A stretch of 64,000 bases of DNA from a virus. Position numbers and translations under genes: made by a program. This document shows, one piece after another, positions 1 through 64,000 of the stretch. The notes under the pieces are model-generated. The model was not told the DNA's origin and did no database searches. It worked only from the letters and a program-made list of their open reading frames with translations. Where the stretch lies: positions 10,991 to 74,990 of the IMG/VR virus record IMGVR_UViG_3300025141_000060. One strand, written 5' to 3'. Within the stretch, counting starts at the first letter, position 1, and every line of letters starts with the position of its first letter.

Positions 1-47
1 TCTTCAAGAATGCTTTGCGCGAACTCAGCGATATCAAGCTCGTTCAT
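1..47 (-). CDS. 5' end of a gene running off the window (MNELDIAEFAQSILE...)
   Basis: ATG at 47 overlaps the TAA of the upstream gene (TAATG); frame stays open to the window edge. Confidence 0.6.
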   Translation of the reverse strand, partial: MNELDIAEFAQSILE

Positions 48-424
48 TACTCGTCTTCTTCTTCTTCTTCGTCCTCTTCGCAGCCCTCGCCGCCCTCATT
101 GAGTTGCTCATAGGCTACATCAAAAACATCAAGCATGCTCATAGCATGCTCCATAAGAGAATCGTCATCTAAGTTGTCAAGAACTACCTGAAGATCATCA
201 AGATCAAAAGTAAGGTCTTCCTCAGCCTGATCCAAACCCTGGGGCTCCTCATATTCATTAGCAACACCCTTTTCGTACTCAGCTACGGTACCAATCTCAC
301 CTTCATTCTCCGAAGACTCATTAACAGTTTCTCTCTTTACAACATTAATTTTTGCTTTTTGCCAGAGGGAACTCTCAAGGATTGCGTCAACAAAATCCTT
401 GTCTACATTTTCATTAAAATTCAT
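47..424 (-). CDS. Highly acidic hypothetical protein, possibly prohead core/scaffold-like
   Basis: 125 aa, Glu/Asp-rich, GGAG RBS upstream. Confidence 0.6.
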   Translation of the reverse strand: MNFNENVDKDFVDAILESSLWQKAKINVVKRETVNESSENEGEIGTVAEYEKGVANEYEEPQGLDQAEEDLTFDLDDLQVVLDNLDDDSLMEHAMSMLDVFDVAYEQLNEGGEGCEEDEEEEEDE

Positions 425-520
425 ATTTATTCTCCATAAATCATAATAAGGGCGAAAACCCTCTACGAGTATGTACTGACTTACAGTGCTTTATAGCAAA
501 AAAAAATCTTTTTGCAGAGA

Positions 521-3500
521 TCAGGCTGTCGGGTTAAATCCTCCTGGGTCTGGGGGGCCTCCAGGAGATGGTGTTGGAGTAGATATAGGAGCCCTCTTAG
601 CGGATATTTTAGGAGCTTCAGCATTGTCAAGCAACAAAACAGGGGAGGCATTACTAATATTTGAAATTTCTTTTACGGGAACAAAATAAGTTTCATTTAC
701 CGTTTTATCCTCAGTTATTAAATTCTGTGCGAGCCTTGCTCGAAAAAAGTACCCCACTTCTTGATCAAAACCAAAAGACCGATAAGTACTTGGCTCTAAC
801 CTAGAGTATAAATCATAAATAGTTATTGAATCTCTACTTGTTAGTGAGTAGACTGTTTTTATTTTATTTATTTCAGCCAAAGCTTTTCCTGTAGGCAACA
901 CCTTCCTAGGCAAGGATTCAGTCCCCTCTGTATATTTTTTAATAGCATTAACTGCCGTAGTATCAAAAACATACTTCACCTTCTCCTGATAAATAATATT
1001 ATTCTCAATATCTAAATCAAAATTAATGCTATCTGTAGACGTATACTCTGTCTTTAAATACACAGGCTTAAAGTCCTGGTTTTTATTTTTTCTTGTAAAA
1101 GGGGATACTCTTAATGTAGCTCGTCTAGTATTAAAAGCAACTAGTTTGGATCTTTTGTGAGAGAAAACATTCTCAGTCCTATCGCTAGGAATAATCAAAA
1201 TATGCTGCGGCAACTGTCGAATTAAAATAAGATTGTCTGGTGTATTAGAAAAATTATTTAACGTGAGATCTTTCCAAGTTAAGGTTCCTGTTTTTGTTTT
1301 CTCTAGGTGATTAAACAACATATCATCATGTCGTAAATAAACAACCATATTAGGGAACGCATTGTTTTTAACGTACTCATCTATCCCAGTAGTGGTGTAG
1401 TCATACACAGCCTTAGTTTTTCTACTAAACAGCGTATCTCCGTTTGAAACTCCATTAGGCAAATCTTCAATCGTATCCTTGTTTAATTTGAGAAAATAAT
1501 AATCTGCTCTGGCGCTAGTTGTGTCAACATTATATTCCACCAAATCTGAGATATCGGAACTACAGTCTAACCTCATATGGAAATCTTCACCAGCTAAGAC
1601 TGAAGCCTGGGATATCACCTCTGGCCCTAATACTTTTGCTTTTTCTAAATCAGAATGCACTGTTAAGCGATCATCCCCACCGACAGTATCTGCTAAAAAG
1701 AAATCCCCGTTCTGCATCTCTAAAGTATGAGAAGTTCCAGTTGAATCAAAAACAGTTATTTTGTCGCTATTTGGGATATAAACAGGCGTATCTACTCCTT
1801 CGGATGTAGAAAATATAATATTTTTATTGAGGTCTTCTGAGAGAGGCTTCCAATTAATTAATTTATTTTTAAGAACAACTCCGTAATCGTTTGGGTTTAT
1901 AGATACGCAATTCTGAAGTATGAGGTTGAGTGCATTATAATTATCAACACCTAGTTTATTCGTTTTTTCTATTGAAGTAGTACTTAAATCTTCTTGTGAC
2001 AAAGCTACAAAATCTTCTTCAGAAAAGTATATCTCATTCCTGATTAATCCTTGAGCCATACTTGAAATAAAAGCATTTTCTAGAGGAGCCCCAGCTAAAG
2101 ACAGCTTACCCTCTAAAGAGGTTTTTATATTATCGCTTAAACTATTTTTTAATTTTTTATGGGTAAAAGCGCTGTATAAATAATCAGAATCTTCACTTCC
2201 TGCATTAACATCTAAAATACCCTTAACTGTCTCATCAACTACTGTTCCAAAAATTGATTTCTTAACAAAAGGTAACCCTAAAGATTTGATTTGTTTTGAT
2301 GCACTATAAAAAGTATAATTAGGATTGGTAATTCCATTACTGTAAGTAATAGTTTGTCTTTTTCTTGCCTCTGCTTGGGGAGATATTTCTACAGGAACAC
2401 TCCTATGATATGCTCGTTTTCCTGGAGCCTCTAAAGATACAAAGGTTCTTCGTGAAGAAGTTACAGGTTGTTTACTGCTAAGGCTTTTAGGTACTTTAAT
2501 TTTAGTACCCGCAAGACCATTAGTTATGGTCGTAAAATTCTCAGGACTTCCACCAGCCCCACCAGATAATAAGACGGTTAATGTATATGTGTGGACCCCG
2601 CCTCCTCCATCACCGACCTGTATATCAACAGCTACAGGGTTTGTCCCAGTATCAAAAGAATTCTCCAAAGGTCTGAAAATAATATTTCCTGTACTATTAT
2701 CTGATTCAACACCATTATACGAATATCCGGTCCAGCCATAAGTTTCAGACCCGCCATCATAAGTAGGAGGATTTCCTTTACTATCACGAACCCAAATATG
2801 CTCAACCTCCGAACCAGCAGGCCAATCCGTAGGTTGAAGAGTATAAATAGATTCTAAACTAGAATCATTAGTAGTTATTGTGACTGCCTCCCCCTCATCG
2901 TATCCAGGATTACCCCCAACAAAATCAACTAGATCTAGTGGGATTCCAATCTGAATTTGATCAAGATCCCCAGAAAAACCAGGCTTAGGAGCTATAGGAA
3001 TTCTCAACCCCAACTGAGGGCTTGACGGACCAATTCCTTCCAAATCTATAATCGTTGATCTAGCTTGCAGCGTCCCCCCTGGCTGCATATTAAAATTATC
3101 GTCAGTGTATCCCGCATACTCATAAGCAGGAGGAGGTGTTAAAGTTGGGGTGTCCGTTATTTCATAATCCCCCAAAAACCAAGTCTCTGGAGTTAAAGTA
3201 TGTATAACCTCTTTTTCTACTGGAGTATTGTATTGAACTATAAGGTCCCCTTTGTAGGTAATAACAGGCTCTTCAGCTTCAGGGACATCAACATCAACAA
3301 TGGTAGCAGGAACACTAATATATTCTTGTGTTCTATACCACTCATTATACTCATCCCCAGCATCAAAAGGGAAGCTAACAAGCCAAGAGACTTCAAACAG
3401 AGGTGAATTAGGTGATCCAATTAGTAAGCTATCCAATAATCCAGTGTTTGCCGCATAAAAAGACTGTGCTTCGGGCGACGTTGGTATAGTAACCTCTATG

Positions 3501-3967
3501 GTTGGATTATAAACAAAGTTGTCTTCAGAGTCTATCGTTGGGTTATCAAGCCCATAAATACGCGCACTAAAACCGTCAGGGCAATCAGGATGGTTTAATA
3601 AATCCCCTGTAATAGGCATGGATACCTCAGTTATTTCACCCCCTACAGGATTAGTTGGGTCATAAAAAACAATATCAGTATCAGCGGTTGAGATAGGAAT
3701 AGACTCACATATAACAACAATTACAGTAGAACCTGGAGAATCTTCCGCTGGAATAAACACCCTATCAGGAAGGTCAATAAAAGGCTCCCCTGGGTAGGGT
3801 GGTCCCCCTCCCCCATTTCCAGGAGGGGGAATTTTGTCCCCCTCCAATTCGCCACCTGGAACCTCAGGTTGGTCAACAAAAGTAACCCCTGGGGGCAGCC
3901 CCCCAGGAGGCTCTTCATTTCCACCTTCTCCTGGTTGCGCTGTAGTACAATCTGAAAAGCGAACCAT
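521..3967 (-). CDS. Large putative virion structural protein with Pro/Gly-rich termini
   Basis: 1148 aa ORF, AGGAAG upstream, located in the tail-fibre cluster; no family recognised. Confidence 0.6.
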   Translation of the reverse strand: MVRFSDCTTAQPGEGGNEEPPGGLPPGVTFVDQPEVPGGELEGDKIPPPGNGGGGPPYPGEPFIDLPDRVFIPAEDSPGSTVIVVICESIPISTADTDIVFYDPTNPVGGEITEVSMPITGDLLNHPDCPDGFSARIYGLDNPTIDSEDNFVYNPTIEVTIPTSPEAQSFYAANTGLLDSLLIGSPNSPLFEVSWLVSFPFDAGDEYNEWYRTQEYISVPATIVDVDVPEAEEPVITYKGDLIVQYNTPVEKEVIHTLTPETWFLGDYEITDTPTLTPPPAYEYAGYTDDNFNMQPGGTLQARSTIIDLEGIGPSSPQLGLRIPIAPKPGFSGDLDQIQIGIPLDLVDFVGGNPGYDEGEAVTITTNDSSLESIYTLQPTDWPAGSEVEHIWVRDSKGNPPTYDGGSETYGWTGYSYNGVESDNSTGNIIFRPLENSFDTGTNPVAVDIQVGDGGGGVHTYTLTVLLSGGAGGSPENFTTITNGLAGTKIKVPKSLSSKQPVTSSRRTFVSLEAPGKRAYHRSVPVEISPQAEARKRQTITYSNGITNPNYTFYSASKQIKSLGLPFVKKSIFGTVVDETVKGILDVNAGSEDSDYLYSAFTHKKLKNSLSDNIKTSLEGKLSLAGAPLENAFISSMAQGLIRNEIYFSEEDFVALSQEDLSTTSIEKTNKLGVDNYNALNLILQNCVSINPNDYGVVLKNKLINWKPLSEDLNKNIIFSTSEGVDTPVYIPNSDKITVFDSTGTSHTLEMQNGDFFLADTVGGDDRLTVHSDLEKAKVLGPEVISQASVLAGEDFHMRLDCSSDISDLVEYNVDTTSARADYYFLKLNKDTIEDLPNGVSNGDTLFSRKTKAVYDYTTTGIDEYVKNNAFPNMVVYLRHDDMLFNHLEKTKTGTLTWKDLTLNNFSNTPDNLILIRQLPQHILIIPSDRTENVFSHKRSKLVAFNTRRATLRVSPFTRKNKNQDFKPVYLKTEYTSTDSINFDLDIENNIIYQEKVKYVFDTTAVNAIKKYTEGTESLPRKVLPTGKALAEINKIKTVYSLTSRDSITIYDLYSRLEPSTYRSFGFDQEVGYFFRARLAQNLITEDKTVNETYFVPVKEISNISNASPVLLLDNAEAPKISAKRAPISTPTPSPGGPPDPGGFNPTA

Positions 3968-3978
3968 TAGTATCTTCC

Positions 3979-6189
3979 TTACCTAATAGTAGCTTCCGAC
4001 CCGTCTATATTCTGCTCTCGTTTAAGTCTTACACCACCACTAAGCCCAAAATTATTGCTTGTACTAGAACTGGTAGTAACAGTAAAGGCGACAGTTCTTT
4101 TGTGGTCTATGTCCACTATAGTTTTATAACTTAAGTGTCCGTGAACAGTGTCTGAACCACTCGATGATACGTTCGGTTCTCCAATCCTTTCTCCATCAAG
4201 CCGTTGTTCATGAGGAGCAGGAGCTAGTTTTTCGTCCGTATCAGCATCAACCATCTCAATCCAAAAGGTCTTACTTGCATCATGCTGTCTAGTGTCCCAA
4301 ATACTTATGTCTAAGTCCAAGCTGTACCTCCCAGGGATAAGCTCTACCGTGACATCACCATCTGCGGGAGCACTAATAGCCGAAGGGGTTGAATATTCAG
4401 CAAAAGCCTCAGGCCAGTTCTCTACTAAATTACAATTAATATTTTTTGCATCATATAAAGGGCATTTAAATCCCACACCATTCGAATCTGCTACATAATT
4501 GGAACCATCTATATGCACAGTATGTATAGTCGAGGTTAACTGGGGTTTAGGCACAACAGCAAAATTATCTAATTGACCAGTAATATCACCAGCAATGGTA
4601 TTCACATACTTCATAATAAAATCTCTCATAGATTCAAGGCTATTATAAAGTTCGTATTTTCCTGTAGCTGGATTAGCCAAGGATAAAGGTGGGTTAGCAG
4701 CACCTACTCCAGCCCTCTCATTATATGTTAATTCAGCAGTTCTAAGGAAAGGACGGATATCAATAATATCATCTACCGTAATAACAGGACTACCCCTTTT
4801 AACAATTACATAACATAAAGGAAGGACTGTTTGGCCTAAAGTAGTTAAATTAGATTCCGTCGCGTTATCTGCTAAAATAGGAGCTAAGTTCAAAAGATCA
4901 TCAGGTGAAGGAAAATTATTTCCTACGTCTCTACCTTCTCCAAAAGGAGTATTATTAGTCCCTAACTGATCAGAAAGAGGGGATTGAATACTTAAATCTG
5001 CAAACTCAGACAACTGCTGTTGTAGATCATAATATTTATCAGGATTATTCGCTTGGGAATCCCAAGGAGGAGTTCCAATAAAATCAGAATTGTTAATTAT
5101 ATCGTAGGCTATGTCGCCTTGAAAACTCTTAGGGGTGAGGATTGCACCCGCACCCTTAACAACCCCTAAAGTAGGCTTCGTTATCTGCTGAGGTCCTCCT
5201 CCGCTATCTTTAACAATATGGGATGCAGGACTATCCACAGGATGAGAATACATAAATACTAAATCTATTCTAACTTGTGGGTCATACGTATCATTTTTGT
5301 CAATATAATCATAATCTTCAAAAGGAGGAATGATTATTGATAACTGATCAGTAGAGTTAACTACAGAGGTCCTAAAGACCCCCTTCCATCTCCTACAGAA
5401 ATCGACAGATAGTTGCTGAAGGTCAGGGAGGTAAGGTGCTTCGAAAGCGGTATTACTTCTTTGTTGCCATACCGCCGATTTAATTTTTGGCAACATAGAA
5501 AGAGATAAACTTCCAACTGATAAAAAGGTGGGATCTAAAACAGTAGTTAAAGTAAACGGGCCTCCGGGAACACTAGCGGAACTAATTGGTGGATCAGTTA
5601 CAAATAAAGAGGCGTGATGTTGATAATGATCAAATAATCCATTATTATATAATAACTGATTAATTTCAGAACTTACCAGAGCTTGAAATAAAGGATTACT
5701 TAGAACAATCGAAGGTGTTGTATAAACAGGGCTTCGTGCTAAATCTATAGTAGCTACATCCTCAGAAAAAGATGCCCACAAATCTTGGGGGGATGAACTA
5801 TAAGCATCATTTATTCTAGCGGTAAACTTCCCTGGACGAACATATAAAACTCGATCAGAATTGGTTACAAATGGCTGTAAATCAGTAATCTTAGACAGTG
5901 GGATTCCCGTAACATCAGTATCAATCCCCATGATTTGATCTTTCAACCACAAACAGTTCTCATGGATTTGCTTAAGAGGAATATTATCTACTTCATAAAA
6001 GTAAGGATCATTAGCCTTGTAATATCGAGGAGGGTCAGTAAACCTAAAAGGAGAGGATACAAAATCAAATGATGCGTCTATTGAAGCGTTTGTTAAATTA
6101 AGAACATTTGATCCTCCGTCACCCCCTCCGTTTGAGTCATCGCCATAGGCGTTCATAAAAACATTAAAGTTATTCAAATAATTCATCAT
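3979..6189 (-). CDS. Putative tail fibre/structural protein
   Basis: 736 aa, translationally coupled (ATGA overlap); beta-rich C-terminal domain. Confidence 0.55.
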   Translation of the reverse strand: MMNYLNNFNVFMNAYGDDSNGGGDGGSNVLNLTNASIDASFDFVSSPFRFTDPPRYYKANDPYFYEVDNIPLKQIHENCLWLKDQIMGIDTDVTGIPLSKITDLQPFVTNSDRVLYVRPGKFTARINDAYSSSPQDLWASFSEDVATIDLARSPVYTTPSIVLSNPLFQALVSSEINQLLYNNGLFDHYQHHASLFVTDPPISSASVPGGPFTLTTVLDPTFLSVGSLSLSMLPKIKSAVWQQRSNTAFEAPYLPDLQQLSVDFCRRWKGVFRTSVVNSTDQLSIIIPPFEDYDYIDKNDTYDPQVRIDLVFMYSHPVDSPASHIVKDSGGGPQQITKPTLGVVKGAGAILTPKSFQGDIAYDIINNSDFIGTPPWDSQANNPDKYYDLQQQLSEFADLSIQSPLSDQLGTNNTPFGEGRDVGNNFPSPDDLLNLAPILADNATESNLTTLGQTVLPLCYVIVKRGSPVITVDDIIDIRPFLRTAELTYNERAGVGAANPPLSLANPATGKYELYNSLESMRDFIMKYVNTIAGDITGQLDNFAVVPKPQLTSTIHTVHIDGSNYVADSNGVGFKCPLYDAKNINCNLVENWPEAFAEYSTPSAISAPADGDVTVELIPGRYSLDLDISIWDTRQHDASKTFWIEMVDADTDEKLAPAPHEQRLDGERIGEPNVSSSGSDTVHGHLSYKTIVDIDHKRTVAFTVTTSSSTSNNFGLSGGVRLKREQNIDGSEATIR

Positions 6190-9100
6190 ATACTCCTATC
6201 TAAATCGAACATGTTAATTGATTTTAGTCCTGCTCCTTGTCCATATGTAGCCCCACCATTGCCTGGGTTCCCGATTCCACCCCAATGGGTTGTAGATTTA
6301 TAAATAGATACATTAGGTGAGGCTCTTCCTGCGATTGGGGGCGCGGCACAGTTCTTAGCATTTGCAAAAACATCAGCAGCCCCCTCATCCAAATAAACAT
6401 TTGTTCCTCTATTAGGATCTATCACAGAAGAGGGGAAATAATACCCAGATGCTTCGGCTTTTTGCCCTGAATACCCATATCTTGTGGTATAGTGCAAAAG
6501 ACCTAGATTAGTTGAGGTAACATCGTGAATGCCGCTTGGAACCCCAATATTGCCAGAAAGATTATATCCTTGCGCTAAATGCTGCATAGGTCTTGTGTCA
6601 CCTGTTGCAAACTCATCTATTCCTGTATTAGTAGGGGTCGCAGAAACATACCCCACATATCTCAACATAGGATTAACACTGAAGAATAATCTAAAAGGCC
6701 CCTTATTTAAGAAAGATGAGTGTGGGAAATCTTTTACATCACCTGTATACGCTTTATTTATGGCGCTCATTTCTACCGTCATAAAAGCAGATGCGTCATT
6801 GAACCCTAAGCCGTAACGATCACAAACACTAAGGGTTGAGGTGTCTGGTGTAGAGCTTAATGCACCATATGCAATGGCAGATCCATCCCGCCAGTCACGA
6901 AAACCGTGTCCCCCCTCAGAGAGTCCGCTAAGGAAAGTAGATCTAGGCCCGTGATAAGGTGTGGCAGAGGGGGTTGCAGCACTCACGGCTAAATGGGAAG
7001 CATAGAGCTTAGAGGTATCGCCTATATTCCATATCCTAAGTTGGTTACAACCTCCTGCGGTTGAACTTGCATCGAAATAGGTCCCATCAGCTAAAGTATA
7101 TCCCGTTAGGAAGTGAACGCTATTTGCTTTTACTATACTATTCCCAAAAGCTTGTACACACATCCCCCCCGTTGATAAGGTGCTTTGTATGGTAGCCGAA
7201 GCCGAATCAGTAAAAGGATTAGTTAATAGGTAATTATATGCAATTTTACCACCAGTAGCGGGTTGAATAAGCTGGTCATGTTCGGCTGCTGTCATAACAT
7301 CAGAATCTAAATCAACGTCTGCCAAATTAACATCTATATGGTTTGTAGCATAAGATGCTAAAGCGGCGTTAGGATAAAACTGCATAGACCCTGCACTAAC
7401 GAATTTTGCTATATTAGAATCACTAAAATCACTATTAGGAATAGCGCATACTGTATTAGGACTTCCTAAGTTCTCCATAATAAGTTGAGAATTATTCACA
7501 ACCGCAGCACAGGTTTTTCCTGTGGAGTGTAATTCAACAGAGGTATGGTTCCCTTTGTTTAGTAAATTAAACCCAGTAACATCTAAATTTTGATCCAACC
7601 TCTTATGCGGAACAAACTCTACCACTGAATCATTTTCGCCAAGAACACAGGTCCCAAACTGAACAATTGAGGTAGGTCCTCTGAAAGAGACCTTAGAAGA
7701 ATTTTCTGCACAAACCCCTGCTACATTCTCGGAATCTCCAAAGTCTGGGGATCCCACGATGATAGTAGCGCCTTTAACAGTCCCCATGAAATTAACTTGA
7801 GAAGAGTTAGAAGCTTTGAGAGCAGCACCCCTTAAGCCTGAAGTTGTGTTGCTTAAGGAACTAGTATGAATCCTTGCGTGAACCAAATCGGCTTTGGATC
7901 GGTTCACGGAGATAGCAGGTATGGGACCATACAGTTCCCCATGAGAATCGTTAAACCGTAATGCTCCAAATTTATCAGGTATATTAATTGTGGATACATC
8001 TAAATAAGGACTAAACTCACTACTATTATTTAAGTTTAAATGACATCCGTTTCTATGGAAGAATGTTTGTGCCATTCTGTTGGAATCTTTATCCACAGAA
8101 TAATCTCTTCGTACTAAACCGTTATTATATTTTATAACAGAATTGTCTGCTGTTATGCCATTTGTCGTATGATTTTCAACAGTTAATCGGTCAGTCGATA
8201 CATAAGAGTTCTTTAGCTCTACACCTATTTTATTGTTATAAATATCTAGATTTCCACTAACATCAATAACAGAGTTGGTTGCTTTTATACCAACATCATT
8301 ATATGCAACAGCTAAAGTGGCATCATTCATAGTAGTATAGGGTCTACTCTGTCCCCCAACAAAAGTACTATTTTCTAGTAGTATTCCTGTATCATGGTTT
8401 TGAATATTAAAAAAGTAATCACTTCCAGAGGCATAAGTTGGGTCTATCCTTGCATCCACCCTACTATTAATTAGGTGAAGCCCAATAGTCTTTCTACTAT
8501 TCCTAGTTTCTCCAGGGTCATCAGTTCCTACTTCATAATTTCTATTCGCAACAAAACCCCGTGTTAATTTAACGTCTGAGTTAATAAATTTAGCCCCAAC
8601 CTCTTTATTCCGTGTTACAGAACAATTTTCAATATAAGGGCTAGAGTTTACAACTGTAATACCAATATCATTCTTATAAGTACTGTTTTTAAATACAGTC
8701 CCACCACCACTAACACCATCAACACAGAACCCGCGTAAATAAAGAGGCCCAGTGCAATCCTCTATAAGAACAGACGAAACAGAATTAGCGTAAGTAACTC
8801 CTGTCATTTGTCTGTCCCAAGTAGTTGCGGGAGTAGACCTTTGAATTATCGCTTCTGTATCCTGTCTGAAGGATGATACATCTAATGAAGAACAGGAACC
8901 ATCTTTAACGTTATTTGTAGCTCCATAAGAGAAGTTTTCATAATTAAGAAAAGAAAATGTTGCCGATAGCTGGGTATCAGTGTTGAGGAAATTAGCATAG
9001 GAATTCGCTCCCACATCTACAAACCCATAATATAGTCTACTATTGCGACTTCTATTTCCAGCAAAATTAACTGATTGAGCAAAAGTTCTGTTATAATGTT

Positions 9101-9695
9101 GTACAAAAAGGGAAGAACAATTAGCGGAAGTGGATAACGCAGAAGTATTTAAAATAGTAGAACTTAAATCCACAGAGGATAATTCAGTTACATAACCTCT
9201 AGTCCTAGCCGCAGCAACACTTGACGCATTACCTAAGGCAGAAGCATTAACATGGGTAACTCCATTCCCTCTTCCCGAATAGATTTTAGCAAAACCTCTA
9301 TTAATAATCTCTAAAACACCCGCACCTTCAACCCTGATATCCTTTAATTTTAAACCACCTAAATGACCACTAGCAGCAACTTCAATAAGGGTAGGGGTCC
9401 TAATTACCTGAGGAAGAGAGTCCACAGCATCCTGTAAATTTGTGAAAATATTGCGGTTATTAGGGTCAGCAGTCCCTGAAACAACTAAAGGCATTCCGTT
9501 TAAGGAAGAGGTAAAGTATCCTGTAGCTTTTTCCCAAAGGCCAAAAGTCCTTTCCTCTAGATCGTAGATAGGCTGATTGTCTTGTTCCCAATTGTAAAAA
9601 GATTGGCTATCAAACTTTGTAACAAAGGGGTTAAAATATTTGTATAGTTCTGTTCCCGCTGAAGCAGAGTAAAGGTCATTTTGATTAAAAGGCAT
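6186..9695 (-). CDS. Tail spike-like protein with a right-handed beta-helix (pectin-lyase-like) region
   Basis: Repeating N-x-x-G-I-x-L-x-N-S turns (NDIGITVVNSS, HDTGILLENST, NDVGIKATNSV, NKIGVELKNSY); 'FTNLQDAVDSLP' entry motif. Confidence 0.65.
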   Translation of the reverse strand: MPFNQNDLYSASAGTELYKYFNPFVTKFDSQSFYNWEQDNQPIYDLEERTFGLWEKATGYFTSSLNGMPLVVSGTADPNNRNIFTNLQDAVDSLPQVIRTPTLIEVAASGHLGGLKLKDIRVEGAGVLEIINRGFAKIYSGRGNGVTHVNASALGNASSVAAARTRGYVTELSSVDLSSTILNTSALSTSANCSSLFVQHYNRTFAQSVNFAGNRSRNSRLYYGFVDVGANSYANFLNTDTQLSATFSFLNYENFSYGATNNVKDGSCSSLDVSSFRQDTEAIIQRSTPATTWDRQMTGVTYANSVSSVLIEDCTGPLYLRGFCVDGVSGGGTVFKNSTYKNDIGITVVNSSPYIENCSVTRNKEVGAKFINSDVKLTRGFVANRNYEVGTDDPGETRNSRKTIGLHLINSRVDARIDPTYASGSDYFFNIQNHDTGILLENSTFVGGQSRPYTTMNDATLAVAYNDVGIKATNSVIDVSGNLDIYNNKIGVELKNSYVSTDRLTVENHTTNGITADNSVIKYNNGLVRRDYSVDKDSNRMAQTFFHRNGCHLNLNNSSEFSPYLDVSTINIPDKFGALRFNDSHGELYGPIPAISVNRSKADLVHARIHTSSLSNTTSGLRGAALKASNSSQVNFMGTVKGATIIVGSPDFGDSENVAGVCAENSSKVSFRGPTSIVQFGTCVLGENDSVVEFVPHKRLDQNLDVTGFNLLNKGNHTSVELHSTGKTCAAVVNNSQLIMENLGSPNTVCAIPNSDFSDSNIAKFVSAGSMQFYPNAALASYATNHIDVNLADVDLDSDVMTAAEHDQLIQPATGGKIAYNYLLTNPFTDSASATIQSTLSTGGMCVQAFGNSIVKANSVHFLTGYTLADGTYFDASSTAGGCNQLRIWNIGDTSKLYASHLAVSAATPSATPYHGPRSTFLSGLSEGGHGFRDWRDGSAIAYGALSSTPDTSTLSVCDRYGLGFNDASAFMTVEMSAINKAYTGDVKDFPHSSFLNKGPFRLFFSVNPMLRYVGYVSATPTNTGIDEFATGDTRPMQHLAQGYNLSGNIGVPSGIHDVTSTNLGLLHYTTRYGYSGQKAEASGYYFPSSVIDPNRGTNVYLDEGAADVFANAKNCAAPPIAGRASPNVSIYKSTTHWGGIGNPGNGGATYGQGAGLKSINMFDLDRSI

Positions 9696-9697
9696 GT

Positions 9698-10285
9698 TTA
9701 GAAATTAATAGTCCACTTAAATAAAAGTGCAAAGTTGCTAGTTTTTTTCAAACCAGTAAAAGGTCGATAAGCTACCAAAATTGGTGCTATAGGTGATACT
9801 CCTCTAGGGTTTCTCAAAAACAACCCAATCTCATCTAGATTAGTATCCAAACCATTAGCTGTATATCTATCTAAAATTAAATTAAATCTAACAGAAGTAG
9901 GGGCTACTTTTTGAATATTAGAAAAGGGGATTCTCACAAAACCCTCAGTGCTTGCTTTGATATCCCTATTTTGTATAGGCATAAGATCTTCAAGTAAAAC
10001 CTCACTGCCAGCGGTTAGATATTCAGAGGTAGCTCCTCCTGTTAAAGGGGTATTAAGCTTATAGCTAGAAGTTCCATAATTGTCAGTATCGCCGCCAGTA
10101 CCTACTTGAAAATTCAAAATTTGAAAATCAGAGATTGCTCCTGCTCCAGAACCCGCAAAAAGGTGTGAAAGACCTACCCCCATCCCAGAAGTAATTACAT
10201 TTTTTTCCGAGAAATGGACTTCCTCAGTCCCATCCTCAAATACTTTTACAACTTCTAAATATCCTTTTGGTTTAAATTTTTCCAT
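9698..10285 (-). CDS. Tail fibre attachment/collar-type domain protein
   Basis: KG.LE...N.IT.G, EIGLF, LVAYR, K..NF.L...W.I.F pattern of myovirus fibre N-terminal domains. Confidence 0.6.
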   Translation of the reverse strand: MEKFKPKGYLEVVKVFEDGTEEVHFSEKNVITSGMGVGLSHLFAGSGAGAISDFQILNFQVGTGGDTDNYGTSSYKLNTPLTGGATSEYLTAGSEVLLEDLMPIQNRDIKASTEGFVRIPFSNIQKVAPTSVRFNLILDRYTANGLDTNLDEIGLFLRNPRGVSPIAPILVAYRPFTGLKKTSNFALLFKWTINF

Positions 10286-13200
10286 TATTCCACTGGGTCA
10301 TCACCCATACTGCCATCAGAAGGCGAACTAAATATAGTGTTAGGTACTACCCTTGTATTATAAAAACGATTAAATCCTTGATGTAACGCATCAAAAATCC
10401 TTGCTAAGTTCCAATAGTGTACACTATTATCTAGTTGTCCACCATTAGCATTGCCATTATTTATACCCCCTTGTGCTACGGGCAATTGAATAGCAGAGAC
10501 AATTAAAGAACTAGCTATATGATTCGCATAAACTCCTTTATTTTCTTCTAAAATAAGATCATTTAGTTCGTACAAATCAACCCCACTAAAATCTACAAAG
10601 CTCTGTAGATGATACATTTCTTCATACCATTTCCCAAAACCTTGCGTTAAAGCAGTTTGAATTTGATTACCATTTTCATCAAGAACATAATCTCCTGCCG
10701 CATCCGTTTCCCAAACAAGATCACCTACATCATGAGCAAAATTAGATCCCAACCCTACCTTGCCCGAACTAGGTCTTATTAGTTTCCATACACCACCGCT
10801 AGTATCGGGAATAGCTTCTTTAGATTCTATTGTTATAGCCACATCGGGCGCATCATTAATATTTAAATAATTTATAGTCGGAGTCCATCTAGATGGAATA
10901 TATCCAATAAAATCGTCTGGGACTAGTCTCAGTGTCAATGCTTGCCTACGTCTTCTAGGAGTTGTGGGCTGAGGGGTGTATCCACCTCGCATCCCACCCA
11001 ACATCTCGGGTGGGCAAAGGACACTGCTTGTAAATGATCCGTGCATTTTTTGATCGCCTGTACTATTACCTATAGGGAAGAAAGCTTCACCCCAAGAATA
11101 CTGTCTTGCATGACTTGAGGCATCGGTTACACCTTTAAGAACATTATAAAAAGAAATCGAATCAGAAGGTATATTAAGAGGGTCTCTCGCAGGCAAAGTC
11201 GTCGCCCCTGCTATATCAGCAATAGTCGCTACAATATCCGTTAAATCAATCATAGCATGCGAGCTTACGCCTGCGGAAACTCCTGCACCACTAACAAACA
11301 TTGGGACAAGCATACCTCTGTCATAAAGAGTTGCTTTAAACCCATTTGCGGTGTCGTTTTCTCCTCCCCGTCTAACGGCAGAAGGTGATAACCCAGAGCA
11401 ATAAGCACCTAAGTTAAGCATCTTATCGTAAGTGGCCCCTAAACCCCCTGAGCCTGTGTAACTCCCACCCAAACTACTTGCATACCCAAGACCAATAGAA
11501 GAGGCATACGCTGCTCTCCGTCCTATATCAGGGCCTAATGCTCCATTATCGGAAGTTATAATAAAAACTGTATTCGATTTTTTCGTTTCATCCAAACCTT
11601 GTAAGAAAGAACTTAGAGTTGAATCAAAGTTTTCTAGCATAGCATTAACTGTAACCCAAGTAGAAGACGCTGAATCCGTTGCTCCTACGCCTGCCTCTAA
11701 TAAGGTATGCTGATTTATAGAGGACAACCCACTATTATATATGCCTCCTGAAGGGGGCCATGTATACGGAGTGTGTGGTATGTTGGGCGAAACATACATG
11801 AAAAAGGGCTCTTGGGCTGTATTAAAATAAGCACTAGCAGCCGAGAAGATGTAGTTTGTAGTATAAGAACTTGCGTCCCCTTGCCCGTACTCAACCTCGT
11901 CCGCAGACTGCTTAAAGCTTACATAATTGGAGTCAGAAACGGTATAAGTATCAGCAGTGGGAACACCTTCCTTCGTTGGTATCCCTGGTTTGGCGACAAA
12001 ATAATTAACATATCCCATATTTTTACCACCAGTATAGTACGAAGTTGATCCATTGTTAGGCCAATCATCTGGCTCAATAAACGCACCACTATTAGGATTA
12101 AGTCCAGGTATTGGATCAGCATCCAAATTAGAGAAAGTAGCTAAATAATCATCCCAGTAACCCTTTAAAGCAATGTGTGACCAACCATCACCTTTCCTAG
12201 TCGGGCTATTATCTTCACAATAAACAATATCATCTTCCCATATAGATAAGTGCCATTTACCAAACATAGCACACTGATAATCAATATCAGGTCTCTTTAA
12301 AAAGTTTCCTATGACAGGAGTAGTTGTTATAGTATTCACTCCCCCCAATCCGTCCTCAACCTGATTAGTTAAGTTTTCAAGATCTCCGGTCTTATTTAAA
12401 AACCTAAACCCAGAATTCAGGCCCTTTAAACCACCTCGCGTCCTTCTTGCCGAACTTGGGACAATTCCTATCCCAGGACCCCAGAACCCACGACCTGTGC
12501 CTCCGAAATTTTTAGTACTAAAATTATATCTTCCTGTAAGTAAAGCTGCTCTGGTGGGAGCGCAGGCTGGTTGCGCCCTAACATTAAACATTTGCATTCC
12601 AGCAGCAGCAATTGCACTTAAGGTAGGGGTATAAGGATATAAACTACTTCCATTAACAGGATCATCTAAAACACTAAACGGGGTGGCGGCTGTATGGTTA
12701 TCATTCTGTATTTCGTAAGGATTAATAGCATCGTAGTTTCCTAAATGATCCATCCCTACATCATCTATCATAATAAGAACAACATTCTTTCGATCACCTC
12801 CAGGCGTAGTTTCCGAACTCTCCTCATCTACGATAAACTTTAATTGCCAATCAATAACTAAAGAAAAATCGCTTGTTTTTGTTATTCCTGATCCATCTGC
12901 TAACTGTTTATATGCCACTAAAACTGATTGATCTTTTTTTATATTAGCCTTTCCATCTCTAATAAATAAACCAAATTCTGTGATAGGCACATTATTCAAA
13001 TTATTTGCCATCTCTTCTGTTAACGTCAATCTATAGTGTACCACTCCATCTATAACTTTAGTGGAATGAGAATCAGGTAAAACGGCAAACACCCCCTCAT
13101 CATACTGAGTAGCGAAAGCAGCATCAAAATTTGAAGGATGATACTTGAGAATTTCGTGAGTATTAATCCGAATCTCTGAGTCTTTTCCATAATCATCTTC

Positions 13201-13452
13201 AAGCATTAAAGGATTATTGAGAGTACTTATATATTTTGCTGTGCCTGCTTCAACATGATCATCTGGGTTTAGTCTGCCTAAACCAACTTGAAAATAGCCT
13301 ACGAGATGATCTGAAAGATCAGTGGATCCCGTATCCGTAAAGATGTTGCAAAGCCCAACACCAAGTCCATCGGTAAGAATGTTATGATCTTTACATACAC
13401 ACTCTTCTGTACCATCCTTAAAAACTTTAGTAATTTCTACTGATCCTTTCAT
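10285..13452 (-). CDS. Fusion of a tail fibre attachment domain and a formylglycine-dependent (S1 family) sulfatase
   Basis: N-terminal ~205 aa paralogous to 9698-10285; then NVVLIMIDD, CAPTRAALLTGR (CxPxR), GKWHL, PHTP, SDNG and K-x-T-L-Y sulfatase motifs. Confidence 0.85.
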   Translation of the reverse strand: MKGSVEITKVFKDGTEECVCKDHNILTDGLGVGLCNIFTDTGSTDLSDHLVGYFQVGLGRLNPDDHVEAGTAKYISTLNNPLMLEDDYGKDSEIRINTHEILKYHPSNFDAAFATQYDEGVFAVLPDSHSTKVIDGVVHYRLTLTEEMANNLNNVPITEFGLFIRDGKANIKKDQSVLVAYKQLADGSGITKTSDFSLVIDWQLKFIVDEESSETTPGGDRKNVVLIMIDDVGMDHLGNYDAINPYEIQNDNHTAATPFSVLDDPVNGSSLYPYTPTLSAIAAAGMQMFNVRAQPACAPTRAALLTGRYNFSTKNFGGTGRGFWGPGIGIVPSSARRTRGGLKGLNSGFRFLNKTGDLENLTNQVEDGLGGVNTITTTPVIGNFLKRPDIDYQCAMFGKWHLSIWEDDIVYCEDNSPTRKGDGWSHIALKGYWDDYLATFSNLDADPIPGLNPNSGAFIEPDDWPNNGSTSYYTGGKNMGYVNYFVAKPGIPTKEGVPTADTYTVSDSNYVSFKQSADEVEYGQGDASSYTTNYIFSAASAYFNTAQEPFFMYVSPNIPHTPYTWPPSGGIYNSGLSSINQHTLLEAGVGATDSASSTWVTVNAMLENFDSTLSSFLQGLDETKKSNTVFIITSDNGALGPDIGRRAAYASSIGLGYASSLGGSYTGSGGLGATYDKMLNLGAYCSGLSPSAVRRGGENDTANGFKATLYDRGMLVPMFVSGAGVSAGVSSHAMIDLTDIVATIADIAGATTLPARDPLNIPSDSISFYNVLKGVTDASSHARQYSWGEAFFPIGNSTGDQKMHGSFTSSVLCPPEMLGGMRGGYTPQPTTPRRRRQALTLRLVPDDFIGYIPSRWTPTINYLNINDAPDVAITIESKEAIPDTSGGVWKLIRPSSGKVGLGSNFAHDVGDLVWETDAAGDYVLDENGNQIQTALTQGFGKWYEEMYHLQSFVDFSGVDLYELNDLILEENKGVYANHIASSLIVSAIQLPVAQGGINNGNANGGQLDNSVHYWNLARIFDALHQGFNRFYNTRVVPNTIFSSPSDGSMGDDPVE

Positions 13453-15302
13453 ACTGTCCCTATAAAGTTAAGCTTCCAAACAATTGTTAGATCGGAGTAC
13501 TGGTCCGCCCCAGCAACGGTCCCCGCATCTTTTATAGCACACAAATTTTTAGTTAAACTCTTTTCTGCAAATAACTTATATACTATTTTATTATAGCCTG
13601 CCCCAAATTTAAGGGGGAAACTTGGTAAGGCTTTTGGTTGTCCATCAAGTCGAGTAGTGGATAAGGTTTTATCTAAATCAAGTGTCCACAAGCCTAACTT
13701 ATATATACCACCATACATATTAGCTAACCCTAAATCACCTGATGATATTGTACAAATACAGGATAATTCACTCCCCCCAATAGCTGAAAAATCAGCGTCT
13801 GCTGAGACAATTAATCCTGATGCTGGGTCAATAATACGGTTAGGATATATTGGTTTTCCACCTTCATCTACATTAGTAAAAGCAGTCGTTGAAGAGGGCA
13901 TATACGCTCTAACAAAGCCATCTCTATCCATAGCTCTTACTGAAGACGAGTTGAAAAAGTTATCGTCCCCTGGGCTTTTTGGATAAGTCCCACTAAAATA
14001 AATGCTGCTTGTGCCACCAGTGGAATTTTCAATCTTTGATAACGACGATAAAATTGCATAATCAGTGCCGCTAGTATGGGGATAACACCCTAAAAATATA
14101 TCTCCATCAAGCCCCCCTTCCTCAAAAGTTGGGCGCACACCCGACACTTTTTGGTATTTAGTGGCTCCATAGCTTTCCTCTAACTGCCAACCCCACATAA
14201 ATAGGCTCCCACCAGTAGGAGATCCATTGGAAATATTATACCTAACTTCTACTTGATCGCCATTCACAGTATTTGCATCAGTACCCAACCCTTCTAAATA
14301 CGCATCCAATCTATACCAACCAGTAGAAGACGTTTCGGAAACTACAGGAGTAACACTACCTAGTATACCATTTGTGCCTGTTACAAACTCTGGGGGAATA
14401 TGCTTTCCTGCTGTTGAATCCCATAGAGAGAAGGTAGCAATATGGTTAACAGCCGTTCCTGTCTTATCTCTTATGTGCATAGTAAATCCAGAAGTTTCAT
14501 TACCAAATTCAGGTTGCTTAATATAAAGACTTAGAGTATGGTCTACATTATCATGAAAACTTGTTTTCCATAAATTAACCGAGGATTGTCTTAGGCTGCC
14601 TACCGTGTTGTATGTCGAACTTACATAATAAGCAGATGTTCCGTAGAAGGGGCCTGTATGCGTTCCCGACAAAGTAGCAGTTGCAACATTAGCAGAAGTC
14701 CAGTAAGCTAAAGGAGGGTCACTCCAAGGACCTTCAGTGTAAGACAGAAGATTTGGGTTACTTTGAGAGCCAAGCCTATTTAAATTATGTCCCACCGCAT
14801 GGGCTCTACCTTGCATCAACGTAGCTCCCATGTGATGATATTGACCAGACGCTGCATCTATCGCAGCCATTGTGTCAGGCTCTAATTGCTTATCTGTAGG
14901 GTTGGGAGCTAGACCTGGATCTCTTTTGGGATCGTAAGAGGATGTGGTAGAGGCTATATTTTCATTAACAAGAGACACGGCGCGAACTCTATTATCACTT
15001 TTAACGGAGCTTACATACGAATGATACTTAGAACCCACGCTCGTATAATCCGAGACACTGTGGGGATAAAAATGACCATTATTTCTATAAGCATCAGAGC
15101 TTTTACCAAATGATATTGCCTTTATGGTAAAGTTTGAAGCGTCTGTAACACCTTTAACAGGTGCTACATTAATAGAAGAGGGGGTTGTTAAAAGAGTACA
15201 GATGTTCTCAGAAGCCCCATCGACCCACAAATTGGATTCTTTATGAACTAGTTTTTGATTATCTGTTGCAAAATTTTGATAAATTTCTACGGTACCAAAC
15301 AT
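13449..15302 (-). CDS. Tail fibre attachment-domain paralogue with an inserted carbohydrate-binding-like beta-sandwich
   Basis: MFGTVEI..N..VDG start and LGLW..LFAEK..LTIVWKLNF end; insert with NPNLL...GWYR...WGWQLEE. Confidence 0.55.
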   Translation of the reverse strand: MFGTVEIYQNFATDNQKLVHKESNLWVDGASENICTLLTTPSSINVAPVKGVTDASNFTIKAISFGKSSDAYRNNGHFYPHSVSDYTSVGSKYHSYVSSVKSDNRVRAVSLVNENIASTTSSYDPKRDPGLAPNPTDKQLEPDTMAAIDAASGQYHHMGATLMQGRAHAVGHNLNRLGSQSNPNLLSYTEGPWSDPPLAYWTSANVATATLSGTHTGPFYGTSAYYVSSTYNTVGSLRQSSVNLWKTSFHDNVDHTLSLYIKQPEFGNETSGFTMHIRDKTGTAVNHIATFSLWDSTAGKHIPPEFVTGTNGILGSVTPVVSETSSTGWYRLDAYLEGLGTDANTVNGDQVEVRYNISNGSPTGGSLFMWGWQLEESYGATKYQKVSGVRPTFEEGGLDGDIFLGCYPHTSGTDYAILSSLSKIENSTGGTSSIYFSGTYPKSPGDDNFFNSSSVRAMDRDGFVRAYMPSSTTAFTNVDEGGKPIYPNRIIDPASGLIVSADADFSAIGGSELSCICTISSGDLGLANMYGGIYKLGLWTLDLDKTLSTTRLDGQPKALPSFPLKFGAGYNKIVYKLFAEKSLTKNLCAIKDAGTVAGADQYSDLTIVWKLNFIGTV

Positions 15303-18300
15303 TTAATTATCAACCTCCAACTGAGTATAATTTCCATAAGTTCCATCCTCACCAGTCCCCACGGGGTCTGGGTGATTTCTATAAGAAAGCCTACTTCCAC
15401 CACTAGCACAATGTACAGCAGAAGAATCAGACCAGACACGAGTATTAAATCCCTTCCTTGTTGCTGCTTTCCCTAGTTTATTAAAGTACCTAAATAAATG
15501 TAATAAATCAATCGGCTCTATAGATTTATACCCTTTCACTGATTTTCCTATATTGGTTCCTTCTATAGACCCCGATAAAGTTAAAACCCGTGCGCTTTCT
15601 GGTTCCTGTGAGAAATTCTCGGGCCTTAAAATCCTCTTACCCAGGCTAAAGTTTATTGGACCTGAATACTCTAACCCACTATTATCGTAAAATTTAATAC
15701 CTTTATAAAGATTGGCCTTAAAAACAGAATAGGGCGCAGATGATTTAACTAAAGTTAGCTTTTTTAAACTCGAAAGATCTTTCTCATAAGTATAGACCTC
15801 GTCATTACTATCTTTATATAATTTCCTACCTACTAAAACCTCTTCGTTTTCATATATAGTAAGCATATTTGTCTGCGCTGAGTCGTAACTAATTACATTT
15901 GCTATTTCTCCTGTAGCAGCATTGCCTCCATTATTTGAGGGTGTGGGATTAAGTTGGTTGTGCCCTAATCTAAATACACGAGACTGTTCGTATCGCCTAA
16001 AATCCCCAGCCCTAGTTGCAGCATATAATCCATACCCCCAAGTAAGTAGTTTGCAAGGAGTGTGCAGGATAGCTTCTCGCTGATTATTGCCTACTGGAAG
16101 GTCTTCAGGGAGTAACCCATCAAACCTATCGTTATACGCCTGCACAAAACATCTAAGCCCCTTATTTTGTACAGCATCTATTCCTAAGGTGGCATTTCCA
16201 GCATTCATCTCAAATGCATCATAAGGAATAGTTACCCTGACCTTATACCAGGACACTTTATCTGCGTTAGGGTATAGGGTAGTCCAAGGAACAACAATTT
16301 CTTCAACAGAAGCAGCATCATCGCCCGTATAAGAATGTCCGTTGGTTAGAATAGAGCTTGTATAGGCCCCTGCCCCCCAATAGGGAGAGGCAACAGGCTC
16401 TCCTAATTTAAGTACTAATCTTGTGTAACTATTATTACTTCCTATAGGCGCAATCGTGACCATCGCTGATGTGGCATAGTTATCTTGAAAAGATTCGTCT
16501 CCCTTAGCTTTTCCTCTAAGATAAACACAAAAACTATATGGTTGCCCTTGTATTAATTTATTTCGTTCAACATCTCGATAAACGGACAAAGGAGGGAAAG
16601 TTATACCTCCCGCCTCTGAAAAACTATTATATTGTTCGTCCGATACACCCCAAACATTTGTATTAGGGTGAGCGCGGCTTCTTCCAGCCTGGAGTTGGAA
16701 GAATGATCTTGCTGCCCCAACCATCCCTGTTGGGTCTAAAACAGTTGGAAGAAGGGGGTCCACCCCTGCTGGTACATACTCCCAATTATCTTCATCCCCT
16801 AACGCATCTATATCTAAGAAAACATTATCGGATTCTGTTATAGTAGGTTTAACTCTCTTACTAGTAAAATCTATCTCAATGGGTTCTCCAATAGAAAAAC
16901 CCACAATCCAACCAGAAAAAGGGTTATTACCTGTATAATTTTCTAAATCACTATAAAAGAATCTATCATCTTCTTTAGAATATCCTAATGGATTAGTGTT
17001 TCCAGGTAATAGTGTATTGAGTTCCAAGAATGTTTTTGGTGTTGAGACCATATGTTGTTCTATGCACGAGTGCCCTGGTCTAGCTAATGCTAATAATGGA
17101 GAACCCAACAAGGACCCTCGCTGGTGTGTATGGAAATAAGGCCAAACCGCTAAACCCCCTCCAAAACCCAAACTGGTTGGGTTTTGGCTGATCTCTTCTC
17201 TTTTGCCTTGAGGTATATAATCTGACCATTGGTTATAGGAGTGGAAGCCCTTTCTGGCTACCCAATAAGCTGTATGAAGATCACCGTCGTTCGCTCCGCC
17301 AGGGGCATGATTCTCACCAAAACCACTAGGCCATTTTGTCATAGTAGAATTACATATTCCTGTGTATGGAATTTTGCCCATCAATCCATCATCTCCTACA
17401 TCATCCCCATGCTCTGAATAGAAGTTAAGAATCGCCCCACCTGGAAAAAACTCACCGCTATTGGGGTTTCTATAGCTATTCCAGTCAGGTGCTCCAATAA
17501 CTGTCCACAACTCACTAGCGTAACTCATGGGTCCACAATCACCCCCTGGATTCTCACAAACCGCTAAAATATTAGGAAGATCCCCAACAGAGGTTCTAAA
17601 GAGATCATAGGTAAGGTCCCCAGCTATATCTGTACCTACAGTAGTTGAGGATTTGGTTAATGCTAGAGGGCTTCCATCTGGCATACGTAATTCAATCTCC
17701 TGTGGAGCATCTTGCTGCAAAGTTAAATCAGGAATAACGGCTTCATAAGGTACTTGAGCGGCATCGTTAAGTGTTTTATCTACTAAACTTATGTCATCAA
17801 AAACAACAAATCTTTTTTCGGAATTTAGGTTGGGATATTGGAATAACTCTAAAATATAATCTTGCGATAGATCTGAATCAAAAATGTTCGCTCTATGAAG
17901 TTGAACGTGACGCCCGTTATATATGCTGGAAAGCGAGGAATCAGCATTATAATAAGTTCCATACTCAAAAGGAACTGGAGTTTTTTGGTTTTTTGTATGG
18001 AACTTAAGCTTTACGGACTGCTTATCCTCTTCTGTTATATACCTAAGTAGTGTATTATTATCACTGATAACGTCACACTGAGTATCTTGAATCTGTATAT
18101 TAGTTTCTTCCTTTCCTAAGAAAGTATGTGTATAGTTATTTAATATATTGGAAATACCTGAAGCAGCATTATTTATATTTGAAACTTTTTCCATCTTCCA
18201 CTCCCCATTAGGAGCCCAAAAGAAAACCACAGAATCACCGTTATTAGTTTTTTCAACTTTAGTTCTAAGAACCGCACCAATGCTTCCTCCCCCTAAAATC

Positions 18301-21300
18301 GAAGAATCTAACTTACCCGTAAAAAAGTTAACAGTTAACTCAAAATCATGATCAGGAATAAGTATATTTTTTTCCATCTCTGTGTAGCCAGACAAATCGA
18401 ATTTTATTCTAGGTAAGCCTGCTCCTCTTGTTCGCATATAAACACACGGATTCTTTATTAGATAATTATCAAACGTAGAATTTACAGTCTTTTGGTCTGA
18501 ATCAAAATTTAATATAGCAAAATCAGTAGCTATAGAACCTAAATTCAATCTATCAGATGAAGAAGTGTCAATAAAAGAAATACCGCTCAAGAAGTGAGAG
18601 GCAACAAATTCAGGATTACCGTAGTAAGGGGTGTTTGCATTTTGCACAGACGAAACACCTACCTCACCGTCAAGAAGTGCGGCACCAGAAACATTTAATT
18701 GTATATAAAAAGGATTCTGAATTTTTGTAGTTATAAGGTTTGTTGCTGGGGTGGAATCAGGCAAAAGTATCTCAGGATCTATTGCTGAACCATCAATAGA
18801 AAAATCAGAATTATAATAAATGGGTCCGTATGTATGAGATAAAATCGTAGGACCTCCTTGCTTAACAGTAACAAGCTGATTTTCAGGCAACGAGCTTCCA
18901 TCAAGTGCAGAAAGAAAATATTTATTATATGTGTTGTATATCGTATGAATCCCATTAGCGTTTCTTCTTCTAAGACTAAACTCTCTCTTATCGAGCTTAG
19001 GGGATAAATATTTATCGAACCCAACATCCTCTATCATATTAGCAAAAGACCTTGGTACATCTTTCCAAATCGAAGAAGCAGAAAATAGGTTATAGTTAAG
19101 TTTATAAGTCTCATCAGCAATACCTTCTTTCTTCAACTCATGAAATTTAAACAATGTATAGATCTCTTCTGGTAGCGTATCCCTCCTAACAAACTGATCA
19201 CAAGAGGAAAAAGCAAGTGAGTCATAGTTTCTTGATAAGAAAGCACTACTAACATTTAAATTAAAGTAAGAATCATTAGATGCAGAGCCTGCGCAATCTT
19301 TTGAATACACCCCACTAAGGTTTTCTGGAGTTGCAGGAACTAAACCAAATGAAGAAGGATTCCAACCTAAAGGAAGAAAATCTAGTATAGAACTTGTATT
19401 ATTATAGAAAGTAGGCATATTACGTCCACCTCTGTCAAACCATCCTTTTTGTTCTAAAGTGTTATGAAAATCTCTTCTTCTTAAGGATTTTCTTTTTACT
19501 GGTTGTCCTATATTGGTAGCTGTTGGGGGCACTATCTCAATAGTATTGACAACCGAAGATACAATGTTATTAGAATATTTGGCTTGTTCTCTAGTGAATA
19601 CGGGTAACTTAGCATGTTCGATGGTGCTTTGGGAATCATCAAAACCATTATATTTCTCTTCTCCTAATGCAAACCCTGTAATTCTATCGTAGATACCTGA
19701 CGCAGAAAAGTTATTAAGCATTCCTGAGACTCCACAAACATCTTGCCCCCTAGCGCCAACCTCACCTACGTCTTTACGCGGAACAATAATACTAGGACAT
19801 ATATAATCAATACCGCTTGCATACTCCGCTGCTTTTAAAACAACTCTTGTTCTAGGAATTGCTTTAGCAGGCACAAAATCATCCATTATAGACAAAGATT
19901 GAAGTATCTCTGCATTGCTGTACTGCCCAGAGGAGTCTTGAAATAAAATACTGGAGAAATCGCCCGAACATACCGTAAAATCAAAAGTTGAGGATTTCCC
20001 ATTCCACAAACTTAAAGCATCATAATCTTGGTATACTTTATTATCAATAATACTATCGTAATTTGGAGGTAGCTGTACGGAGGAGGTAAAGAAGACATAC
20101 CCATTATCTAAATATAAATCAGTACGATCATTCCCAGATAAGATATAATTATTGGTATAATCATAGAAGCTGTTTGTAAAATTAACATCAATACAGAATC
20201 GCTCTAATTCAGATTTGTAAAAATGAAGGAGTTCGTCAGTTACAGCACAATTTCTAAAAAACTTTTCATCATCCCAAGGTGGGACAGGTGTAGTACGCCC
20301 TCTGTAATGAAATCTAAAATTATCATCGCCTTTAATAGCTAATTTTTTTGAGTATAGTTTGGAATAATACTCTCCTGTGTACCAAGTCCCCTCCCAGTTA
20401 ACAATAGGCCCAAGCCAACCTCGCCCGTCCTCAGTTATATTAAGTCTAAAAGGCTCATTTCTGATAAAGAATAGATACGGATAGGCTTCTACGGCATTAC
20501 TTATAATGCTGTCAACAGCCGCTCTAATATTTTGGTCTTTATTATTTGAACTATAGGTTTGTGGATCAATACCATAAGAAATAGCGGTATCAATACTGTA
20601 TGTTTTTGGATTAAACATATCAGTCTCAGTTATTAGTAAATAATAAAGTAATTGAGGAATATAGGACTCAAACATTTCTGATATTGCGCCACTAACATCA
20701 ATAGGATTATTTACAATAATGGTATCAAGTGCATCAATTAACCCTTGTTTAGTTCCTTTTTTTCTATAAAGGGATGCAGCATTTCTTATTTGATTCCTCC
20801 ATGATGCAGGATTATTTCCATAGAGTTTCCACCCTAATAAGCTGGCGAGGTATGGAAGGTACTCAGGAGGACAATTTTCAATAGATCCTAATGTTTCTAA
20901 AGATTCTACTTGATTGTCAATATCTCTTAAAGAATAAGAAAGCCCTCGTAAAAATTTATGAAAGGGACCTTTAGGTTCTGTGCTTTGTAATTCGTAATTT
21001 GAAGAGCCTAAACCAGCTTCTATAGCATTTTTTACTACTTCATCTTCCCTGTCAATATAAAGCGGGGAATAAATAACATCAATTAGAGTTTTTAGCTTAT
21101 CAAGGTTTTGGGTCCCACTTGTATACGATCCAGTTCCTGACTGAAAACTCCCAGGAAGCATCTTAGCGTCTAAAGAGCTAAAATTAGAGAAGTTAGTCCA
21201 AAGATATTCTTGATAATCTTTAATGCCGTCATTTATTAAATACGTTGTATTTTTATAAAGGTTCTTAACAATAGAACTAGCTATCAATGATGATGGAGAA

Positions 21301-21806
21301 GACACAGGACCGCTAGTATTTAAAAAATACAACCAACTTAGATTTGATATAAGGTACGCATGCGTACCTGAAGTCGTTGTTGCATAGTTTGCGGACGTAT
21401 CAGAAAGCAAAGTACTAGAATTTAATGTTATTTTTGGGAGAAGAGTACCACTCAAAAAAGTAAGAAATTCAGAGGAGGTACCATAGTCCGAATACTTATA
21501 ACCCAACGGAGTTAATATGTTCTGTTGGAAGTCATTAGAAGTAATGTCTGTTAGCTTATTTTGTTTTACAAAGTACTGACTAAACCCGCTTGGGGTATTT
21601 ATTGCACTTAAAGTATTTGATTCAGATAGAGCACTAATATTTAATGTCTGTGCTATTTTATTGATTGATGCTAAATGGCTATTAATGATTAAGTCTGTAA
21701 GCTTAACCTGCGAGCCGCTTAAAGCGAGATCATCTTCCAGATACAAGTCTGGAGTTACTATCTTTACTGCATCTACAAAGTTTAGTTTTGAATACTTTTT
21801 TGCCAT
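15303..21806 (-). CDS. Large baseplate wedge protein (P2 gpI / T4 gp7-like) with a long C-terminal extension
   Basis: IENCPPEYLPYLASLLGW...RNQIRNAASLYRKKGTKQGL motif; follows the gp6-like gene. Confidence 0.75.
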   Translation of the reverse strand: MAKKYSKLNFVDAVKIVTPDLYLEDDLALSGSQVKLTDLIINSHLASINKIAQTLNISALSESNTLSAINTPSGFSQYFVKQNKLTDITSNDFQQNILTPLGYKYSDYGTSSEFLTFLSGTLLPKITLNSSTLLSDTSANYATTTSGTHAYLISNLSWLYFLNTSGPVSSPSSLIASSIVKNLYKNTTYLINDGIKDYQEYLWTNFSNFSSLDAKMLPGSFQSGTGSYTSGTQNLDKLKTLIDVIYSPLYIDREDEVVKNAIEAGLGSSNYELQSTEPKGPFHKFLRGLSYSLRDIDNQVESLETLGSIENCPPEYLPYLASLLGWKLYGNNPASWRNQIRNAASLYRKKGTKQGLIDALDTIIVNNPIDVSGAISEMFESYIPQLLYYLLITETDMFNPKTYSIDTAISYGIDPQTYSSNNKDQNIRAAVDSIISNAVEAYPYLFFIRNEPFRLNITEDGRGWLGPIVNWEGTWYTGEYYSKLYSKKLAIKGDDNFRFHYRGRTTPVPPWDDEKFFRNCAVTDELLHFYKSELERFCIDVNFTNSFYDYTNNYILSGNDRTDLYLDNGYVFFTSSVQLPPNYDSIIDNKVYQDYDALSLWNGKSSTFDFTVCSGDFSSILFQDSSGQYSNAEILQSLSIMDDFVPAKAIPRTRVVLKAAEYASGIDYICPSIIVPRKDVGEVGARGQDVCGVSGMLNNFSASGIYDRITGFALGEEKYNGFDDSQSTIEHAKLPVFTREQAKYSNNIVSSVVNTIEIVPPTATNIGQPVKRKSLRRRDFHNTLEQKGWFDRGGRNMPTFYNNTSSILDFLPLGWNPSSFGLVPATPENLSGVYSKDCAGSASNDSYFNLNVSSAFLSRNYDSLAFSSCDQFVRRDTLPEEIYTLFKFHELKKEGIADETYKLNYNLFSASSIWKDVPRSFANMIEDVGFDKYLSPKLDKREFSLRRRNANGIHTIYNTYNKYFLSALDGSSLPENQLVTVKQGGPTILSHTYGPIYYNSDFSIDGSAIDPEILLPDSTPATNLITTKIQNPFYIQLNVSGAALLDGEVGVSSVQNANTPYYGNPEFVASHFLSGISFIDTSSSDRLNLGSIATDFAILNFDSDQKTVNSTFDNYLIKNPCVYMRTRGAGLPRIKFDLSGYTEMEKNILIPDHDFELTVNFFTGKLDSSILGGGSIGAVLRTKVEKTNNGDSVVFFWAPNGEWKMEKVSNINNAASGISNILNNYTHTFLGKEETNIQIQDTQCDVISDNNTLLRYITEEDKQSVKLKFHTKNQKTPVPFEYGTYYNADSSLSSIYNGRHVQLHRANIFDSDLSQDYILELFQYPNLNSEKRFVVFDDISLVDKTLNDAAQVPYEAVIPDLTLQQDAPQEIELRMPDGSPLALTKSSTTVGTDIAGDLTYDLFRTSVGDLPNILAVCENPGGDCGPMSYASELWTVIGAPDWNSYRNPNSGEFFPGGAILNFYSEHGDDVGDDGLMGKIPYTGICNSTMTKWPSGFGENHAPGGANDGDLHTAYWVARKGFHSYNQWSDYIPQGKREEISQNPTSLGFGGGLAVWPYFHTHQRGSLLGSPLLALARPGHSCIEQHMVSTPKTFLELNTLLPGNTNPLGYSKEDDRFFYSDLENYTGNNPFSGWIVGFSIGEPIEIDFTSKRVKPTITESDNVFLDIDALGDEDNWEYVPAGVDPLLPTVLDPTGMVGAARSFFQLQAGRSRAHPNTNVWGVSDEQYNSFSEAGGITFPPLSVYRDVERNKLIQGQPYSFCVYLRGKAKGDESFQDNYATSAMVTIAPIGSNNSYTRLVLKLGEPVASPYWGAGAYTSSILTNGHSYTGDDAASVEEIVVPWTTLYPNADKVSWYKVRVTIPYDAFEMNAGNATLGIDAVQNKGLRCFVQAYNDRFDGLLPEDLPVGNNQREAILHTPCKLLTWGYGLYAATRAGDFRRYEQSRVFRLGHNQLNPTPSNNGGNAATGEIANVISYDSAQTNMLTIYENEEVLVGRKLYKDSNDEVYTYEKDLSSLKKLTLVKSSAPYSVFKANLYKGIKFYDNSGLEYSGPINFSLGKRILRPENFSQEPESARVLTLSGSIEGTNIGKSVKGYKSIEPIDLLHLFRYFNKLGKAATRKGFNTRVWSDSSAVHCASGGSRLSYRNHPDPVGTGEDGTYGNYTQLEVDN

Positions 21807-23419
21807 TAGATAAAGGTTATGTTTATAGTTACATTATTTAATTGAACTACCTCATTAAAGTCTATCGAAATAGCGTCAGAGATATTATCAATTGTTGAGT
21901 AACGTACATTTGTAAGATCAAATATCTTTCTATTTAATTCCTGAGGAACAAAAGCGTCCCCAAAACCAAATCTAGAGTAGGAAAAGAAATTAGTTATAAT
22001 ATTAGATGCTTCTTGTTTTACAGATTCTTCTTTATCACTTAAAGAAGAATCAACGAATAATGTAACTATAAGATCTAATGTTCTTATTAATCCATCCACA
22101 ACGACAATCTCATCGGTAAGCATCTTCTTGTTCTTTATAGCTGAAAGAAGATTTGCTTTATATTCTATTGTAGCCTTCTGAAGTTGCGTTTCAGTCGCCT
22201 TTTGTAAAACAAACAGGTCAATAATATTAGCTGAAGAGTATGCTTTTCGTGTTGAAGCAGTTCCTATCGCTGCACCCCCTGAAGGGCTACGATACCTAGA
22301 AACATACGAAGCGAAGTCTCCTAAAGTAACTAACCGATCTTGTTGTTTAAACACTAAAGGTCCATTTACCTTAGCGTTTTCAACAGTTTCCGCGTCAACA
22401 CCTCCTGTTATTACACTTGTATTTGTTAATGTTCCCGCTCCTGCATTTTTGGTTACTATAGGGGCGTTAATAATAGAGCCGAGCAAATTGCCGCGACTTC
22501 CTCCCCCAACTCTATAAAGAACTCGATACGAAGAAGAGTTTGGTGGTGCAGCACCTACGTTGCCATCACCAAACCGAACCAAGCCATTGTAATCTTCATC
22601 ATAAATAACTTCAAAAATTTTATTAGTACTTCCTGACGCAGAATAAAGATTACCTACCTGTGTGTATGTTCCTGATAAAGAATCAGAAGAATCTATATAA
22701 ATTTGAACACTATTTTCAATAATAGGTCCTTGTGTTAAAGAAATAGTCTTAAATACTTGAGTGGTATCAAATGTACCCACTTCTTCAACTAATGCCCCCT
22801 CTAATAATGCTAGATTATTCCACGATATATTTTCTTCACCCTCAGAGCTAGAGCGGGATAATGTAATCTCTGAGGTATTACTGCCTAAATTTTGTATTTT
22901 TCCCGCAACAACAGGGTATAATGTATAAGTTACCTGACCTCCATCTTGAGGAGATGAAAGCGTAATAATTCTACTGTCTGCTTCTACAATTGGATCTGCA
23001 TCTGTAGATGCTGTATCGAGTGATATTCTCGCGTTTCCCCCCGCGCTGGTGGGGCCTTTCATTCGTATACCTATAAGCTCTAACAGCTTTCGAACATTTC
23101 TTCTACTTCTAGCGGTGGGTAAAAAGTTTTCATTCGCTAAAGCATCTGCTTTAAACGATAAAACAGCACCCATATACGAAATCAGTTCAGCAAACATTAC
23201 ACCAAAATCAGACTCACTAAAATTTTGATAGTCCTCTGGGTATACAGCTTGCATATAATTAAATAAAGAATCCCTTAAACTACCGAAATCCGTAGCGGCA
23301 TAGTTTATTAAAGAATCTTTGTTTTCAAAGTTTGCCCCCTGCTGAATTAATTTTTGGAAATCTGACGAAGCAGTTGTGAAAGGTATTGTTGTAGGAAGAT
23401 TATAATTTGATGTACTCAT
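21806..23419 (-). CDS. Baseplate wedge subunit (T4 gp6 / baseplate J-like)
   Basis: DFGSLRDSL..Y...YP..DF, ENFLPTA, RFGDG, YRVGGG..GN, GG.D.ET, QDRLVT..DF. Confidence 0.9.
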   Translation of the reverse strand: MSTSNYNLPTTIPFTTASSDFQKLIQQGANFENKDSLINYAATDFGSLRDSLFNYMQAVYPEDYQNFSESDFGVMFAELISYMGAVLSFKADALANENFLPTARSRRNVRKLLELIGIRMKGPTSAGGNARISLDTASTDADPIVEADSRIITLSSPQDGGQVTYTLYPVVAGKIQNLGSNTSEITLSRSSSEGEENISWNNLALLEGALVEEVGTFDTTQVFKTISLTQGPIIENSVQIYIDSSDSLSGTYTQVGNLYSASGSTNKIFEVIYDEDYNGLVRFGDGNVGAAPPNSSSYRVLYRVGGGSRGNLLGSIINAPIVTKNAGAGTLTNTSVITGGVDAETVENAKVNGPLVFKQQDRLVTLGDFASYVSRYRSPSGGAAIGTASTRKAYSSANIIDLFVLQKATETQLQKATIEYKANLLSAIKNKKMLTDEIVVVDGLIRTLDLIVTLFVDSSLSDKEESVKQEASNIITNFFSYSRFGFGDAFVPQELNRKIFDLTNVRYSTIDNISDAISIDFNEVVQLNNVTINITFI

Positions 23420-23880
23420 AATGATATAGATAATTCGCTTTGTTCTTCTGATATTCTAGAGGCTACTAGAAGCCTAATCTTTAGTCCTGGTAGCCCAAAT
23501 CCTTGAGCTTTATCTGATTTTAAAATATCTAGTCTCAATATTCTAACAGTAGGCAGGTAATTACTGACTCCTCCAACTATCTCCTTTTTCATACTAATTA
23601 TGAGATCCTCTGTTATGGGCTCAAAAAGAAACCTTTTTAAAGATAGTCCAAAGTTAGGAAGCATAACCCGCTCCCCTCGTTCTGTTTTAATGAATTGTCT
23701 AAGCTCACTCTTAACCAGTTCAAAGCCTTTTGTCTTAACAAAGATTCCTTTAGCAGAATTAGTTTTATCATATAAAGGATATCGAACTCCAAAAATAGCC
23801 TCAGTAGAAACTGCATTTATTATTTCATCAGTTACTGTTGTCGCAGGGGGTACACCAAAAATATTTGTATTAGTAATCAT
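23416..23880 (-). CDS. Baseplate wedge/sheath initiator (gp25/GPW family)
   Basis: T..GERVM.P.FG..L..FLFEP motif. Confidence 0.9.
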   Translation of the reverse strand: MITNTNIFGVPPATTVTDEIINAVSTEAIFGVRYPLYDKTNSAKGIFVKTKGFELVKSELRQFIKTERGERVMLPNFGLSLKRFLFEPITEDLIISMKKEIVGGVSNYLPTVRILRLDILKSDKAQGFGLPGLKIRLLVASRISEEQSELSISL

Positions 23881-26543
23881 GTTGCTATATTTTTATAAAA
23901 TCCTTTTTGAGCATTGTAGTTTTGAAGAACTTCCTTATTAGTTAGGGGCCTAGAATAAAACTTTAAACTTCCTACGAACCCGTTTAAGCCGCTTGTGAGT
24001 CCATGCCTCATCCCCATGAAGCCACCGACTTTGCTTGAATTGATTGGGTACCCGTCTGTCCAACCTCCTCCCACAATCCATGGAGTGAAATAAGTATCAT
24101 TTAAAGGGCCATTATTAAAAACAGTAGTACCTATATTTTGAGTAACCGTAGCTGAAGAATAATAAAAACTACTAGTCTCGGAATCCTTTGGGGAAATAAA
24201 GGTAGGTAGTCTTGGGGCTTGCCCTGGATTACCCCCTAAAACTTTAGATAATGATGAAGTTGTCATTTTTACGCCATCTAAATAAACAATACATTCATTA
24301 TTATCAATATTAAAAGACATATGCAAGTGACTAAAGCTACCTGAGACATCTGTGAACTTCTTTCCACCTACACTCAAATTATCTCTAATTGTTAATTTAT
24401 TATAAGTTAAACTGTCATTAGAGCAGTTAGTATCTGGAACAAACTCAACGGAACTGCTATTAAAAGACATTGTAGGAGCAATAAAAAAGCAACTAGATGC
24501 GGTGGTAGCAGAAACATGCACACCGTTATTGGCACCAGGATCTAAATTGGAGCCAGGAATTATATAGGAATCCTCATAAATAACAGGATCTCTACTAAAA
24601 CCAATTAATAAGCCTTTAGTAGTTTCTGATCCACCTGAATTATATAAACTACTAACATCAGGAACTGATTGCTCTCCCCCCGTATTCTCATTACCTAATA
24701 GGATTTTATAATAATTATAATCTCCCCACGCACCTGCGGTCAACGGACGGAAAGCGTCTGACCCTATTTCCTTAGAAGTAGCTGATGTACCATAATTTGG
24801 GATATGCAACCAACAATCAATACTACACCCACTTGGATTATAAAAAAGGTTCTGCATCTCCGTTGTAGGAGGAAGTCTTAAATAATTTGGTGACTTAGTT
24901 AATTTAAAGTTATTAATTTTCCACCTCGCTACGCCTCCTAGATAAGGTATACCAACACCAGACGTAAAGGCTGTTGCAACATTGCCCACTAATTGCGAGT
25001 TACCATGTGTTCCTAAAACAGCACAATTCACCACGTTATATTGATCCGAATCTGGAGAAACTACATCAGGCTTCAAGAAGTTATAAATCGCAAACAGCCC
25101 AGAACTCTCAATGCTGTCCGTTAAAGAAATAGCGGGTGCGGCAGTTGAAGAAACAGAAGGACTGAATACAACAGAACCTTTCCCTATAGGAGGAACGACT
25201 AGAGGGTCAACTAAAACTCTAGAGGTAACACCATAATTAGTAACAAACAGAGGTTTGATTGGTAGAACCACTCCTTCAACATCACCCGAACCAAAAGTTA
25301 AATTTTGTTGTTTATCTAAAGCAACACTTAAATTTATAGAGCTTAAGAAAGAAAAATCATTAACGGGAACATCACCTACAGCATACGCTTGTTCAGCGCC
25401 AAACAAGTCAGGAGCCTTTACCGCCACCTCTATTTGTTTTTTTCTCTTTTTAATCTTTGTATCATAAGCATCGGTAATAGAGTTCAAATTTAATCTATGA
25501 TTCACTACCAAGGCGGAGTCTTCTATGTAGCCGCCATTCAACAGTTCCGTAATTTCATTAATTATTAGTTCTACCTGCTTTGTTTTTTGTCCAAGCAAAA
25601 CATTCAATAAATGATCAGCACTGTAATAATCATCTAAAGTAGATGAATCATCAATAACATTTAAATCGAAAATAGTATCTACATATTTGTTTAATACGTC
25701 AGTAGAAACTAAGGTGCCTTTTCCCCCTAGACTTGGGAAGTGGTCCATCTTCCATTTTTCACTATTTAAAACAAACCCCACATCAGAAGCAGACGGTATA
25801 GGTTTTCCGTTATACAGCCGGTTCTGGGAGTCATAGTACATTCCATCCTCTGATAAAATAAATAAACCATTCTTGGAGACAGGAGGCCCAAACACTAATC
25901 TAAAGATAGGATCTTCTTCCGCTGCCTCGACGCTAATAGCTTGCTGTCGCTCGTATAGAATTACTCCAATATTCTGTATTAAAGTATTACACTTATCTGA
26001 AAACTCGGTGGCTTCTTCTACTTGTTGTCGCGCTAAACCTAAAGCAGCTACCCTAGCATTTTCAGTATACTGATCGGAGTGCCCACCACCAACACCCCCA
26101 GTCCCCGTCATAGGCGCGGGTCCTGTGCTATTAAGCCAATTTTCATAGTCTTGAAGGCATCCTAATACCTCATTATACATTGCTTCTCCTTGATCAATTA
26201 AATCTTGAAAGGCTGATATAGCACCTGCCGCGCCTGCTGCCGCATTCAAAAACCCTAAATCAATCCCAAATTTACTTGAGTCGGAGAACAAGGCGAGCTT
26301 CCCTGTGTCTACGTCATAATCGAGGATCCCCATGTCCGCAAAAAGGCCATTAACAACGCCTGCAATTGCCGCTCGGGCAGCGGCTTGACCCTCGGCTGCT
26401 GCCTTAGCCATGCCGTTTAGAGCACCAGAATCAATAAGATTTAGCGCACCAACAGCTAAATCTAGCATGCATGTGGGGATACCAAAAGCTGTATTTAAAC
26501 TAGCTACGGGGTTTGTAAAAAATTGTGGGTTAAAAGTTGCCAT
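23877..26543 (-). CDS. Baseplate-associated protein with a C-terminal LamG/ConA-like domain
   Basis: SIDCW, VYLDGV, LNGFVGSLKFYSRPLT..EV.QNY. Confidence 0.65.
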   Translation of the reverse strand: MATFNPQFFTNPVASLNTAFGIPTCMLDLAVGALNLIDSGALNGMAKAAAEGQAAARAAIAGVVNGLFADMGILDYDVDTGKLALFSDSSKFGIDLGFLNAAAGAAGAISAFQDLIDQGEAMYNEVLGCLQDYENWLNSTGPAPMTGTGGVGGGHSDQYTENARVAALGLARQQVEEATEFSDKCNTLIQNIGVILYERQQAISVEAAEEDPIFRLVFGPPVSKNGLFILSEDGMYYDSQNRLYNGKPIPSASDVGFVLNSEKWKMDHFPSLGGKGTLVSTDVLNKYVDTIFDLNVIDDSSTLDDYYSADHLLNVLLGQKTKQVELIINEITELLNGGYIEDSALVVNHRLNLNSITDAYDTKIKKRKKQIEVAVKAPDLFGAEQAYAVGDVPVNDFSFLSSINLSVALDKQQNLTFGSGDVEGVVLPIKPLFVTNYGVTSRVLVDPLVVPPIGKGSVVFSPSVSSTAAPAISLTDSIESSGLFAIYNFLKPDVVSPDSDQYNVVNCAVLGTHGNSQLVGNVATAFTSGVGIPYLGGVARWKINNFKLTKSPNYLRLPPTTEMQNLFYNPSGCSIDCWLHIPNYGTSATSKEIGSDAFRPLTAGAWGDYNYYKILLGNENTGGEQSVPDVSSLYNSGGSETTKGLLIGFSRDPVIYEDSYIIPGSNLDPGANNGVHVSATTASSCFFIAPTMSFNSSSVEFVPDTNCSNDSLTYNKLTIRDNLSVGGKKFTDVSGSFSHLHMSFNIDNNECIVYLDGVKMTTSSLSKVLGGNPGQAPRLPTFISPKDSETSSFYYSSATVTQNIGTTVFNNGPLNDTYFTPWIVGGGWTDGYPINSSKVGGFMGMRHGLTSGLNGFVGSLKFYSRPLTNKEVLQNYNAQKGFYKNIAT

Positions 26544-26556
26544 TTAAGTTCCTTCT

Positions 26557-27777
26557 CTATGGGCCATGTCCGCCCCCGCCGAAGGGGTCCGTGCCGTCGC
26601 TTCCTTCATCCGTAAGGTCGGACCAAAAATCGGAAGCAGATTGTTTTAATCTAATGTCCGTATTAGGTCCTGCTGTATAGTTATCATGCCATAGCGGATC
26701 AAAGAAAAAAGGAAAAACTCCAAAAAAAGTCTCCCAATCAATTTCATCGTTTCGCTTTCTTATTCCTATGGATCCCTGGTCTAACGTCTTATTTGTTTCG
26801 TAGGGATTAAGTTCAATAGTTCCTTCGTTCTCAACATCTGATTGGAGTATGATTGATCTTCCTGATATATTTATATCTCCCAAAGATTTTAGGTCAATTC
26901 CATTGTCAGCAAATAACTGAATTTTATTGTTGCTTCGTACCTGAAATGATGCACCTGTTGTTCCATCTTGTTGCTCGTCTCCTATACAATCAATAAAAAT
27001 GCCATTACCGTGATTAACAATACTTATATCACCCCTATCAGACACAATACTTATATTCCCAGAACTACTTCTACGATTATTTTTACTAGCATGGGATCTA
27101 GTAGAACTGTTTATTATCTTTAAGTTTCTACCATCCTTGACGCGAAACACCATATCCCCCTCTTTTGATTCTACTGTTACATTTCTAGAGGCTCGCAACA
27201 ATGCACCCTCAGGGCCAATCTCATCGTCACCTGCGTCTAAATCAGTTAACTTAAGAGTAGCTGCTTGATTTTTACTGTATAAGTTAACTTTTTTAGTATT
27301 AGAAGAATCATCTAAATTAAGGCCTCGACCTTCAGCACTCCCTAACCTAACGCCCTTCCTATCTTCACTATCGTTTCTATTATCTCGTAACAACATATGA
27401 TTACCTAAAGGAGTAGAAATACCATAAGACATGCTTTGGTTATTTTGTTTATAATCATCAGAATCAGCAGGATTTTTATTTTCTCCCCCTAAAGAAGGAT
27501 TTTTATCAGATGGGTGCATCTCAGTTTTCTGTATTCTATCAATACTAGGATTCACAACAGATCCTATGTAATAATAATGTGCTTCTGGGTCATTCTCTGC
27601 TCGATCATATAAAATCTGCGTATTTGTCTCAGGAATAAAGGTTGCACCTGCATATTCCCCCCCACCATAGAAACTGACATACTTTACCTCAATCGTACTT
27701 TCCTGTTTCGCAGGGAGCACAGTAAGAGTGCCCTGTCCAGTAAAGTCTTTTTTAGATACCACAGTCCCAACATACAT
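26557..27777 (-). CDS. Central spike (gp5/gpV/VgrG-like)
   Basis: N-terminal OB-like region (GTV..KD..G.GTL.V, FIPE), then beta-helix-like repeats (TPLGNHMLL.D, GIDLKS.GDINISG). Confidence 0.65.
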   Translation of the reverse strand: MYVGTVVSKKDFTGQGTLTVLPAKQESTIEVKYVSFYGGGEYAGATFIPETNTQILYDRAENDPEAHYYYIGSVVNPSIDRIQKTEMHPSDKNPSLGGENKNPADSDDYKQNNQSMSYGISTPLGNHMLLRDNRNDSEDRKGVRLGSAEGRGLNLDDSSNTKKVNLYSKNQAATLKLTDLDAGDDEIGPEGALLRASRNVTVESKEGDMVFRVKDGRNLKIINSSTRSHASKNNRRSSSGNISIVSDRGDISIVNHGNGIFIDCIGDEQQDGTTGASFQVRSNNKIQLFADNGIDLKSLGDINISGRSIILQSDVENEGTIELNPYETNKTLDQGSIGIRKRNDEIDWETFFGVFPFFFDPLWHDNYTAGPNTDIRLKQSASDFWSDLTDEGSDGTDPFGGGGHGP

Positions 27778-27778
27778 A

Positions 27779-27973
27779 CTAAGATCCTCCTAATTTTTTT
27801 AAGTCTTCTTTTATTTTGTCTTTTTGGGCCTGCGATAAGGAGGACCTTTGAAAAATATTAAGTGTTCCGCTGCCTTTTTGATCTACTATTTTTTTATAAG
27901 GAAAAACAGGCATGCTATCTTTCTGGGAATCTAAACGAAAAATGTTCGAATCTTGTGGATTATTATTTATCAT
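27779..27973 (-). CDS. Small hypothetical protein
   Basis: 64 aa filling the gap within the operon. Confidence 0.45.
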   Translation of the reverse strand: MINNNPQDSNIFRLDSQKDSMPVFPYKKIVDQKGSGTLNIFQRSSLSQAQKDKIKEDLKKLGGS

Positions 27974-30900
27974 GATTTAAAGTACTCGCAATGTCTTTTA
28001 CTACAGTAAACTCTGAATGAGCTTTATTACTTTTTATTGAATGCTTAAAACCAAGTATTCTGTACATCCCACTAAAGAAATCAGTGGTAGATCTATTTAA
28101 GGTACTCCCTCCGTTTAAGCTAGGAGTACCCTTTAACATAACAACTGCTGGTTTCGTTATATCACTATATCGAGATATATTAAACATAGGTAAGCTTTTT
28201 ACGTGGCCCTTAAACTGACTTTGAAATAACGACCTAAACAACATACACATACTAATAACACCTGAACCAAAGTTTTTACTCACCTTTCTCTTTATACCAT
28301 CTGACTCCATTAAGAAAATATCGGCTAGATCAGTACTAAGTTTTGTTAAATCTAGCTGAGGACTTCCTTTGAAAGCATCGCTATAATAAGACCCAGCCGC
28401 TCCTCCGCTCTTCCTAATACGATCTAAAACACCATATATCTGCTCAAAAACCTGATCTGAGGACATGACTCCCTTAATATCTTTGTTTTGTGCGCCTAAT
28501 TTTACATACCTGTACGTCATATTATAGTATATCTCCTGTATAGTTCCAAAAAACTGAGTAAATATAAAATTATCGGCATCGAATGTGTATGACATTACAT
28601 TTGAATTCTTAGTATTGCCTAAAAAGAAAGGGACCCCCAGTTCAAATAAAGAATCTAAAGCTGCTTTATTTTCATCTTTTACTAAGATACCAAACTCATC
28701 AGGTATAGAGGGTATATACGCTTGCATGGCAACATCATAATCATTAAAAAATCCCAAAGGAGTCGGTTTTAAGGATCCTCTATTTACTATTTCTTGTATT
28801 TGCGCGAAATAAGTCCCACGCATCTTACTCCTTAGCTTAGATCGAGTAGCGGGTGTAGATTTTCTTTCTTTCAGATCTTTTATAGGTGCTTGAACAATTA
28901 AGTTCATCGCCATATCCTTGTATATTCTGTTCCAAAAGGGATCTAAGAAGTAATTAGCTCCTCGGGGGGCAATTTCGCCAACAGCAGGCACACCTCGCGC
29001 AACCTGAGATAGAATGGATCTACTCTCAGGAGTGTATATCGCTTTATTTAATATATCTCCATAAAGATAATCTTGAATTAAATCCACATCGCCAAAAATA
29101 AAGAAATTATCATCAGAAATATTTAATGGGGTATCAGCTAAATTTTCAGCGGAGCCCCATGGCCCAGCGCGACCCCCCCTATCCACTAGAACATTTTCTT
29201 TATATCCCACATACGTTCCACTACCAAACTTCTCCTTAAACTTCTGAACAACTGTAGCATCATTTTCCCAAAAACTTGTGATGTGACTCATTAAAGACGG
29301 ACTTTTATTTACTACTGCCTGTAATAACTTCTTAACTGGTTCAATGAAGTTTCCATCTTGTAAAATATCTTTTTTTGTAACCCATTCTTCAAACGTGTCC
29401 AAAGGTAATTGTAAAGACAGAATCGCATCAGCAAAGACTGTCTCTTTAGCGGGAGTAAAGGGGTCCATTACGGGTATCCGCAGCTTTCGAAGGTTTTCTT
29501 CTACGTTTTCTCTAAATTCAGTATCGTCCAAAAAACCTACCCAAAATGCGGCGTCTCGGGCTGTAACAAGAGTCTCTGAGACTGCGAATAACCCTAAACC
29601 GCCAATTTTGTCCCAATAACCTATTTCTCCGTCATCCGCTCCCACATCCATAATAGAACCTTGCAAGGTCGCTTCACCTTTGGCCTCTTCTTTAATGTAA
29701 TCAGGGCTATCTTCCCACGAAAAACCACGAACTAAACGGGGATCTACTTCTGAGCCTTCCCTTTCTCGACCGCTACCCCTTAAACCGATTTTGAATAATA
29801 CATCCTTTTGTAGTTGTACCAATTCCTCCATAGTTAACTTATATAAATGATCTCCTCCTGCTACACCCCCTCCTAAATCATATCGCCCAGTTTGTAACCC
29901 AAAAATTCTCTGATTCTGATAAACAATGGATTGGAGTAGGTTTTCTGTACTTAATAAAGTCGTCTCATCCTCACCCTCTCTAGCAAATCGTTCCTGAAGC
30001 TGCTTTAACCATGCTGACGATCCTAATGTTGATGCAATAACAGGGGCTAATAAATAATCTAAATTAGGGAGGACAATTAAATGATTCTTAATTCCTAAAC
30101 CATATAAATAATGAGAAATTAATTTAACTATATTATCATGAAGAGAAGGGGTAAACCCAGGGAAGTCCAGAATCTCACGAGTGTAACCCTTCGCTCCAAA
30201 GCGGAAGTAGAGGTCCGCAGCGGCCTTCGGTGTATCTCTATATGCCATAATTGGAATAGTTGCATTCATCATCTCCTCAAGGAAATCGCTGTTCGTGTTA
30301 GGCAGTTCATCAAACTGGCGTCCTATATGATCAGGAGTGAAATGATAGGTTACTGTTTCTTTTTTTCCATCATTCCCATATTCTAATCTTCCTAAAATAT
30401 TAGAATAACAGCCACTCCAATACCTTAAATCATCGCCCACACCATAAGCAATAAAAACACGCTGACCTCTGATATTATTTCTTATGTCTTGTTTTACCCG
30501 ACTCTCAGCTATGTCTTTAAGTTCCGATCCGATAACAAGCTCTCCTGTATCGGGAAGCCGAATCCCCTCAAGCTGGTCCCTATCGGCAGCCGAATCAAGC
30601 TTTTTAGATAAAGTCTCTAATTCACTCTTTCTATACTTAATTTCAGAGATCTTTTCTCCAAGAAAAAGATAATAAAACTTCTTTAGTATCTCTAATCCTG
30701 GCTCGAAAGTAGTTAGTTTTATAATCGGCGCACCACTGTTTGAATCTCCGAAGTTATACTCATGCGTAAACTCAAGTAAATTTACGTCAGAGGAAAGTAA
30801 TACAAGACTTTTTTTACCTGCGCTCTTTCTTTGATATTCTTCAATGTCCCCGTAAAGATATTGACGATTCGCTTTAGCTACTTCCCGCTCCATATCCTGC

Positions 30901-31043
30901 TTGAGTAGTGAAAAACTGTTATAATTTGCAAAGTTTTCCGCTAGAGCCTTATCTGTAGTTAAGAATATATTATAAGTTCCAACCCTAAGATCAGTTAAAC
31001 TATCCACATCACCAAAAATATTCTTTCTTCTTTGTTGCGCCAT
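27963..31043 (-). CDS. Baseplate hub protein (gp27/gpD-like)
   Basis: C-terminal SG.YRILG.KHSI...HSEF.V.K; lies between the gp53-like and spike genes. Confidence 0.6.
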   Translation of the reverse strand: MAQQRRKNIFGDVDSLTDLRVGTYNIFLTTDKALAENFANYNSFSLLKQDMEREVAKANRQYLYGDIEEYQRKSAGKKSLVLLSSDVNLLEFTHEYNFGDSNSGAPIIKLTTFEPGLEILKKFYYLFLGEKISEIKYRKSELETLSKKLDSAADRDQLEGIRLPDTGELVIGSELKDIAESRVKQDIRNNIRGQRVFIAYGVGDDLRYWSGCYSNILGRLEYGNDGKKETVTYHFTPDHIGRQFDELPNTNSDFLEEMMNATIPIMAYRDTPKAAADLYFRFGAKGYTREILDFPGFTPSLHDNIVKLISHYLYGLGIKNHLIVLPNLDYLLAPVIASTLGSSAWLKQLQERFAREGEDETTLLSTENLLQSIVYQNQRIFGLQTGRYDLGGGVAGGDHLYKLTMEELVQLQKDVLFKIGLRGSGREREGSEVDPRLVRGFSWEDSPDYIKEEAKGEATLQGSIMDVGADDGEIGYWDKIGGLGLFAVSETLVTARDAAFWVGFLDDTEFRENVEENLRKLRIPVMDPFTPAKETVFADAILSLQLPLDTFEEWVTKKDILQDGNFIEPVKKLLQAVVNKSPSLMSHITSFWENDATVVQKFKEKFGSGTYVGYKENVLVDRGGRAGPWGSAENLADTPLNISDDNFFIFGDVDLIQDYLYGDILNKAIYTPESRSILSQVARGVPAVGEIAPRGANYFLDPFWNRIYKDMAMNLIVQAPIKDLKERKSTPATRSKLRSKMRGTYFAQIQEIVNRGSLKPTPLGFFNDYDVAMQAYIPSIPDEFGILVKDENKAALDSLFELGVPFFLGNTKNSNVMSYTFDADNFIFTQFFGTIQEIYYNMTYRYVKLGAQNKDIKGVMSSDQVFEQIYGVLDRIRKSGGAAGSYYSDAFKGSPQLDLTKLSTDLADIFLMESDGIKRKVSKNFGSGVISMCMLFRSLFQSQFKGHVKSLPMFNISRYSDITKPAVVMLKGTPSLNGGSTLNRSTTDFFSGMYRILGFKHSIKSNKAHSEFTVVKDIASTLNHDK

Positions 31044-31357
31044 TAGACTAAGTTAGGTATAGAGATCGCTGCGCCTGCCTGTAAATCTTCAAAAGGATCA
31101 AAATACGAATTAAATTGCATAGGATACCACCAATACCCAGGAGAATCATAAAAAGTATCCGAAATTAAGTCTGGCCTCTCTTTAAACATTGCGGGGATTC
31201 TCCCTGACCTCGATGGAACAGAATTTAAGGTCATAACCATATTATCATAATCTGATCCAACAGAGGTTGTTGTTGTTTTCCCTTTGTGGGTCAAATACTC
31301 TACCCCAAAGTTGTAGCGAGTATAGCTCTTGCCCATATTATTTGTTGTTACTTCCAT
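31043..31357 (-). CDS. LysM-like baseplate wedge protein (gp53/gpX-like)
   Basis: ERPDLIS..FY....YWW....N...DPF..L.AG..I.IP. Confidence 0.8.
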   Translation of the reverse strand: MEVTTNNMGKSYTRYNFGVEYLTHKGKTTTTSVGSDYDNMVMTLNSVPSRSGRIPAMFKERPDLISDTFYDSPGYWWYPMQFNSYFDPFEDLQAGAAISIPNLV

Positions 31358-31368
31358 AAGTGCCTCCT

Positions 31369-32340
31369 TTAAAGACCATCACCATAAATTAAATCATGAT
31401 CCCACAACAGAGGGTCGAGAGTCGTAGTTGCTTCATGTAGCATATCATCCCACCCCTTAACTTGATCAATATGTATCACATTAGTCATATCTCGGGGATC
31501 CTTATTTCGTTGAATCTCTAATAAGGATAAAGATATCTTAATTCTATTTGGCATCAAGGTTACTACATCAAAGCCAGCCTGTTCTTCCATTGATATACTA
31601 TAATTTTCAAGTACGGTAGCTATATTCTGATACAAAACACCGTGAGTAAACCGTAATATTGGAGGGCCTAAAGTAGGCTGCTTTCTGTTATTAAGACAAC
31701 TCATACGAATTAAACTTACCCAAAACAACATAATATCTAAAGCTTTTGGGTATAATTTGTCGCCAACAAACCCATCTTTATGATAAGCCACCAACTCTTC
31801 ATGTAACTTAAAGTCTGTAGTTAACCCATCAGTCTCTGGAATGGTGTCCCTGTCTTCTGCGGTAGCCTCATTTATTGCTTTGGCTATTTTTTTAGATTCA
31901 GATTTAGTCTTACCATCATTAAGTTTTTTCAGAAACGCTTTTCTCTTTTTATAGTAAGTAGTTTCCATTTTAGGACCCGAATTCGCATATTTCCAAGCTT
32001 CAAAAAACATCGCAATTTTTTCTTCTTTGCTCACAGGTGCTGGGGGTTGTGCTGTTAGTTCATTTGTTGCCATATCTACAACATGTTGTAATGTGATAAA
32101 GAACTCAAGTGTATATTTTTTGGACTTAGCTCCTGTATACCCTAGAAAATTGCTTGTTCTGCCTAAAACATCATATTTAATTAAATTTGAAGACTTTTTT
32201 TCACTAATTTTAGGGTTTTCAAAAAAAGGACAAACTCGATCTAAAGTTGCATTTGATTCGTTCGTAGGAAACTCAAATACAAGACGAGATCTTTCTTGTA
32301 ATAAGTTATCAATTTTAGTTGGTTCTCCATTAAATGACAT
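31369..32340 (-). CDS. Tail tube initiator/baseplate junction protein
   Basis: NP.ISE.K...Y.VLGR, PPILRF..G, P..IKISLSL; position after the tape measure gene. Confidence 0.6.
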   Translation of the reverse strand: MSFNGEPTKIDNLLQERSRLVFEFPTNESNATLDRVCPFFENPKISEKKSSNLIKYDVLGRTSNFLGYTGAKSKKYTLEFFITLQHVVDMATNELTAQPPAPVSKEEKIAMFFEAWKYANSGPKMETTYYKKRKAFLKKLNDGKTKSESKKIAKAINEATAEDRDTIPETDGLTTDFKLHEELVAYHKDGFVGDKLYPKALDIMLFWVSLIRMSCLNNRKQPTLGPPILRFTHGVLYQNIATVLENYSISMEEQAGFDVVTLMPNRIKISLSLLEIQRNKDPRDMTNVIHIDQVKGWDDMLHEATTTLDPLLWDHDLIYGDGL

Positions 32341-32342
32341 TA

Positions 32343-33971
32343 TTATCTTTTCCTTAAGTTAGGCTTTCCTGTTTTTTCAACTGCGTCTGTTGTCTCATGA
32401 ATAGCCTCTACCACCTGAGCTGTGAATTCAGTCATCTCTTCCGATCTAGCTGAGTCCAAGGTTTGAACAGTATTCATTTGATTATTTATTAACATTCTTG
32501 TAAACTCTTCAAATCTGTTTGGGCCTTCATCGCGTTTAAGTTTTGCTAGTTCAATTTTATTTCTTTCTGATTCTAAATCAGCAATTTTTGAGGTAGAGCC
32601 TAGGAGATTAGGTAAGAAAAACAGTAATGTTGATAGTGCGGCATGAAGAAGCATAGACGTCCAAGTGCCAGTTTTTAAAGCGAACGTGTTCTGTTGCAAA
32701 GCTATATCATGCTTCAGGGCTCGACGAGCTTTTCTCCAGTCTCGAATCTTCTCAACTATATGGTTATACTTATCCCAAACAAGTCTTGACGCACTGAACG
32801 CCATAAAAGCTTTTAATATGGTACCAATAGGGATGATATCATTAATAAACGTCAATATTGTAGTGGTTGTATTCAAAAGTCCAAGCACTAACCTACCAAT
32901 ATCTTCAGATAAGGGTTGTAAAAGGGTATCAAAAGCTGTTCTAAAATCTGACATTAGGTTCTCCATAGCCTCTTGGTGGGGAGTAATGGCTCCATCTTTA
33001 AAGCCTTGTACCAATTGATTAGCCATAACACCTACTGGACCTGCATAATCCATTCTAGCTCTACGCCCTGCAACTCCTGTAACTCCCGCTCCAAATCCTT
33101 GTACTTTGTCAGCAATACGCTCGAAAGTCGCTTTTAAATGTTCCGCAGAAGATCGTCCTGCCATGATTTTCTCAATATCATCGTGGATGCCCAACTTGCC
33201 TATTGAAGCCCAATCAGCGGTTACCAGTTGGTCTGTAAGTTCTCCGATTAAATCACCATGTTTTGGGAATTGTTTTGCTAAATCTTTAACACCTTGCATT
33301 GTTGCAGCAGCACCTCCTGTAAACCCTAGAACAGTTAAAGACTCTCCTAGCTTATTAATAGAGGAAATTAAGGTATCTGTACTAACTCCATAACGTAAAC
33401 TACTTTTTTCTAATGAAGCAATTAAATTATTTTGCTGAAGATTGGTCATTACCCCCTGTGTTGCCATTTTTTTGTTAATATTTATTAAGGCAGCCACATT
33501 CTGACCAGTAATCTTCATTCGGTTAGCTAATCTTATTGTCTCCCTATTGGCACTAAAAATACCTTCTCTTTGAAAGGACACCACAGAGTCCATTGATTTT
33601 TTTAACCCTCCAGGTAATCCATCAATTTTACTGCGATTAGCATCTAAAGCTTTTGTAAAATCTTGATTAAAAGCTAAAGTATTCTTTTGCGTTTCAATAG
33701 CCTCAGTTGCATATCGCTGCAACTGCTTGCCAAACCACATCATAGGGAGTTTTACAGCAGTAAATGACCCTATGAGTTTTGGGAACTGGTTTTCGAGCTT
33801 AGTGAGCGCCATTAGTAAAGGATCATACGACTCTTCATAAGTTCCGATATACTCCCTTTGCTTGGAGTCGTCCTGTGAGCCTTTACCTCCACCTCCATGG
33901 CCCCCACCTCCATGGGAATGAGTGCCGTCTTGCTGCAAAAGGGGGTATCTTTCTAATAAGTTAAAAATCAT
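32343..33971 (-). CDS. Tail tape measure protein
   Basis: Helical Ala/Gly/Leu-rich 542 aa with two hydrophobic stretches, upstream of the tube-initiator and LysM genes. Confidence 0.6.
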   Translation of the reverse strand: MIFNLLERYPLLQQDGTHSHGGGGHGGGGKGSQDDSKQREYIGTYEESYDPLLMALTKLENQFPKLIGSFTAVKLPMMWFGKQLQRYATEAIETQKNTLAFNQDFTKALDANRSKIDGLPGGLKKSMDSVVSFQREGIFSANRETIRLANRMKITGQNVAALININKKMATQGVMTNLQQNNLIASLEKSSLRYGVSTDTLISSINKLGESLTVLGFTGGAAATMQGVKDLAKQFPKHGDLIGELTDQLVTADWASIGKLGIHDDIEKIMAGRSSAEHLKATFERIADKVQGFGAGVTGVAGRRARMDYAGPVGVMANQLVQGFKDGAITPHQEAMENLMSDFRTAFDTLLQPLSEDIGRLVLGLLNTTTTILTFINDIIPIGTILKAFMAFSASRLVWDKYNHIVEKIRDWRKARRALKHDIALQQNTFALKTGTWTSMLLHAALSTLLFFLPNLLGSTSKIADLESERNKIELAKLKRDEGPNRFEEFTRMLINNQMNTVQTLDSARSEEMTEFTAQVVEAIHETTDAVEKTGKPNLRKR

Positions 33972-33974
33972 CTA

Positions 33975-34592
33975 CTAACCATCTAAATTTAGTCTGTATA
34001 AGGAATGCATCCCTAAATTAAGCCTAAAGGTTCTAAACTCTGTAGTTGGAAAAAGTGCTTGCATTCCCTCAGGGGAAATATTTCCTGCATCTTTTCTTAC
34101 ATCTCGATTACTTTTTTCGTTTTCCAAACTCTGGTAGGCCCTTTCTTGCTTTCTCGTTTCCATTGAATGTAAAACATTAACAACCGAAGCCATAGTATTT
34201 AGGTCTGTGCCAGAATCAATCAAAAAACACGACATCAAATCATTCTTGGTGCTTATATTTCCATAAACCCCATTTCCATATTTAGTAGCAACAATAATAG
34301 CAAAGTAAGCTTTCTTTATATACTTTAAAGAGGTATACGAAAAAACGACTAAATTTCCCGCTGTGAGAGTGCTATAACTTTTACTAGCATCTCTAGCATA
34401 TAGTCGTATAAGATCCTCGGCTCTTTCTGATATTGAAGAGTTTAAACCTACAGTGTCTTCCTTAAAGCTTTGCCAAGAGAAATCATCCTCCCCCTCATTT
34501 TCCCTAATATTATAGTAGTTCTGGAGAAAGGACGCCAAAGTATCCTTAAGGCGAAAAAAATCTCCAAAATTAGGTGTCAAAAATTCAAACAT
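33975..34592 (-). CDS. Putative DNA end-protector-like (T4 gp2-like) protein
   Basis: G.LVVFSY ... FRTFRL pattern; weak resemblance only. Confidence 0.35.
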   Translation of the reverse strand: MFEFLTPNFGDFFRLKDTLASFLQNYYNIRENEGEDDFSWQSFKEDTVGLNSSISERAEDLIRLYARDASKSYSTLTAGNLVVFSYTSLKYIKKAYFAIIVATKYGNGVYGNISTKNDLMSCFLIDSGTDLNTMASVVNVLHSMETRKQERAYQSLENEKSNRDVRKDAGNISPEGMQALFPTTEFRTFRLNLGMHSLYRLNLDG

Positions 34593-34618
34593 GGTCTTAT
34601 TATATATAAATATTAAAT

Positions 34619-34915
34619 ATGTATAGTAATAGTGATATAGAGTTTATTGATTTCATAGATTTAATCAATGTTACCTTAAGTAATGATTTCATTGAAAAAT
34701 GGAGATATAGATTTAGTGAAAAATTTATTAAACATTTTCAAATAAAGATATTAAATTCATTAACCAAAAGAAAAGTAATTAAAATAGAAACTTTATATAA
34801 CTATCTAACGAAAAAGTGTAAATACTCAGAAGAACAGGTAGATAACTTTTTCGATGCTATTGATATTTACCTATACTCACCGATTATTCAAGGTAAATTA
34901 AAGAAGAATAAATAA
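34619..34915 (+). CDS. Hypothetical protein
   Basis: 98 aa, AT-rich, divergent from 34592. Confidence 0.6.
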   Translation: MYSNSDIEFIDFIDLINVTLSNDFIEKWRYRFSEKFIKHFQIKILNSLTKRKVIKIETLYNYLTKKCKYSEEQVDNFFDAIDIYLYSPIIQGKLKKNK

Positions 34916-35680
34916 TTATTCTTTCTTCTTTGCTTCTTGGAGTCTTTGCTCGATCAAGCAATGGTCTGTAAATTCAGGGCATAGAGACTTATAAGAACAC
35001 CAATTGCAAAACTGATTCCTAATAGGAACTAGATCAGTTTTCTTGGACTTTCTAATCTTCCAAACATCATCAACAACGGATCTGATGTGTGCATGAATTT
35101 GATTAGTAGTATATTGTACGTTTACAAAAGTATTTGTTAGTGGGTAGTAATGTGCGGCAGTTATCTTGTTAAGCGGCACGTTATACAGTTTATGGACTGC
35201 ATAAACATAACCCTTTAGTTGGGGGTCTTGGTAAAGTTCGACCTTACTCTTCTCCCTCTTGGATGTTTTGTAGTCTATAACTAAATAACCACCCTCTTTT
35301 CCTTTTATTATCCTATCAATATATCCATTAATAGTGATACCTTCTGCTACTTCCAGATCGAAGTGTTGTTCTGATATACCTATTTCAGGTAAAGTAGCGT
35401 TAAATCTTAAGAAATTCCTTAAACAAGGAAGAACTTTACTATTATAAGATGAAGCAAAAGTATATTTTTCTTTTTTTTCTTCTGCCAATTTCTCTAATGT
35501 ATCTAAATCGGTCGCCTCGACCCCATCTTCAAAAATTTGGTGAATATATGAACCAAAATGAAGGGCATCGGTGTTTGATAGATCGTAGTCAGCAATGCGG
35601 TCTACATAGCGATAGCGATATTTAAGTTTACATTGGTTGAACGTGTCGCGTTTTGAATTACTAATTGTATTTATGAACAT
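34916..35680 (-). CDS. PD-(D/E)XK RecB/Cas4-like nuclease with a probable Fe-S cluster
   Basis: N-terminal Cys, GSYIH, GYIDRI, IDYKT, QL..Y and C-terminal CNWC-x5-C; likely start MFINT at 35680. Confidence 0.85.
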   Translation of the reverse strand: MFINTISNSKRDTFNQCKLKYRYRYVDRIADYDLSNTDALHFGSYIHQIFEDGVEATDLDTLEKLAEEKKEKYTFASSYNSKVLPCLRNFLRFNATLPEIGISEQHFDLEVAEGITINGYIDRIIKGKEGGYLVIDYKTSKREKSKVELYQDPQLKGYVYAVHKLYNVPLNKITAAHYYPLTNTFVNVQYTTNQIHAHIRSVVDDVWKIRKSKKTDLVPIRNQFCNWCSYKSLCPEFTDHCLIEQRLQEAKKKE

Positions 35681-36685
35681 ATGTTTAATCCTCAATTTAT
35701 TAAAGACTACCTTACCGAAAAGTTGAATACGGATTATCGTCTATCTTCTAATAGTGCGGAGTTAATCATCCCCTCTGTATTTATAGAGGATGATTATAAA
35801 AGGCATATGAGCGTTAACCTTGAAACAGGACTCTGGCAGTGCTTTAAAACGGGCAATCAAGGTAATTTCATTAAACTTTACTCAATTTTAGAGGGGATTA
35901 GCTACAGGGCTGCTGAATCAAAGCTCCTTTTTCAAGGCGCTGAGACGGGTTTATGGGATTTATGGGAGGACCAAACTGCAAAACCCAAAGAAACCCACGA
36001 AATAACGCAAAAACTAGACACCAGCGGCTTTATTCCAGTAAATATTGATAGTTATGACTCAAATAACCAACTCGTAGTTAGAGCATGGAAGTTTTTGATG
36101 GACAGAAAGCTCTTTAATCTTAAGGAGTTTGACGAAGAGCCGTATTATGTGGCTTGCGAGGGTAAATATCGAGGAAGACTTATTATCCCCTTTAAAGATT
36201 ACGATGGAGAGATCTTCTTTTTCCAAGCCAGAAGCCTTATGCATGGGCTTACTCCTAAGTACCTGAATCCTAGCTCTGAAAATGGTGTAAAATCGAGCAA
36301 TATTCTTTACCCCTTCGACTTTGAGCGTGAACACCTATGCGTTTGCGAAGGACCCTCCGATGCGATTACGCTCAATTTAAATGGCTTAAATGCAACATGT
36401 ACCGTAGGTAGCACAATCTCCAATGTTCAAATGCAAACCTTAAGGGAGTTCGAAGGTAGAATTATCTTAACTTACGACAACGATGCTGCTGGGACCCGTG
36501 GAATTGAAAAGTTCGAACACTTAAGAAAGAAGTACCTGATGCCGACATTTTCCATTTGCACTCCTCCCATTAAATATAAAGACTGGAATGAAGCTCATCA
36601 AGCAGGAGAGGATTTATATGAATGGTTTACTGAAAAAACCTACGAATACAACTACGATAATAAAACGCTTAGAAGCTTAGATTAA
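35681..36685 (+). CDS. DnaG-type DNA primase
   Basis: RLIIP, QAR, KYLN, TOPRIM VCEG..DA, YDND.AG, KDWNE. Confidence 0.9.
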   Translation: MFNPQFIKDYLTEKLNTDYRLSSNSAELIIPSVFIEDDYKRHMSVNLETGLWQCFKTGNQGNFIKLYSILEGISYRAAESKLLFQGAETGLWDLWEDQTAKPKETHEITQKLDTSGFIPVNIDSYDSNNQLVVRAWKFLMDRKLFNLKEFDEEPYYVACEGKYRGRLIIPFKDYDGEIFFFQARSLMHGLTPKYLNPSSENGVKSSNILYPFDFEREHLCVCEGPSDAITLNLNGLNATCTVGSTISNVQMQTLREFEGRIILTYDNDAAGTRGIEKFEHLRKKYLMPTFSICTPPIKYKDWNEAHQAGEDLYEWFTEKTYEYNYDNKTLRSLD

Positions 36686-38557
36686 TTAAGTCTGCTTTAC
36701 CTGAATAACAATGGAGTTAGGACCTCTATTTCCTGGGTTTCTTTGGTTACTGTCTAAAATCTTAATTTGAAGTTCAGGAAAGCTTCTCCCATTAGCAGTG
36801 TAAGCATCCCAGCGTAATACAGTGTTGTAATCTTCTGCGTCTATCTTTTTTACGACTCCCGTAGAAAATCTAGCAGGAAAATGACTAGGGCAACCCATCA
36901 GCAAACCAATACCCTGAGGACCCCAATCAACAACTAAAGCTCCGTTGTTTGGACCATCAATATCTGGTCCATGAACGTCCAAAGGACGGAACCAAGCATT
37001 TCTTCTATATGATATTGCTAAATATCTTTCTTCAGTTGGACAGTCATCCGCCAGATTAGCATGAACACAATTATTTTCTATCCACATCTCACTTCGATCA
37101 ATATCTCTTCTTAGTAAAAGAAGCATTGTTTTAGAGTCAGCAACATTGGCTACCATATCTGGATCATCAAAAGCTTGATCATGAGCAAATAGTGTAATTT
37201 TTTGAACACCCTCTACGATTGCTGCTGGGTCTGGAAAATGAACGCATTGAGGTGGGAATTTCTCTTTAAAATGTACTCGATCAGCAGGTCCTGTTATTGG
37301 TCTCGCGCCTTTATTGGTTATAAACTTTTTAAATGCCGTAAAATGAGCCTCCTCCCACGCCCCGTACCTATTTTCAGAAGCTCCTCCAAAAGACATGAGA
37401 TCCAAATTATCTACACCCTCATAAGCATAACTAACACCATTGCAAGCATCATGCGGTGCGAGATGGTAATTATCATAACAATGCATGTCTGGCAAGCCTG
37501 CACGTTGAGGATAATATTTTGAATCGTGGCTGTGTCCTATACTATGTCCAATTTCATGAAGGGTTACTTGAGTAACTCTTGCATCACCTAAAACTTGCGC
37601 TGCACTTGTCAAGTCTAAGAGTGCAGGAGGGTCATTAGCAAGACCTGCATCAGGCATTACAACGGTAAATACGAAAGGATCGCCCCCCGCATTACCTCCT
37701 AGATCATGGACTTCGGGACAACCACCAAGAACAATTCCAATTTTTAGATCATATCCCACCAGATCCACACCCCCATCCCAGGATGCGCCATTCCCGTAAC
37801 CATTATCCATAAACCAGTTCTTCATCAACGTGCGAAAACCATCAGGTCCACCACAATCACAAGTCATCATGTGGCCAGGATTGCCACAAGGGTTTGTTGG
37901 GTTTGGGGAATCAGGATTACCTACCCAAACAAAATCTAAATCAGAATTATTTGCTCCTGTATCTGGCATATTAGAACCACCAACTAATTCAAGCTGACCA
38001 TGCGTGTAATCCCTTATGCCTTTTTTAAGGTTATTACCCATTAGAGTCATGAACTCTGCCTGAGTCCAATCTGGACCCGTATAATTCTCTAGCTCGCTTG
38101 TCGAGGGCCAAAAAATTCCTACAACGGTACGGACTTCGGTTGATGTACCCCAACCAGCACCATAACCCACGGTGTCTGATGCTTTAATACCTTTTTCACC
38201 AACTTTTTTAAATTTACTTTCTATATCTTTAAAAGGGGTTTCTGGAGGAGTCATATGCCTAAAATCAGGATCTGGGGTGAGGTCGCAAGAATCAACAGAG
38301 TAGGTTCCGTCAGGATTTACTGTATGAGCACCTCCCCCAGGGTGAATACATTCTTTTCCTGGAGGCAAAAAATATCCCTTATAGTTATACGGATTGCTCA
38401 TTCCGTTTACCTCAGGACAAGTAGTATTACCCTCAGCATCGGGGTAGTTTCCGTTTGGGCCGATAGCACCCCGCCCACCAACACCTGCTCTAGGTACTCC
38501 AGCCCAAGGTGATCGTCCTCTTAATATATTCTTTCCCGATGCTCCTATTTTTGCCAT
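36686..38557 (-). CDS. Metzincin zinc metalloprotease, paralogue 1
   Basis: HEIGHSIGHSH plus Met-turn DLMS; Cys-rich. Confidence 0.8.
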   Translation of the reverse strand: MAKIGASGKNILRGRSPWAGVPRAGVGGRGAIGPNGNYPDAEGNTTCPEVNGMSNPYNYKGYFLPPGKECIHPGGGAHTVNPDGTYSVDSCDLTPDPDFRHMTPPETPFKDIESKFKKVGEKGIKASDTVGYGAGWGTSTEVRTVVGIFWPSTSELENYTGPDWTQAEFMTLMGNNLKKGIRDYTHGQLELVGGSNMPDTGANNSDLDFVWVGNPDSPNPTNPCGNPGHMMTCDCGGPDGFRTLMKNWFMDNGYGNGASWDGGVDLVGYDLKIGIVLGGCPEVHDLGGNAGGDPFVFTVVMPDAGLANDPPALLDLTSAAQVLGDARVTQVTLHEIGHSIGHSHDSKYYPQRAGLPDMHCYDNYHLAPHDACNGVSYAYEGVDNLDLMSFGGASENRYGAWEEAHFTAFKKFITNKGARPITGPADRVHFKEKFPPQCVHFPDPAAIVEGVQKITLFAHDQAFDDPDMVANVADSKTMLLLLRRDIDRSEMWIENNCVHANLADDCPTEERYLAISYRRNAWFRPLDVHGPDIDGPNNGALVVDWGPQGIGLLMGCPSHFPARFSTGVVKKIDAEDYNTVLRWDAYTANGRSFPELQIKILDSNQRNPGNRGPNSIVIQVKQT

Positions 38558-38598
38558 TTTATAAACTCCTAATATATGTAGATGCCCTATTATAAGGT

Positions 38599-38883
38599 AT
38601 GGAATATTTTGTCAATTTTTTAGTGTGGATTTTTACTTTAATGGGTATAACAATTATTGTTACCCAATCTTCTATCTTTAATGCTATTAGACAGAAGATA
38701 GCAAAACTTAATAGTTATTTAGGAATGCTAGTTAGTTGCCCACTATGCTTCTCTTTTTGGGCGGGTTTATTTCTATCCCATTTTTATACAAGCTTGACGG
38801 GAAATATGTTTTTTGATGCATTACTTGCAAGCGGAGTATCTTGGTATATGACCTATGAATCTCCTCAAATGCATCACCACTGA
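38599..38883 (+). CDS. Small membrane protein with CxxC (DUF1360-like)
   Basis: Hydrophobic segments; LVSCPLCFSFWAG. Confidence 0.65.
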   Translation: MEYFVNFLVWIFTLMGITIIVTQSSIFNAIRQKIAKLNSYLGMLVSCPLCFSFWAGLFLSHFYTSLTGNMFFDALLASGVSWYMTYESPQMHHH

Positions 38884-38916
38884 AAGAAAAACGGAGATCG
38901 TTCTGTAGAGTGATTT

Positions 38917-40605
38917 TCACCCTTGAACTATTTCTAGTTTTATCTTTTCTGGTCCTTGGTTCCCTGGCCCATCTGCTGCTTCTATGATTCTAATGGTTAA
39001 CTTAGGATAAGTTATTCCATTTGCAGTATACGCTTCAAAAACTTTTTGTTCCCCTGGTCCCCCTGCTGGATAAGTAACCGAAGTATCTAACCCATATAAA
39101 GTAATTGGTCCATAAGCGGTTGAACCACAACCGTAGCCTTCTACCTGCCTCATTGGACCCCAATCTATCATTAGAGTTCCATTCATGTGCCAATCATCGG
39201 GGTAAACCTGACCTCCAACAGTGCCTCCATTAGGTTGCGCTCTAGGTCCTTTGTACGAAGTATTTTTTCTATATGAAATACCTAGATATCTTTCTTTAGG
39301 ATCCCCAACGCTTGCCATATCATCACAAGGCTGTATCTGGGACAGATCAATATCTCGACGCACTTTTATCAACATGGGCTTTCCTGTGTTTAATATATCT
39401 TGAGTTAGAGCATCTTCATAAACTCTGTCCTGTGCATATAAATCACCTGTCCAAATAACACCAGTACCAAGTCCTGATAAAGTAACTGCATTAGTATCAG
39501 TTAAATGAGCAGGACCTTGGCTTCCTACACCCCACATTTGATCAGGGATTCTTCCTATCATGTTTTTAGCATGAGCAGATGGGTGCGGTTCTCTCCACAC
39601 ATTAAAATTATTTGTAAAGTATGAGGTATCCCAAGCCATTGTATCCCACATATCTATCCCCCCATAGCCTCCCTTCATTTCTGTACAAGGAAATATAGGT
39701 CCATTTGCTCTAAATGTTTCTATACAAGGATAAGGACCTCCCCCATTCGAGTACCTACCATTATGTGCATACCCCACGCTATGCAAAATTTCATGTAACG
39801 AAACTTGCCTAAGGTAACCACTAGTAAGGACACTTTCAGCTAATGCTATATAACCAGTGTCATCTGGCTGGTAAGGAGGCGCGGTCACGCTATTACGAAA
39901 AATTTCCGTATAAAAATCAAGAAAAACAAGAGGATCCAAACTAGCACTTCCATATGAGCCGGTCCCAGGACCCGTCCAGCCATTGTGAGAACAACCAACA
40001 CCAAGAGCATATTTAAGCTCATAATTAGCATCAGTGTATCCATTATTGTTAAACCAATTTTTTACTAATGTATGAATATTATTTGGTCCCCCACAATTAC
40101 ATGTCGTCAGTCCTGTTGTGCCACAATTAACGCTGGGAAGCTCACCTATCCAAACGAAATCAACATTAGATCCATTGGCTCCAACTAGTTGAACACTTCC
40201 GTAAGTAACATCAGCTAAAGCTTTATTAATATCATTAACAAAATGCGTTTGAACTTCAGTTTGAGTCCACGGTTTAACCTCCTCCCCCAAACTACCAGTT
40301 GCTGTAAGAGGGCTATTTGGTGGATAATAAACAGCTATCACAGTCCTAAGGTTACCAGTCTGAAGTTGAACATTTGAATTGGTGTTGTATAGAGGGGGGT
40401 GCCCTATGTACTTAGCATTTTCAGGCGGGATAGCGGTATCATTTCCACCGTTAGCATCATTAGCACACCTAAACCCAGGAGGCATTCCATTCCAATCAAC
40501 ACCCTCAGGGATTTCCTGTTTTCCAACTGAGGGTATCCATCCCTGCGCTAACCGTTTTCCCCTCCCGAACCGTGATCCTCTCCCTACTGGTGTTATTCCT
40601 ACCAC
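38917..40605 (-). CDS. Metzincin zinc metalloprotease, paralogue 2
   Basis: HEILHSVGYAH plus DTMAW; GTG start. Confidence 0.8.
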   Translation of the reverse strand: MVGITPVGRGSRFGRGKRLAQGWIPSVGKQEIPEGVDWNGMPPGFRCANDANGGNDTAIPPENAKYIGHPPLYNTNSNVQLQTGNLRTVIAVYYPPNSPLTATGSLGEEVKPWTQTEVQTHFVNDINKALADVTYGSVQLVGANGSNVDFVWIGELPSVNCGTTGLTTCNCGGPNNIHTLVKNWFNNNGYTDANYELKYALGVGCSHNGWTGPGTGSYGSASLDPLVFLDFYTEIFRNSVTAPPYQPDDTGYIALAESVLTSGYLRQVSLHEILHSVGYAHNGRYSNGGGPYPCIETFRANGPIFPCTEMKGGYGGIDMWDTMAWDTSYFTNNFNVWREPHPSAHAKNMIGRIPDQMWGVGSQGPAHLTDTNAVTLSGLGTGVIWTGDLYAQDRVYEDALTQDILNTGKPMLIKVRRDIDLSQIQPCDDMASVGDPKERYLGISYRKNTSYKGPRAQPNGGTVGGQVYPDDWHMNGTLMIDWGPMRQVEGYGCGSTAYGPITLYGLDTSVTYPAGGPGEQKVFEAYTANGITYPKLTIRIIEAADGPGNQGPEKIKLEIVQG

Positions 40606-40611
40606 AATTAT

Positions 40612-42624
40612 TTAACCTTTAGTAATTTTTATCTTAATCTTCCGTCTTTGGTTTGGAGCTACTCCCTGCTCCTCATCAACAACATAAACTTTCCATCCAG
40701 GAAAAACTAGTCCTGCTGAGGTAAATGACTCAATTTCAAACTTTTCATTATTAGGGTCAACGCCAAGGTCCACAACTCGCTCCATCGCTGCGAAAGAATT
40801 TAATCCGTTAACCGTACTCCAAGGACCCCAATAAACCATCAAAACACCTAAGTCACTTGCTTTATATCTAGGGCTTTCTATATAACCAAAAGGCCCTGAT
40901 TGTTCCATATGAGTGTGGGATCGCCTTCTGGGACCATACTGATCAATGTGCCCCCTAGAGTAGTAAACAATATTTAAAAATCTTCTAGGAACAGGATCCA
41001 AAGCCATCCAAAAGGGAGGTTTTGGTCTATTCGATTCTAAAACTGTTTTAATCATCACCTTTTTTCCCTCTGGTGGGTCTTCTGGGAATTTAAACATATA
41101 ATCTGCGGCATCTAACCAACCTTCCCAACTCCAATTAGAAGCATTCTGATTTTCGCTTGTTAAATCATGCGTCATATCATCGGGAATAATACCCCTCCAA
41201 TTTTGCATAGGTACATTAGGTTGTACAGTTCCTCCCCCAAAAGCGGTGTATCCCATTTTCTTTATTTTGGGAGCCTCTTGTGAAACATTATACGCCCCTA
41301 CCGTTCCCATAACATCGTAAATATCATTACCTACATAAAAGATAGCTGCATCTTGACACCCACCTCCATCAGGACCAGCGGATAAAAAGTAACATGGTGT
41401 ATTTTGGCTAGAGTAGGAACTACTGCAATCTGCATTAGGCCAATTTTGCTCATTATATAAAAAAGAACAACCTCCATACTGTGGGACGTTGAAATTATGT
41501 AAATGAGAAAACCCAGCACCAAAACCTTGAGTAACTAAATTATGGGCATACTCATGCAAAGCCATATTAATATAGCCTCTATTTTCGTGAACATCTTTAA
41601 AATCAGCCCATTTTAAAATACCGTTGTCCCAAGCATCAAAATTCATAGAACCATAACACCCATACCATGGAGATGTAGGATAGTCAGTAGTTGCGTAAGG
41701 TATTTGCCACTCCCTATCATCAGTCATACCCCAATATGGAGTTCCAGGTAAACCCCTAACGGGGCTCAAGAAAATATATAAATGCTTCCTTCCATCATCC
41801 CCTGTTGGAGATGCGCCACCTGCCGTCCAGCAACCTGCAACAATATGAACAATTAAATTATATTCATCAAAATCAGAATCATTTTCAATGGTATCATACA
41901 TTTTAGTTCTAGAGCCTGAAGTGTTACATAATTTATTAAGTAGCGCACTATTGCTGCCACCTTGAACCCCTGCACAATTTGGTCCCGTGTAAGCGGTTGT
42001 GCTTCCACAGGGCTCAGTACCGTCAAACATATACTTCGTTCCTTGGTAAACATCAGGAGAATCACTATTTTTACCAATTAAAGTAATGTTTCCTAAGAAA
42101 GCGGCTCTAAAGGCTTCAGCCCAATCTTTAGATACTACAGTGTCAAGATATGTTTGGTCCCACTTATGCTTGCTTCCGTATTCCTGTTTATCCCTATCAT
42201 TAACTAATTTATATACTTCTTCGGATGGAGCACCAGGGTTAGGACCATTCAAACACATGTTCCCATCACCCATCTTCCATAAAACAATTGCTGTTTTTTG
42301 GTTTTTTAAGAAAAGAGGAGGAGGCGTCTCCGAATTAGGGCCTACCGTCATATTTTGTGTGGGGGTTTCTGGCAATGGTTGTCCACGAAACTGTTCTCCA
42401 TAAGTTTTAGGAAATTCTTCAGCATACTCTAACGCCTTGGCGTAAAAAGCTTTTTCTTCTTCTACCGTATCAGGTAATTCTTTGTTACTATCTGGCAAAT
42501 AACAATGCCACGCTGATTGATAAGGCCAACCAGTTTTGTTGTTTTTTCCATCAGAAAGTATATCCCTACTTAAATATCTCTTTACTGCCCCAGGGCCTTT
42601 AAAAATTCCTCTTCTTCCTACCAT
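40612..42624 (-). CDS. Metzincin-like protease, divergent paralogue 3
   Basis: HEYAHN...GFSH plus DVMG; likely start MVGRRG at 42624. Confidence 0.7.
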   Translation of the reverse strand: MVGRRGIFKGPGAVKRYLSRDILSDGKNNKTGWPYQSAWHCYLPDSNKELPDTVEEEKAFYAKALEYAEEFPKTYGEQFRGQPLPETPTQNMTVGPNSETPPPLFLKNQKTAIVLWKMGDGNMCLNGPNPGAPSEEVYKLVNDRDKQEYGSKHKWDQTYLDTVVSKDWAEAFRAAFLGNITLIGKNSDSPDVYQGTKYMFDGTEPCGSTTAYTGPNCAGVQGGSNSALLNKLCNTSGSRTKMYDTIENDSDFDEYNLIVHIVAGCWTAGGASPTGDDGRKHLYIFLSPVRGLPGTPYWGMTDDREWQIPYATTDYPTSPWYGCYGSMNFDAWDNGILKWADFKDVHENRGYINMALHEYAHNLVTQGFGAGFSHLHNFNVPQYGGCSFLYNEQNWPNADCSSSYSSQNTPCYFLSAGPDGGGCQDAAIFYVGNDIYDVMGTVGAYNVSQEAPKIKKMGYTAFGGGTVQPNVPMQNWRGIIPDDMTHDLTSENQNASNWSWEGWLDAADYMFKFPEDPPEGKKVMIKTVLESNRPKPPFWMALDPVPRRFLNIVYYSRGHIDQYGPRRRSHTHMEQSGPFGYIESPRYKASDLGVLMVYWGPWSTVNGLNSFAAMERVVDLGVDPNNEKFEIESFTSAGLVFPGWKVYVVDEEQGVAPNQRRKIKIKITKG

Positions 42625-42625
42625 A

Positions 42626-44245
42626 TTAAACTCCAACGGGCTCTATTAAAACCTTAATCCTATCTGGCCCTTGTTCATCCGAGGTTCCTGCATTCTCTAG
42701 AACCCTAATGTTTAATGTTTTGTAATTTACCCCATTACCAAGATATCCGTTGTAAGTTGCTGTGGGGGTTCCTGTGGTGGTAATTATTTCTGCATTAAAG
42801 GTTTCCAACGAGCAGCTTCCATAGTTATTCAAATGATTACAATTTGTAATACTAGTATTATTACGGCAAGGACCCCAACTTGTTACAAGAGCACCATTTT
42901 GCCAATAAGGATCTCTATACCAAGCATTTTTTCTATAATAAAGAGCTAAGTATCGGGGCTCTCCAACACCTATAGAATCACATGGAGGAAGCTCAGTAAT
43001 ATCTGCATCCCTTCTTATTTTTAAAAGCATAGGCTTCCCTGTAGCTAACACATCTTGAGTTCTAGGATCATCAAACTTTCTATCCATTGCGTATAAATAA
43101 CCTTCCCAACTCTCCCCGTTAGCTAAAGTTATTGTGTTAGCAGCAGGTAAGTGTGCAACCCCTTGGTTCCCTTCATGAGAAGCCCACATATAAGGCTGCC
43201 CCATCAGACTCTTTTTAAGAGCATCAGGGTGTGGTTCTCGCCAAACACTAAAGTTATTTCTTCCAGGAGTCGCACCCCAAGCCATAGTACTATAATGATC
43301 GGCTCCGCCATAGCTGTAGCTTACCTGGGTACATCTTCCTTCGCCAAAAATAGGCCCGTTTAACCTATGCTCTTCACCACAATCAGTATTTAAATAATAA
43401 GCTGAATCATGTGTGTATCCAATACCATGTAAAATTTCATGAATAGCGACTTGTCTTACATTACCAAACCCTAAAACGCTTGGAGCGAAAGTATCAGAAA
43501 CAGTATCTTGGGGATATGGAGGAATGTTTGAGATTGTAGCATCCTCTGGATCACTCATATAGACAAACAAAGTAGGATCATAGCTCGCTGAACCACCAAT
43601 AGTAACTGAATCACTGCAACCCATAATAATAGCTAATTTCACTTCATAATTAGCATCAGAGTATCCATTATTGTTAAACCAACTTATTATGTTAGGTTTA
43701 ATAGTACCAGCCCCTCCACATGTACACTGGTACTGATTATTAGTACCACAAATAGTTGATGGAATCGAGCCCACAAAAACTGCATCAACCTCAGAAGTAG
43801 CAGATCCTATTAAGGTAGTAGTTCCATAGGTCATATCGGAAATAGCTTCTTGCATCTGCTTTCCAAAAAATTGCCGTATAGCTTCGGGGGTCCACTCATC
43901 AACTACAGCCCCTTGAGGCCCTACAGCCGCAAATTCCGCGTTAAGAGGTGAAGTATCTGGAATAAAAATACCAATTACTGTTCTGAGAGCACCACTTTGT
44001 AACTTATTGCTTCCAGGACCCACTGCTAGAGAAGCTGGTCTTGTCGAAACACTTGGGAAGGCTACTTCAGTATAATCCCCTGACTCATTTCCAGGAAGAA
44101 TACAAGATACTCCTGGTGGGAGATAGTATTGTCCACCACGAAACTCATCCCCCGTGAATCTAGTGCTATAAACCTGCTGCCTCCCTGGAGAGGTTAAATT
44201 TTGCATCCCTGCTGGGGTTAACAAACTTCTTGCTTTTCCTATCAT
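42626..44245 (-). CDS. Metzincin zinc metalloprotease, paralogue 4
   Basis: HEILHGIGYTH plus STMAW. Confidence 0.8.
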   Translation of the reverse strand: MIGKARSLLTPAGMQNLTSPGRQQVYSTRFTGDEFRGGQYYLPPGVSCILPGNESGDYTEVAFPSVSTRPASLAVGPGSNKLQSGALRTVIGIFIPDTSPLNAEFAAVGPQGAVVDEWTPEAIRQFFGKQMQEAISDMTYGTTTLIGSATSEVDAVFVGSIPSTICGTNNQYQCTCGGAGTIKPNIISWFNNNGYSDANYEVKLAIIMGCSDSVTIGGSASYDPTLFVYMSDPEDATISNIPPYPQDTVSDTFAPSVLGFGNVRQVAIHEILHGIGYTHDSAYYLNTDCGEEHRLNGPIFGEGRCTQVSYSYGGADHYSTMAWGATPGRNNFSVWREPHPDALKKSLMGQPYMWASHEGNQGVAHLPAANTITLANGESWEGYLYAMDRKFDDPRTQDVLATGKPMLLKIRRDADITELPPCDSIGVGEPRYLALYYRKNAWYRDPYWQNGALVTSWGPCRNNTSITNCNHLNNYGSCSLETFNAEIITTTGTPTATYNGYLGNGVNYKTLNIRVLENAGTSDEQGPDRIKVLIEPVGV

Positions 44246-44248
44246 AAT

Positions 44249-45244
44249 TTATTTAACCGTAAAGTACATTAAGGGACTTACAATTTTTTCGGCTAACATA
44301 TTGTAAGTTACTTGAACAGAATAAGTTCCTGTTTTACTGCCCAGATCACCAACCTCTAAGTCCGCTGGATTTCCGTTTTTTAAGTCGTTTACAGTATCAA
44401 AAGTGTACACGATTGTATCATCTGATGTTATGGAAACATCAGAAGTTGCACTAACGACAGTAACTCTAGAAGGTAAATTAGAGTCTTCATTATGCTTTTT
44501 GATTACAACCGTAGCACTCGTTATAACGGAGTCTTTAAAAATGTTTTTTATATCTTCATTGATATTTTCATTTTCTACTGTAATCTCTGTTCCAATCTTT
44601 AGATCTGTTTTAGATCCTAAGATAACACGCTTATTATAAAGCCTATTTTTGGAACGTAATAATAGCGGTTCAGTTACTGTAAATACGGTGTTATCATATA
44701 GCTCAAAGTTATTGATGTAAATTGACCAAGCAGAGTCTGTGCTCATTTTAACGGTCCATACATCAATATATCGCCCTGTACTTGAGGTAGCGTTTTGTAT
44801 AACATCCCCATTTTGGTCAAGCCCAGATAAGATACTTCCTAGACCACCATCAAGTACAGAGGCAAATTCACCAGTACCAAGTTTGTATATTCCACTCACC
44901 CCACTACATTGACGCTCAAATACCCCAGCCTCAACCTCAACATTAGGCGCTTCTCCTGTATAATTAGAAGAATCAAAACTTGTATCGGTTCCAAGTTCTC
45001 CCGTCCCGCTTGGACTAAAAACCATCCTAGCTTGTCCTGTCATAGAACTTGCTACGAGCCCCCTATCATCTAAGATAGTATTTGGGGAGAGGTTATTTGA
45101 ACGATCAAAAACGTGTACAGTACTTACAGCATAGGGATCTTGATAAGTTCCATCATTAATAAAATAGGTTCTAAGCATTACTTTAGAATCTACTTGGGGT
45201 CGATTATTTCTATCTGAAACAGGTATATTATTGATTGAGGGCAT
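44249..45244 (-). CDS. Putative structural protein (beta-rich)
   Basis: 331 aa, in the late operon. Confidence 0.55.
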   Translation of the reverse strand: MPSINNIPVSDRNNRPQVDSKVMLRTYFINDGTYQDPYAVSTVHVFDRSNNLSPNTILDDRGLVASSMTGQARMVFSPSGTGELGTDTSFDSSNYTGEAPNVEVEAGVFERQCSGVSGIYKLGTGEFASVLDGGLGSILSGLDQNGDVIQNATSSTGRYIDVWTVKMSTDSAWSIYINNFELYDNTVFTVTEPLLLRSKNRLYNKRVILGSKTDLKIGTEITVENENINEDIKNIFKDSVITSATVVIKKHNEDSNLPSRVTVVSATSDVSITSDDTIVYTFDTVNDLKNGNPADLEVGDLGSKTGTYSVQVTYNMLAEKIVSPLMYFTVK

Positions 45245-45417
45245 CTTTTTCTCTTTGTTTCTCTTCTGCTAAAAGCTCTAGGAAAGTAACTCTTTCCGTC
45301 CTAGTGAGTGTTTTAACATCACTATAGGATAAACCTATGTGTTTCACAAGTATATAGGCTTCACGAAGTAAGTCTGAGACTTCTATGGACCCATTTAATT
45401 CACTGAGAAAAAATTTT
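45228..45417 (-). CDS. -1 frame extension of the upstream gene (gp51 / tail-chaperone GT-like segment)
   Basis: -1 frame is open from the slippery site: FLSELNGSIEVSDLLREAYILVKHIGLSYSDVKTLTRTERVTFLELLAEEKQREKDALNQ*; no ATG in this frame. Confidence 0.7.
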
Positions 45418-46147
45418 CGTCTAGAGGTAGGCTAACTAAATTAGAATTATTACAAGAATCGCACACATAACGAACCGAAGGTTGAACCCCATAATCAGAT
45501 AACATAAGTTCTTTAATCAAAATATGGATATCCATTATAGGAAGCTGAGAAATAACCTTAGAAATTATTCTTTGGTCATCAACTCCGTCAATACTAGTAA
45601 CATACCTCCAGATGTTCTCACTAAGAACAGCGGGATCTAAAAAGTTCTCATCCCCTACTGTCAAAAAAGATACAGTTGCATTCTTTTTAATACCTTTTAA
45701 GAAAACCTCTCGACCCATAAAATTAAAATCTTTAGGGACTGAAACAGATAATAACTTATCAATCTCTAGATTCAACGTATTTTCATAATTACATTGAGGA
45801 CACACAGACCCAACTTTATAATCAGCGCCATAAGATAATTCTCTTACTTTTAGTAATAAAAATAATTTATCTAGTAATAAAAGCTTATCTACATCAACAT
45901 TAGAAACACATTTAGATAGTAGATAATTTGCAGGGTTAAAAGAAGCTGTTCGTGATCCTGTACTTAAAGATTTCTCATCTTCAAAAGTCATAGGCCTAAC
46001 CCGCAATAACCCTTCTTTGCCAAAATAAGGAATACCTCTTGATGGAACTTCAACATCAATCTCAGTTTCTGCTGGTAGATGCTCTAATATAGACGCAATT
46101 TGCTCGTCTTCTGTTAACACTTCTGTTTCTGGAATTTCGTTATTCAT
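45395..46147 (-). CDS. Baseplate hub assembly/tail assembly chaperone (gp26-like) with CxxC pairs
   Basis: VPSRG..Y, RPMT..DE, D..FLLL..R..SYG, CPQC, CDSC, ends ENFF; GAGGA RBS before the ATG at 46147. Confidence 0.8.
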   Translation of the reverse strand: MNNEIPETEVLTEDEQIASILEHLPAETEIDVEVPSRGIPYFGKEGLLRVRPMTFEDEKSLSTGSRTASFNPANYLLSKCVSNVDVDKLLLLDKLFLLLKVRELSYGADYKVGSVCPQCNYENTLNLEIDKLLSVSVPKDFNFMGREVFLKGIKKNATVSFLTVGDENFLDPAVLSENIWRYVTSIDGVDDQRIISKVISQLPIMDIHILIKELMLSDYGVQPSVRYVCDSCNNSNLVSLPLDENFFSVN

Positions 46148-46174
46148 AGTATCCTCTAATCTATAATAGTATGT

Positions 46175-47536
46175 ATGGAAGTACACGTAAATACAATAAA
46201 TTCGACCTTGGTTACTGATAATCCAAAACTAATCAGTGCTTTAGTGGGATTATATTCATTCAAGGTTCCAGGGGCTGAATACTCGCCCCAATATAAGCGT
46301 CGATCCTGGGACGGCAAAAAAAAGTTTTTCTCTAAAAAAGGACAATTTAAGACAGGGCTTCTAGAAAGAGTATTAGCAGACCTTAAAAAAGTAGAAGCAG
46401 AACCCAAAATTATAGATAATAGAAAAATAGTAAATAATAACAAGAACTATGATTTTGAAAAATTTACTTACTATGACTATCAAGAGAAAACTATACAAAA
46501 AGCTTTAGAGAAAAAAAGAATGGTTATAAAAGCACCTACAGGATCAGGAAAAACACTAATCATGGCTGGTCTTGTAAAAGCCTTAGAGGGCAAAAAAATG
46601 GTATTGCTTTTTAACGCCAAGCAGCTTTTAACACAAACATATGAATTCCTAAAGGCGTTGGATATTTCAAACTTAGGTTTGTGTTATAGTGAGGGGTTTA
46701 TTTTAGGGGATATTATGCTTTGTACTGTGCAAAGCATTGAGAAAATACTTGACACACATTTAGATGCTGATGTCTTGATGGTAGATGAGTGCCATGAGTT
46801 TAGTAATGGAAAAACTACCGTTGCAGCCATACAATCCTTCCCTAACGCTAATCATCGCTATGGGTTTACTGCTACACCTCCCGCCAACAATATTAGTAAA
46901 TTTAATCTAGAGGGGGGTTTAGGTCCCGTGTACTCTGTAGCCACAACAAAAGAACTCGTTGATAAAGGGAAACTAACGAAACCAATTATTCAAATAATAC
47001 ATAGACCTTATACTGCTGCATATCAAGATAATAATTTATCTTACCTTGAGATATATAATGAATTTATTATTAATAATTCTTCTAGAAATACTACTATAAA
47101 GGAGATTGTAGATGACATTAAAGAAAAAAACAAAAGAGCCCGTATACTTATACTTACCAAATCACTTGATCACGGAAGAACCTTGGAAAACTTACTTGGA
47201 GGGAGTTGTGAATTCCTCCAAGGGTGTGATTCAATCGGAGAAAGGTATGAAGCTATATCTAGATTCCGAGGATGTGGAGGATCTAGCGTCCTCATTGGTA
47301 CTAAAATCCTCCAAACAGGGGTTAATATTGAAGAAATCACCCACTTCATAAATGCGAGAGGCATGAAATCAGAAATTGCCACCCTTCAGGCGCTAGGTAG
47401 AGCGTTACGGACACATGAAACAAAAGAAAAGGTTTATGTTTATGATTTTTTCGACCAAGAAAAGTACTTAGTCGATCATTCTTTAGAAAGAGAGAAACAT
47501 TATAAGGCTGAAGGCCATGAAATTAAAATAATATGA
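46175..47536 (+). CDS. SF2 DNA helicase (UvsW-like)
   Basis: WDGK, YQ, APTGSGKT, DECH, GFTAT, Q..GR.LR, VYDF. Confidence 0.9.
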   Translation: MEVHVNTINSTLVTDNPKLISALVGLYSFKVPGAEYSPQYKRRSWDGKKKFFSKKGQFKTGLLERVLADLKKVEAEPKIIDNRKIVNNNKNYDFEKFTYYDYQEKTIQKALEKKRMVIKAPTGSGKTLIMAGLVKALEGKKMVLLFNAKQLLTQTYEFLKALDISNLGLCYSEGFILGDIMLCTVQSIEKILDTHLDADVLMVDECHEFSNGKTTVAAIQSFPNANHRYGFTATPPANNISKFNLEGGLGPVYSVATTKELVDKGKLTKPIIQIIHRPYTAAYQDNNLSYLEIYNEFIINNSSRNTTIKEIVDDIKEKNKRARILILTKSLDHGRTLENLLGGSCEFLQGCDSIGERYEAISRFRGCGGSSVLIGTKILQTGVNIEEITHFINARGMKSEIATLQALGRALRTHETKEKVYVYDFFDQEKYLVDHSLEREKHYKAEGHEIKII

Positions 47537-47760
47537 AAACATATAGCGAAATTAATAAAAAGTTATCTAAATTAACAGATCACGATCACCAAAAGGTACA
47601 AGAAATAGTAAAAGGTCTTCAAAATTTTTCTAAAAAGGGCGAACTTTCACCAGAAGGACTAAAAACACTTCAGAATATGCAAACATCCTTAAATACCTTT
47701 GTGGAACAATACTCTGACAGGGTAATTAGGCTATTAAAACAACATCATATGGTAGATTAG
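47533..47760 (+). CDS. Small helical protein coupled to the helicase
   Basis: ATGA overlap with the helicase stop; 75 aa. Confidence 0.55.
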   Translation: MKTYSEINKKLSKLTDHDHQKVQEIVKGLQNFSKKGELSPEGLKTLQNMQTSLNTFVEQYSDRVIRLLKQHHMVD

Positions 47761-47764
47761 TATT

Positions 47765-47995
47765 TTACTCAGGAATATCAATGTCAGGATTTCCCATCTT
47801 AAGCTTTAATCCCCAATTTTCCATATCGCGTCTAGTCCAATTGTCTTCCAGCTTCTCTTCCAGCAGATCTAGCTTATAATTAATACTAGTAAGCTGACTG
47901 CTAATCCAGACCACACCTCCACAAAGGGCAATCACCATGCCCAGCGGCATTAATGTTTCTTTCGAGAGTACGTTTTTTTTATCTTGTGTGCCCAT
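47765..47995 (-). CDS. Small single-TM protein
   Basis: Hydrophobic LGMVIALCGGVVWI followed by a coiled coil. Confidence 0.55.
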   Translation of the reverse strand: MGTQDKKNVLSKETLMPLGMVIALCGGVVWISSQLTSINYKLDLLEEKLEDNWTRRDMENWGLKLKMGNPDIDIPE

Positions 47996-48777
47996 TATTT
48001 TAATCTTCCAATTCTAAATGTAGACCCTGTTTCTAAATGAATGGTTTTGGTTGATCCCATTTCAATAGAGATCGTTACATTCTGTCCTGCCGTTGCTGTT
48101 AATACACATTGGAATGTTCTTTCAACAGGACCTACATTTCCATAAAGTCTTGGAAGAATAGTTACACCTGCTACCCCGTCTACCTTAGCCTTAATAGTTA
48201 GTATATCATTCTGGGCTCCTGCGTCTACGACTAAATTAGCCAGTAGTTCGTATGTTCCTGCCTTAGCAACTACAAAGTATTTATTTGTGTCATCCCAAGT
48301 AATATCATCAGTATCAGATACGATACTCGTAATTGTTGCCCCAAGTCCAAAGTTTTGCTCATCTGTAGAGTCTGTGCCAGCATCATCACATTGGGCATAC
48401 CCAAAAGGAGGAGGATAAGACATTCCATTAAATGTAACCCCAGAAACGGCAGTAGCTGATACACTAGTTCCCGTAATAGCAGGGGAAGTAAGTGTCGTAG
48501 AAGAGACGGTTGCTGCCACAATAGCTCCCCCTGAAAGTGAACCAAACTCAATAGTAGGAGAAATAAGTGTTGTAGAAGAAACATTTGTTCCTGTAAAAGT
48601 TCCACCTATGAAGGAGGCAGCAGATACAGAGGTAGAGGAAACAGAAGGCCATAAACTAAGTGAAGAAACCCCTGTACCTCCGTTAGAAACAGAAACAGTA
48701 TCTTCGCTAGTGAACTCTCCTAAAGCAGATGGGGTTGTTCCACCATACTTAAATTTTACGGGTATTTTATCGACCAC
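47995..48777 (-). CDS. Fibre-like structural protein with a C-terminal C1q/TNF-like jelly roll
   Basis: V.NGGTG fibre motif, Ser/Thr repeats, F.V.KAGTYE. Confidence 0.55.
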   Translation of the reverse strand: MVDKIPVKFKYGGTTPSALGEFTSEDTVSVSNGGTGVSSLSLWPSVSSTSVSAASFIGGTFTGTNVSSTTLISPTIEFGSLSGGAIVAATVSSTTLTSPAITGTSVSATAVSGVTFNGMSYPPPFGYAQCDDAGTDSTDEQNFGLGATITSIVSDTDDITWDDTNKYFVVAKAGTYELLANLVVDAGAQNDILTIKAKVDGVAGVTILPRLYGNVGPVERTFQCVLTATAGQNVTISIEMGSTKTIHLETGSTFRIGRLK

Positions 48778-49225
48778 GACCTCTTCCTCCCGTCATCGGG
48801 ATAGCGTCCCCAGCCGTTATGCCTGTAGCCCCCGTATAGTCTATGTTAGTTGCATTGTTAAGTAAGGTCGCAGTAACAAAATTCCCTAAATTAGAACTAT
48901 TAATCTTTGATACAATCCCCGCTGCGGTTGTGGCTCCTTCAGCGACACCTGCGGTACTCACTGTACCATTATTTTTATCTCCATCAAACTCAAAACAAGA
49001 TAGAACATATCTAACCCCTGCTTGACGAAAAACCCCAAACTTTAAAAAATTACCTTTTCTTCCTCGATAAGGTCCTTTATCGGCTGTTACCTTAAATGCA
49101 GGAGTCTCACTATTAAAAAAAGTTATAGAAGCTTGAACATTGGAGGATTTTGTAATACCAATGCCTCTACCAAAAAACCCCTTAGACGATACAGGAGCGA
49201 CAGTCGTTAAATTTACTATACTCAT
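48767..49225 (-). CDS. Putative structural protein
   Basis: 152 aa, coupled within the operon. Confidence 0.5.
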   Translation of the reverse strand: MSIVNLTTVAPVSSKGFFGRGIGITKSSNVQASITFFNSETPAFKVTADKGPYRGRKGNFLKFGVFRQAGVRYVLSCFEFDGDKNNGTVSTAGVAEGATTAAGIVSKINSSNLGNFVTATLLNNATNIDYTGATGITAGDAIPMTGGRGRGR

Positions 49226-49965
49226 CTAGCATCAGGTAATTGTTGATCCCGTACGGCATTAGCCCGTTTAACTACGCCGTAATTTATAGCAAACAGCCCC
49301 TCAGCTACGTCAGTTTCGTTTTCAATTGCAATCGCACTAATTTTCTGACTTGGCTGTAAAGTAAGTGTAGCCGTACCACCTCCTTGGGCAATAGCACCAG
49401 GAATCCCTGATGTAGTGCTGGAAACACTTATACTTGATACGATTACCCCAGAGGTAGGTCCGTGATCAAAAGCGGATAGATATAATGCTGTTCCTGTACC
49501 TGAAGAGGGTTGAACCCTAAAGAATCCTTTAGATCCACTTAAATCAACTACGGAAACGTAAGGAACTTCAACTTCTGCATTGGACATTGTAACTGTAAAT
49601 ACGCCCGAAGTACCTGTAGGCATTACTGTTGAACAATCAACCCCAGAAGCACCACCGTTTGCATCATAAGCTCCACCAGTAAGCACTCTAACAGTAGTTT
49701 TATTTGTGTTTGTATCAAGTCGTACAGTAATGACCTCAAAAGTACAAGAAGCTGCAACAGGCCAACCCGCTAAGAAACCTCCTGATGCGGTGAAGGATGA
49801 AGTGCCTAGTGAACACGAAGCATCAGAAATGGCAATAGAATCTACAGTAAGCGCAGTGTTTACCAAATCAAACGACGAAGCATTACAACTCCCAGCCCCA
49901 TCAGCAATACGCTTTACTTCAACTAGCTTGCAGACTGGAAGGATTGTTTCTCTGAGATCACTCAC
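49222..49965 (-). CDS. Putative structural protein
   Basis: 247 aa, Ser/Thr/Gly-rich. Confidence 0.5.
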   Translation of the reverse strand: MSDLRETILPVCKLVEVKRIADGAGSCNASSFDLVNTALTVDSIAISDASCSLGTSSFTASGGFLAGWPVAASCTFEVITVRLDTNTNKTTVRVLTGGAYDANGGASGVDCSTVMPTGTSGVFTVTMSNAEVEVPYVSVVDLSGSKGFFRVQPSSGTGTALYLSAFDHGPTSGVIVSSISVSSTTSGIPGAIAQGGGTATLTLQPSQKISAIAIENETDVAEGLFAINYGVVKRANAVRDQQLPDAR

Positions 49966-51719
49966 TCCTCACCTTCCTCGTCTTTTTCAACTTCTTGCTC
50001 TTTTTCTACTTCTTCTTCATGCTCTTCTTCTTTCTCTTTTTCTGTATCTAAACTGTCAAAATCTATTGAGTTTAAAATATCCTCAAAACTTTTGAAATCC
50101 TTCATAATTTCATCAGAAGTAGGTGTTTTTTTCTTTTCTTCCTTTTCCTCTTCTTTTTGGGGTAGCTCCTCAACTGCGGTAGTCGGATCAAGGCCCCCAG
50201 CTTCCGCATCATTTTTAGCTTCTTTCTCATCCATGCGGGAATCATCTTCGTTAGACTCAATATGATCCTTCATACTGCTAGTCTTGAAGGCGTCAGTTTC
50301 CGTTTGCGCTTCTTCTGCCTCTGCTTTCTTTTTAGCTTCTTCGCCTCTCGCCTGAGCAGCTTTTGTCTTCTTGGATCGTTTATCGCCGCCCTCTTCTTTC
50401 TTTCTCTTTGTTTCAAGTATAATCTCTACCAATTCTTCTATAGAATCAATTTCAGAAAAAGTTTCTTTAATGGTAAGATTCTCAATTAAAGCATCATCCA
50501 AAATATCAGTATAACCTGCTTTCTCAAAAAGAAGCTCAATAAATCTATTAACATCAATAGACTCTACTCCATTTCTCGTCCTTAGCATTTTTGCTGTTTC
50601 CAAAAGAACATCCTTTTGCACTGAGCTTTTAGGACTAAGTTTTGATAACGCCTCAAAAATCAAAACTTGAGTATTTAAAAGACTTTTAAAAGTGGGGATA
50701 TCTTTAAGATTTTGTACACTAATCCCATACTTTTCATTCAACATAGAGAGGAAAATCTCTTTAAGTGGTTTTTTACTTTCAAAAAGATAGCTGCTAAATG
50801 CTTTAATCTCTTTAAGACTTACTTTTACTGTATCATTTAATTCCAAACTATTTGCTAGTGTTTCAGCTATCTGCTTTTTAGTGGCTAATGAGAAATAAGG
50901 GACTTCTACGATAACTTCAACTAAAGCCTGTGCAATTGTCTGTTCATCACTCTCATAAACGAGAGAAGCTAAATTAGAGATTTTATCATTATTCAACCAA
51001 ACAAGATCAAAGTTATTTTTAGACTCAACTAACTCTTTTCTAATTAATTCCTGTTTGCAAATCATCTCATATATATTATGATTTATTTCAGGAGGAATCA
51101 CATAAGAAGATTCATTTAGGTCATCATAAGAGAGTCTAGGGATATTGAAGGCATGAGAAACAGCAGAAGATAACCTAACCATGTTTTTAATTTCTGGGAT
51201 ATTGGCTAAATTCTTGTTCTCAACTAAAAACTCTACTATCTGAGGCGCGACCTGTGCCATTTTTTGAAACTCTTCAGAATCAATGATTCTATTAGTTCCG
51301 TTAAATTTTTGGGACTTCTCGTAAAGTTTATTCTTTACTGACGAGAACTTAACTCTATTCTCCCATAGTTGAAGAACTTTGTTAAAACTAGTATCAGCTT
51401 CAGCAAAGTCCTCTTCAAAAATATTTTGAATAAAGTTCGATATTTTATAATCTACAAATTCATCAAATTGGTTAGTGTCTTCAAATAAATCATCTGTTTC
51501 AATTTGAATATTTCTTAATGCTACGGTATTATCGAAATCATAATCAGCCGCAATAATATAGCCGCTTTCCGTGATAAAAGTTACCTTTTGCTCACTATCA
51601 TCAATCGAAAAAACTTCTACATTCTCTCGTAAAGATCTACCCAAATAATCAGATAATTTAATTATATTGGTTACTTTCTTGTCTCTATTCTCAAAAATAT
51701 GATCAAACATGTTTTTCAT
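49962..51719 (-). CDS. Acidic helical protein downstream of the portal (possible prohead core/scaffold)
   Basis: 585 aa, Glu-rich tail, AGGAG RBS. Confidence 0.5.
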   Translation of the reverse strand: MKNMFDHIFENRDKKVTNIIKLSDYLGRSLRENVEVFSIDDSEQKVTFITESGYIIAADYDFDNTVALRNIQIETDDLFEDTNQFDEFVDYKISNFIQNIFEEDFAEADTSFNKVLQLWENRVKFSSVKNKLYEKSQKFNGTNRIIDSEEFQKMAQVAPQIVEFLVENKNLANIPEIKNMVRLSSAVSHAFNIPRLSYDDLNESSYVIPPEINHNIYEMICKQELIRKELVESKNNFDLVWLNNDKISNLASLVYESDEQTIAQALVEVIVEVPYFSLATKKQIAETLANSLELNDTVKVSLKEIKAFSSYLFESKKPLKEIFLSMLNEKYGISVQNLKDIPTFKSLLNTQVLIFEALSKLSPKSSVQKDVLLETAKMLRTRNGVESIDVNRFIELLFEKAGYTDILDDALIENLTIKETFSEIDSIEELVEIILETKRKKEEGGDKRSKKTKAAQARGEEAKKKAEAEEAQTETDAFKTSSMKDHIESNEDDSRMDEKEAKNDAEAGGLDPTTAVEELPQKEEEKEEKKKTPTSDEIMKDFKSFEDILNSIDFDSLDTEKEKEEEHEEEVEKEQEVEKDEEGEE

Positions 51720-51766
51720 TACTCCTAGGTGCTAAATTTATATATAGCAATCATTTACCTAAAATT

Positions 51767-53542
51767 TTAAGATTCTTTGATTTTTCCTAAAATTCTTTGC
51801 CAAGTTTTTTGTTCATCTACCCTATACCCCTCTTTCTTTTTAATTTTGTCTCTATACTTCATTAAAGAAGAAAAATCCTCATTCGGTCTTTCTTGCTGTG
51901 TCGGTGTTGAATTTAGCCCTCCAGGGGTATTACCTTGAGGCAGTTCACCCGCTCCTGGTGATATCTGATTAAGCTCCTGCTGTTGGTATGCAGCTTCTTC
52001 CGACTCTTTTTTTAGTTTCTCTTTTAATAACAAAATCTCACCCTCACTCATATTATAGTATTCCTTGTAGATATAATCTTTTGGAAATAATTGAGTTTGA
52101 GTAACAGTTTGAACTATTGCTAAACGAGCCTGATCAATTTCTAATCTTCTTTTTGTAAATCTATCAGAAGGATCTGGCAATTGAATCCTTAAGTCTTTAA
52201 TTAAGCTTAAAGGAAAATTCTTCATCACAAGATGACGTTTAACTAAAATCTCTAAACCTACTTCAATATCGTGTTGCACTCTCGCAACAGCCCTAGCGAA
52301 TTTAACATCCAATTCCGACAGGTTCGCTTTTTTATCTGGTGCCTTATCTTTTGTTTCCACCACATAATCGCGTGGAACTTTAAGAGCCGCTAACAGCTTG
52401 TCCCTAAAGTAAGATACATCAGTCACTTCGCCTAAATTTTGCGCCCCAGGAAGGGTCTCAATCCGAGTTCCCTGGTTTCCTTTGATAGGGACAAAATAAT
52501 CTTCGTCTGCTGCTAATGGGTTGTATCGAGTATCAACACCATTACCTCGCATATATTTCTCTTTTTTAAATTTTTCCTTAACTCTCTCAATAAACATCTC
52601 AGCTTTACTAGAGGGCAAGTTGCCTACATCAATATAAAAGATTCGTCTTTCTGGGGCTCTTGAGAGCCTATAAATAAGCATTGCATCTTCCATCAGACGC
52701 AATGATCTGAATGTTTGAACCCCATAAGCAGCTACTGACTTGCCGTAGGGGTAAAATTTAGGATCAGATGTAAATAAACGAAAATGGACTATTTGATTCT
52801 TATCTAGCTCAATAAATTTAGAGTTCTTTGTTCCTGTTTGATCAATATCAAACGCACCTCCTTGAGCATAATCACTTTTTCCTGCATCTGGAATTTGCTG
52901 AAGGAATGTTTTTAGATAACCATAATCATCCTCAACGCGCAAAAGAAAATTTGGATTTAGTACCTTAACTTTTTGTATTCCAGCATCGGGGTTATTTACA
53001 TCAGCAATAGACTCAATAAAACAATCCCCAAATTTTACAGTATTCCTACAAATATCATAATATAACCTATCAAGTTCGATTGTTTTAAATAACCGCTCTA
53101 CCTCAGAGACAACCTCTGGACTCTCTGATTTCACGCTCCATCGCTTATCATTAGTATCTCGTTGAGTGCAATCATCAGCATAAATATCAAAAGCAGCACC
53201 TACTTCGGGGTGCTCATCCATTTTTTCATACTCTTTATAACGTGTTCTTCTACTTCTTTCAATCTCAGAATAAACAGGAGTAGTCCTATTCATAGTAAAT
53301 GCAGCACCAGAATTAGGCGCTTGCTTTACATCAGAATTAGGAAGTTTTGTGTCCCCTGCAAGGCTATTATCTGGATTATTAAATTCCTTTGATACTGCAT
53401 GTTGTGCAGGTGTAGCAAAGAATTTAGCAAAGAATTTTCCTAAGGCTCCCCTAGGATAGAAATAAGGGCCTCTAGCTTTGTAATCAGCCCAAGTGGATTG
53501 TCCACCATCTTCGTTTATTGTAGGTTTTATTTCGTCAACCAT
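51767..53542 (-). CDS. Portal protein (T4 gp20 family)
   Basis: LRLMEDAMLIYRLSRAPERRIFYIDVGNLP, EDYF.P, IETLPG..NLGE..DV.YF..KL..AL.VP. Confidence 0.95.
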   Translation of the reverse strand: MVDEIKPTINEDGGQSTWADYKARGPYFYPRGALGKFFAKFFATPAQHAVSKEFNNPDNSLAGDTKLPNSDVKQAPNSGAAFTMNRTTPVYSEIERSRRTRYKEYEKMDEHPEVGAAFDIYADDCTQRDTNDKRWSVKSESPEVVSEVERLFKTIELDRLYYDICRNTVKFGDCFIESIADVNNPDAGIQKVKVLNPNFLLRVEDDYGYLKTFLQQIPDAGKSDYAQGGAFDIDQTGTKNSKFIELDKNQIVHFRLFTSDPKFYPYGKSVAAYGVQTFRSLRLMEDAMLIYRLSRAPERRIFYIDVGNLPSSKAEMFIERVKEKFKKEKYMRGNGVDTRYNPLAADEDYFVPIKGNQGTRIETLPGAQNLGEVTDVSYFRDKLLAALKVPRDYVVETKDKAPDKKANLSELDVKFARAVARVQHDIEVGLEILVKRHLVMKNFPLSLIKDLRIQLPDPSDRFTKRRLEIDQARLAIVQTVTQTQLFPKDYIYKEYYNMSEGEILLLKEKLKKESEEAAYQQQELNQISPGAGELPQGNTPGGLNSTPTQQERPNEDFSSLMKYRDKIKKKEGYRVDEQKTWQRILGKIKES

Positions 53543-55068
53543 GTTAAATCCTCAACTTGCGGTCCCCCAAAAGATATTAAAGGCACTTTATATTTATCTT
53601 TATTAAATTTCTCCTCTTTAAAAGCAGTTTCTTTAACATATTCAACTAATGAAGTGTCTCTTGTGTACTTTAAAATATGGTTAGCTAGGGATAAACTCAT
53701 AATTAGGTCATCGTGTCTACCTTTATCGGCAGTTATCTTTCCAGAACTGTTTATTACAAAAGTATTTAGTTCATTTAAAGTGCGTTGAGAGTTAATTTTT
53801 AGAACATTCGTTCGAATCGCCTCTTCTAATTCAGATAAAATAACATCCCTATTTTTTAATGTTACCTGAAATCCAGGTAATCCATTATCGTCATGCCATA
53901 AATTCTCATACTCATGATCATTATATAAAAGATCTACGACATGATTTCCTACGGTATTTCTTTCTACGACAATATTAGCCGTATTATAATACATGCCTTC
54001 TTTATTCAAAATAGTTGCAAAATCATTGATTGGCGTCTTATTGCTATAAAACTCTGCGACAACCTCTCCATTATATAGATTTATTATTTGCGCGGCTGAA
54101 TAATCTCGATCCCTCCCTAGTGCGGTATCAACGCCAATAATATAATCATAAAAAGGTTCAGGCTCTTTCCAAACACGCATCCGATTATTATATTTTGTAT
54201 AGTAATTTTCGTCAATATTTTCTGCTAAATGCGATAGTATGGCTCCATCGACAAATGTATCGCCTGTACCTAGAAACTCGCACTCGTACTCCTGAAGCCA
54301 CTGTTTTCTAGGCATATTTGATTTAGTAACCGTCTCCCAGTCATCAATACTAAATGGGGGGGTTCTTTGAGACATTTCCTCATAAATAAATTCAAATCCA
54401 GGAGATCTAAAATACTCAGGATGCTCTTTCCATCTAATATCAATAGCATTAAAAGAGTTCGCATTCTCTACAGCCTTACTGTAAGTTTCAAAAAACCAGT
54501 TACCTAAACCATTTACTGTAGAAAGAATAAAGGCTCTTCCTCCTGTAGAGATAATTGGATAAACAGCGGCCCAAATTGTATCAATAGATTCGATGAAAGC
54601 GGCTTCATCAATAATAAGAAAAGACCCAGCAAGAGATCTACCTGATTGTTTTCCTGAAGGTCTAGACTTAATAATAGATCTATTTTTTAATTTTAAAGTA
54701 TGCTTATTATCCTCCGAAATTCCAGGTTTCATATAGGAAGGAAGTTCTTCATACATAACTTTAATTCTATCTAACACCTCCGTAGCTTCCGTGTCACCTT
54801 TAGAAAGAATAACAATCGCTTGGTGACGTTGAAATACCGCTAACCACAAAGCATAAGCGGAAGCGATAGTAGTACATCCCGCTTGCCTAAATTTTCTTAG
54901 AATATTGAACCGATTATTCTCAAGTTCTCCTACAATACGTTCTTGAAATGGGTATAATTTAAAGGGAACCAAACCTCGAACAGGGTGAGTAACCTTGACA
55001 TAATTGCACATAAAGTGGGCTGGATCCGCTTTACATTTTTTAAACTCTTCTAATACCTCATTTTCCAT
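53527..55068 (-). CDS. Terminase large subunit (T4 gp17-like)
   Basis: F.LYPFQ, K.RQ.G.TT, IIDEAAF, STVNG, QEYECEF, GVD...G..DYS, HDDL.M; likely start MENEV at 55068. Confidence 0.95.
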   Translation of the reverse strand: MENEVLEEFKKCKADPAHFMCNYVKVTHPVRGLVPFKLYPFQERIVGELENNRFNILRKFRQAGCTTIASAYALWLAVFQRHQAIVILSKGDTEATEVLDRIKVMYEELPSYMKPGISEDNKHTLKLKNRSIIKSRPSGKQSGRSLAGSFLIIDEAAFIESIDTIWAAVYPIISTGGRAFILSTVNGLGNWFFETYSKAVENANSFNAIDIRWKEHPEYFRSPGFEFIYEEMSQRTPPFSIDDWETVTKSNMPRKQWLQEYECEFLGTGDTFVDGAILSHLAENIDENYYTKYNNRMRVWKEPEPFYDYIIGVDTALGRDRDYSAAQIINLYNGEVVAEFYSNKTPINDFATILNKEGMYYNTANIVVERNTVGNHVVDLLYNDHEYENLWHDDNGLPGFQVTLKNRDVILSELEEAIRTNVLKINSQRTLNELNTFVINSSGKITADKGRHDDLIMSLSLANHILKYTRDTSLVEYVKETAFKEEKFNKDKYKVPLISFGGPQVEDLTWLTK

Positions 55069-55759
55069 GAACATTTACTCCTTAACTTGTACTCGGGACG
55101 AGAATCTATCACCCACAACCACTAACCTATTAAAGTACTTTAAAAGTTGTAAAATACAAACAAAAGTACTTACAAACCAAAATTCTATTTTTGAGGCATA
55201 TGATTCTGGCATAGATTCCTTAGATGCGGATTTGGATGATATAATAATTCTTTGTCATGATGATATAGAAATACTAACTCGCCCAGAAGTATTTACCCGT
55301 CTTCTAAAAGAAAAGCTATCAAAAGTTGATACTGGTTTTGTTGGAGTGGCTGGAGCAAAAATTTTAGTGGACTCTGCGGTATGGTGGGATAAACAGGTAT
55401 GGTCTTCAGGAAAATTAAGTGGGTATGTTATGCATGGAAATGATATAGAAACTATGTACCCAACATATTTTGGAGATTTAGGACAAGTTGTTGTAATGGA
55501 TGGTGTCTTTTTAGCTGCTAAGAAGAGGACTCTTAGATCAATTCAAACCAAAAAACCAGCTAAATTCCCAGGTCTTTGGGACTTTTATGATATTTTTTAT
55601 ACCTTTCAAGCTCACTTGAAAAAGATGAAAAATTACACATTACCTATTCATATAAGACATGAATCAGGTGGGGAAATCGCAGGAAGGGATTCTTGGCATA
55701 AGAATAGAGAAGCTTTTATAAATATTTTTGGAAAACAGCTTCCTAACTCTTGCCCTTAA
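55067..55759 (+). CDS. GT-A fold glycosyltransferase (family 2-like)
   Basis: SIFEAY, IILCHDD, GVAG, V.MDGVFLA, FYD, I.HES.G; start MNIYS at 55067. Confidence 0.8.
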   Translation: MNIYSLTCTRDENLSPTTTNLLKYFKSCKIQTKVLTNQNSIFEAYDSGIDSLDADLDDIIILCHDDIEILTRPEVFTRLLKEKLSKVDTGFVGVAGAKILVDSAVWWDKQVWSSGKLSGYVMHGNDIETMYPTYFGDLGQVVVMDGVFLAAKKRTLRSIQTKKPAKFPGLWDFYDIFYTFQAHLKKMKNYTLPIHIRHESGGEIAGRDSWHKNREAFINIFGKQLPNSCP

Positions 55760-55910
55760 CTTTCTTAAGGCAACGGTCATATCTTCCTTTAGCAGCAGGG
55801 CTCCAAGTACCTCTTTTAGTGGTTCCAGCAGTTTTAGCAATTGAGTCAGTACAAACCTTGTACTTAAAAGAACTTTGAGTGCGTTCTAAAACTCTTTCTT
55901 GCCAATTCAT
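55743..55910 (-). CDS. Small basic protein, MNWQERVLE N-terminus (not in ORF track)
   Basis: MNWQERVLERTQSSFKYKVCTDSIAKTAGTTKRGTWSPAAKGRYDRCLKKVKGKS*; TAATG coupling. Confidence 0.6.
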   Translation of the reverse strand: MNWQERVLERTQSSFKYKVCTDSIAKTAGTTKRGTWSPAAKGRYDRCLKKVKGKS

Positions 55911-56122
55911 TATTTAGGTAGACCCGTAGTTCTGGTGTCCTTTGTTGTATCACCCCCGAATTCCGCTGCCTCTCCAGGGGACAATCCTTTCATCCCCGAG
56001 CCTTTTTTTGTTCTCCACTTCACTCTCTTTCGTTCCTTCGACTGCTCTCGGTCTATCTTTTCCTTGGTGGTTTCCTTTTTCCCTTCTACTAAACTCTCGT
56101 AAATTTTGTCTTGCCAATTCAT
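55910..56122 (-). CDS. Small basic protein, putative internal head protein
   Basis: MNWQDKIYESLVE tag followed by a Lys/Arg-rich body. Confidence 0.65.
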   Translation of the reverse strand: MNWQDKIYESLVEGKKETTKEKIDREQSKERKRVKWRTKKGSGMKGLSPGEAAEFGGDTTKDTRTTGLPK

Positions 56123-56250
56123 ATTAATTTTCTTCCGTGTTTTCTCTTACCCTCTCGAATGAAGAGTCGTTTAAGTTGCTTCTTAAAGTAGTTAACCTTC
56201 TCTAAGTATCTAGGGTCTTTATTTCTGTACCCCTTGTTCTTTTTTTGCAA

Positions 56251-56442
56251 TTATTGAGCTTCAGTAGCCACCGCAGGTGCGAGAGAAATAGTTTCTACAA
56301 GCCAATGTCCACCCCGTACAATACCAAAACCAATCCCAAAAATAATAGCTCCTAAAACTACTACTTCTGCTAAACTCATTTTATACACCGAAAAAGGTGT
56401 TCTTATTCTATCTTTAAACAATAATCCCCATAATGGATTCAT
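56251..56442 (-). CDS. Small membrane protein
   Basis: One TM segment; ATGA coupling. Confidence 0.55.
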   Translation of the reverse strand: MNPLWGLLFKDRIRTPFSVYKMSLAEVVVLGAIIFGIGFGIVRGGHWLVETISLAPAVATEAQ

Positions 56443-56825
56443 TTCATTAGTCCTCTTTTCCTGGCTTCATCATGAAGCTCTTCTTCTTGTCTATCTCCGT
56501 TCTCAACAATTCCCTTGAGAATTGTTGATAGATTTGTCACAACAAGCGTGATCAAACCTGCAACAACTGCAATACTAGTTTCAGGAACAAACTGTATCGA
56601 AAAGATGAACATACAAACGAGGAAAGTTAAGTAAAACCCAGCAAATTTAGCTAAGTGCTTAGAAGCAGTTTCCTTAGCACTCTCTTTAATAAGAAGTTCT
56701 CTGAATTTAGCATCTGATTCCGCATTCATTTTCTCTACTTCAACCCTTCCTTCAGCCTCTTTAAGCTTTAGCGCAGAATTCACATCAATATAACCTTTAT
56801 CATTAATCATTGGTTTATCAGCCAT
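56439..56825 (-). CDS. Two-TM membrane protein (holin candidate)
   Basis: Two TM helices, charged C-terminus, GAGGAG RBS. Confidence 0.55.
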   Translation of the reverse strand: MADKPMINDKGYIDVNSALKLKEAEGRVEVEKMNAESDAKFRELLIKESAKETASKHLAKFAGFYLTFLVCMFIFSIQFVPETSIAVVAGLITLVVTNLSTILKGIVENGDRQEEELHDEARKRGLMK

Positions 56826-56893
56826 TATAATCTCCTCTTGGCATTCCCCTCTCTTTATTTAGGGATACACCCTAAATAATTGTTATTCTTTTT

Positions 56894-56910
56894 TTCCTTG
56901 CACGAAGGAA
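56894..56910 (-). promoter_or_regulatory. SECIS-like hairpin 2 (UUCCUU-CGUGC-AAGGAA)
   Basis: 6-bp stem starting 13 nt after the in-frame UGA at 56926-56924; G at loop position 2. Confidence 0.4.
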
Positions 56911-56911
56911 G

Positions 56912-56965
56912 TTAAGCACCTTTTCAGCAATGTGCTATTCTAGGTATCATAAATCTCTTTTTCAT
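56912..56965 (-). CDS. Candidate 17-aa selenopeptide MKKRFMIPRIAHC-U-KGA
   Basis: AGGA RBS 5 nt upstream of the ATG; TGC-TGA codons followed by a SECIS-like hairpin. Confidence 0.35.
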
Positions 56966-56967
56966 AT

Positions 56968-57255
56968 TTATCCTGCATTAACATTAGGTGATCCCGTAGC
57001 AACATTAGTACAGAGAGTGATTTCATCACCTACCCTACCACACCCCAGACCATTAACAAATACAGTTAAACTACCTGTGGTTATACCTGCGGAATGAGAA
57101 GGACAGGGAATACCAGGAAGTTCGTGAAGATCATTCAAATCTCCCTTCCTAGATATACCCCTTCCGTTAGCATTAACATTAAGAGAGCAACCTACTCTCG
57201 TTGGGATGCTTCAATGAAGTGCGTCTTTATCGTCTTTTCTAGTTACTGCTGGCAT
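56968..57255 (-). CDS. PAAR spike-tip protein (gp5.4-like) with an in-frame UGA at codon 15 (putative selenocysteine)
   Basis: MPAVTRKDDKDALH*SIPTRVGCSLNVNANGRGISRKGDLNDLHELPGIPCPSHSAGITTGSLTVFVNGLGCGRVGDEITLCTNVATGSPNVNAG; three PAAR-type repeats; His14/His44/His54/Cys82 present. Confidence 0.85.
57183..57199 (-). promoter_or_regulatory. Bacterial-type SECIS hairpin (GAGAGUA-GGU-UGCUCUC)
   Basis: 17-nt stem-loop starting 11 nt after the UGA at 57213-57211; apical GU. Confidence 0.7.
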
Positions 57256-57273
57256 ATTTTGTATAGACATAAA

Positions 57274-57311
57274 TTTACCGTCTATCCTAATTATATAGGT
57301 TAGACGGTAAA
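57274..57311. repeat. Long inverted repeat upstream of the PAAR gene
   Basis: TTTACCGTCTA-TCCTA-ATTATA-TAGGT-TAGACGGTAAA. Confidence 0.75.
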
Positions 57312-57324
57312 GTTATTTAATCAA

Positions 57325-58206
57325 TTAACTCCAGGTGTGATAATCTGGGTTGTAGTGTGAGCTTGGGGAAGTGAAGTTGTTAGGGGTTACCCAACCACCA
57401 TCTCTTATAGCCTTACCGATGGCATCCGTTGCAATCTGTACATCCATTGTGTTATCTTGGTTTGTTCGATAACCACCCAACTTCTCAGCTAGGGGGTCAA
57501 TCCACTCGACTAATTTTAAACCACACAAGGAATCAGTGTTAGGCCCAATGTTTGTTCCTAAACATAAGAAGTTATACCCCGTCCAATGTTGTCCGGGTTG
57601 TGCTTGTGGGTAGGTTGGGGGGCCGCAATTAGCGTCTGCACTACCATCAACAATTGCGAAGTTGAAAATCTGCCGAACCTCGGGTGAGAAGGTTAAGTCA
57701 TCTTCCCAACCAGAGCCTGACATTGAGGAAACCCACCAAGTAGGCTTTCTAGAGTAGTACTGAGCCGAAGTTTGGTTAAATGCATCGCCCCCAGGTCCGA
57801 AGCAACCTGCGGATACTTGTCCGTATTGGTTTCCGTCAACACCCGAAATTGATTGAACTGTGAATCTTTGTGGTATTGTAAACGCGGAGGTTTCCCAACA
57901 TTCACCAGAAACAATGTAAGACGCAACTGTACCAATAGCCTGTACAATTAAAGCGGTTTTTTCAATTGTACCTCCGATGTTTACACCTGTAAGTGAAACA
58001 TCTGAGGGTGCCCAGTTGATAGATCCCATTGGGACTCTTTTGTAGCCGTAGGCCAAGCTTTGTTCTCTAATATGCATTGCGGAGCAATAAGCCCCCGATC
58101 CGTCAATGCCTGATGCGGGGCTAGTTCCGCTTGCGTAAATACTCGCAGTAGGGGCTGGAAGTGCGGTCCCATATTGAACGGGTGCTGGTGTTCGTGTTAA
58201 TGCCAT
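57325..58206 (-). CDS. Hypothetical protein, probably structural
   Basis: 293 aa, AGGAG RBS, own late-promoter-like motif. Confidence 0.6.
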   Translation of the reverse strand: MALTRTPAPVQYGTALPAPTASIYASGTSPASGIDGSGAYCSAMHIREQSLAYGYKRVPMGSINWAPSDVSLTGVNIGGTIEKTALIVQAIGTVASYIVSGECWETSAFTIPQRFTVQSISGVDGNQYGQVSAGCFGPGGDAFNQTSAQYYSRKPTWWVSSMSGSGWEDDLTFSPEVRQIFNFAIVDGSADANCGPPTYPQAQPGQHWTGYNFLCLGTNIGPNTDSLCGLKLVEWIDPLAEKLGGYRTNQDNTMDVQIATDAIGKAIRDGGWVTPNNFTSPSSHYNPDYHTWS

Positions 58207-58286
58207 AGTTGGTTCTCCTGAAAAATGTCCTTATTAAGAATCTACATTATTTAGATGGGTTAAGAGTGTTTTAGAGATTATTTTTT

Positions 58287-58763
58287 TTATTTTTTTGATT
58301 CTTTTTCTTGTATAGAATTTAATATCTCTTCTAACTTATTCATACGTTGATCTTGATCATCATCTCTAGCATCAATATCCTCTTGAGAAACAGTATTATG
58401 AATTGATCCGAACTTCTTAAACCAAGTTCTACCTTTCTTAGTGAACAAAGGTAAGAATACAAATAATACTAAGTACCAATACCCTAATGTTTTAATCAGT
58501 CCACCTGTTTCGTGTAATGTAGAAGCCGTAGTTCCTTGGACTGGACCCGCACCTGCTACTTGTCCGACTATTGCTGCTGGACTTGCGGAGGGCATAAGCA
58601 TCTCGGAAACCATTACTCCCCCTGCTGCTCCTGCTGCAACTGCTGCTGGTTCAGGGACAAAAGCCGCAACCGCGCCTCCTCCAATTGCACCACCAATAGC
58701 GTGTTTAATAGTACTGCAACTAGTGAGAAAAAGAAAGAGGATTACCAGGAGAAAGTTTTTCAC
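58287..58763 (-). CDS. Lipoprotein with a glycine zipper and a C-terminal TM (u-spanin-like architecture)
   Basis: Lipobox LTS-C, GGAIGGG/AGAAGG, TM LGYWYLVLFVFLPLF. Confidence 0.55.
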   Translation of the reverse strand: MKNFLLVILFLFLTSCSTIKHAIGGAIGGGAVAAFVPEPAAVAAGAAGGVMVSEMLMPSASPAAIVGQVAGAGPVQGTTASTLHETGGLIKTLGYWYLVLFVFLPLFTKKGRTWFKKFGSIHNTVSQEDIDARDDDQDQRMNKLEEILNSIQEKESKK

Positions 58764-58766
58764 GTA

Positions 58767-59540
58767 TCACCCCGATCTCTTATTGCTATTTTGCTCTTTA
58801 TTTGTCGGACGATTTAACTTACTAATAGCAGTTCGTAACGCCCTACCAGCACGACCAATCGAAGATCTCTTCCTACCTCTTTTTTTCCGCAGTGCCCTCT
58901 CCTCAGGAGCATCTAATAAAGAAGGTCTTTCACCAGGAGGAACCCTTCTAGATCGAAGCGTCCCCTTACGTTTAAGACTTGCCACTAAATTACGTTTAGC
59001 CTCATCCCATTCCTCACGAGCCCGTTTTGTAGTTTTCACTGATTCAGTATCGAGCCCACTTTCTCTTTCCGCAGCAGTCTGATACTCTCTAGAAGCAACA
59101 TGGTACTTCGCCGCTTCGCCGCTCCTCTCTCTAATGAGTGTTTCATATATTCTTTTGTATGTATTCATATTAATCTCTGTACTTTGGTTCTCTGGGCGAC
59201 CTCGATGCTTCTGCATGCTATTCAACAGCTCCCTGAACCCCGGCACACCTGTTGTTTTGTTTGTAATCCTATTGTAATAAGCTTGAATCTGTGCTCTTTG
59301 AATCCCTGTTAATGAGGGCCGCTTTAAAGCAGCCTGGGCTTTAGCTATTGAAACTTGAACCTCTGAAGATGTTCCTTCCCCAGCATCTGGTTTGTCGTGA
59401 GGTCCAGCACCAAAGCCTCTAGCTTGTCTACGAGGATCTCTTGCTTGTGTAACTTGGGCAAGGTGCCTTTTAGATCGTTGACGCATAGGACCACCTTTAA
59501 CCTCTAATAAAATAGCTTTAATTTTTTTATAAGTATTCAT
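58767..59540 (-). CDS. Basic putative internal protein made of two fused tagged units
   Basis: MNTYKKIKAILLE at the start and MNTYKRIYETLIRE internally (ATG at 59168). Confidence 0.7.
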   Translation of the reverse strand: MNTYKKIKAILLEVKGGPMRQRSKRHLAQVTQARDPRRQARGFGAGPHDKPDAGEGTSSEVQVSIAKAQAALKRPSLTGIQRAQIQAYYNRITNKTTGVPGFRELLNSMQKHRGRPENQSTEINMNTYKRIYETLIRERSGEAAKYHVASREYQTAAERESGLDTESVKTTKRAREEWDEAKRNLVASLKRKGTLRSRRVPPGERPSLLDAPEERALRKKRGRKRSSIGRAGRALRTAISKLNRPTNKEQNSNKRSG

Positions 59541-60025
59541 CTTCCAGTTACCCTACTTATTAATTTTTTTACCCTTCCTACTAGTCCAGGCTTCGTCGGT
59601 GGCTTGTTCTTTTCTGTTGGTTCTCCTCTAAGACGTTGCCCAATCTGAGTTTGCGTTCTCTCCGCATCCGCCGCTAGACGGTCTCGTTTTTTTAGATCCC
59701 GACCTCGCTTGTACTCTGCCGCAGACCCCCCATAAGCCGCAGGGTTGTCGGGATCCCCGCGACCTGGTGTCAGGAAAGGATGGTCTTTTGGAGGATTGGG
59801 ATCGCCCCTCCCTTTGTGGAGCATCTGGTCGATGGTATGGGCACGGGACTCATCCTCAAAGCCTGTCGCTTTGGCGCGAAGCGCGGCGAGAGTGGTTTGG
59901 GGGTGTTCCCTATCTTTTTTAAGCATTCCTGGCTTCTCTCTATACGCATTCCACATCTGTTCTCTTCTTTCTCTTGGTGTTTTAGCTTCGGTTAACAAAT
60001 TATAAATTCTATCGTAGGAGTTCAT
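59537..60025 (-). CDS. Basic putative internal protein
   Basis: MNSYDRIYNLLTE tag. Confidence 0.7.
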   Translation of the reverse strand: MNSYDRIYNLLTEAKTPRERREQMWNAYREKPGMLKKDREHPQTTLAALRAKATGFEDESRAHTIDQMLHKGRGDPNPPKDHPFLTPGRGDPDNPAAYGGSAAEYKRGRDLKKRDRLAADAERTQTQIGQRLRGEPTEKNKPPTKPGLVGRVKKLISRVTGR

Positions 60026-60378
60026 CTTCTTCTCCTTCTAACTTGGATTCCAGCGCGAGCTTTGTCTTCTGGACTACGAGAGGAAGCCGACCCTCGGGCT
60101 CCTCTTATCATTCCTTTTCTAAACCTTTCTCTAGTTTTAGTAGTACCACCCCCATGATGATCCGTGGCTTTTTCGTGCTGACCCAGAAGCGTATCAGCTT
60201 GTTTCCAAGTAATTTCACCTCTTGTTTCGGCCCTACCTGTCTTTTCGCCAGCGTGTTCTGCTCTTTTGCGTAAAACAGAAACTATAGCTTTGCTTTTTTT
60301 CTTTTTACTTTTAGGTGAAGTCTGTTGTGCTAAAGACTCCTCTGTTAGTAGATCATATATTCTTTCGTAAATGTTCAT
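60022..60378 (-). CDS. Basic putative internal protein
   Basis: MNIYERIYDLLTE tag. Confidence 0.7.
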   Translation of the reverse strand: MNIYERIYDLLTEESLAQQTSPKSKKKKSKAIVSVLRKRAEHAGEKTGRAETRGEITWKQADTLLGQHEKATDHHGGGTTKTRERFRKGMIRGARGSASSRSPEDKARAGIQVRRRRR

Positions 60379-60545
60379 TTTTTCTTAGGCTCCTTGTCTA
60401 CGGGTTGCCAAGAGCCTTTTGGTTTTGTTCTTACCAATGTACCATCCTTTGTACGTCTAAAAATCATTCCTGTTAAGGAGTCTGTCTTAAGAGGTCGTTG
60501 TTGCATTTCTACTAATATATTATATATTCTTTCGTATGAGTTCAT
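60375..60545 (-). CDS. Basic putative internal protein, 56 aa (not in ORF track)
   Basis: MNSYERIYNILVEMQQRPLK...KEPKKK*; coupled at both ends. Confidence 0.7.
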   Translation of the reverse strand: MNSYERIYNILVEMQQRPLKTDSLTGMIFRRTKDGTLVRTKPKGSWQPVDKEPKKK

Positions 60546-60724
60546 TACTTACCACCCCTTTTTGTTGTTTTCTTTGTTGTTTTCTTTGATGCAGCAGTAG
60601 GTCTAAACCTCGCTGCCCCAGGATTGAATTCTCTGTACTTCCTAAAGATCCTTTGACCAGCTTCCCACTCCTCGGGAGTTGGTCCTTCTACTAACAAGTT
60701 ATAAATTTTTTCGTATGTATTCAT
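60545..60724 (-). CDS. Basic putative internal protein, 59 aa (not in ORF track)
   Basis: MNTYEKIYNLLVEGPTPEEW...KKTTKKTTKRGGK*. Confidence 0.7.
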   Translation of the reverse strand: MNTYEKIYNLLVEGPTPEEWEAGQRIFRKYREFNPGAARFRPTAASKKTTKKTTKRGGK

Positions 60725-60903
60725 TTTTTTCCTCCAAAAAAGGAGCTAATCGCAGCCCTAAATCTTGTGAGTCTTCGTTGGTTTTTTCTTGTAAATATGC
60801 TCCCCGCCTCTCTATTACGGAGTCTAGCTCGTCTTGCAACACGCGACTCCTCATCGTCATCCTCTTTAATTAACATTTCATAAATTCTATCGTATGAGTT
60901 CAT
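60721..60903 (-). CDS. Basic putative internal protein, 60 aa
   Basis: Likely start MNSYDRIYEMLIKE at 60903. Confidence 0.7.
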   Translation of the reverse strand: MNSYDRIYEMLIKEDDDEESRVARRARLRNREAGSIFTRKNQRRLTRFRAAISSFFGGKK

Positions 60904-60913
60904 ATTATTTTTC

Positions 60914-61375
60914 CTATAACTTTGGTCTACGACCTCTAGGCCAGCCCTGCTTGCTGGCTTTGCTAAGAGCACCTCTCATCATACGACCCACTGGCATCCC
61001 TCCAGGGCGCTTCTCGCGTGGAAGAGCCCTAGTATCGTAATAAGTATCTGTTTTGATTTCTTTTCTTTCTTCTGCGTCATCACCTGCATCCGAAGGTTTC
61101 TCAGCCGCATCTGCTGCCTTTACTCTTCTTGATTTTCCAGGCTTTAATGGCTTTGGATCCTCTAGCTTGTTAGTAGGTTGTGGACCTAATCTTGCTTTCA
61201 CTCTTTTAACTTGAACCTCTGCGTGATGTGTGTCTCTAGCAGGGACATTTGCAGATTTAAGATGCTTTAATTGTTCTTTTCTTTTATGGAGAGCAGCTTG
61301 AATATAACTTCTTCCAGGGGGAGTATCCCCAATCTCACTAATAAAAGCTTCAAAAATTCTTTCGTATGAGTTCAT
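60914..61375 (-). CDS. Basic putative internal protein, first gene of the array
   Basis: Likely start MNSYERIFEAFISE at 61375. Confidence 0.7.
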   Translation of the reverse strand: MNSYERIFEAFISEIGDTPPGRSYIQAALHKRKEQLKHLKSANVPARDTHHAEVQVKRVKARLGPQPTNKLEDPKPLKPGKSRRVKAADAAEKPSDAGDDAEERKEIKTDTYYDTRALPREKRPGGMPVGRMMRGALSKASKQGWPRGRRPKL

Positions 61376-61379
61376 ATAG

Positions 61380-61394
61380 TTATATAGGAGTCCC
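61380..61394 (-). promoter_or_regulatory. Putative late promoter (GGGACTC-CTATATAA)
   Basis: 4 nt upstream of the ATG at 61375; near-identical copy at 62786-62799. Confidence 0.5.
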
Positions 61395-61425
61395 AACATA
61401 TTAGGAGTCCCAAAAAAACTACCTG

Positions 61426-62781
61426 CTAAAGGGGGTATTTGCGTTGTAAGATTTTCGCTAATCTTGATTTATCTAAATCAGATAAAACGCCTTCAAGCAT
61501 CATAACCTCATAGATTATTCCTCTGAAACCGTTTCCCATGGCTGTAGTGTTTCCAGGTTCGGTTTGGCAGGGAGGAGTGCCACCTAAAAAAGCATTTTTA
61601 TCGTGAAACAAAGTCCAATCTCTAAAGGTAGGAGAATAGCTCACTAGTTTTGGAGTGACGAAATCTGATGGGTCTGATATTTGGTTCCCAAAAAGGGTGT
61701 GATCCCAAGCCCCCCCAACAGGAGACATTGCATATAGTTTTACTTTAGGACCCTCGTAATCTCGGTCACTGGCTAGAGGACTTATAGAGGAATCAAATTT
61801 AAGGTGATCCGTATTATCGTATTCAAGTAAAATTGCTTGTAAGCCTTCGTTGGGTTTTCTCATCACCGCCATCCCATTGAAGTTATCCCAGTCACCCGCC
61901 GCACCACCATAACCTAGGTTTGGTGCAAGCACGGGAGGCATTCCTGAGTTTAAATTATTCGGATATGTGGCTTCAGGACCCCAGTTCTGTCTCATAGAAG
62001 CGAGGCTGTATTCATTGTATGTCGAACCATTTCTAAAGTATTGAATACCAAAGTCTTCAGTCTCAGGCCAAGTAAAGCCATTCAAGGGCAACGGATTGGA
62101 TATGGTTGATGTAGGGACGGGTTGTCTACTACACAATAGAGACTGTATGCCATTTGCGAGAGGATTTCCTGTAGTAACATTAACAGGATCTTGATCAATT
62201 ACAAATAAGAAGGTGGCTCCCGTATTTCCGTTCCACTGGCTTCCTCCTGTACCAAACATAGGAGAAGGTACACCGTATGGAACCGTAACAGAAGCCCCAT
62301 CTATTTGCATATATGCAGTTCCTGAAAAATATAATCCTTTTAGCATTTTACCACCATAATCTCTTTCTACCAAAGCAGGGTGCCCCGCGCCCAAGTCCCA
62401 TGCTCTCCATGTCTCGTTGTCGAACCAGTTGTTGCCGTTGAAATCCAGAGGAACAACAGCATCTCCTTGGCCTGGGGCAAGATAAGTATTAGCCCATCTA
62501 CCAACTCTGGAATTCAGATCGACGCTGTGCGTCACCGCAGGGTCAGGCCCTACTTTTGCAGGATCACCACTACTTGTAGTAAAGTTATATCTACCACCAG
62601 CTTCTTCCCAATTGCTCATATAATGAAAAAGGGGTACTCCTAACCAAGTTTTGCTTTGAATGAAATTTAAATCATAAGGATCAGGAGCCCCTGTTATTAA
62701 GGGTGCGCTTGACCCCCTCCCACTTTTTCGTCTTCTTGATGCTGACGTTCCTACTACTGCTGATCCTGTTTTTCCTACCAT
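61426..62781 (-). CDS. LamG/ConA-like lectin-fold protein with a basic N-terminus
   Basis: C-terminal F.G.IYEV....LSD.....L..KY. Confidence 0.6.
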   Translation of the reverse strand: MVGKTGSAVVGTSASRRRKSGRGSSAPLITGAPDPYDLNFIQSKTWLGVPLFHYMSNWEEAGGRYNFTTSSGDPAKVGPDPAVTHSVDLNSRVGRWANTYLAPGQGDAVVPLDFNGNNWFDNETWRAWDLGAGHPALVERDYGGKMLKGLYFSGTAYMQIDGASVTVPYGVPSPMFGTGGSQWNGNTGATFLFVIDQDPVNVTTGNPLANGIQSLLCSRQPVPTSTISNPLPLNGFTWPETEDFGIQYFRNGSTYNEYSLASMRQNWGPEATYPNNLNSGMPPVLAPNLGYGGAAGDWDNFNGMAVMRKPNEGLQAILLEYDNTDHLKFDSSISPLASDRDYEGPKVKLYAMSPVGGAWDHTLFGNQISDPSDFVTPKLVSYSPTFRDWTLFHDKNAFLGGTPPCQTEPGNTTAMGNGFRGIIYEVMMLEGVLSDLDKSRLAKILQRKYPL

Positions 62782-62785
62782 ATAA

Positions 62786-62799
62786 TTATATAGAGTCCC
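62786..62799 (-). promoter_or_regulatory. Putative late promoter (GGGACT-CTATATAA)
   Basis: 4 nt upstream of the ATG at 62781. Confidence 0.5.
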
Positions 62800-63103
62800 G
62801 CAACAATAGGGGGTCCCAAAAACATATTCCGATTTCGTTCAAAATTTTTTTAGAATTTTTTTTAGAATCCGACCTTTTTGAACTTTTAAGATAGTGGGAA
62901 CTATTCCTATTTTTGGGAATTTTGGTATAACAAAAATAAGATGTACCATCTATGGGGGGGCCAAATGGGGAATCCTAGTTAAGAGGGCCTTTATTTTCTG
63001 CCAAACATCTGCAAATAAAGCACTTACGACGGTTGGCTAGGATGACCCAATATAAATCATGAAAAGGAGCTTCGGTTCGCTGAGTTTTGCCCCTTATACT
63101 TAT

Positions 63104-63550
63104 ATGAGAACAGTTCTAGCCTTAGCCCTACTGTGTGCCCCTGCACTCGCCCAATCACCCACCCAAGCCATAGCCTCTAAGGATGGCAAGGCGTGTGCTG
63201 CTATGTTCGATGATGCAATAGCCACCAACATACGCCCTGAGTGTGTGCGTGAGCTTGCACCCATAGTGGCAGCCATACGCTATGCTGAGAATGGTAGGGC
63301 TGGGCGTGAGTATGGCATACTACACCCTAGGGTAGACCCCACCTATCGCTCACAGGCTGGCTGGTGTGCTGCTACTGTTCAAAAGAACTGGGACAGGTGG
63401 CACAAGGCAGGGGCTAAGGGTGAGTTCATCACCTTCCTAGGTGGTAGGTACTGCCCCCTAGATGACCCTAGAGACAAGGACAAGCTCAACAGGCATTGGA
63501 TACCCAATGTAAAGAAATTCAAGAAAAGGTTTGCATACCCCACCAAGTAG
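63104..63550 (+). CDS. Secreted lysozyme-fold (SLT/glucosaminidase-like) protein
   Basis: Signal peptide MRTVLALALLCAPALA; AAIRYAE (catalytic Glu-like); RYCP...N.HW..NV. Confidence 0.55.
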   Translation: MRTVLALALLCAPALAQSPTQAIASKDGKACAAMFDDAIATNIRPECVRELAPIVAAIRYAENGRAGREYGILHPRVDPTYRSQAGWCAATVQKNWDRWHKAGAKGEFITFLGGRYCPLDDPRDKDKLNRHWIPNVKKFKKRFAYPTK

Positions 63551-63559
63551 TGGTATAAT
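63531..63559 (+). promoter_or_regulatory. Sigma70-type promoter with extended -10
   Basis: TTGCAT-17 nt-(TGG)TATAAT; ATG follows 6 nt later. Confidence 0.8.
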
Positions 63560-63565
63560 ATACAC

Positions 63566-63796
63566 ATGAAACGAACACTCATCATCAGCACTCTTCCCTC
63601 AGACCCTAAGGGTAAATGCTCTGTGACCATTTCACAGGACAACCGAGTAGTGCATACTGTGGATGTGGTCAACTTCGGCCTCGCCATCACTAACATCATG
63701 CAGGAGTGGGGATGCACTACCATCAGGTACACCCCCAGAGCCAAGAGAAAATTTCTTGGAAAATGGTCTTGCACTTCCTCTTCCCTTTTGGTATAA
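63566..63796 (+). CDS. Small early hypothetical protein (leaderless)
   Basis: 76 aa directly after the promoter. Confidence 0.6.
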   Translation: MKRTLIISTLPSDPKGKCSVTISQDNRVVHTVDVVNFGLAITNIMQEWGCTTIRYTPRAKRKFLGKWSCTSSSLLV

Positions 63797-63797
63797 T
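63769..63797 (+). promoter_or_regulatory. Sigma70-type promoter with extended -10
   Basis: TTGCAC-17 nt-(TGG)TATAAT; ATG follows 6 nt later. Confidence 0.8.
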
Positions 63798-63803
63798 AGA
63801 CGC

Positions 63804-64000
63804 ATGACCAAGAACGACTACACCGCAGAGATGGGCTTCATCCTTGGAGATGCCATCTCAGAATTCGAGGAGTGCGCGGTCCTCGACGCTATGGCTGACG
63901 AGACAGAGATGACCGAGGAGGTTGTCGATGACTGGTATCAAACTCTCTTGGACCAAGCTCTCGCCTATGAAGAGCGTGAGGCTTGGGCTGATTTCTGGAA
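63804..64000 (+). CDS. Very acidic small early protein, running to the window edge
   Basis: MTKNDYTAEMGFILGDAISEFEECAVLDAMADETEMTEEVVDDWYQTLLDQALAYEEREAWADFW... Confidence 0.65.
   Translation, partial: MTKNDYTAEMGFILGDAISEFEECAVLDAMADETEMTEEVVDDWYQTLLDQALAYEEREAWADFW

Follow-up and report, generated by a model that had tools for sequence, protein, structure and literature searches.

A conserved 17-codon phage micro-ORF with an in-frame UGA as a candidate selenopeptide gene

Bacterial selenoprotein genes contain an in-frame UGA, which aligns with Cys in homologues, and a small stem-loop, the SECIS, which is bound by SelB. The prototype is fdhF of E. coli. In the published consensus bSECIS model, an apical loop of 3-9 nt is carried on an upper stem of 4-16 bp, G occurs in the first two loop positions and is usually followed by G or U, 16-37 nt separate the UGA from the apical loop, and the minimum free energy is at or below -7.5 kcal/mol (PMC13188914, Fig. 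2A). Bacterial SECIS elements normally lie inside the coding region (PMC13188914). A vicinal Cys-Sec pair is found in the C-terminal Gly-Cys-Sec-Gly redox centre of mammalian thioredoxin reductase (TrxR), where these are the last four residues of a pyridine-nucleotide disulfide oxidoreductase. A Cys-Sec dipeptide proposed to bind metal also occurs in MbdU, a double selenoprotein with CU motifs (NCBIfam NF045648, listed in PMC13188914). No phage-encoded selenoprotein was found in the papers that could be searched, and a recent review of prokaryotic selenoproteomes mentions neither phages nor viruses. Here, we describe a phage micro-ORF whose internal UGA is read through, most likely as selenocysteine.

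The analysed stretch of 64,000 nt (the window) is part of a 75-kb IMG/VR record (IMGVR_UViG_3300025141_000060) of an uncultured marine phage, the terminase of which is about 32% identical to T4-like gp17. All elements of the locus are on the minus strand and match the original prediction exactly. The PAAR (tail-spike-tip) gene (56968-57270) ends with TAA at 56970-56968, and a Shine-Dalgarno-like AGGA (56974-56971), inside the end of this gene, precedes by 5 nt an ATG at 56965-56963, which is 2 nt after the PAAR stop. Purine-rich motifs sit at the same place in relatives. The 17-codon ORF (56965-56912) consists of 13 sense codons ending in Cys TGC (56929-56927), TGA (56926-56924), the codons AAA GGT GCT for Lys-Gly-Ala (56923-56915) and TAA (56914-56912). 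One base later, and 13 nt after the UGA, a 17-nt hairpin begins (56910-56894) with a 6-bp stem and the loop CGUGC. The hairpin is not an intrinsic terminator, as its stem is A/U-rich and it is followed on the coding strand by an A-run instead of a U-run, while on the other strand the T-run precedes the hairpin. In a single sequence this arrangement is not beyond chance. Of 2087 TGA trinucleotides in the window, 54 have a qualifying hairpin 11-14 nt downstream against 36-53 in shuffles, and Cys-TGA plus hairpin occurs twice against 1-2 in shuffles. The hairpin also folds no better than shuffled sequence (z about 0 to +1). The feature is significant only because it is conserved in relatives, and this conservation, in 14 distinct sequences from independent samples, refutes the explanations by a chance ORF or by a sequencing error at the TGA.

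Loci were first fetched through the downstream 128-aa gene and showed the same micro-ORF in three of them (L030, L033 and L060; retrieved loci are designated by L numbers), with synonymous differences such as AGA versus CGC for Arg. A narrow DNA pattern for the tail plus hairpin recovered only the three loci already known. A degenerate DNA pattern for the peptide core then found 24 viral-contig loci, 17 true metagenome loci when TGA was required, and 41 true loci in bacterial genomes of several phyla, namely Desulfobacterota-type 'Deltaproteobacteria', Actinomycetota, Chloroflexota, Nitrospinota, Methylomirabilota, Spirochaetota, Bacteroidota and CPR. Strong SD sites are present and wobble positions vary. 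The resulting family of 65 distinct sequences reads Met, 0-4 residues, Lys/Arg, Phe/Tyr, Met-Ile-Pro-Arg, Thr/Ile/Met, Ala, His/Asn, Cys, then x-x-Gly-Cys/Ser/His/Ala, and in phages a stop usually follows. The conserved Cys is encoded by TGC or TGT in every retained member, although the search patterns themselves required TGY at this codon. Loci L111, L146, L160, L168, L169 and L172 were chance or unrelated matches, two of which may represent a tannase/esterase HC motif. Pfam, NCBIfam and PDB searches with 22-43-residue bacterial homologues gave nothing meaningful, a protein homology search with the 43-aa form found no candidate, and tblastn of a 30-aa member against cultured phages gave only noise. 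The core motif appears in no paper of the literature searched. An unannotated family of 16-27-residue peptides, conserved from CPR bacteria to Desulfobacterota and T4-like phages, is missed by gene callers.

The original prediction proposed that PAAR and the micro-ORF form a two-gene Sec cassette. This linkage is incidental, because the micro-ORF follows unrelated genes in other phages and the PAAR genes beside it in L033, L060 and L126 have no UGA. The neighbours are varied in both phages and bacteria and include PAAR, DUF1360, PAP2, basic proteins, FAD enzyme, ArsR, PALP and others. No conserved neighbouring modifying enzyme, as expected for a RiPP precursor with an adjacent maturase, was observed.

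Codon-position analysis of the UGA clade showed translation beyond the UGA. In 14 distinct sequences the three codons after it are AAA/AAG, GGT/GGG/GGC/GGA and GCT/GCA/GCC, which amounts to at least six substitutions at third positions, all synonymous, and none at first or second positions. The codons before the UGA show the same signature with 2, 1 and 11 substitutions at positions 1, 2 and 3. The terminal stop is TAA ten times, TAG twice, TGA once and TAT once, whereas the UGA is invariant in 14 of 14. In the member with TAT (L089:4547-4618, minus strand, the same sequence as L113), the read-through product would be extended by four residues to a UGA inside the hairpin loop, and the stem is 2 bp longer (-8.1 kcal/mol). 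An antisense ORF cannot account for the pattern, since the antisense frame sharing these wobble positions, inspected by hand, reads TAA in the window. Alternatively, the UGA could be the true stop of a 13-residue peptide ending in Cys, with the bases after it belonging to an RNA element. Several members do have only one Cys near the C-terminus (L088, L097), and most class I members end in Cys followed by TGA. Nevertheless, an RNA constraint would not leave exactly the three wobble positions free while fixing all six first and second positions, nor would it let the next stop cycle through TAA, TAG and TGA, and a plain stop should itself vary among the stop codons. Moreover, the tail x-Gly-Ala-stop has exactly the length of the family C-terminus and keeps its Gly. 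A true stop is therefore considered very unlikely.

The identity of the inserted residue was approached by comparison within the family. In the first test named in the original prediction, Cys-Cys as well as Cys-UGA variants were seen. Six members from unrelated lineages (L092, L104, L136, L143, L147 and L152) have Cys at the UGA position, and none of them has the usual Cys four residues further on. Among the 45 members with neither Cys nor UGA there, 39 have Cys at +4, while the UGA clade has Ala at +4 (Fisher p = 5e-5, not corrected for phylogeny). A search for a class with UGA in place of the +4 Cys gave only two chance hits in G+C-rich DNA. In the wider family, which shares the N-terminal core, the length after the conserved Cys and the Gly at the third position after it, the C-terminus carries two thiols as either Cys-x-x-Gly-Cys or Cys-Cys-x-Gly-Ser with no UGA. 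The family thus appears to need two chalcogens, and in this clade the UGA would supply the second. However, the residue after the conserved Cys is otherwise variable across the family (Ser, Asp, Lys, Gly and others), and the alignment alone does not force Sec.

The second test named in the original prediction, covariation of the hairpin, was also positive. The 5′ end of the hairpin lies 12-13 nt after the UGA in 13 of 14 sequences and its loop 18-20 nt after it in all 14 (19 nt in the window). The stems of 5-8 bp differ (for example UUCCUU, UUCUUU, UUCCUCG, UCUCU and CUGUUUU), yet GU is invariant in the loops of 3-5 nt (CGUGN, CGUG, GUG, GGUCA and AGUU). On an alignment that was fitted to the structure, 95.2% of cells are paired, 4 of 6 pairs show compensatory change, 0 of 500 shuffles reached the observed covariation score, and slid controls scored lower. 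The hairpin follows the ORF into three different downstream contexts (window type, L109 and L110), while the 14 non-UGA phage members have no consistent hairpin at that position. Two class I phage members (L093:8470-8560 and L099:8050-8130, both minus strand) have a long hairpin a few bases after their Cys-TGA stop, with compensatory changes between the two loci. Loop size, stem length, loop sequence and distance from the UGA thus fit the consensus bSECIS model. The stability does not, as the window hairpin has -3.5 kcal/mol in a range of -1.0 to -8.1, and only 2 of 14 reach the cut-off. The review notes that some real bSECIS elements fall outside the model, but we call the hairpin SECIS-like and do not assign it to the consensus. 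No Rfam family was found at gathering score in the window, and only noise at relaxed thresholds.

Since the residue itself is not shown, read-through at a leaky UGA-A site, for example by near-cognate tRNA-Trp or tRNA-Cys, is an alternative in which the hairpin would be an mRNA-end, stability or processing element unrelated to SelB. In favour of this, the hairpin is weak, and hairpins before the downstream A-tract and promoter-like region also occur without the micro-ORF. In L024 (2916-2941) a similar hairpin (5-bp stem, loop AGUGU) follows an upstream gene ending with TGA about 20 nt before it, which is either a relic of a deleted micro-ORF or evidence that the hairpin has an independent role, and by eye L039 also shows a gene-end hairpin before the A-tract. 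On the other hand, purifying selection on the three-residue tail implies that the read-through product matters, and basal UGA leakage is low. The invariant GU loop, the fixed UGA-to-loop distance and its persistence in three contexts fit a recoding signal, and the Cys-Cys subtype predicts a chalcogen at this position. This alternative is regarded as unlikely, though it remains the strongest competitor.

The genetic code of the phage is otherwise standard. TGA ends 12 of 40 long ORFs, 8 of them as ATGA overlaps, table 11 gives 92% coding density, and no suppressor tRNA is present on the record, so general TGA recoding was rejected. Two adjacent genes of 257 aa and 158 aa (58287-59540, minus strand) lie in the same frame separated only by a TGA and are probably just neighbours. 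The PAAR gene has its own in-frame UGA (57213-57211) in the context His-UGA-Ser, where relatives (L003-L023 and L126) have His-Cys-Ser. The phrog_281 match spans both sides of this UGA, and a 17-nt hairpin with 7 bp and a GGU loop (57199-57183) starts 11 nt after it. The same UGA is present in the independent contig L121, which is near-identical and comes from another assembly. No tRNA-Sec, SelA or SelB was found on the record, which is about 67% complete.

Taken together, the best reading is that the UGA is decoded as selenocysteine by SelB and Sec-tRNA(Sec) of the as yet unknown host, to which we assign a probability of about 0.65. This is an inference, as dependence on SelB could not be addressed by sequence comparison, and the 14 sequences are related, so that UGA plus hairpin may reflect a single origin. 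PAAR and the micro-ORF are probably co-transcribed late, as inferred from a TATAAAT-like motif that precedes PAAR, and the micro-ORF is translated from its own Shine-Dalgarno site. While the ribosome translates the 13th codon, SelB-GTP-Sec-tRNA bound to the 3′ hairpin would deliver Sec at the UGA, after which three more residues are added and the ribosome terminates one base before the hairpin. The product would be a 17-residue peptide with a conserved basic and hydrophobic N-terminal part, which presumably docks on a conserved cellular partner, and a His-Cys-Sec-Lys-Gly-Ala C-terminus, whose vicinal Cys-Sec could form a selenenylsulfide or bind a metal. The parallel with the GCUG motif of TrxR drawn in the original prediction holds only for the vicinal Cys-Sec near the C-terminus, a position for which any SECIS must lie at or after the stop. 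There is no flavoprotein body, and Sec is fourth from the end and not penultimate. For MbdU no sequence relation was detected, with bacterial homologues of the micropeptide hitting no NCBIfam model and the phage peptide being too short to scan.

Compared with known SelB-dependent recoding sites, what is new is that the carrier is a phage and the product has only 17 residues, that the hairpin lies wholly outside the ORF, and that it is weak and A/U-rich. If the reading is right, phages use the SelB pathway of the host for very small late gene products, a bacterial-type SECIS can work entirely in the 3′ untranslated region behind a short tail, and a 17-nt hairpin of this kind is enough, which would widen current SECIS search models. 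It is about as likely as not that this is a natural selenopeptide, smaller than any natural selenoprotein known to us, from an undescribed family shared by phages and at least seven bacterial phyla, whose C-terminal dithiol or selenenylsulfide acts on a conserved cellular target. Most bacterial carriers belong to selenocysteine-using lineages, which hints at a link to selenium or thiol metabolism.

The region downstream of the hairpin (56893-56856, minus strand) contains an A-tract, then an inverted repeat (TTTAGGG/CCCTAAA) overlapping a T4-late-promoter-like CTAAATA (56862-56856). It probably serves the next gene, which encodes the 128-aa membrane protein, and is not part of the element. CTAAATA-like or TATAAAT-like motifs recur at this place in dozens of related loci. 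The position of the ORF in an intergenic control region, just upstream of this motif and the hairpin, might suggest a regulatory leader (a uORF or attenuator, possibly selenium-sensing) for the 128-aa gene without a functional peptide. This is improbable, as the whole peptide core, and not only regulatory codons, is conserved at the amino-acid level across phages and bacterial phyla, the downstream gene differs in L109 and L110 and in bacteria is often on the other strand, and the promoter-like motif lies downstream of the ORF, so the ORF is not in the leader of that gene.

In the genomes of bacterial carriers, SelA is present in 28 of 38. This enrichment cannot be separated from phylogeny, since one carrier class, an actinobacterial one, has a background of 37 of 48, and only 3 of those 48 genomes carry the ORF. 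In these three MAGs the ORF lies 3-4 kb from selA on the same contig, whereas elsewhere the two lie on different contigs, and no tRNA-Sec lies nearby. A link to selenium biology is therefore possible but not shown. In most bacterial copies (L127-L171, for example L144:896-1010 and L130:4830-4930) the ORF is followed at a fixed distance by a different conserved hairpin, which has the form GUCC, a 6-nt arm, an 11-nt loop ending AAAC and the complementary arm. An in-frame UGG, UGA or CGG in the 5′ arm covaries with the 3′ arm, and the hairpin is tandem in Chloroflexota. It is absent from Rfam, and 15 bacterial loci gave no family at gathering score. In many bacterial copies (L127, L128, L148, L158, L170 and L171) the two Cys codons of Cys-x-x-Gly-Cys and the codons between them form a near-perfect palindromic hairpin with a 4-nt loop (arm UGCAGC pairing with GCUGCA), and part of the peptide conservation there may therefore be an RNA constraint.

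Follow-up and report, generated by a model that had tools for sequence, protein, structure and literature searches.

Bacterial genes that insert selenocysteine (Sec) at an in-frame UGA are recognised by a small set of features. The UGA replaces a Cys of the homologues, a stem-loop (the SECIS) lies inside the coding region directly downstream, the loop of this element carries a G within its first two positions, and the flanking coding sequence is conserved. The phage locus described here is alike in all these respects. To our knowledge, the well-studied bacterial selenoproteins are all cellular and most of them are redox enzymes; in the present case the gene is viral, its product is a structural virion protein and the insertion machinery must come from the host. 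The minimal SECIS of the E. coli fdhF gene is a 17-nt stem-loop located 11 nt after the UGA, with an apical GU. The bSECIS model sets a loop of 3-9 nt, a stem of 4-16 bp, a G in the first two loop positions, a distance of 16-37 nt from the UGA and a minimum free energy (MFE) of -7.5 or lower (PMC13188914). Among eukaryotic viruses, selenoproteins are represented by the glutathione peroxidase homologues of molluscum contagiosum and fowlpox viruses (PMC8310308). As in the proposal made here, these viruses borrow the host Sec-insertion machinery for an in-frame UGA, but their SECIS lies in the 3'-UTR and their selenoproteins are captured redox enzymes, whereas the present case concerns a bacteriophage, an in-frame bacterial SECIS and a structural protein of the virion. 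In our full-text literature search, which took in the deep-Sep paper and a 2026 review that lists the selenoprotein families of prokaryotes, neither a phage selenoprotein nor a PAAR selenoprotein came up, in line with the statement of a preliminary description of this DNA that no phage virion selenoprotein was known. Recoding by this mechanism is known as such; the literature searched does not describe it for a structural protein of a phage virion.

The protein concerned belongs to the PAAR family of spike tips. PAAR tips bind Zn through three His and one Cys, or through two His and two Cys in enteroaggregative E. coli (EAEC), where residues H14, C41, H46 and C74 of EC042_4537 were tested (PMC10715212). 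The described tips of Vibrio cholerae (VCA0105, 4JIV), E. coli (c1882, 4JIW), phage T4 (gp5.4, 4KU0/5IV5) and EAEC (EC042_4537) share with the phage protein the family profile, a length of about 95 aa and the conserved His/Cys set. The described members carry Cys or His at the tip positions, whereas in the phage gene the Cys beside His14 is written as UGA.

A PAAR gene interrupted by a single UGA

The window, by which we mean the whole stretch of 64,000 nucleotides that was analysed, is part of a linear IMG/VR entry of 74,990 bp with a GC content of 39% and an estimated completeness of 67%. The preliminary description, made from the letters of the window, had pointed to a 95-codon PAAR frame intact but for a TGA at codon 15 and followed by a hairpin. 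The elements concerned are the following:

56968..57255, minus strand: PAAR spike-tip gene, with ATG at 57255, TAA at 56970-56968 and 95 sense codons
57211..57213, minus strand: UGA codon 15, the proposed selenocysteine codon, which aligns with the near-invariant Cys of the H-C-S motif
57200..57210, minus strand: spacer of 11 nt between the UGA and the hairpin, AGCAUCCCAAC, of the same length in all TGA-bearing relatives
57183..57199, minus strand: SECIS-like hairpin, with its 5' arm at 57199-57193, the loop GGU at 57192-57190 and its 3' arm at 57189-57183

The TGA, in the context D-A-L-H-[TGA]-S, is the sole internal stop of the frame running from 57255 to 56968; an alternative in-frame start (ATG at 57270, five codons upstream) would add the five residues M-S-I-Q-N. 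Both the translation and the family matches agree with the frame as first described. The read-through product matches Pfam PF05488 with 30.3 bits (curated cut-off 27) and phrog_281 with E=1.9e-19, and in comparison with solved PAAR tips the family profile reached E values of about 5e-10 for 4JIV and 4JIW and of 6e-3 for T4 gp5.4. In addition, 242 PAAR homologues were found in the protein collection, the closest from cultured phages being the PAAR proteins of Prochlorococcus phages P-HM1 and P-HM2 (61-63% identity). The read-through product is a PAAR spike-tip protein, in which the residues His14, His44, Cys51, His54, Cys72 and Cys82 are all present. Its AlphaFold2 model, based on a 26-sequence alignment, had a mean pLDDT of 56.5, a value too low for reading distances or for a fold search. 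Gene callers annotate the gene only as a 56-aa fragment that begins at an internal TTG (57138; P0056, P0122). A second, intact PAAR copy, which would have counted against the first interpretation, is absent from the 74,990-bp record, where this is the sole PAAR gene.

The TGA is real and not an assembly error, a point that the preliminary description had left to be checked. Logan contigs from four marine runs (four samples and four studies, which may share a campaign or include the source sample) covered the whole gene with zero differences, although as assembled contigs they leave minor TGY alleles possible. One of these four Logan strains showed 24 differences in the flanks and an identical PAAR gene. 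Furthermore, a separate JGI contig (L023) carried the same TGA and the same hairpin with one substitution elsewhere, and parts of a 2.5-kb stretch were found in 24 runs of 19 studies. Elsewhere in the record no other credible gene with an in-frame TGA was found; further candidates were rejected, all of them being antisense to long genes.

Cysteine and TGA at codon 15 in the relatives

The codon-15 column was Cys in 24 of the 24 full-length homologues aligned, which bears out the H-C-S motif given in the preliminary description. It was also Cys in 112 further unique genes, for which the search pattern itself requires TGY at this codon. A scan of IMG/VR with the conserved N-terminus ending in H-TGA returned five further contigs (L041-L045), and the same pattern ending in TGY gave at least 120 matches. 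The five contigs, which represent three diverged lineages, carry 96-codon PAAR genes that are otherwise intact, have TGA at codon 15 and encode proteins with 69-78% amino acid identity to that of the window. The homologues thus show either Cys or TGA in this column, an alternative that the preliminary description had proposed to look for. A looser N-terminal pattern gave no TGA genes beyond these five contigs. Three other pattern matches (L166, L167 and L172) were due to chance and are not PAAR genes. No premature stop was present in about 118 sampled Cys-bearing genes; the TGA scans were aimed at Cys columns only, and for non-Cys codons these Cys-bearing genes are the sole proxy.

In a tree of 117 rows the TGA genes came out as a single clade with an SH-aLRT of 89, next to L100 and L118, which carry Cys. 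Monophyly of the TGA genes was not recovered in a quick tree to which the closest Cys-bearing proteins had been added; with these closer proteins included, a tree constrained to monophyly was 6.75 lnL better and was not rejected (p-AU 0.65, 96 columns). The best reading of these alignments is probably a single origin of the TGA, with one to three origins possible given 96 columns, and either one or several origins argues for function.

The pattern of substitution in these genes also bears on their function. The preliminary description had feared relaxed selection on this copy, and instead the dN/dS values within the TGA group (0.09-0.23 at dS 0.34-1.7) show purifying selection. The three further TGA lineages have diverged to dS of about 0.9-1.7 with their frames intact. 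Upstream of the TGA, in codons 1-14, pN was lower than pS in the seven TGA-clade comparisons that had synonymous differences there; downstream, in codons 16-95, the same was true of every TGA-clade comparison. It follows that the frame is translated before as well as after the TGA, which excludes both a pseudogene and a restart at the internal TTG.

The hairpin after codon 15

A 17-nt hairpin exactly 11 nt past the TGA had been claimed, and the sequence confirms it at 57199-57183. In the window it reads GAGAGUA-GGU-UGCUCUC, with a stem of 7 bp and a loop that starts 18 nt after the UGA. The corresponding hairpins of the TGA-bearing relatives are:

L041 and L044: CAGAGUC, loop GGU, GGCUCUG; 7 bp, loop start 18 nt after the UGA
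L042 and L045: GAGAGC, loop AGUUG, GCUCUC; 6 bp, loop start 17 nt after the UGA
L043: GAGAGC, loop AGUUG, GUUCUC; 6 bp, loop start 17 nt after the UGA

In loop size, stem length, loop G and spacing, the hairpins of the window and of L041-L045 all lie within the geometry of the bSECIS model. The bare 17-nt stem-loop has an energy of -6.6 kcal/mol in the window and the bare stem-loops of the relatives range from -5.7 to -8.1, compared with the bSECIS limit of -7.5; with 2-nt flanks (21 nt) the window hairpin reaches -8.0, and a value of -10.9 kcal/mol is obtained for the 45 nt that follow the UGA. The resemblance to fdhF that had been proposed stands for the 11-nt spacer, the 17-nt length of the stem-loop and the GU within a GGU loop, but not for the bulged U: fdhF has this bulge in its upper stem together with a 4-nt GGUC loop, whereas the phage hairpins have a perfect stem and a loop of GGU or AGUUG. 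The window hairpin is thus an element of the bSECIS model and no copy of that of fdhF. No Rfam family was detected over the whole window.

The hairpins of the TGA genes were also more stable than expected from the coding sequence. Their 21-nt MFE ranged from -6.8 to -9.2 kcal/mol, and at the same site of the 112 Cys-bearing genes the mean was -2.9 and the 5th percentile -6.6. When the protein of each TGA gene was resampled with synonymous codons, its own hairpin was the more stable (p = 0.0006-0.07 per lineage). Under a strict definition of the geometry (loop starting 17-19 nt past the codon, a loop of 3-5 nt with G in its first two positions, and a stem of at least 6 bp), the element was present in 5/5 distinct TGA genes, in 11 of the 112 Cys-bearing homologues (10%) and at 1% of random genome positions.

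Comparison of the stems across the TGA genes showed two pairs changed on both sides, two with one-sided compatible changes and three that were invariant. The both-sided changes were GC to CG and AU to CG, and in both the 5' arm changed at a synonymous third position and the 3' arm with an amino-acid change. In the hairpin register 94% of the cells were paired vs 34-51% in slid registers. The covariation value was reached by 33 of 500 shuffles, a statistic that is weak because there are only five distinct UGA sequences, probably of one origin, and the power is low. All these data indicate that in the TGA-bearing copies the stem has been reinforced and carries compensatory changes, which is the outcome that the check on hairpin conservation suggested at the outset was meant to reveal.

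In the Cys-bearing homologues a weaker hairpin already exists at this site, in which conserved Arg (AGA) codons pair with Ser (TCT) codons. Since 10% of these genes show the strict geometry, the coding sequence by itself accounts for part of the hairpin. A pre-existing weak hairpin of this kind may have let a TGY-to-TGA mutation be decoded at once. Separately, a scanner had flagged the element as an intrinsic terminator; this reading was rejected since the hairpin is part of an ORF under constraint and the relatives, which keep the stem, do not keep a T-run.

Decoding of the UGA and surroundings of the gene

The position of codon 15 in the protein was considered in relation to the metal site of the solved tips. 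When the family profile was aligned with 4JIV and 4JIW, two of the three His in the T6SS tip loop matched H44 and H54, and the Cys of this loop matched C82; C51 came to lie in a gap next to the third His. The ligand set first proposed, H14/H44/H54/C82, is present in full as residues; as a set of ligands it is uncertain, the alignment placing C51 near the third His. H14 is nevertheless conserved among the PAAR homologues. Additionally, the T6SS PAAR structures are without the extra invariant cysteines 15, 51 and 72 of the marine phage subfamily. Another of these columns, Cys51, also has a TGA lineage: in four IMG/VR contigs that are identical over 300 nt (L168-L171), Cys15 is intact and a TGA stands at Cys51, in the context P-[TGA]-P-S-H. 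In this lineage the TGA is followed by a hairpin of 7 bp with the loop GUU, which begins 24 nt further on; taken alone, the hairpin is only modestly unusual, 11% of the controls being as stable there. At the columns of Cys72 and Cys82, scans with TGA-containing patterns gave no real match. From the alignment, both UGA positions appear to lie at or beside the presumed metal site. The occurrence of a TGA lineage at Cys51 is also the only hint toward a bond between Sec15 and Cys51.

We propose that the codon-15 UGA is decoded as selenocysteine by the host SelB/tRNA-Sec system at a bacterial SECIS, a reading to which we assign a probability of roughly 0.7. The phage mRNA would be translated in a Sec-competent host, where the hairpin 11 nt downstream would serve as the bacterial SECIS, drawing SelB-GTP-Sec-tRNA(Sec) of the host to a ribosome that pauses on the UGA, and Sec would enter in place of the invariant Cys15 of the family. 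This Sec15 would then be the neighbour of His14 at the apex of the PAAR cone, which is stabilised by metal, and could either bind the metal itself or pair with one of the tip cysteines, for instance Cys51. It is from the gene and its relatives that we infer the dependence on SelB and tRNA-Sec, the incorporation of selenium and a chemical role at the tip. The phage records, which are fragmentary, encode no tRNA-Sec, no SelB and none of selA/selB/selC/selD, and ARAGORN found no tRNAs in the 75-kb record or in five related contigs. As a clue to the host, two pattern scans of bacterial genome contigs gave 0 matches.

Other readings of the UGA have to be weighed against this proposal. A change from TGY to TGA needs a single base, and the callers annotate only the 56-aa fragment, as would be expected of a broken gene or an artefact, that is, of a nonsense allele, an assembly error or a restart at TTG 57138 that yields the 56-aa ORF. 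However, the same TGA recurs in contigs assembled from four runs and in a JGI contig assembled separately, and three further lineages at dS of about 0.9-1.7 keep intact frames with dN/dS of 0.09-0.23. Furthermore, the constraint extends over codons 1-14 and 16-39, which are absent from the restart product, the record has no other PAAR gene, and the roughly 118 Cys-bearing genes are all without a premature stop, so that we regard such damage as extremely unlikely. The idea that the phage or its host reads UGA as Trp or Gly throughout the genome has nothing in its favour except the in-frame TGA itself and is refuted by the sequence, which leaves it with practically no probability. TGA ends 28 of the 80 ORFs of at least 100 aa, at least 9 ATGA gene overlaps occur in the record, and ten long ORFs with 10,074 codons contain 0 TGA and 104 TGG. 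In addition, reading TGA as sense brings a gain in ORF length no larger than reading TAG as sense, and the genes flanking the PAAR gene of L041 are intact under table 11. These counts uphold the earlier claim that TGA is an ordinary stop here, that Trp is written TGG and that the code is not reassigned.

The UGA could also be read as Cys, either by a Cys-charged tRNA-Sec-like molecule acting via SelB or by a suppressor tRNA-Cys encoded by the host or by the unsequenced part of the phage. The Cys/UGA alignment and the SECIS-like hairpin would fit this equally well, and a tRNA could be missed in a record that is 67% complete. We nevertheless consider it very improbable: neither the 75 kb nor the five related contigs contained a tRNA, a general suppressor would be at odds with the frequent use of TGA as a stop and with the ATGA overlaps, and Cys-inserting UGA-suppressor or tRNA-Sec-like tRNAs are rare. 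More attention is due to a programmed, leaky readthrough that does not depend on SelB. A near-cognate tRNA, one for Trp, Cys or Arg, would decode the UGA, perhaps with help from the hairpin, and the stop might throttle expression. The purifying selection shows that decoding takes place and says nothing of the tRNA responsible, and the phage records are without any sel gene or tRNA-Sec. Moreover, one PAAR monomer caps the trimeric spike, with one copy per virion, so a low yield would be enough. Such readthrough is unlikely in our view because the UGA falls exactly on an invariant Cys, whereas a throttle could sit at any codon, and because the only other in-frame TGA found, in scans of Cys columns, is also on an invariant Cys. 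Replacing a conserved Cys of the tip by Trp should be detrimental. Finally, the hairpin has the geometry of a SECIS, with a G-containing apical loop at 17-18 nt, and we know of no need for a SECIS-type hairpin geometry in bacterial readthrough.

The selenocysteine reading can be extended from the window gene to its relatives. In this wider form, which we also consider probable but hold less firmly, the marine T4-like PAAR tips would constitute an undescribed selenoprotein family with Sec at Cys15 or Cys51, at or beside the metal site of the apex that pierces the membrane; infectivity would require host SelB and selenium, and the weak hairpin derived from the coding sequence would have been a pre-adaptation. 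If true, a bacteriophage would contain a structural virion selenoprotein, and selenium biology would reach into phage particles. Phage production would be tied to the selABCD genes of the host and to a trace element, a new constraint on host range and on biogeochemistry in the ocean. It would furthermore be a natural case in which Sec was apparently chosen for metal binding or cross-linking at a loaded tip and not for catalysis. Gene callers systematically shorten such genes (here to 56 aa), so that present annotations of viruses do not show their proteins. With about 95 aa and a 17-nt element, the system is small and open to direct testing.

The window phage is a deep-branching T4-like marine virus, whose terminase has 32-35% identity to KVP40-type terminases and whose portal matches phrog_213. 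A blastn search with the PAAR region against cultured phages gave no match. In the window the neighbours of the PAAR gene have no family in PHROGs or Pfam, and the portal and terminase genes lie 2-5 kb off. Among 20 neighbouring proteins compared with these databases, only the terminase, the portal and, in L041, T4-like tail genes were assigned. The PAAR gene of L041 sits in a T4-like tail module in the order gp15-like, PAAR, gp18 (sheath) and gp19 (tube). Since these neighbours are unrelated to those of the window, the TGA feature moves with the gene and not with the genome region.

Two inverted repeats lie on either side of the PAAR gene:

57269..57316, no strand assigned: inverted repeat with 21-nt arms that are 90% complementary, with 6 nt between the arms
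56855..56879, no strand assigned: inverted repeat of 10 bp, downstream of the PAAR stop and terminator-like on the plus strand

The repeat at 57269..57316 is intergenic, lies upstream of the PAAR gene and overlaps the alternative start codon at 57270; it may serve the upstream gene as a regulatory element or as a terminator.

The hairpin site in Cys-bearing homologues and the residue at codon 23

A SECIS-like hairpin, 17 nt long and starting 11 nt past the Cys15 codon, is already present in about 10% of the Cys-bearing PAAR homologues (the IMG/VR genes L046-L165), a consequence of pairing between their AGA (Arg) and TCT (Ser) codons. This hairpin, derived from the coding sequence, could possibly have been a pre-adaptation for Cys-to-Sec switching. 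Additionally, codon 23 of the window PAAR gene is TGC (57187-57189), and the resulting Cys23 is specific to this lineage, a Gly or a Val standing there in its relatives. The top A-U pair of the window hairpin includes the first base of the TGC codon and is C-G in L041, a diverged IMG/VR relative that also has TGA at codon 15, so the amino-acid change at codon 23 seems to have been driven by a constraint on RNA structure.

Flanks of the PAAR gene

Two inverted repeats flank the gene:

57269-57316: inverted repeat with 21-nt arms (90% complementary) and a 6-nt loop, intergenic, upstream of the PAAR gene
56855-56879: perfect 10-bp inverted repeat (TTATTTAGGG / CCCTAAATAA), terminator-like when read on the plus strand, some 90 nt past the PAAR stop codon

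The upstream repeat takes up the intergenic region and overlaps an in-frame ATG at 57270, an alternative start. Translation from there would add M-S-I-Q-N, an extension that the nearest Cys-bearing proteins (P0002, P0003 and P0006) share. A contig of a related strain from the marine metagenome run X3 differs from the window (56808-57405) at 24 positions and by 4 indels, all of them in the flanks (56850-56866 and 57329-57387), and the whole PAAR gene shows no difference. Diverged flanks around an unchanged gene suggest either a recombination mosaic or a very strong constraint on the nucleotides of the gene.

Genome setting and a second PAAR lineage

The phage belongs to a T4-like lineage about which very little is known. 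Pfam and PHROGs searches with about 20 proteins of the window and its 74,990-bp record (G000) gave no match except terminase, portal and PAAR, and no tRNA genes were found in the 75 kb. The minus strand carries nearly all of the genes, and very large ORFs are present (2167, 1169, 1148, 1055 and 1026 aa).

In a second PAAR lineage, represented by four IMG/VR contigs (L168, L169, L170 and L171) without any difference over 300 nt, TGA occupies the Cys51 column in the context P-[TGA]-P-S-H and Cys15 is retained (L168:2489-2526). Furthermore, this TGA is followed by a 7-bp hairpin whose GUU loop begins 24 nt downstream.
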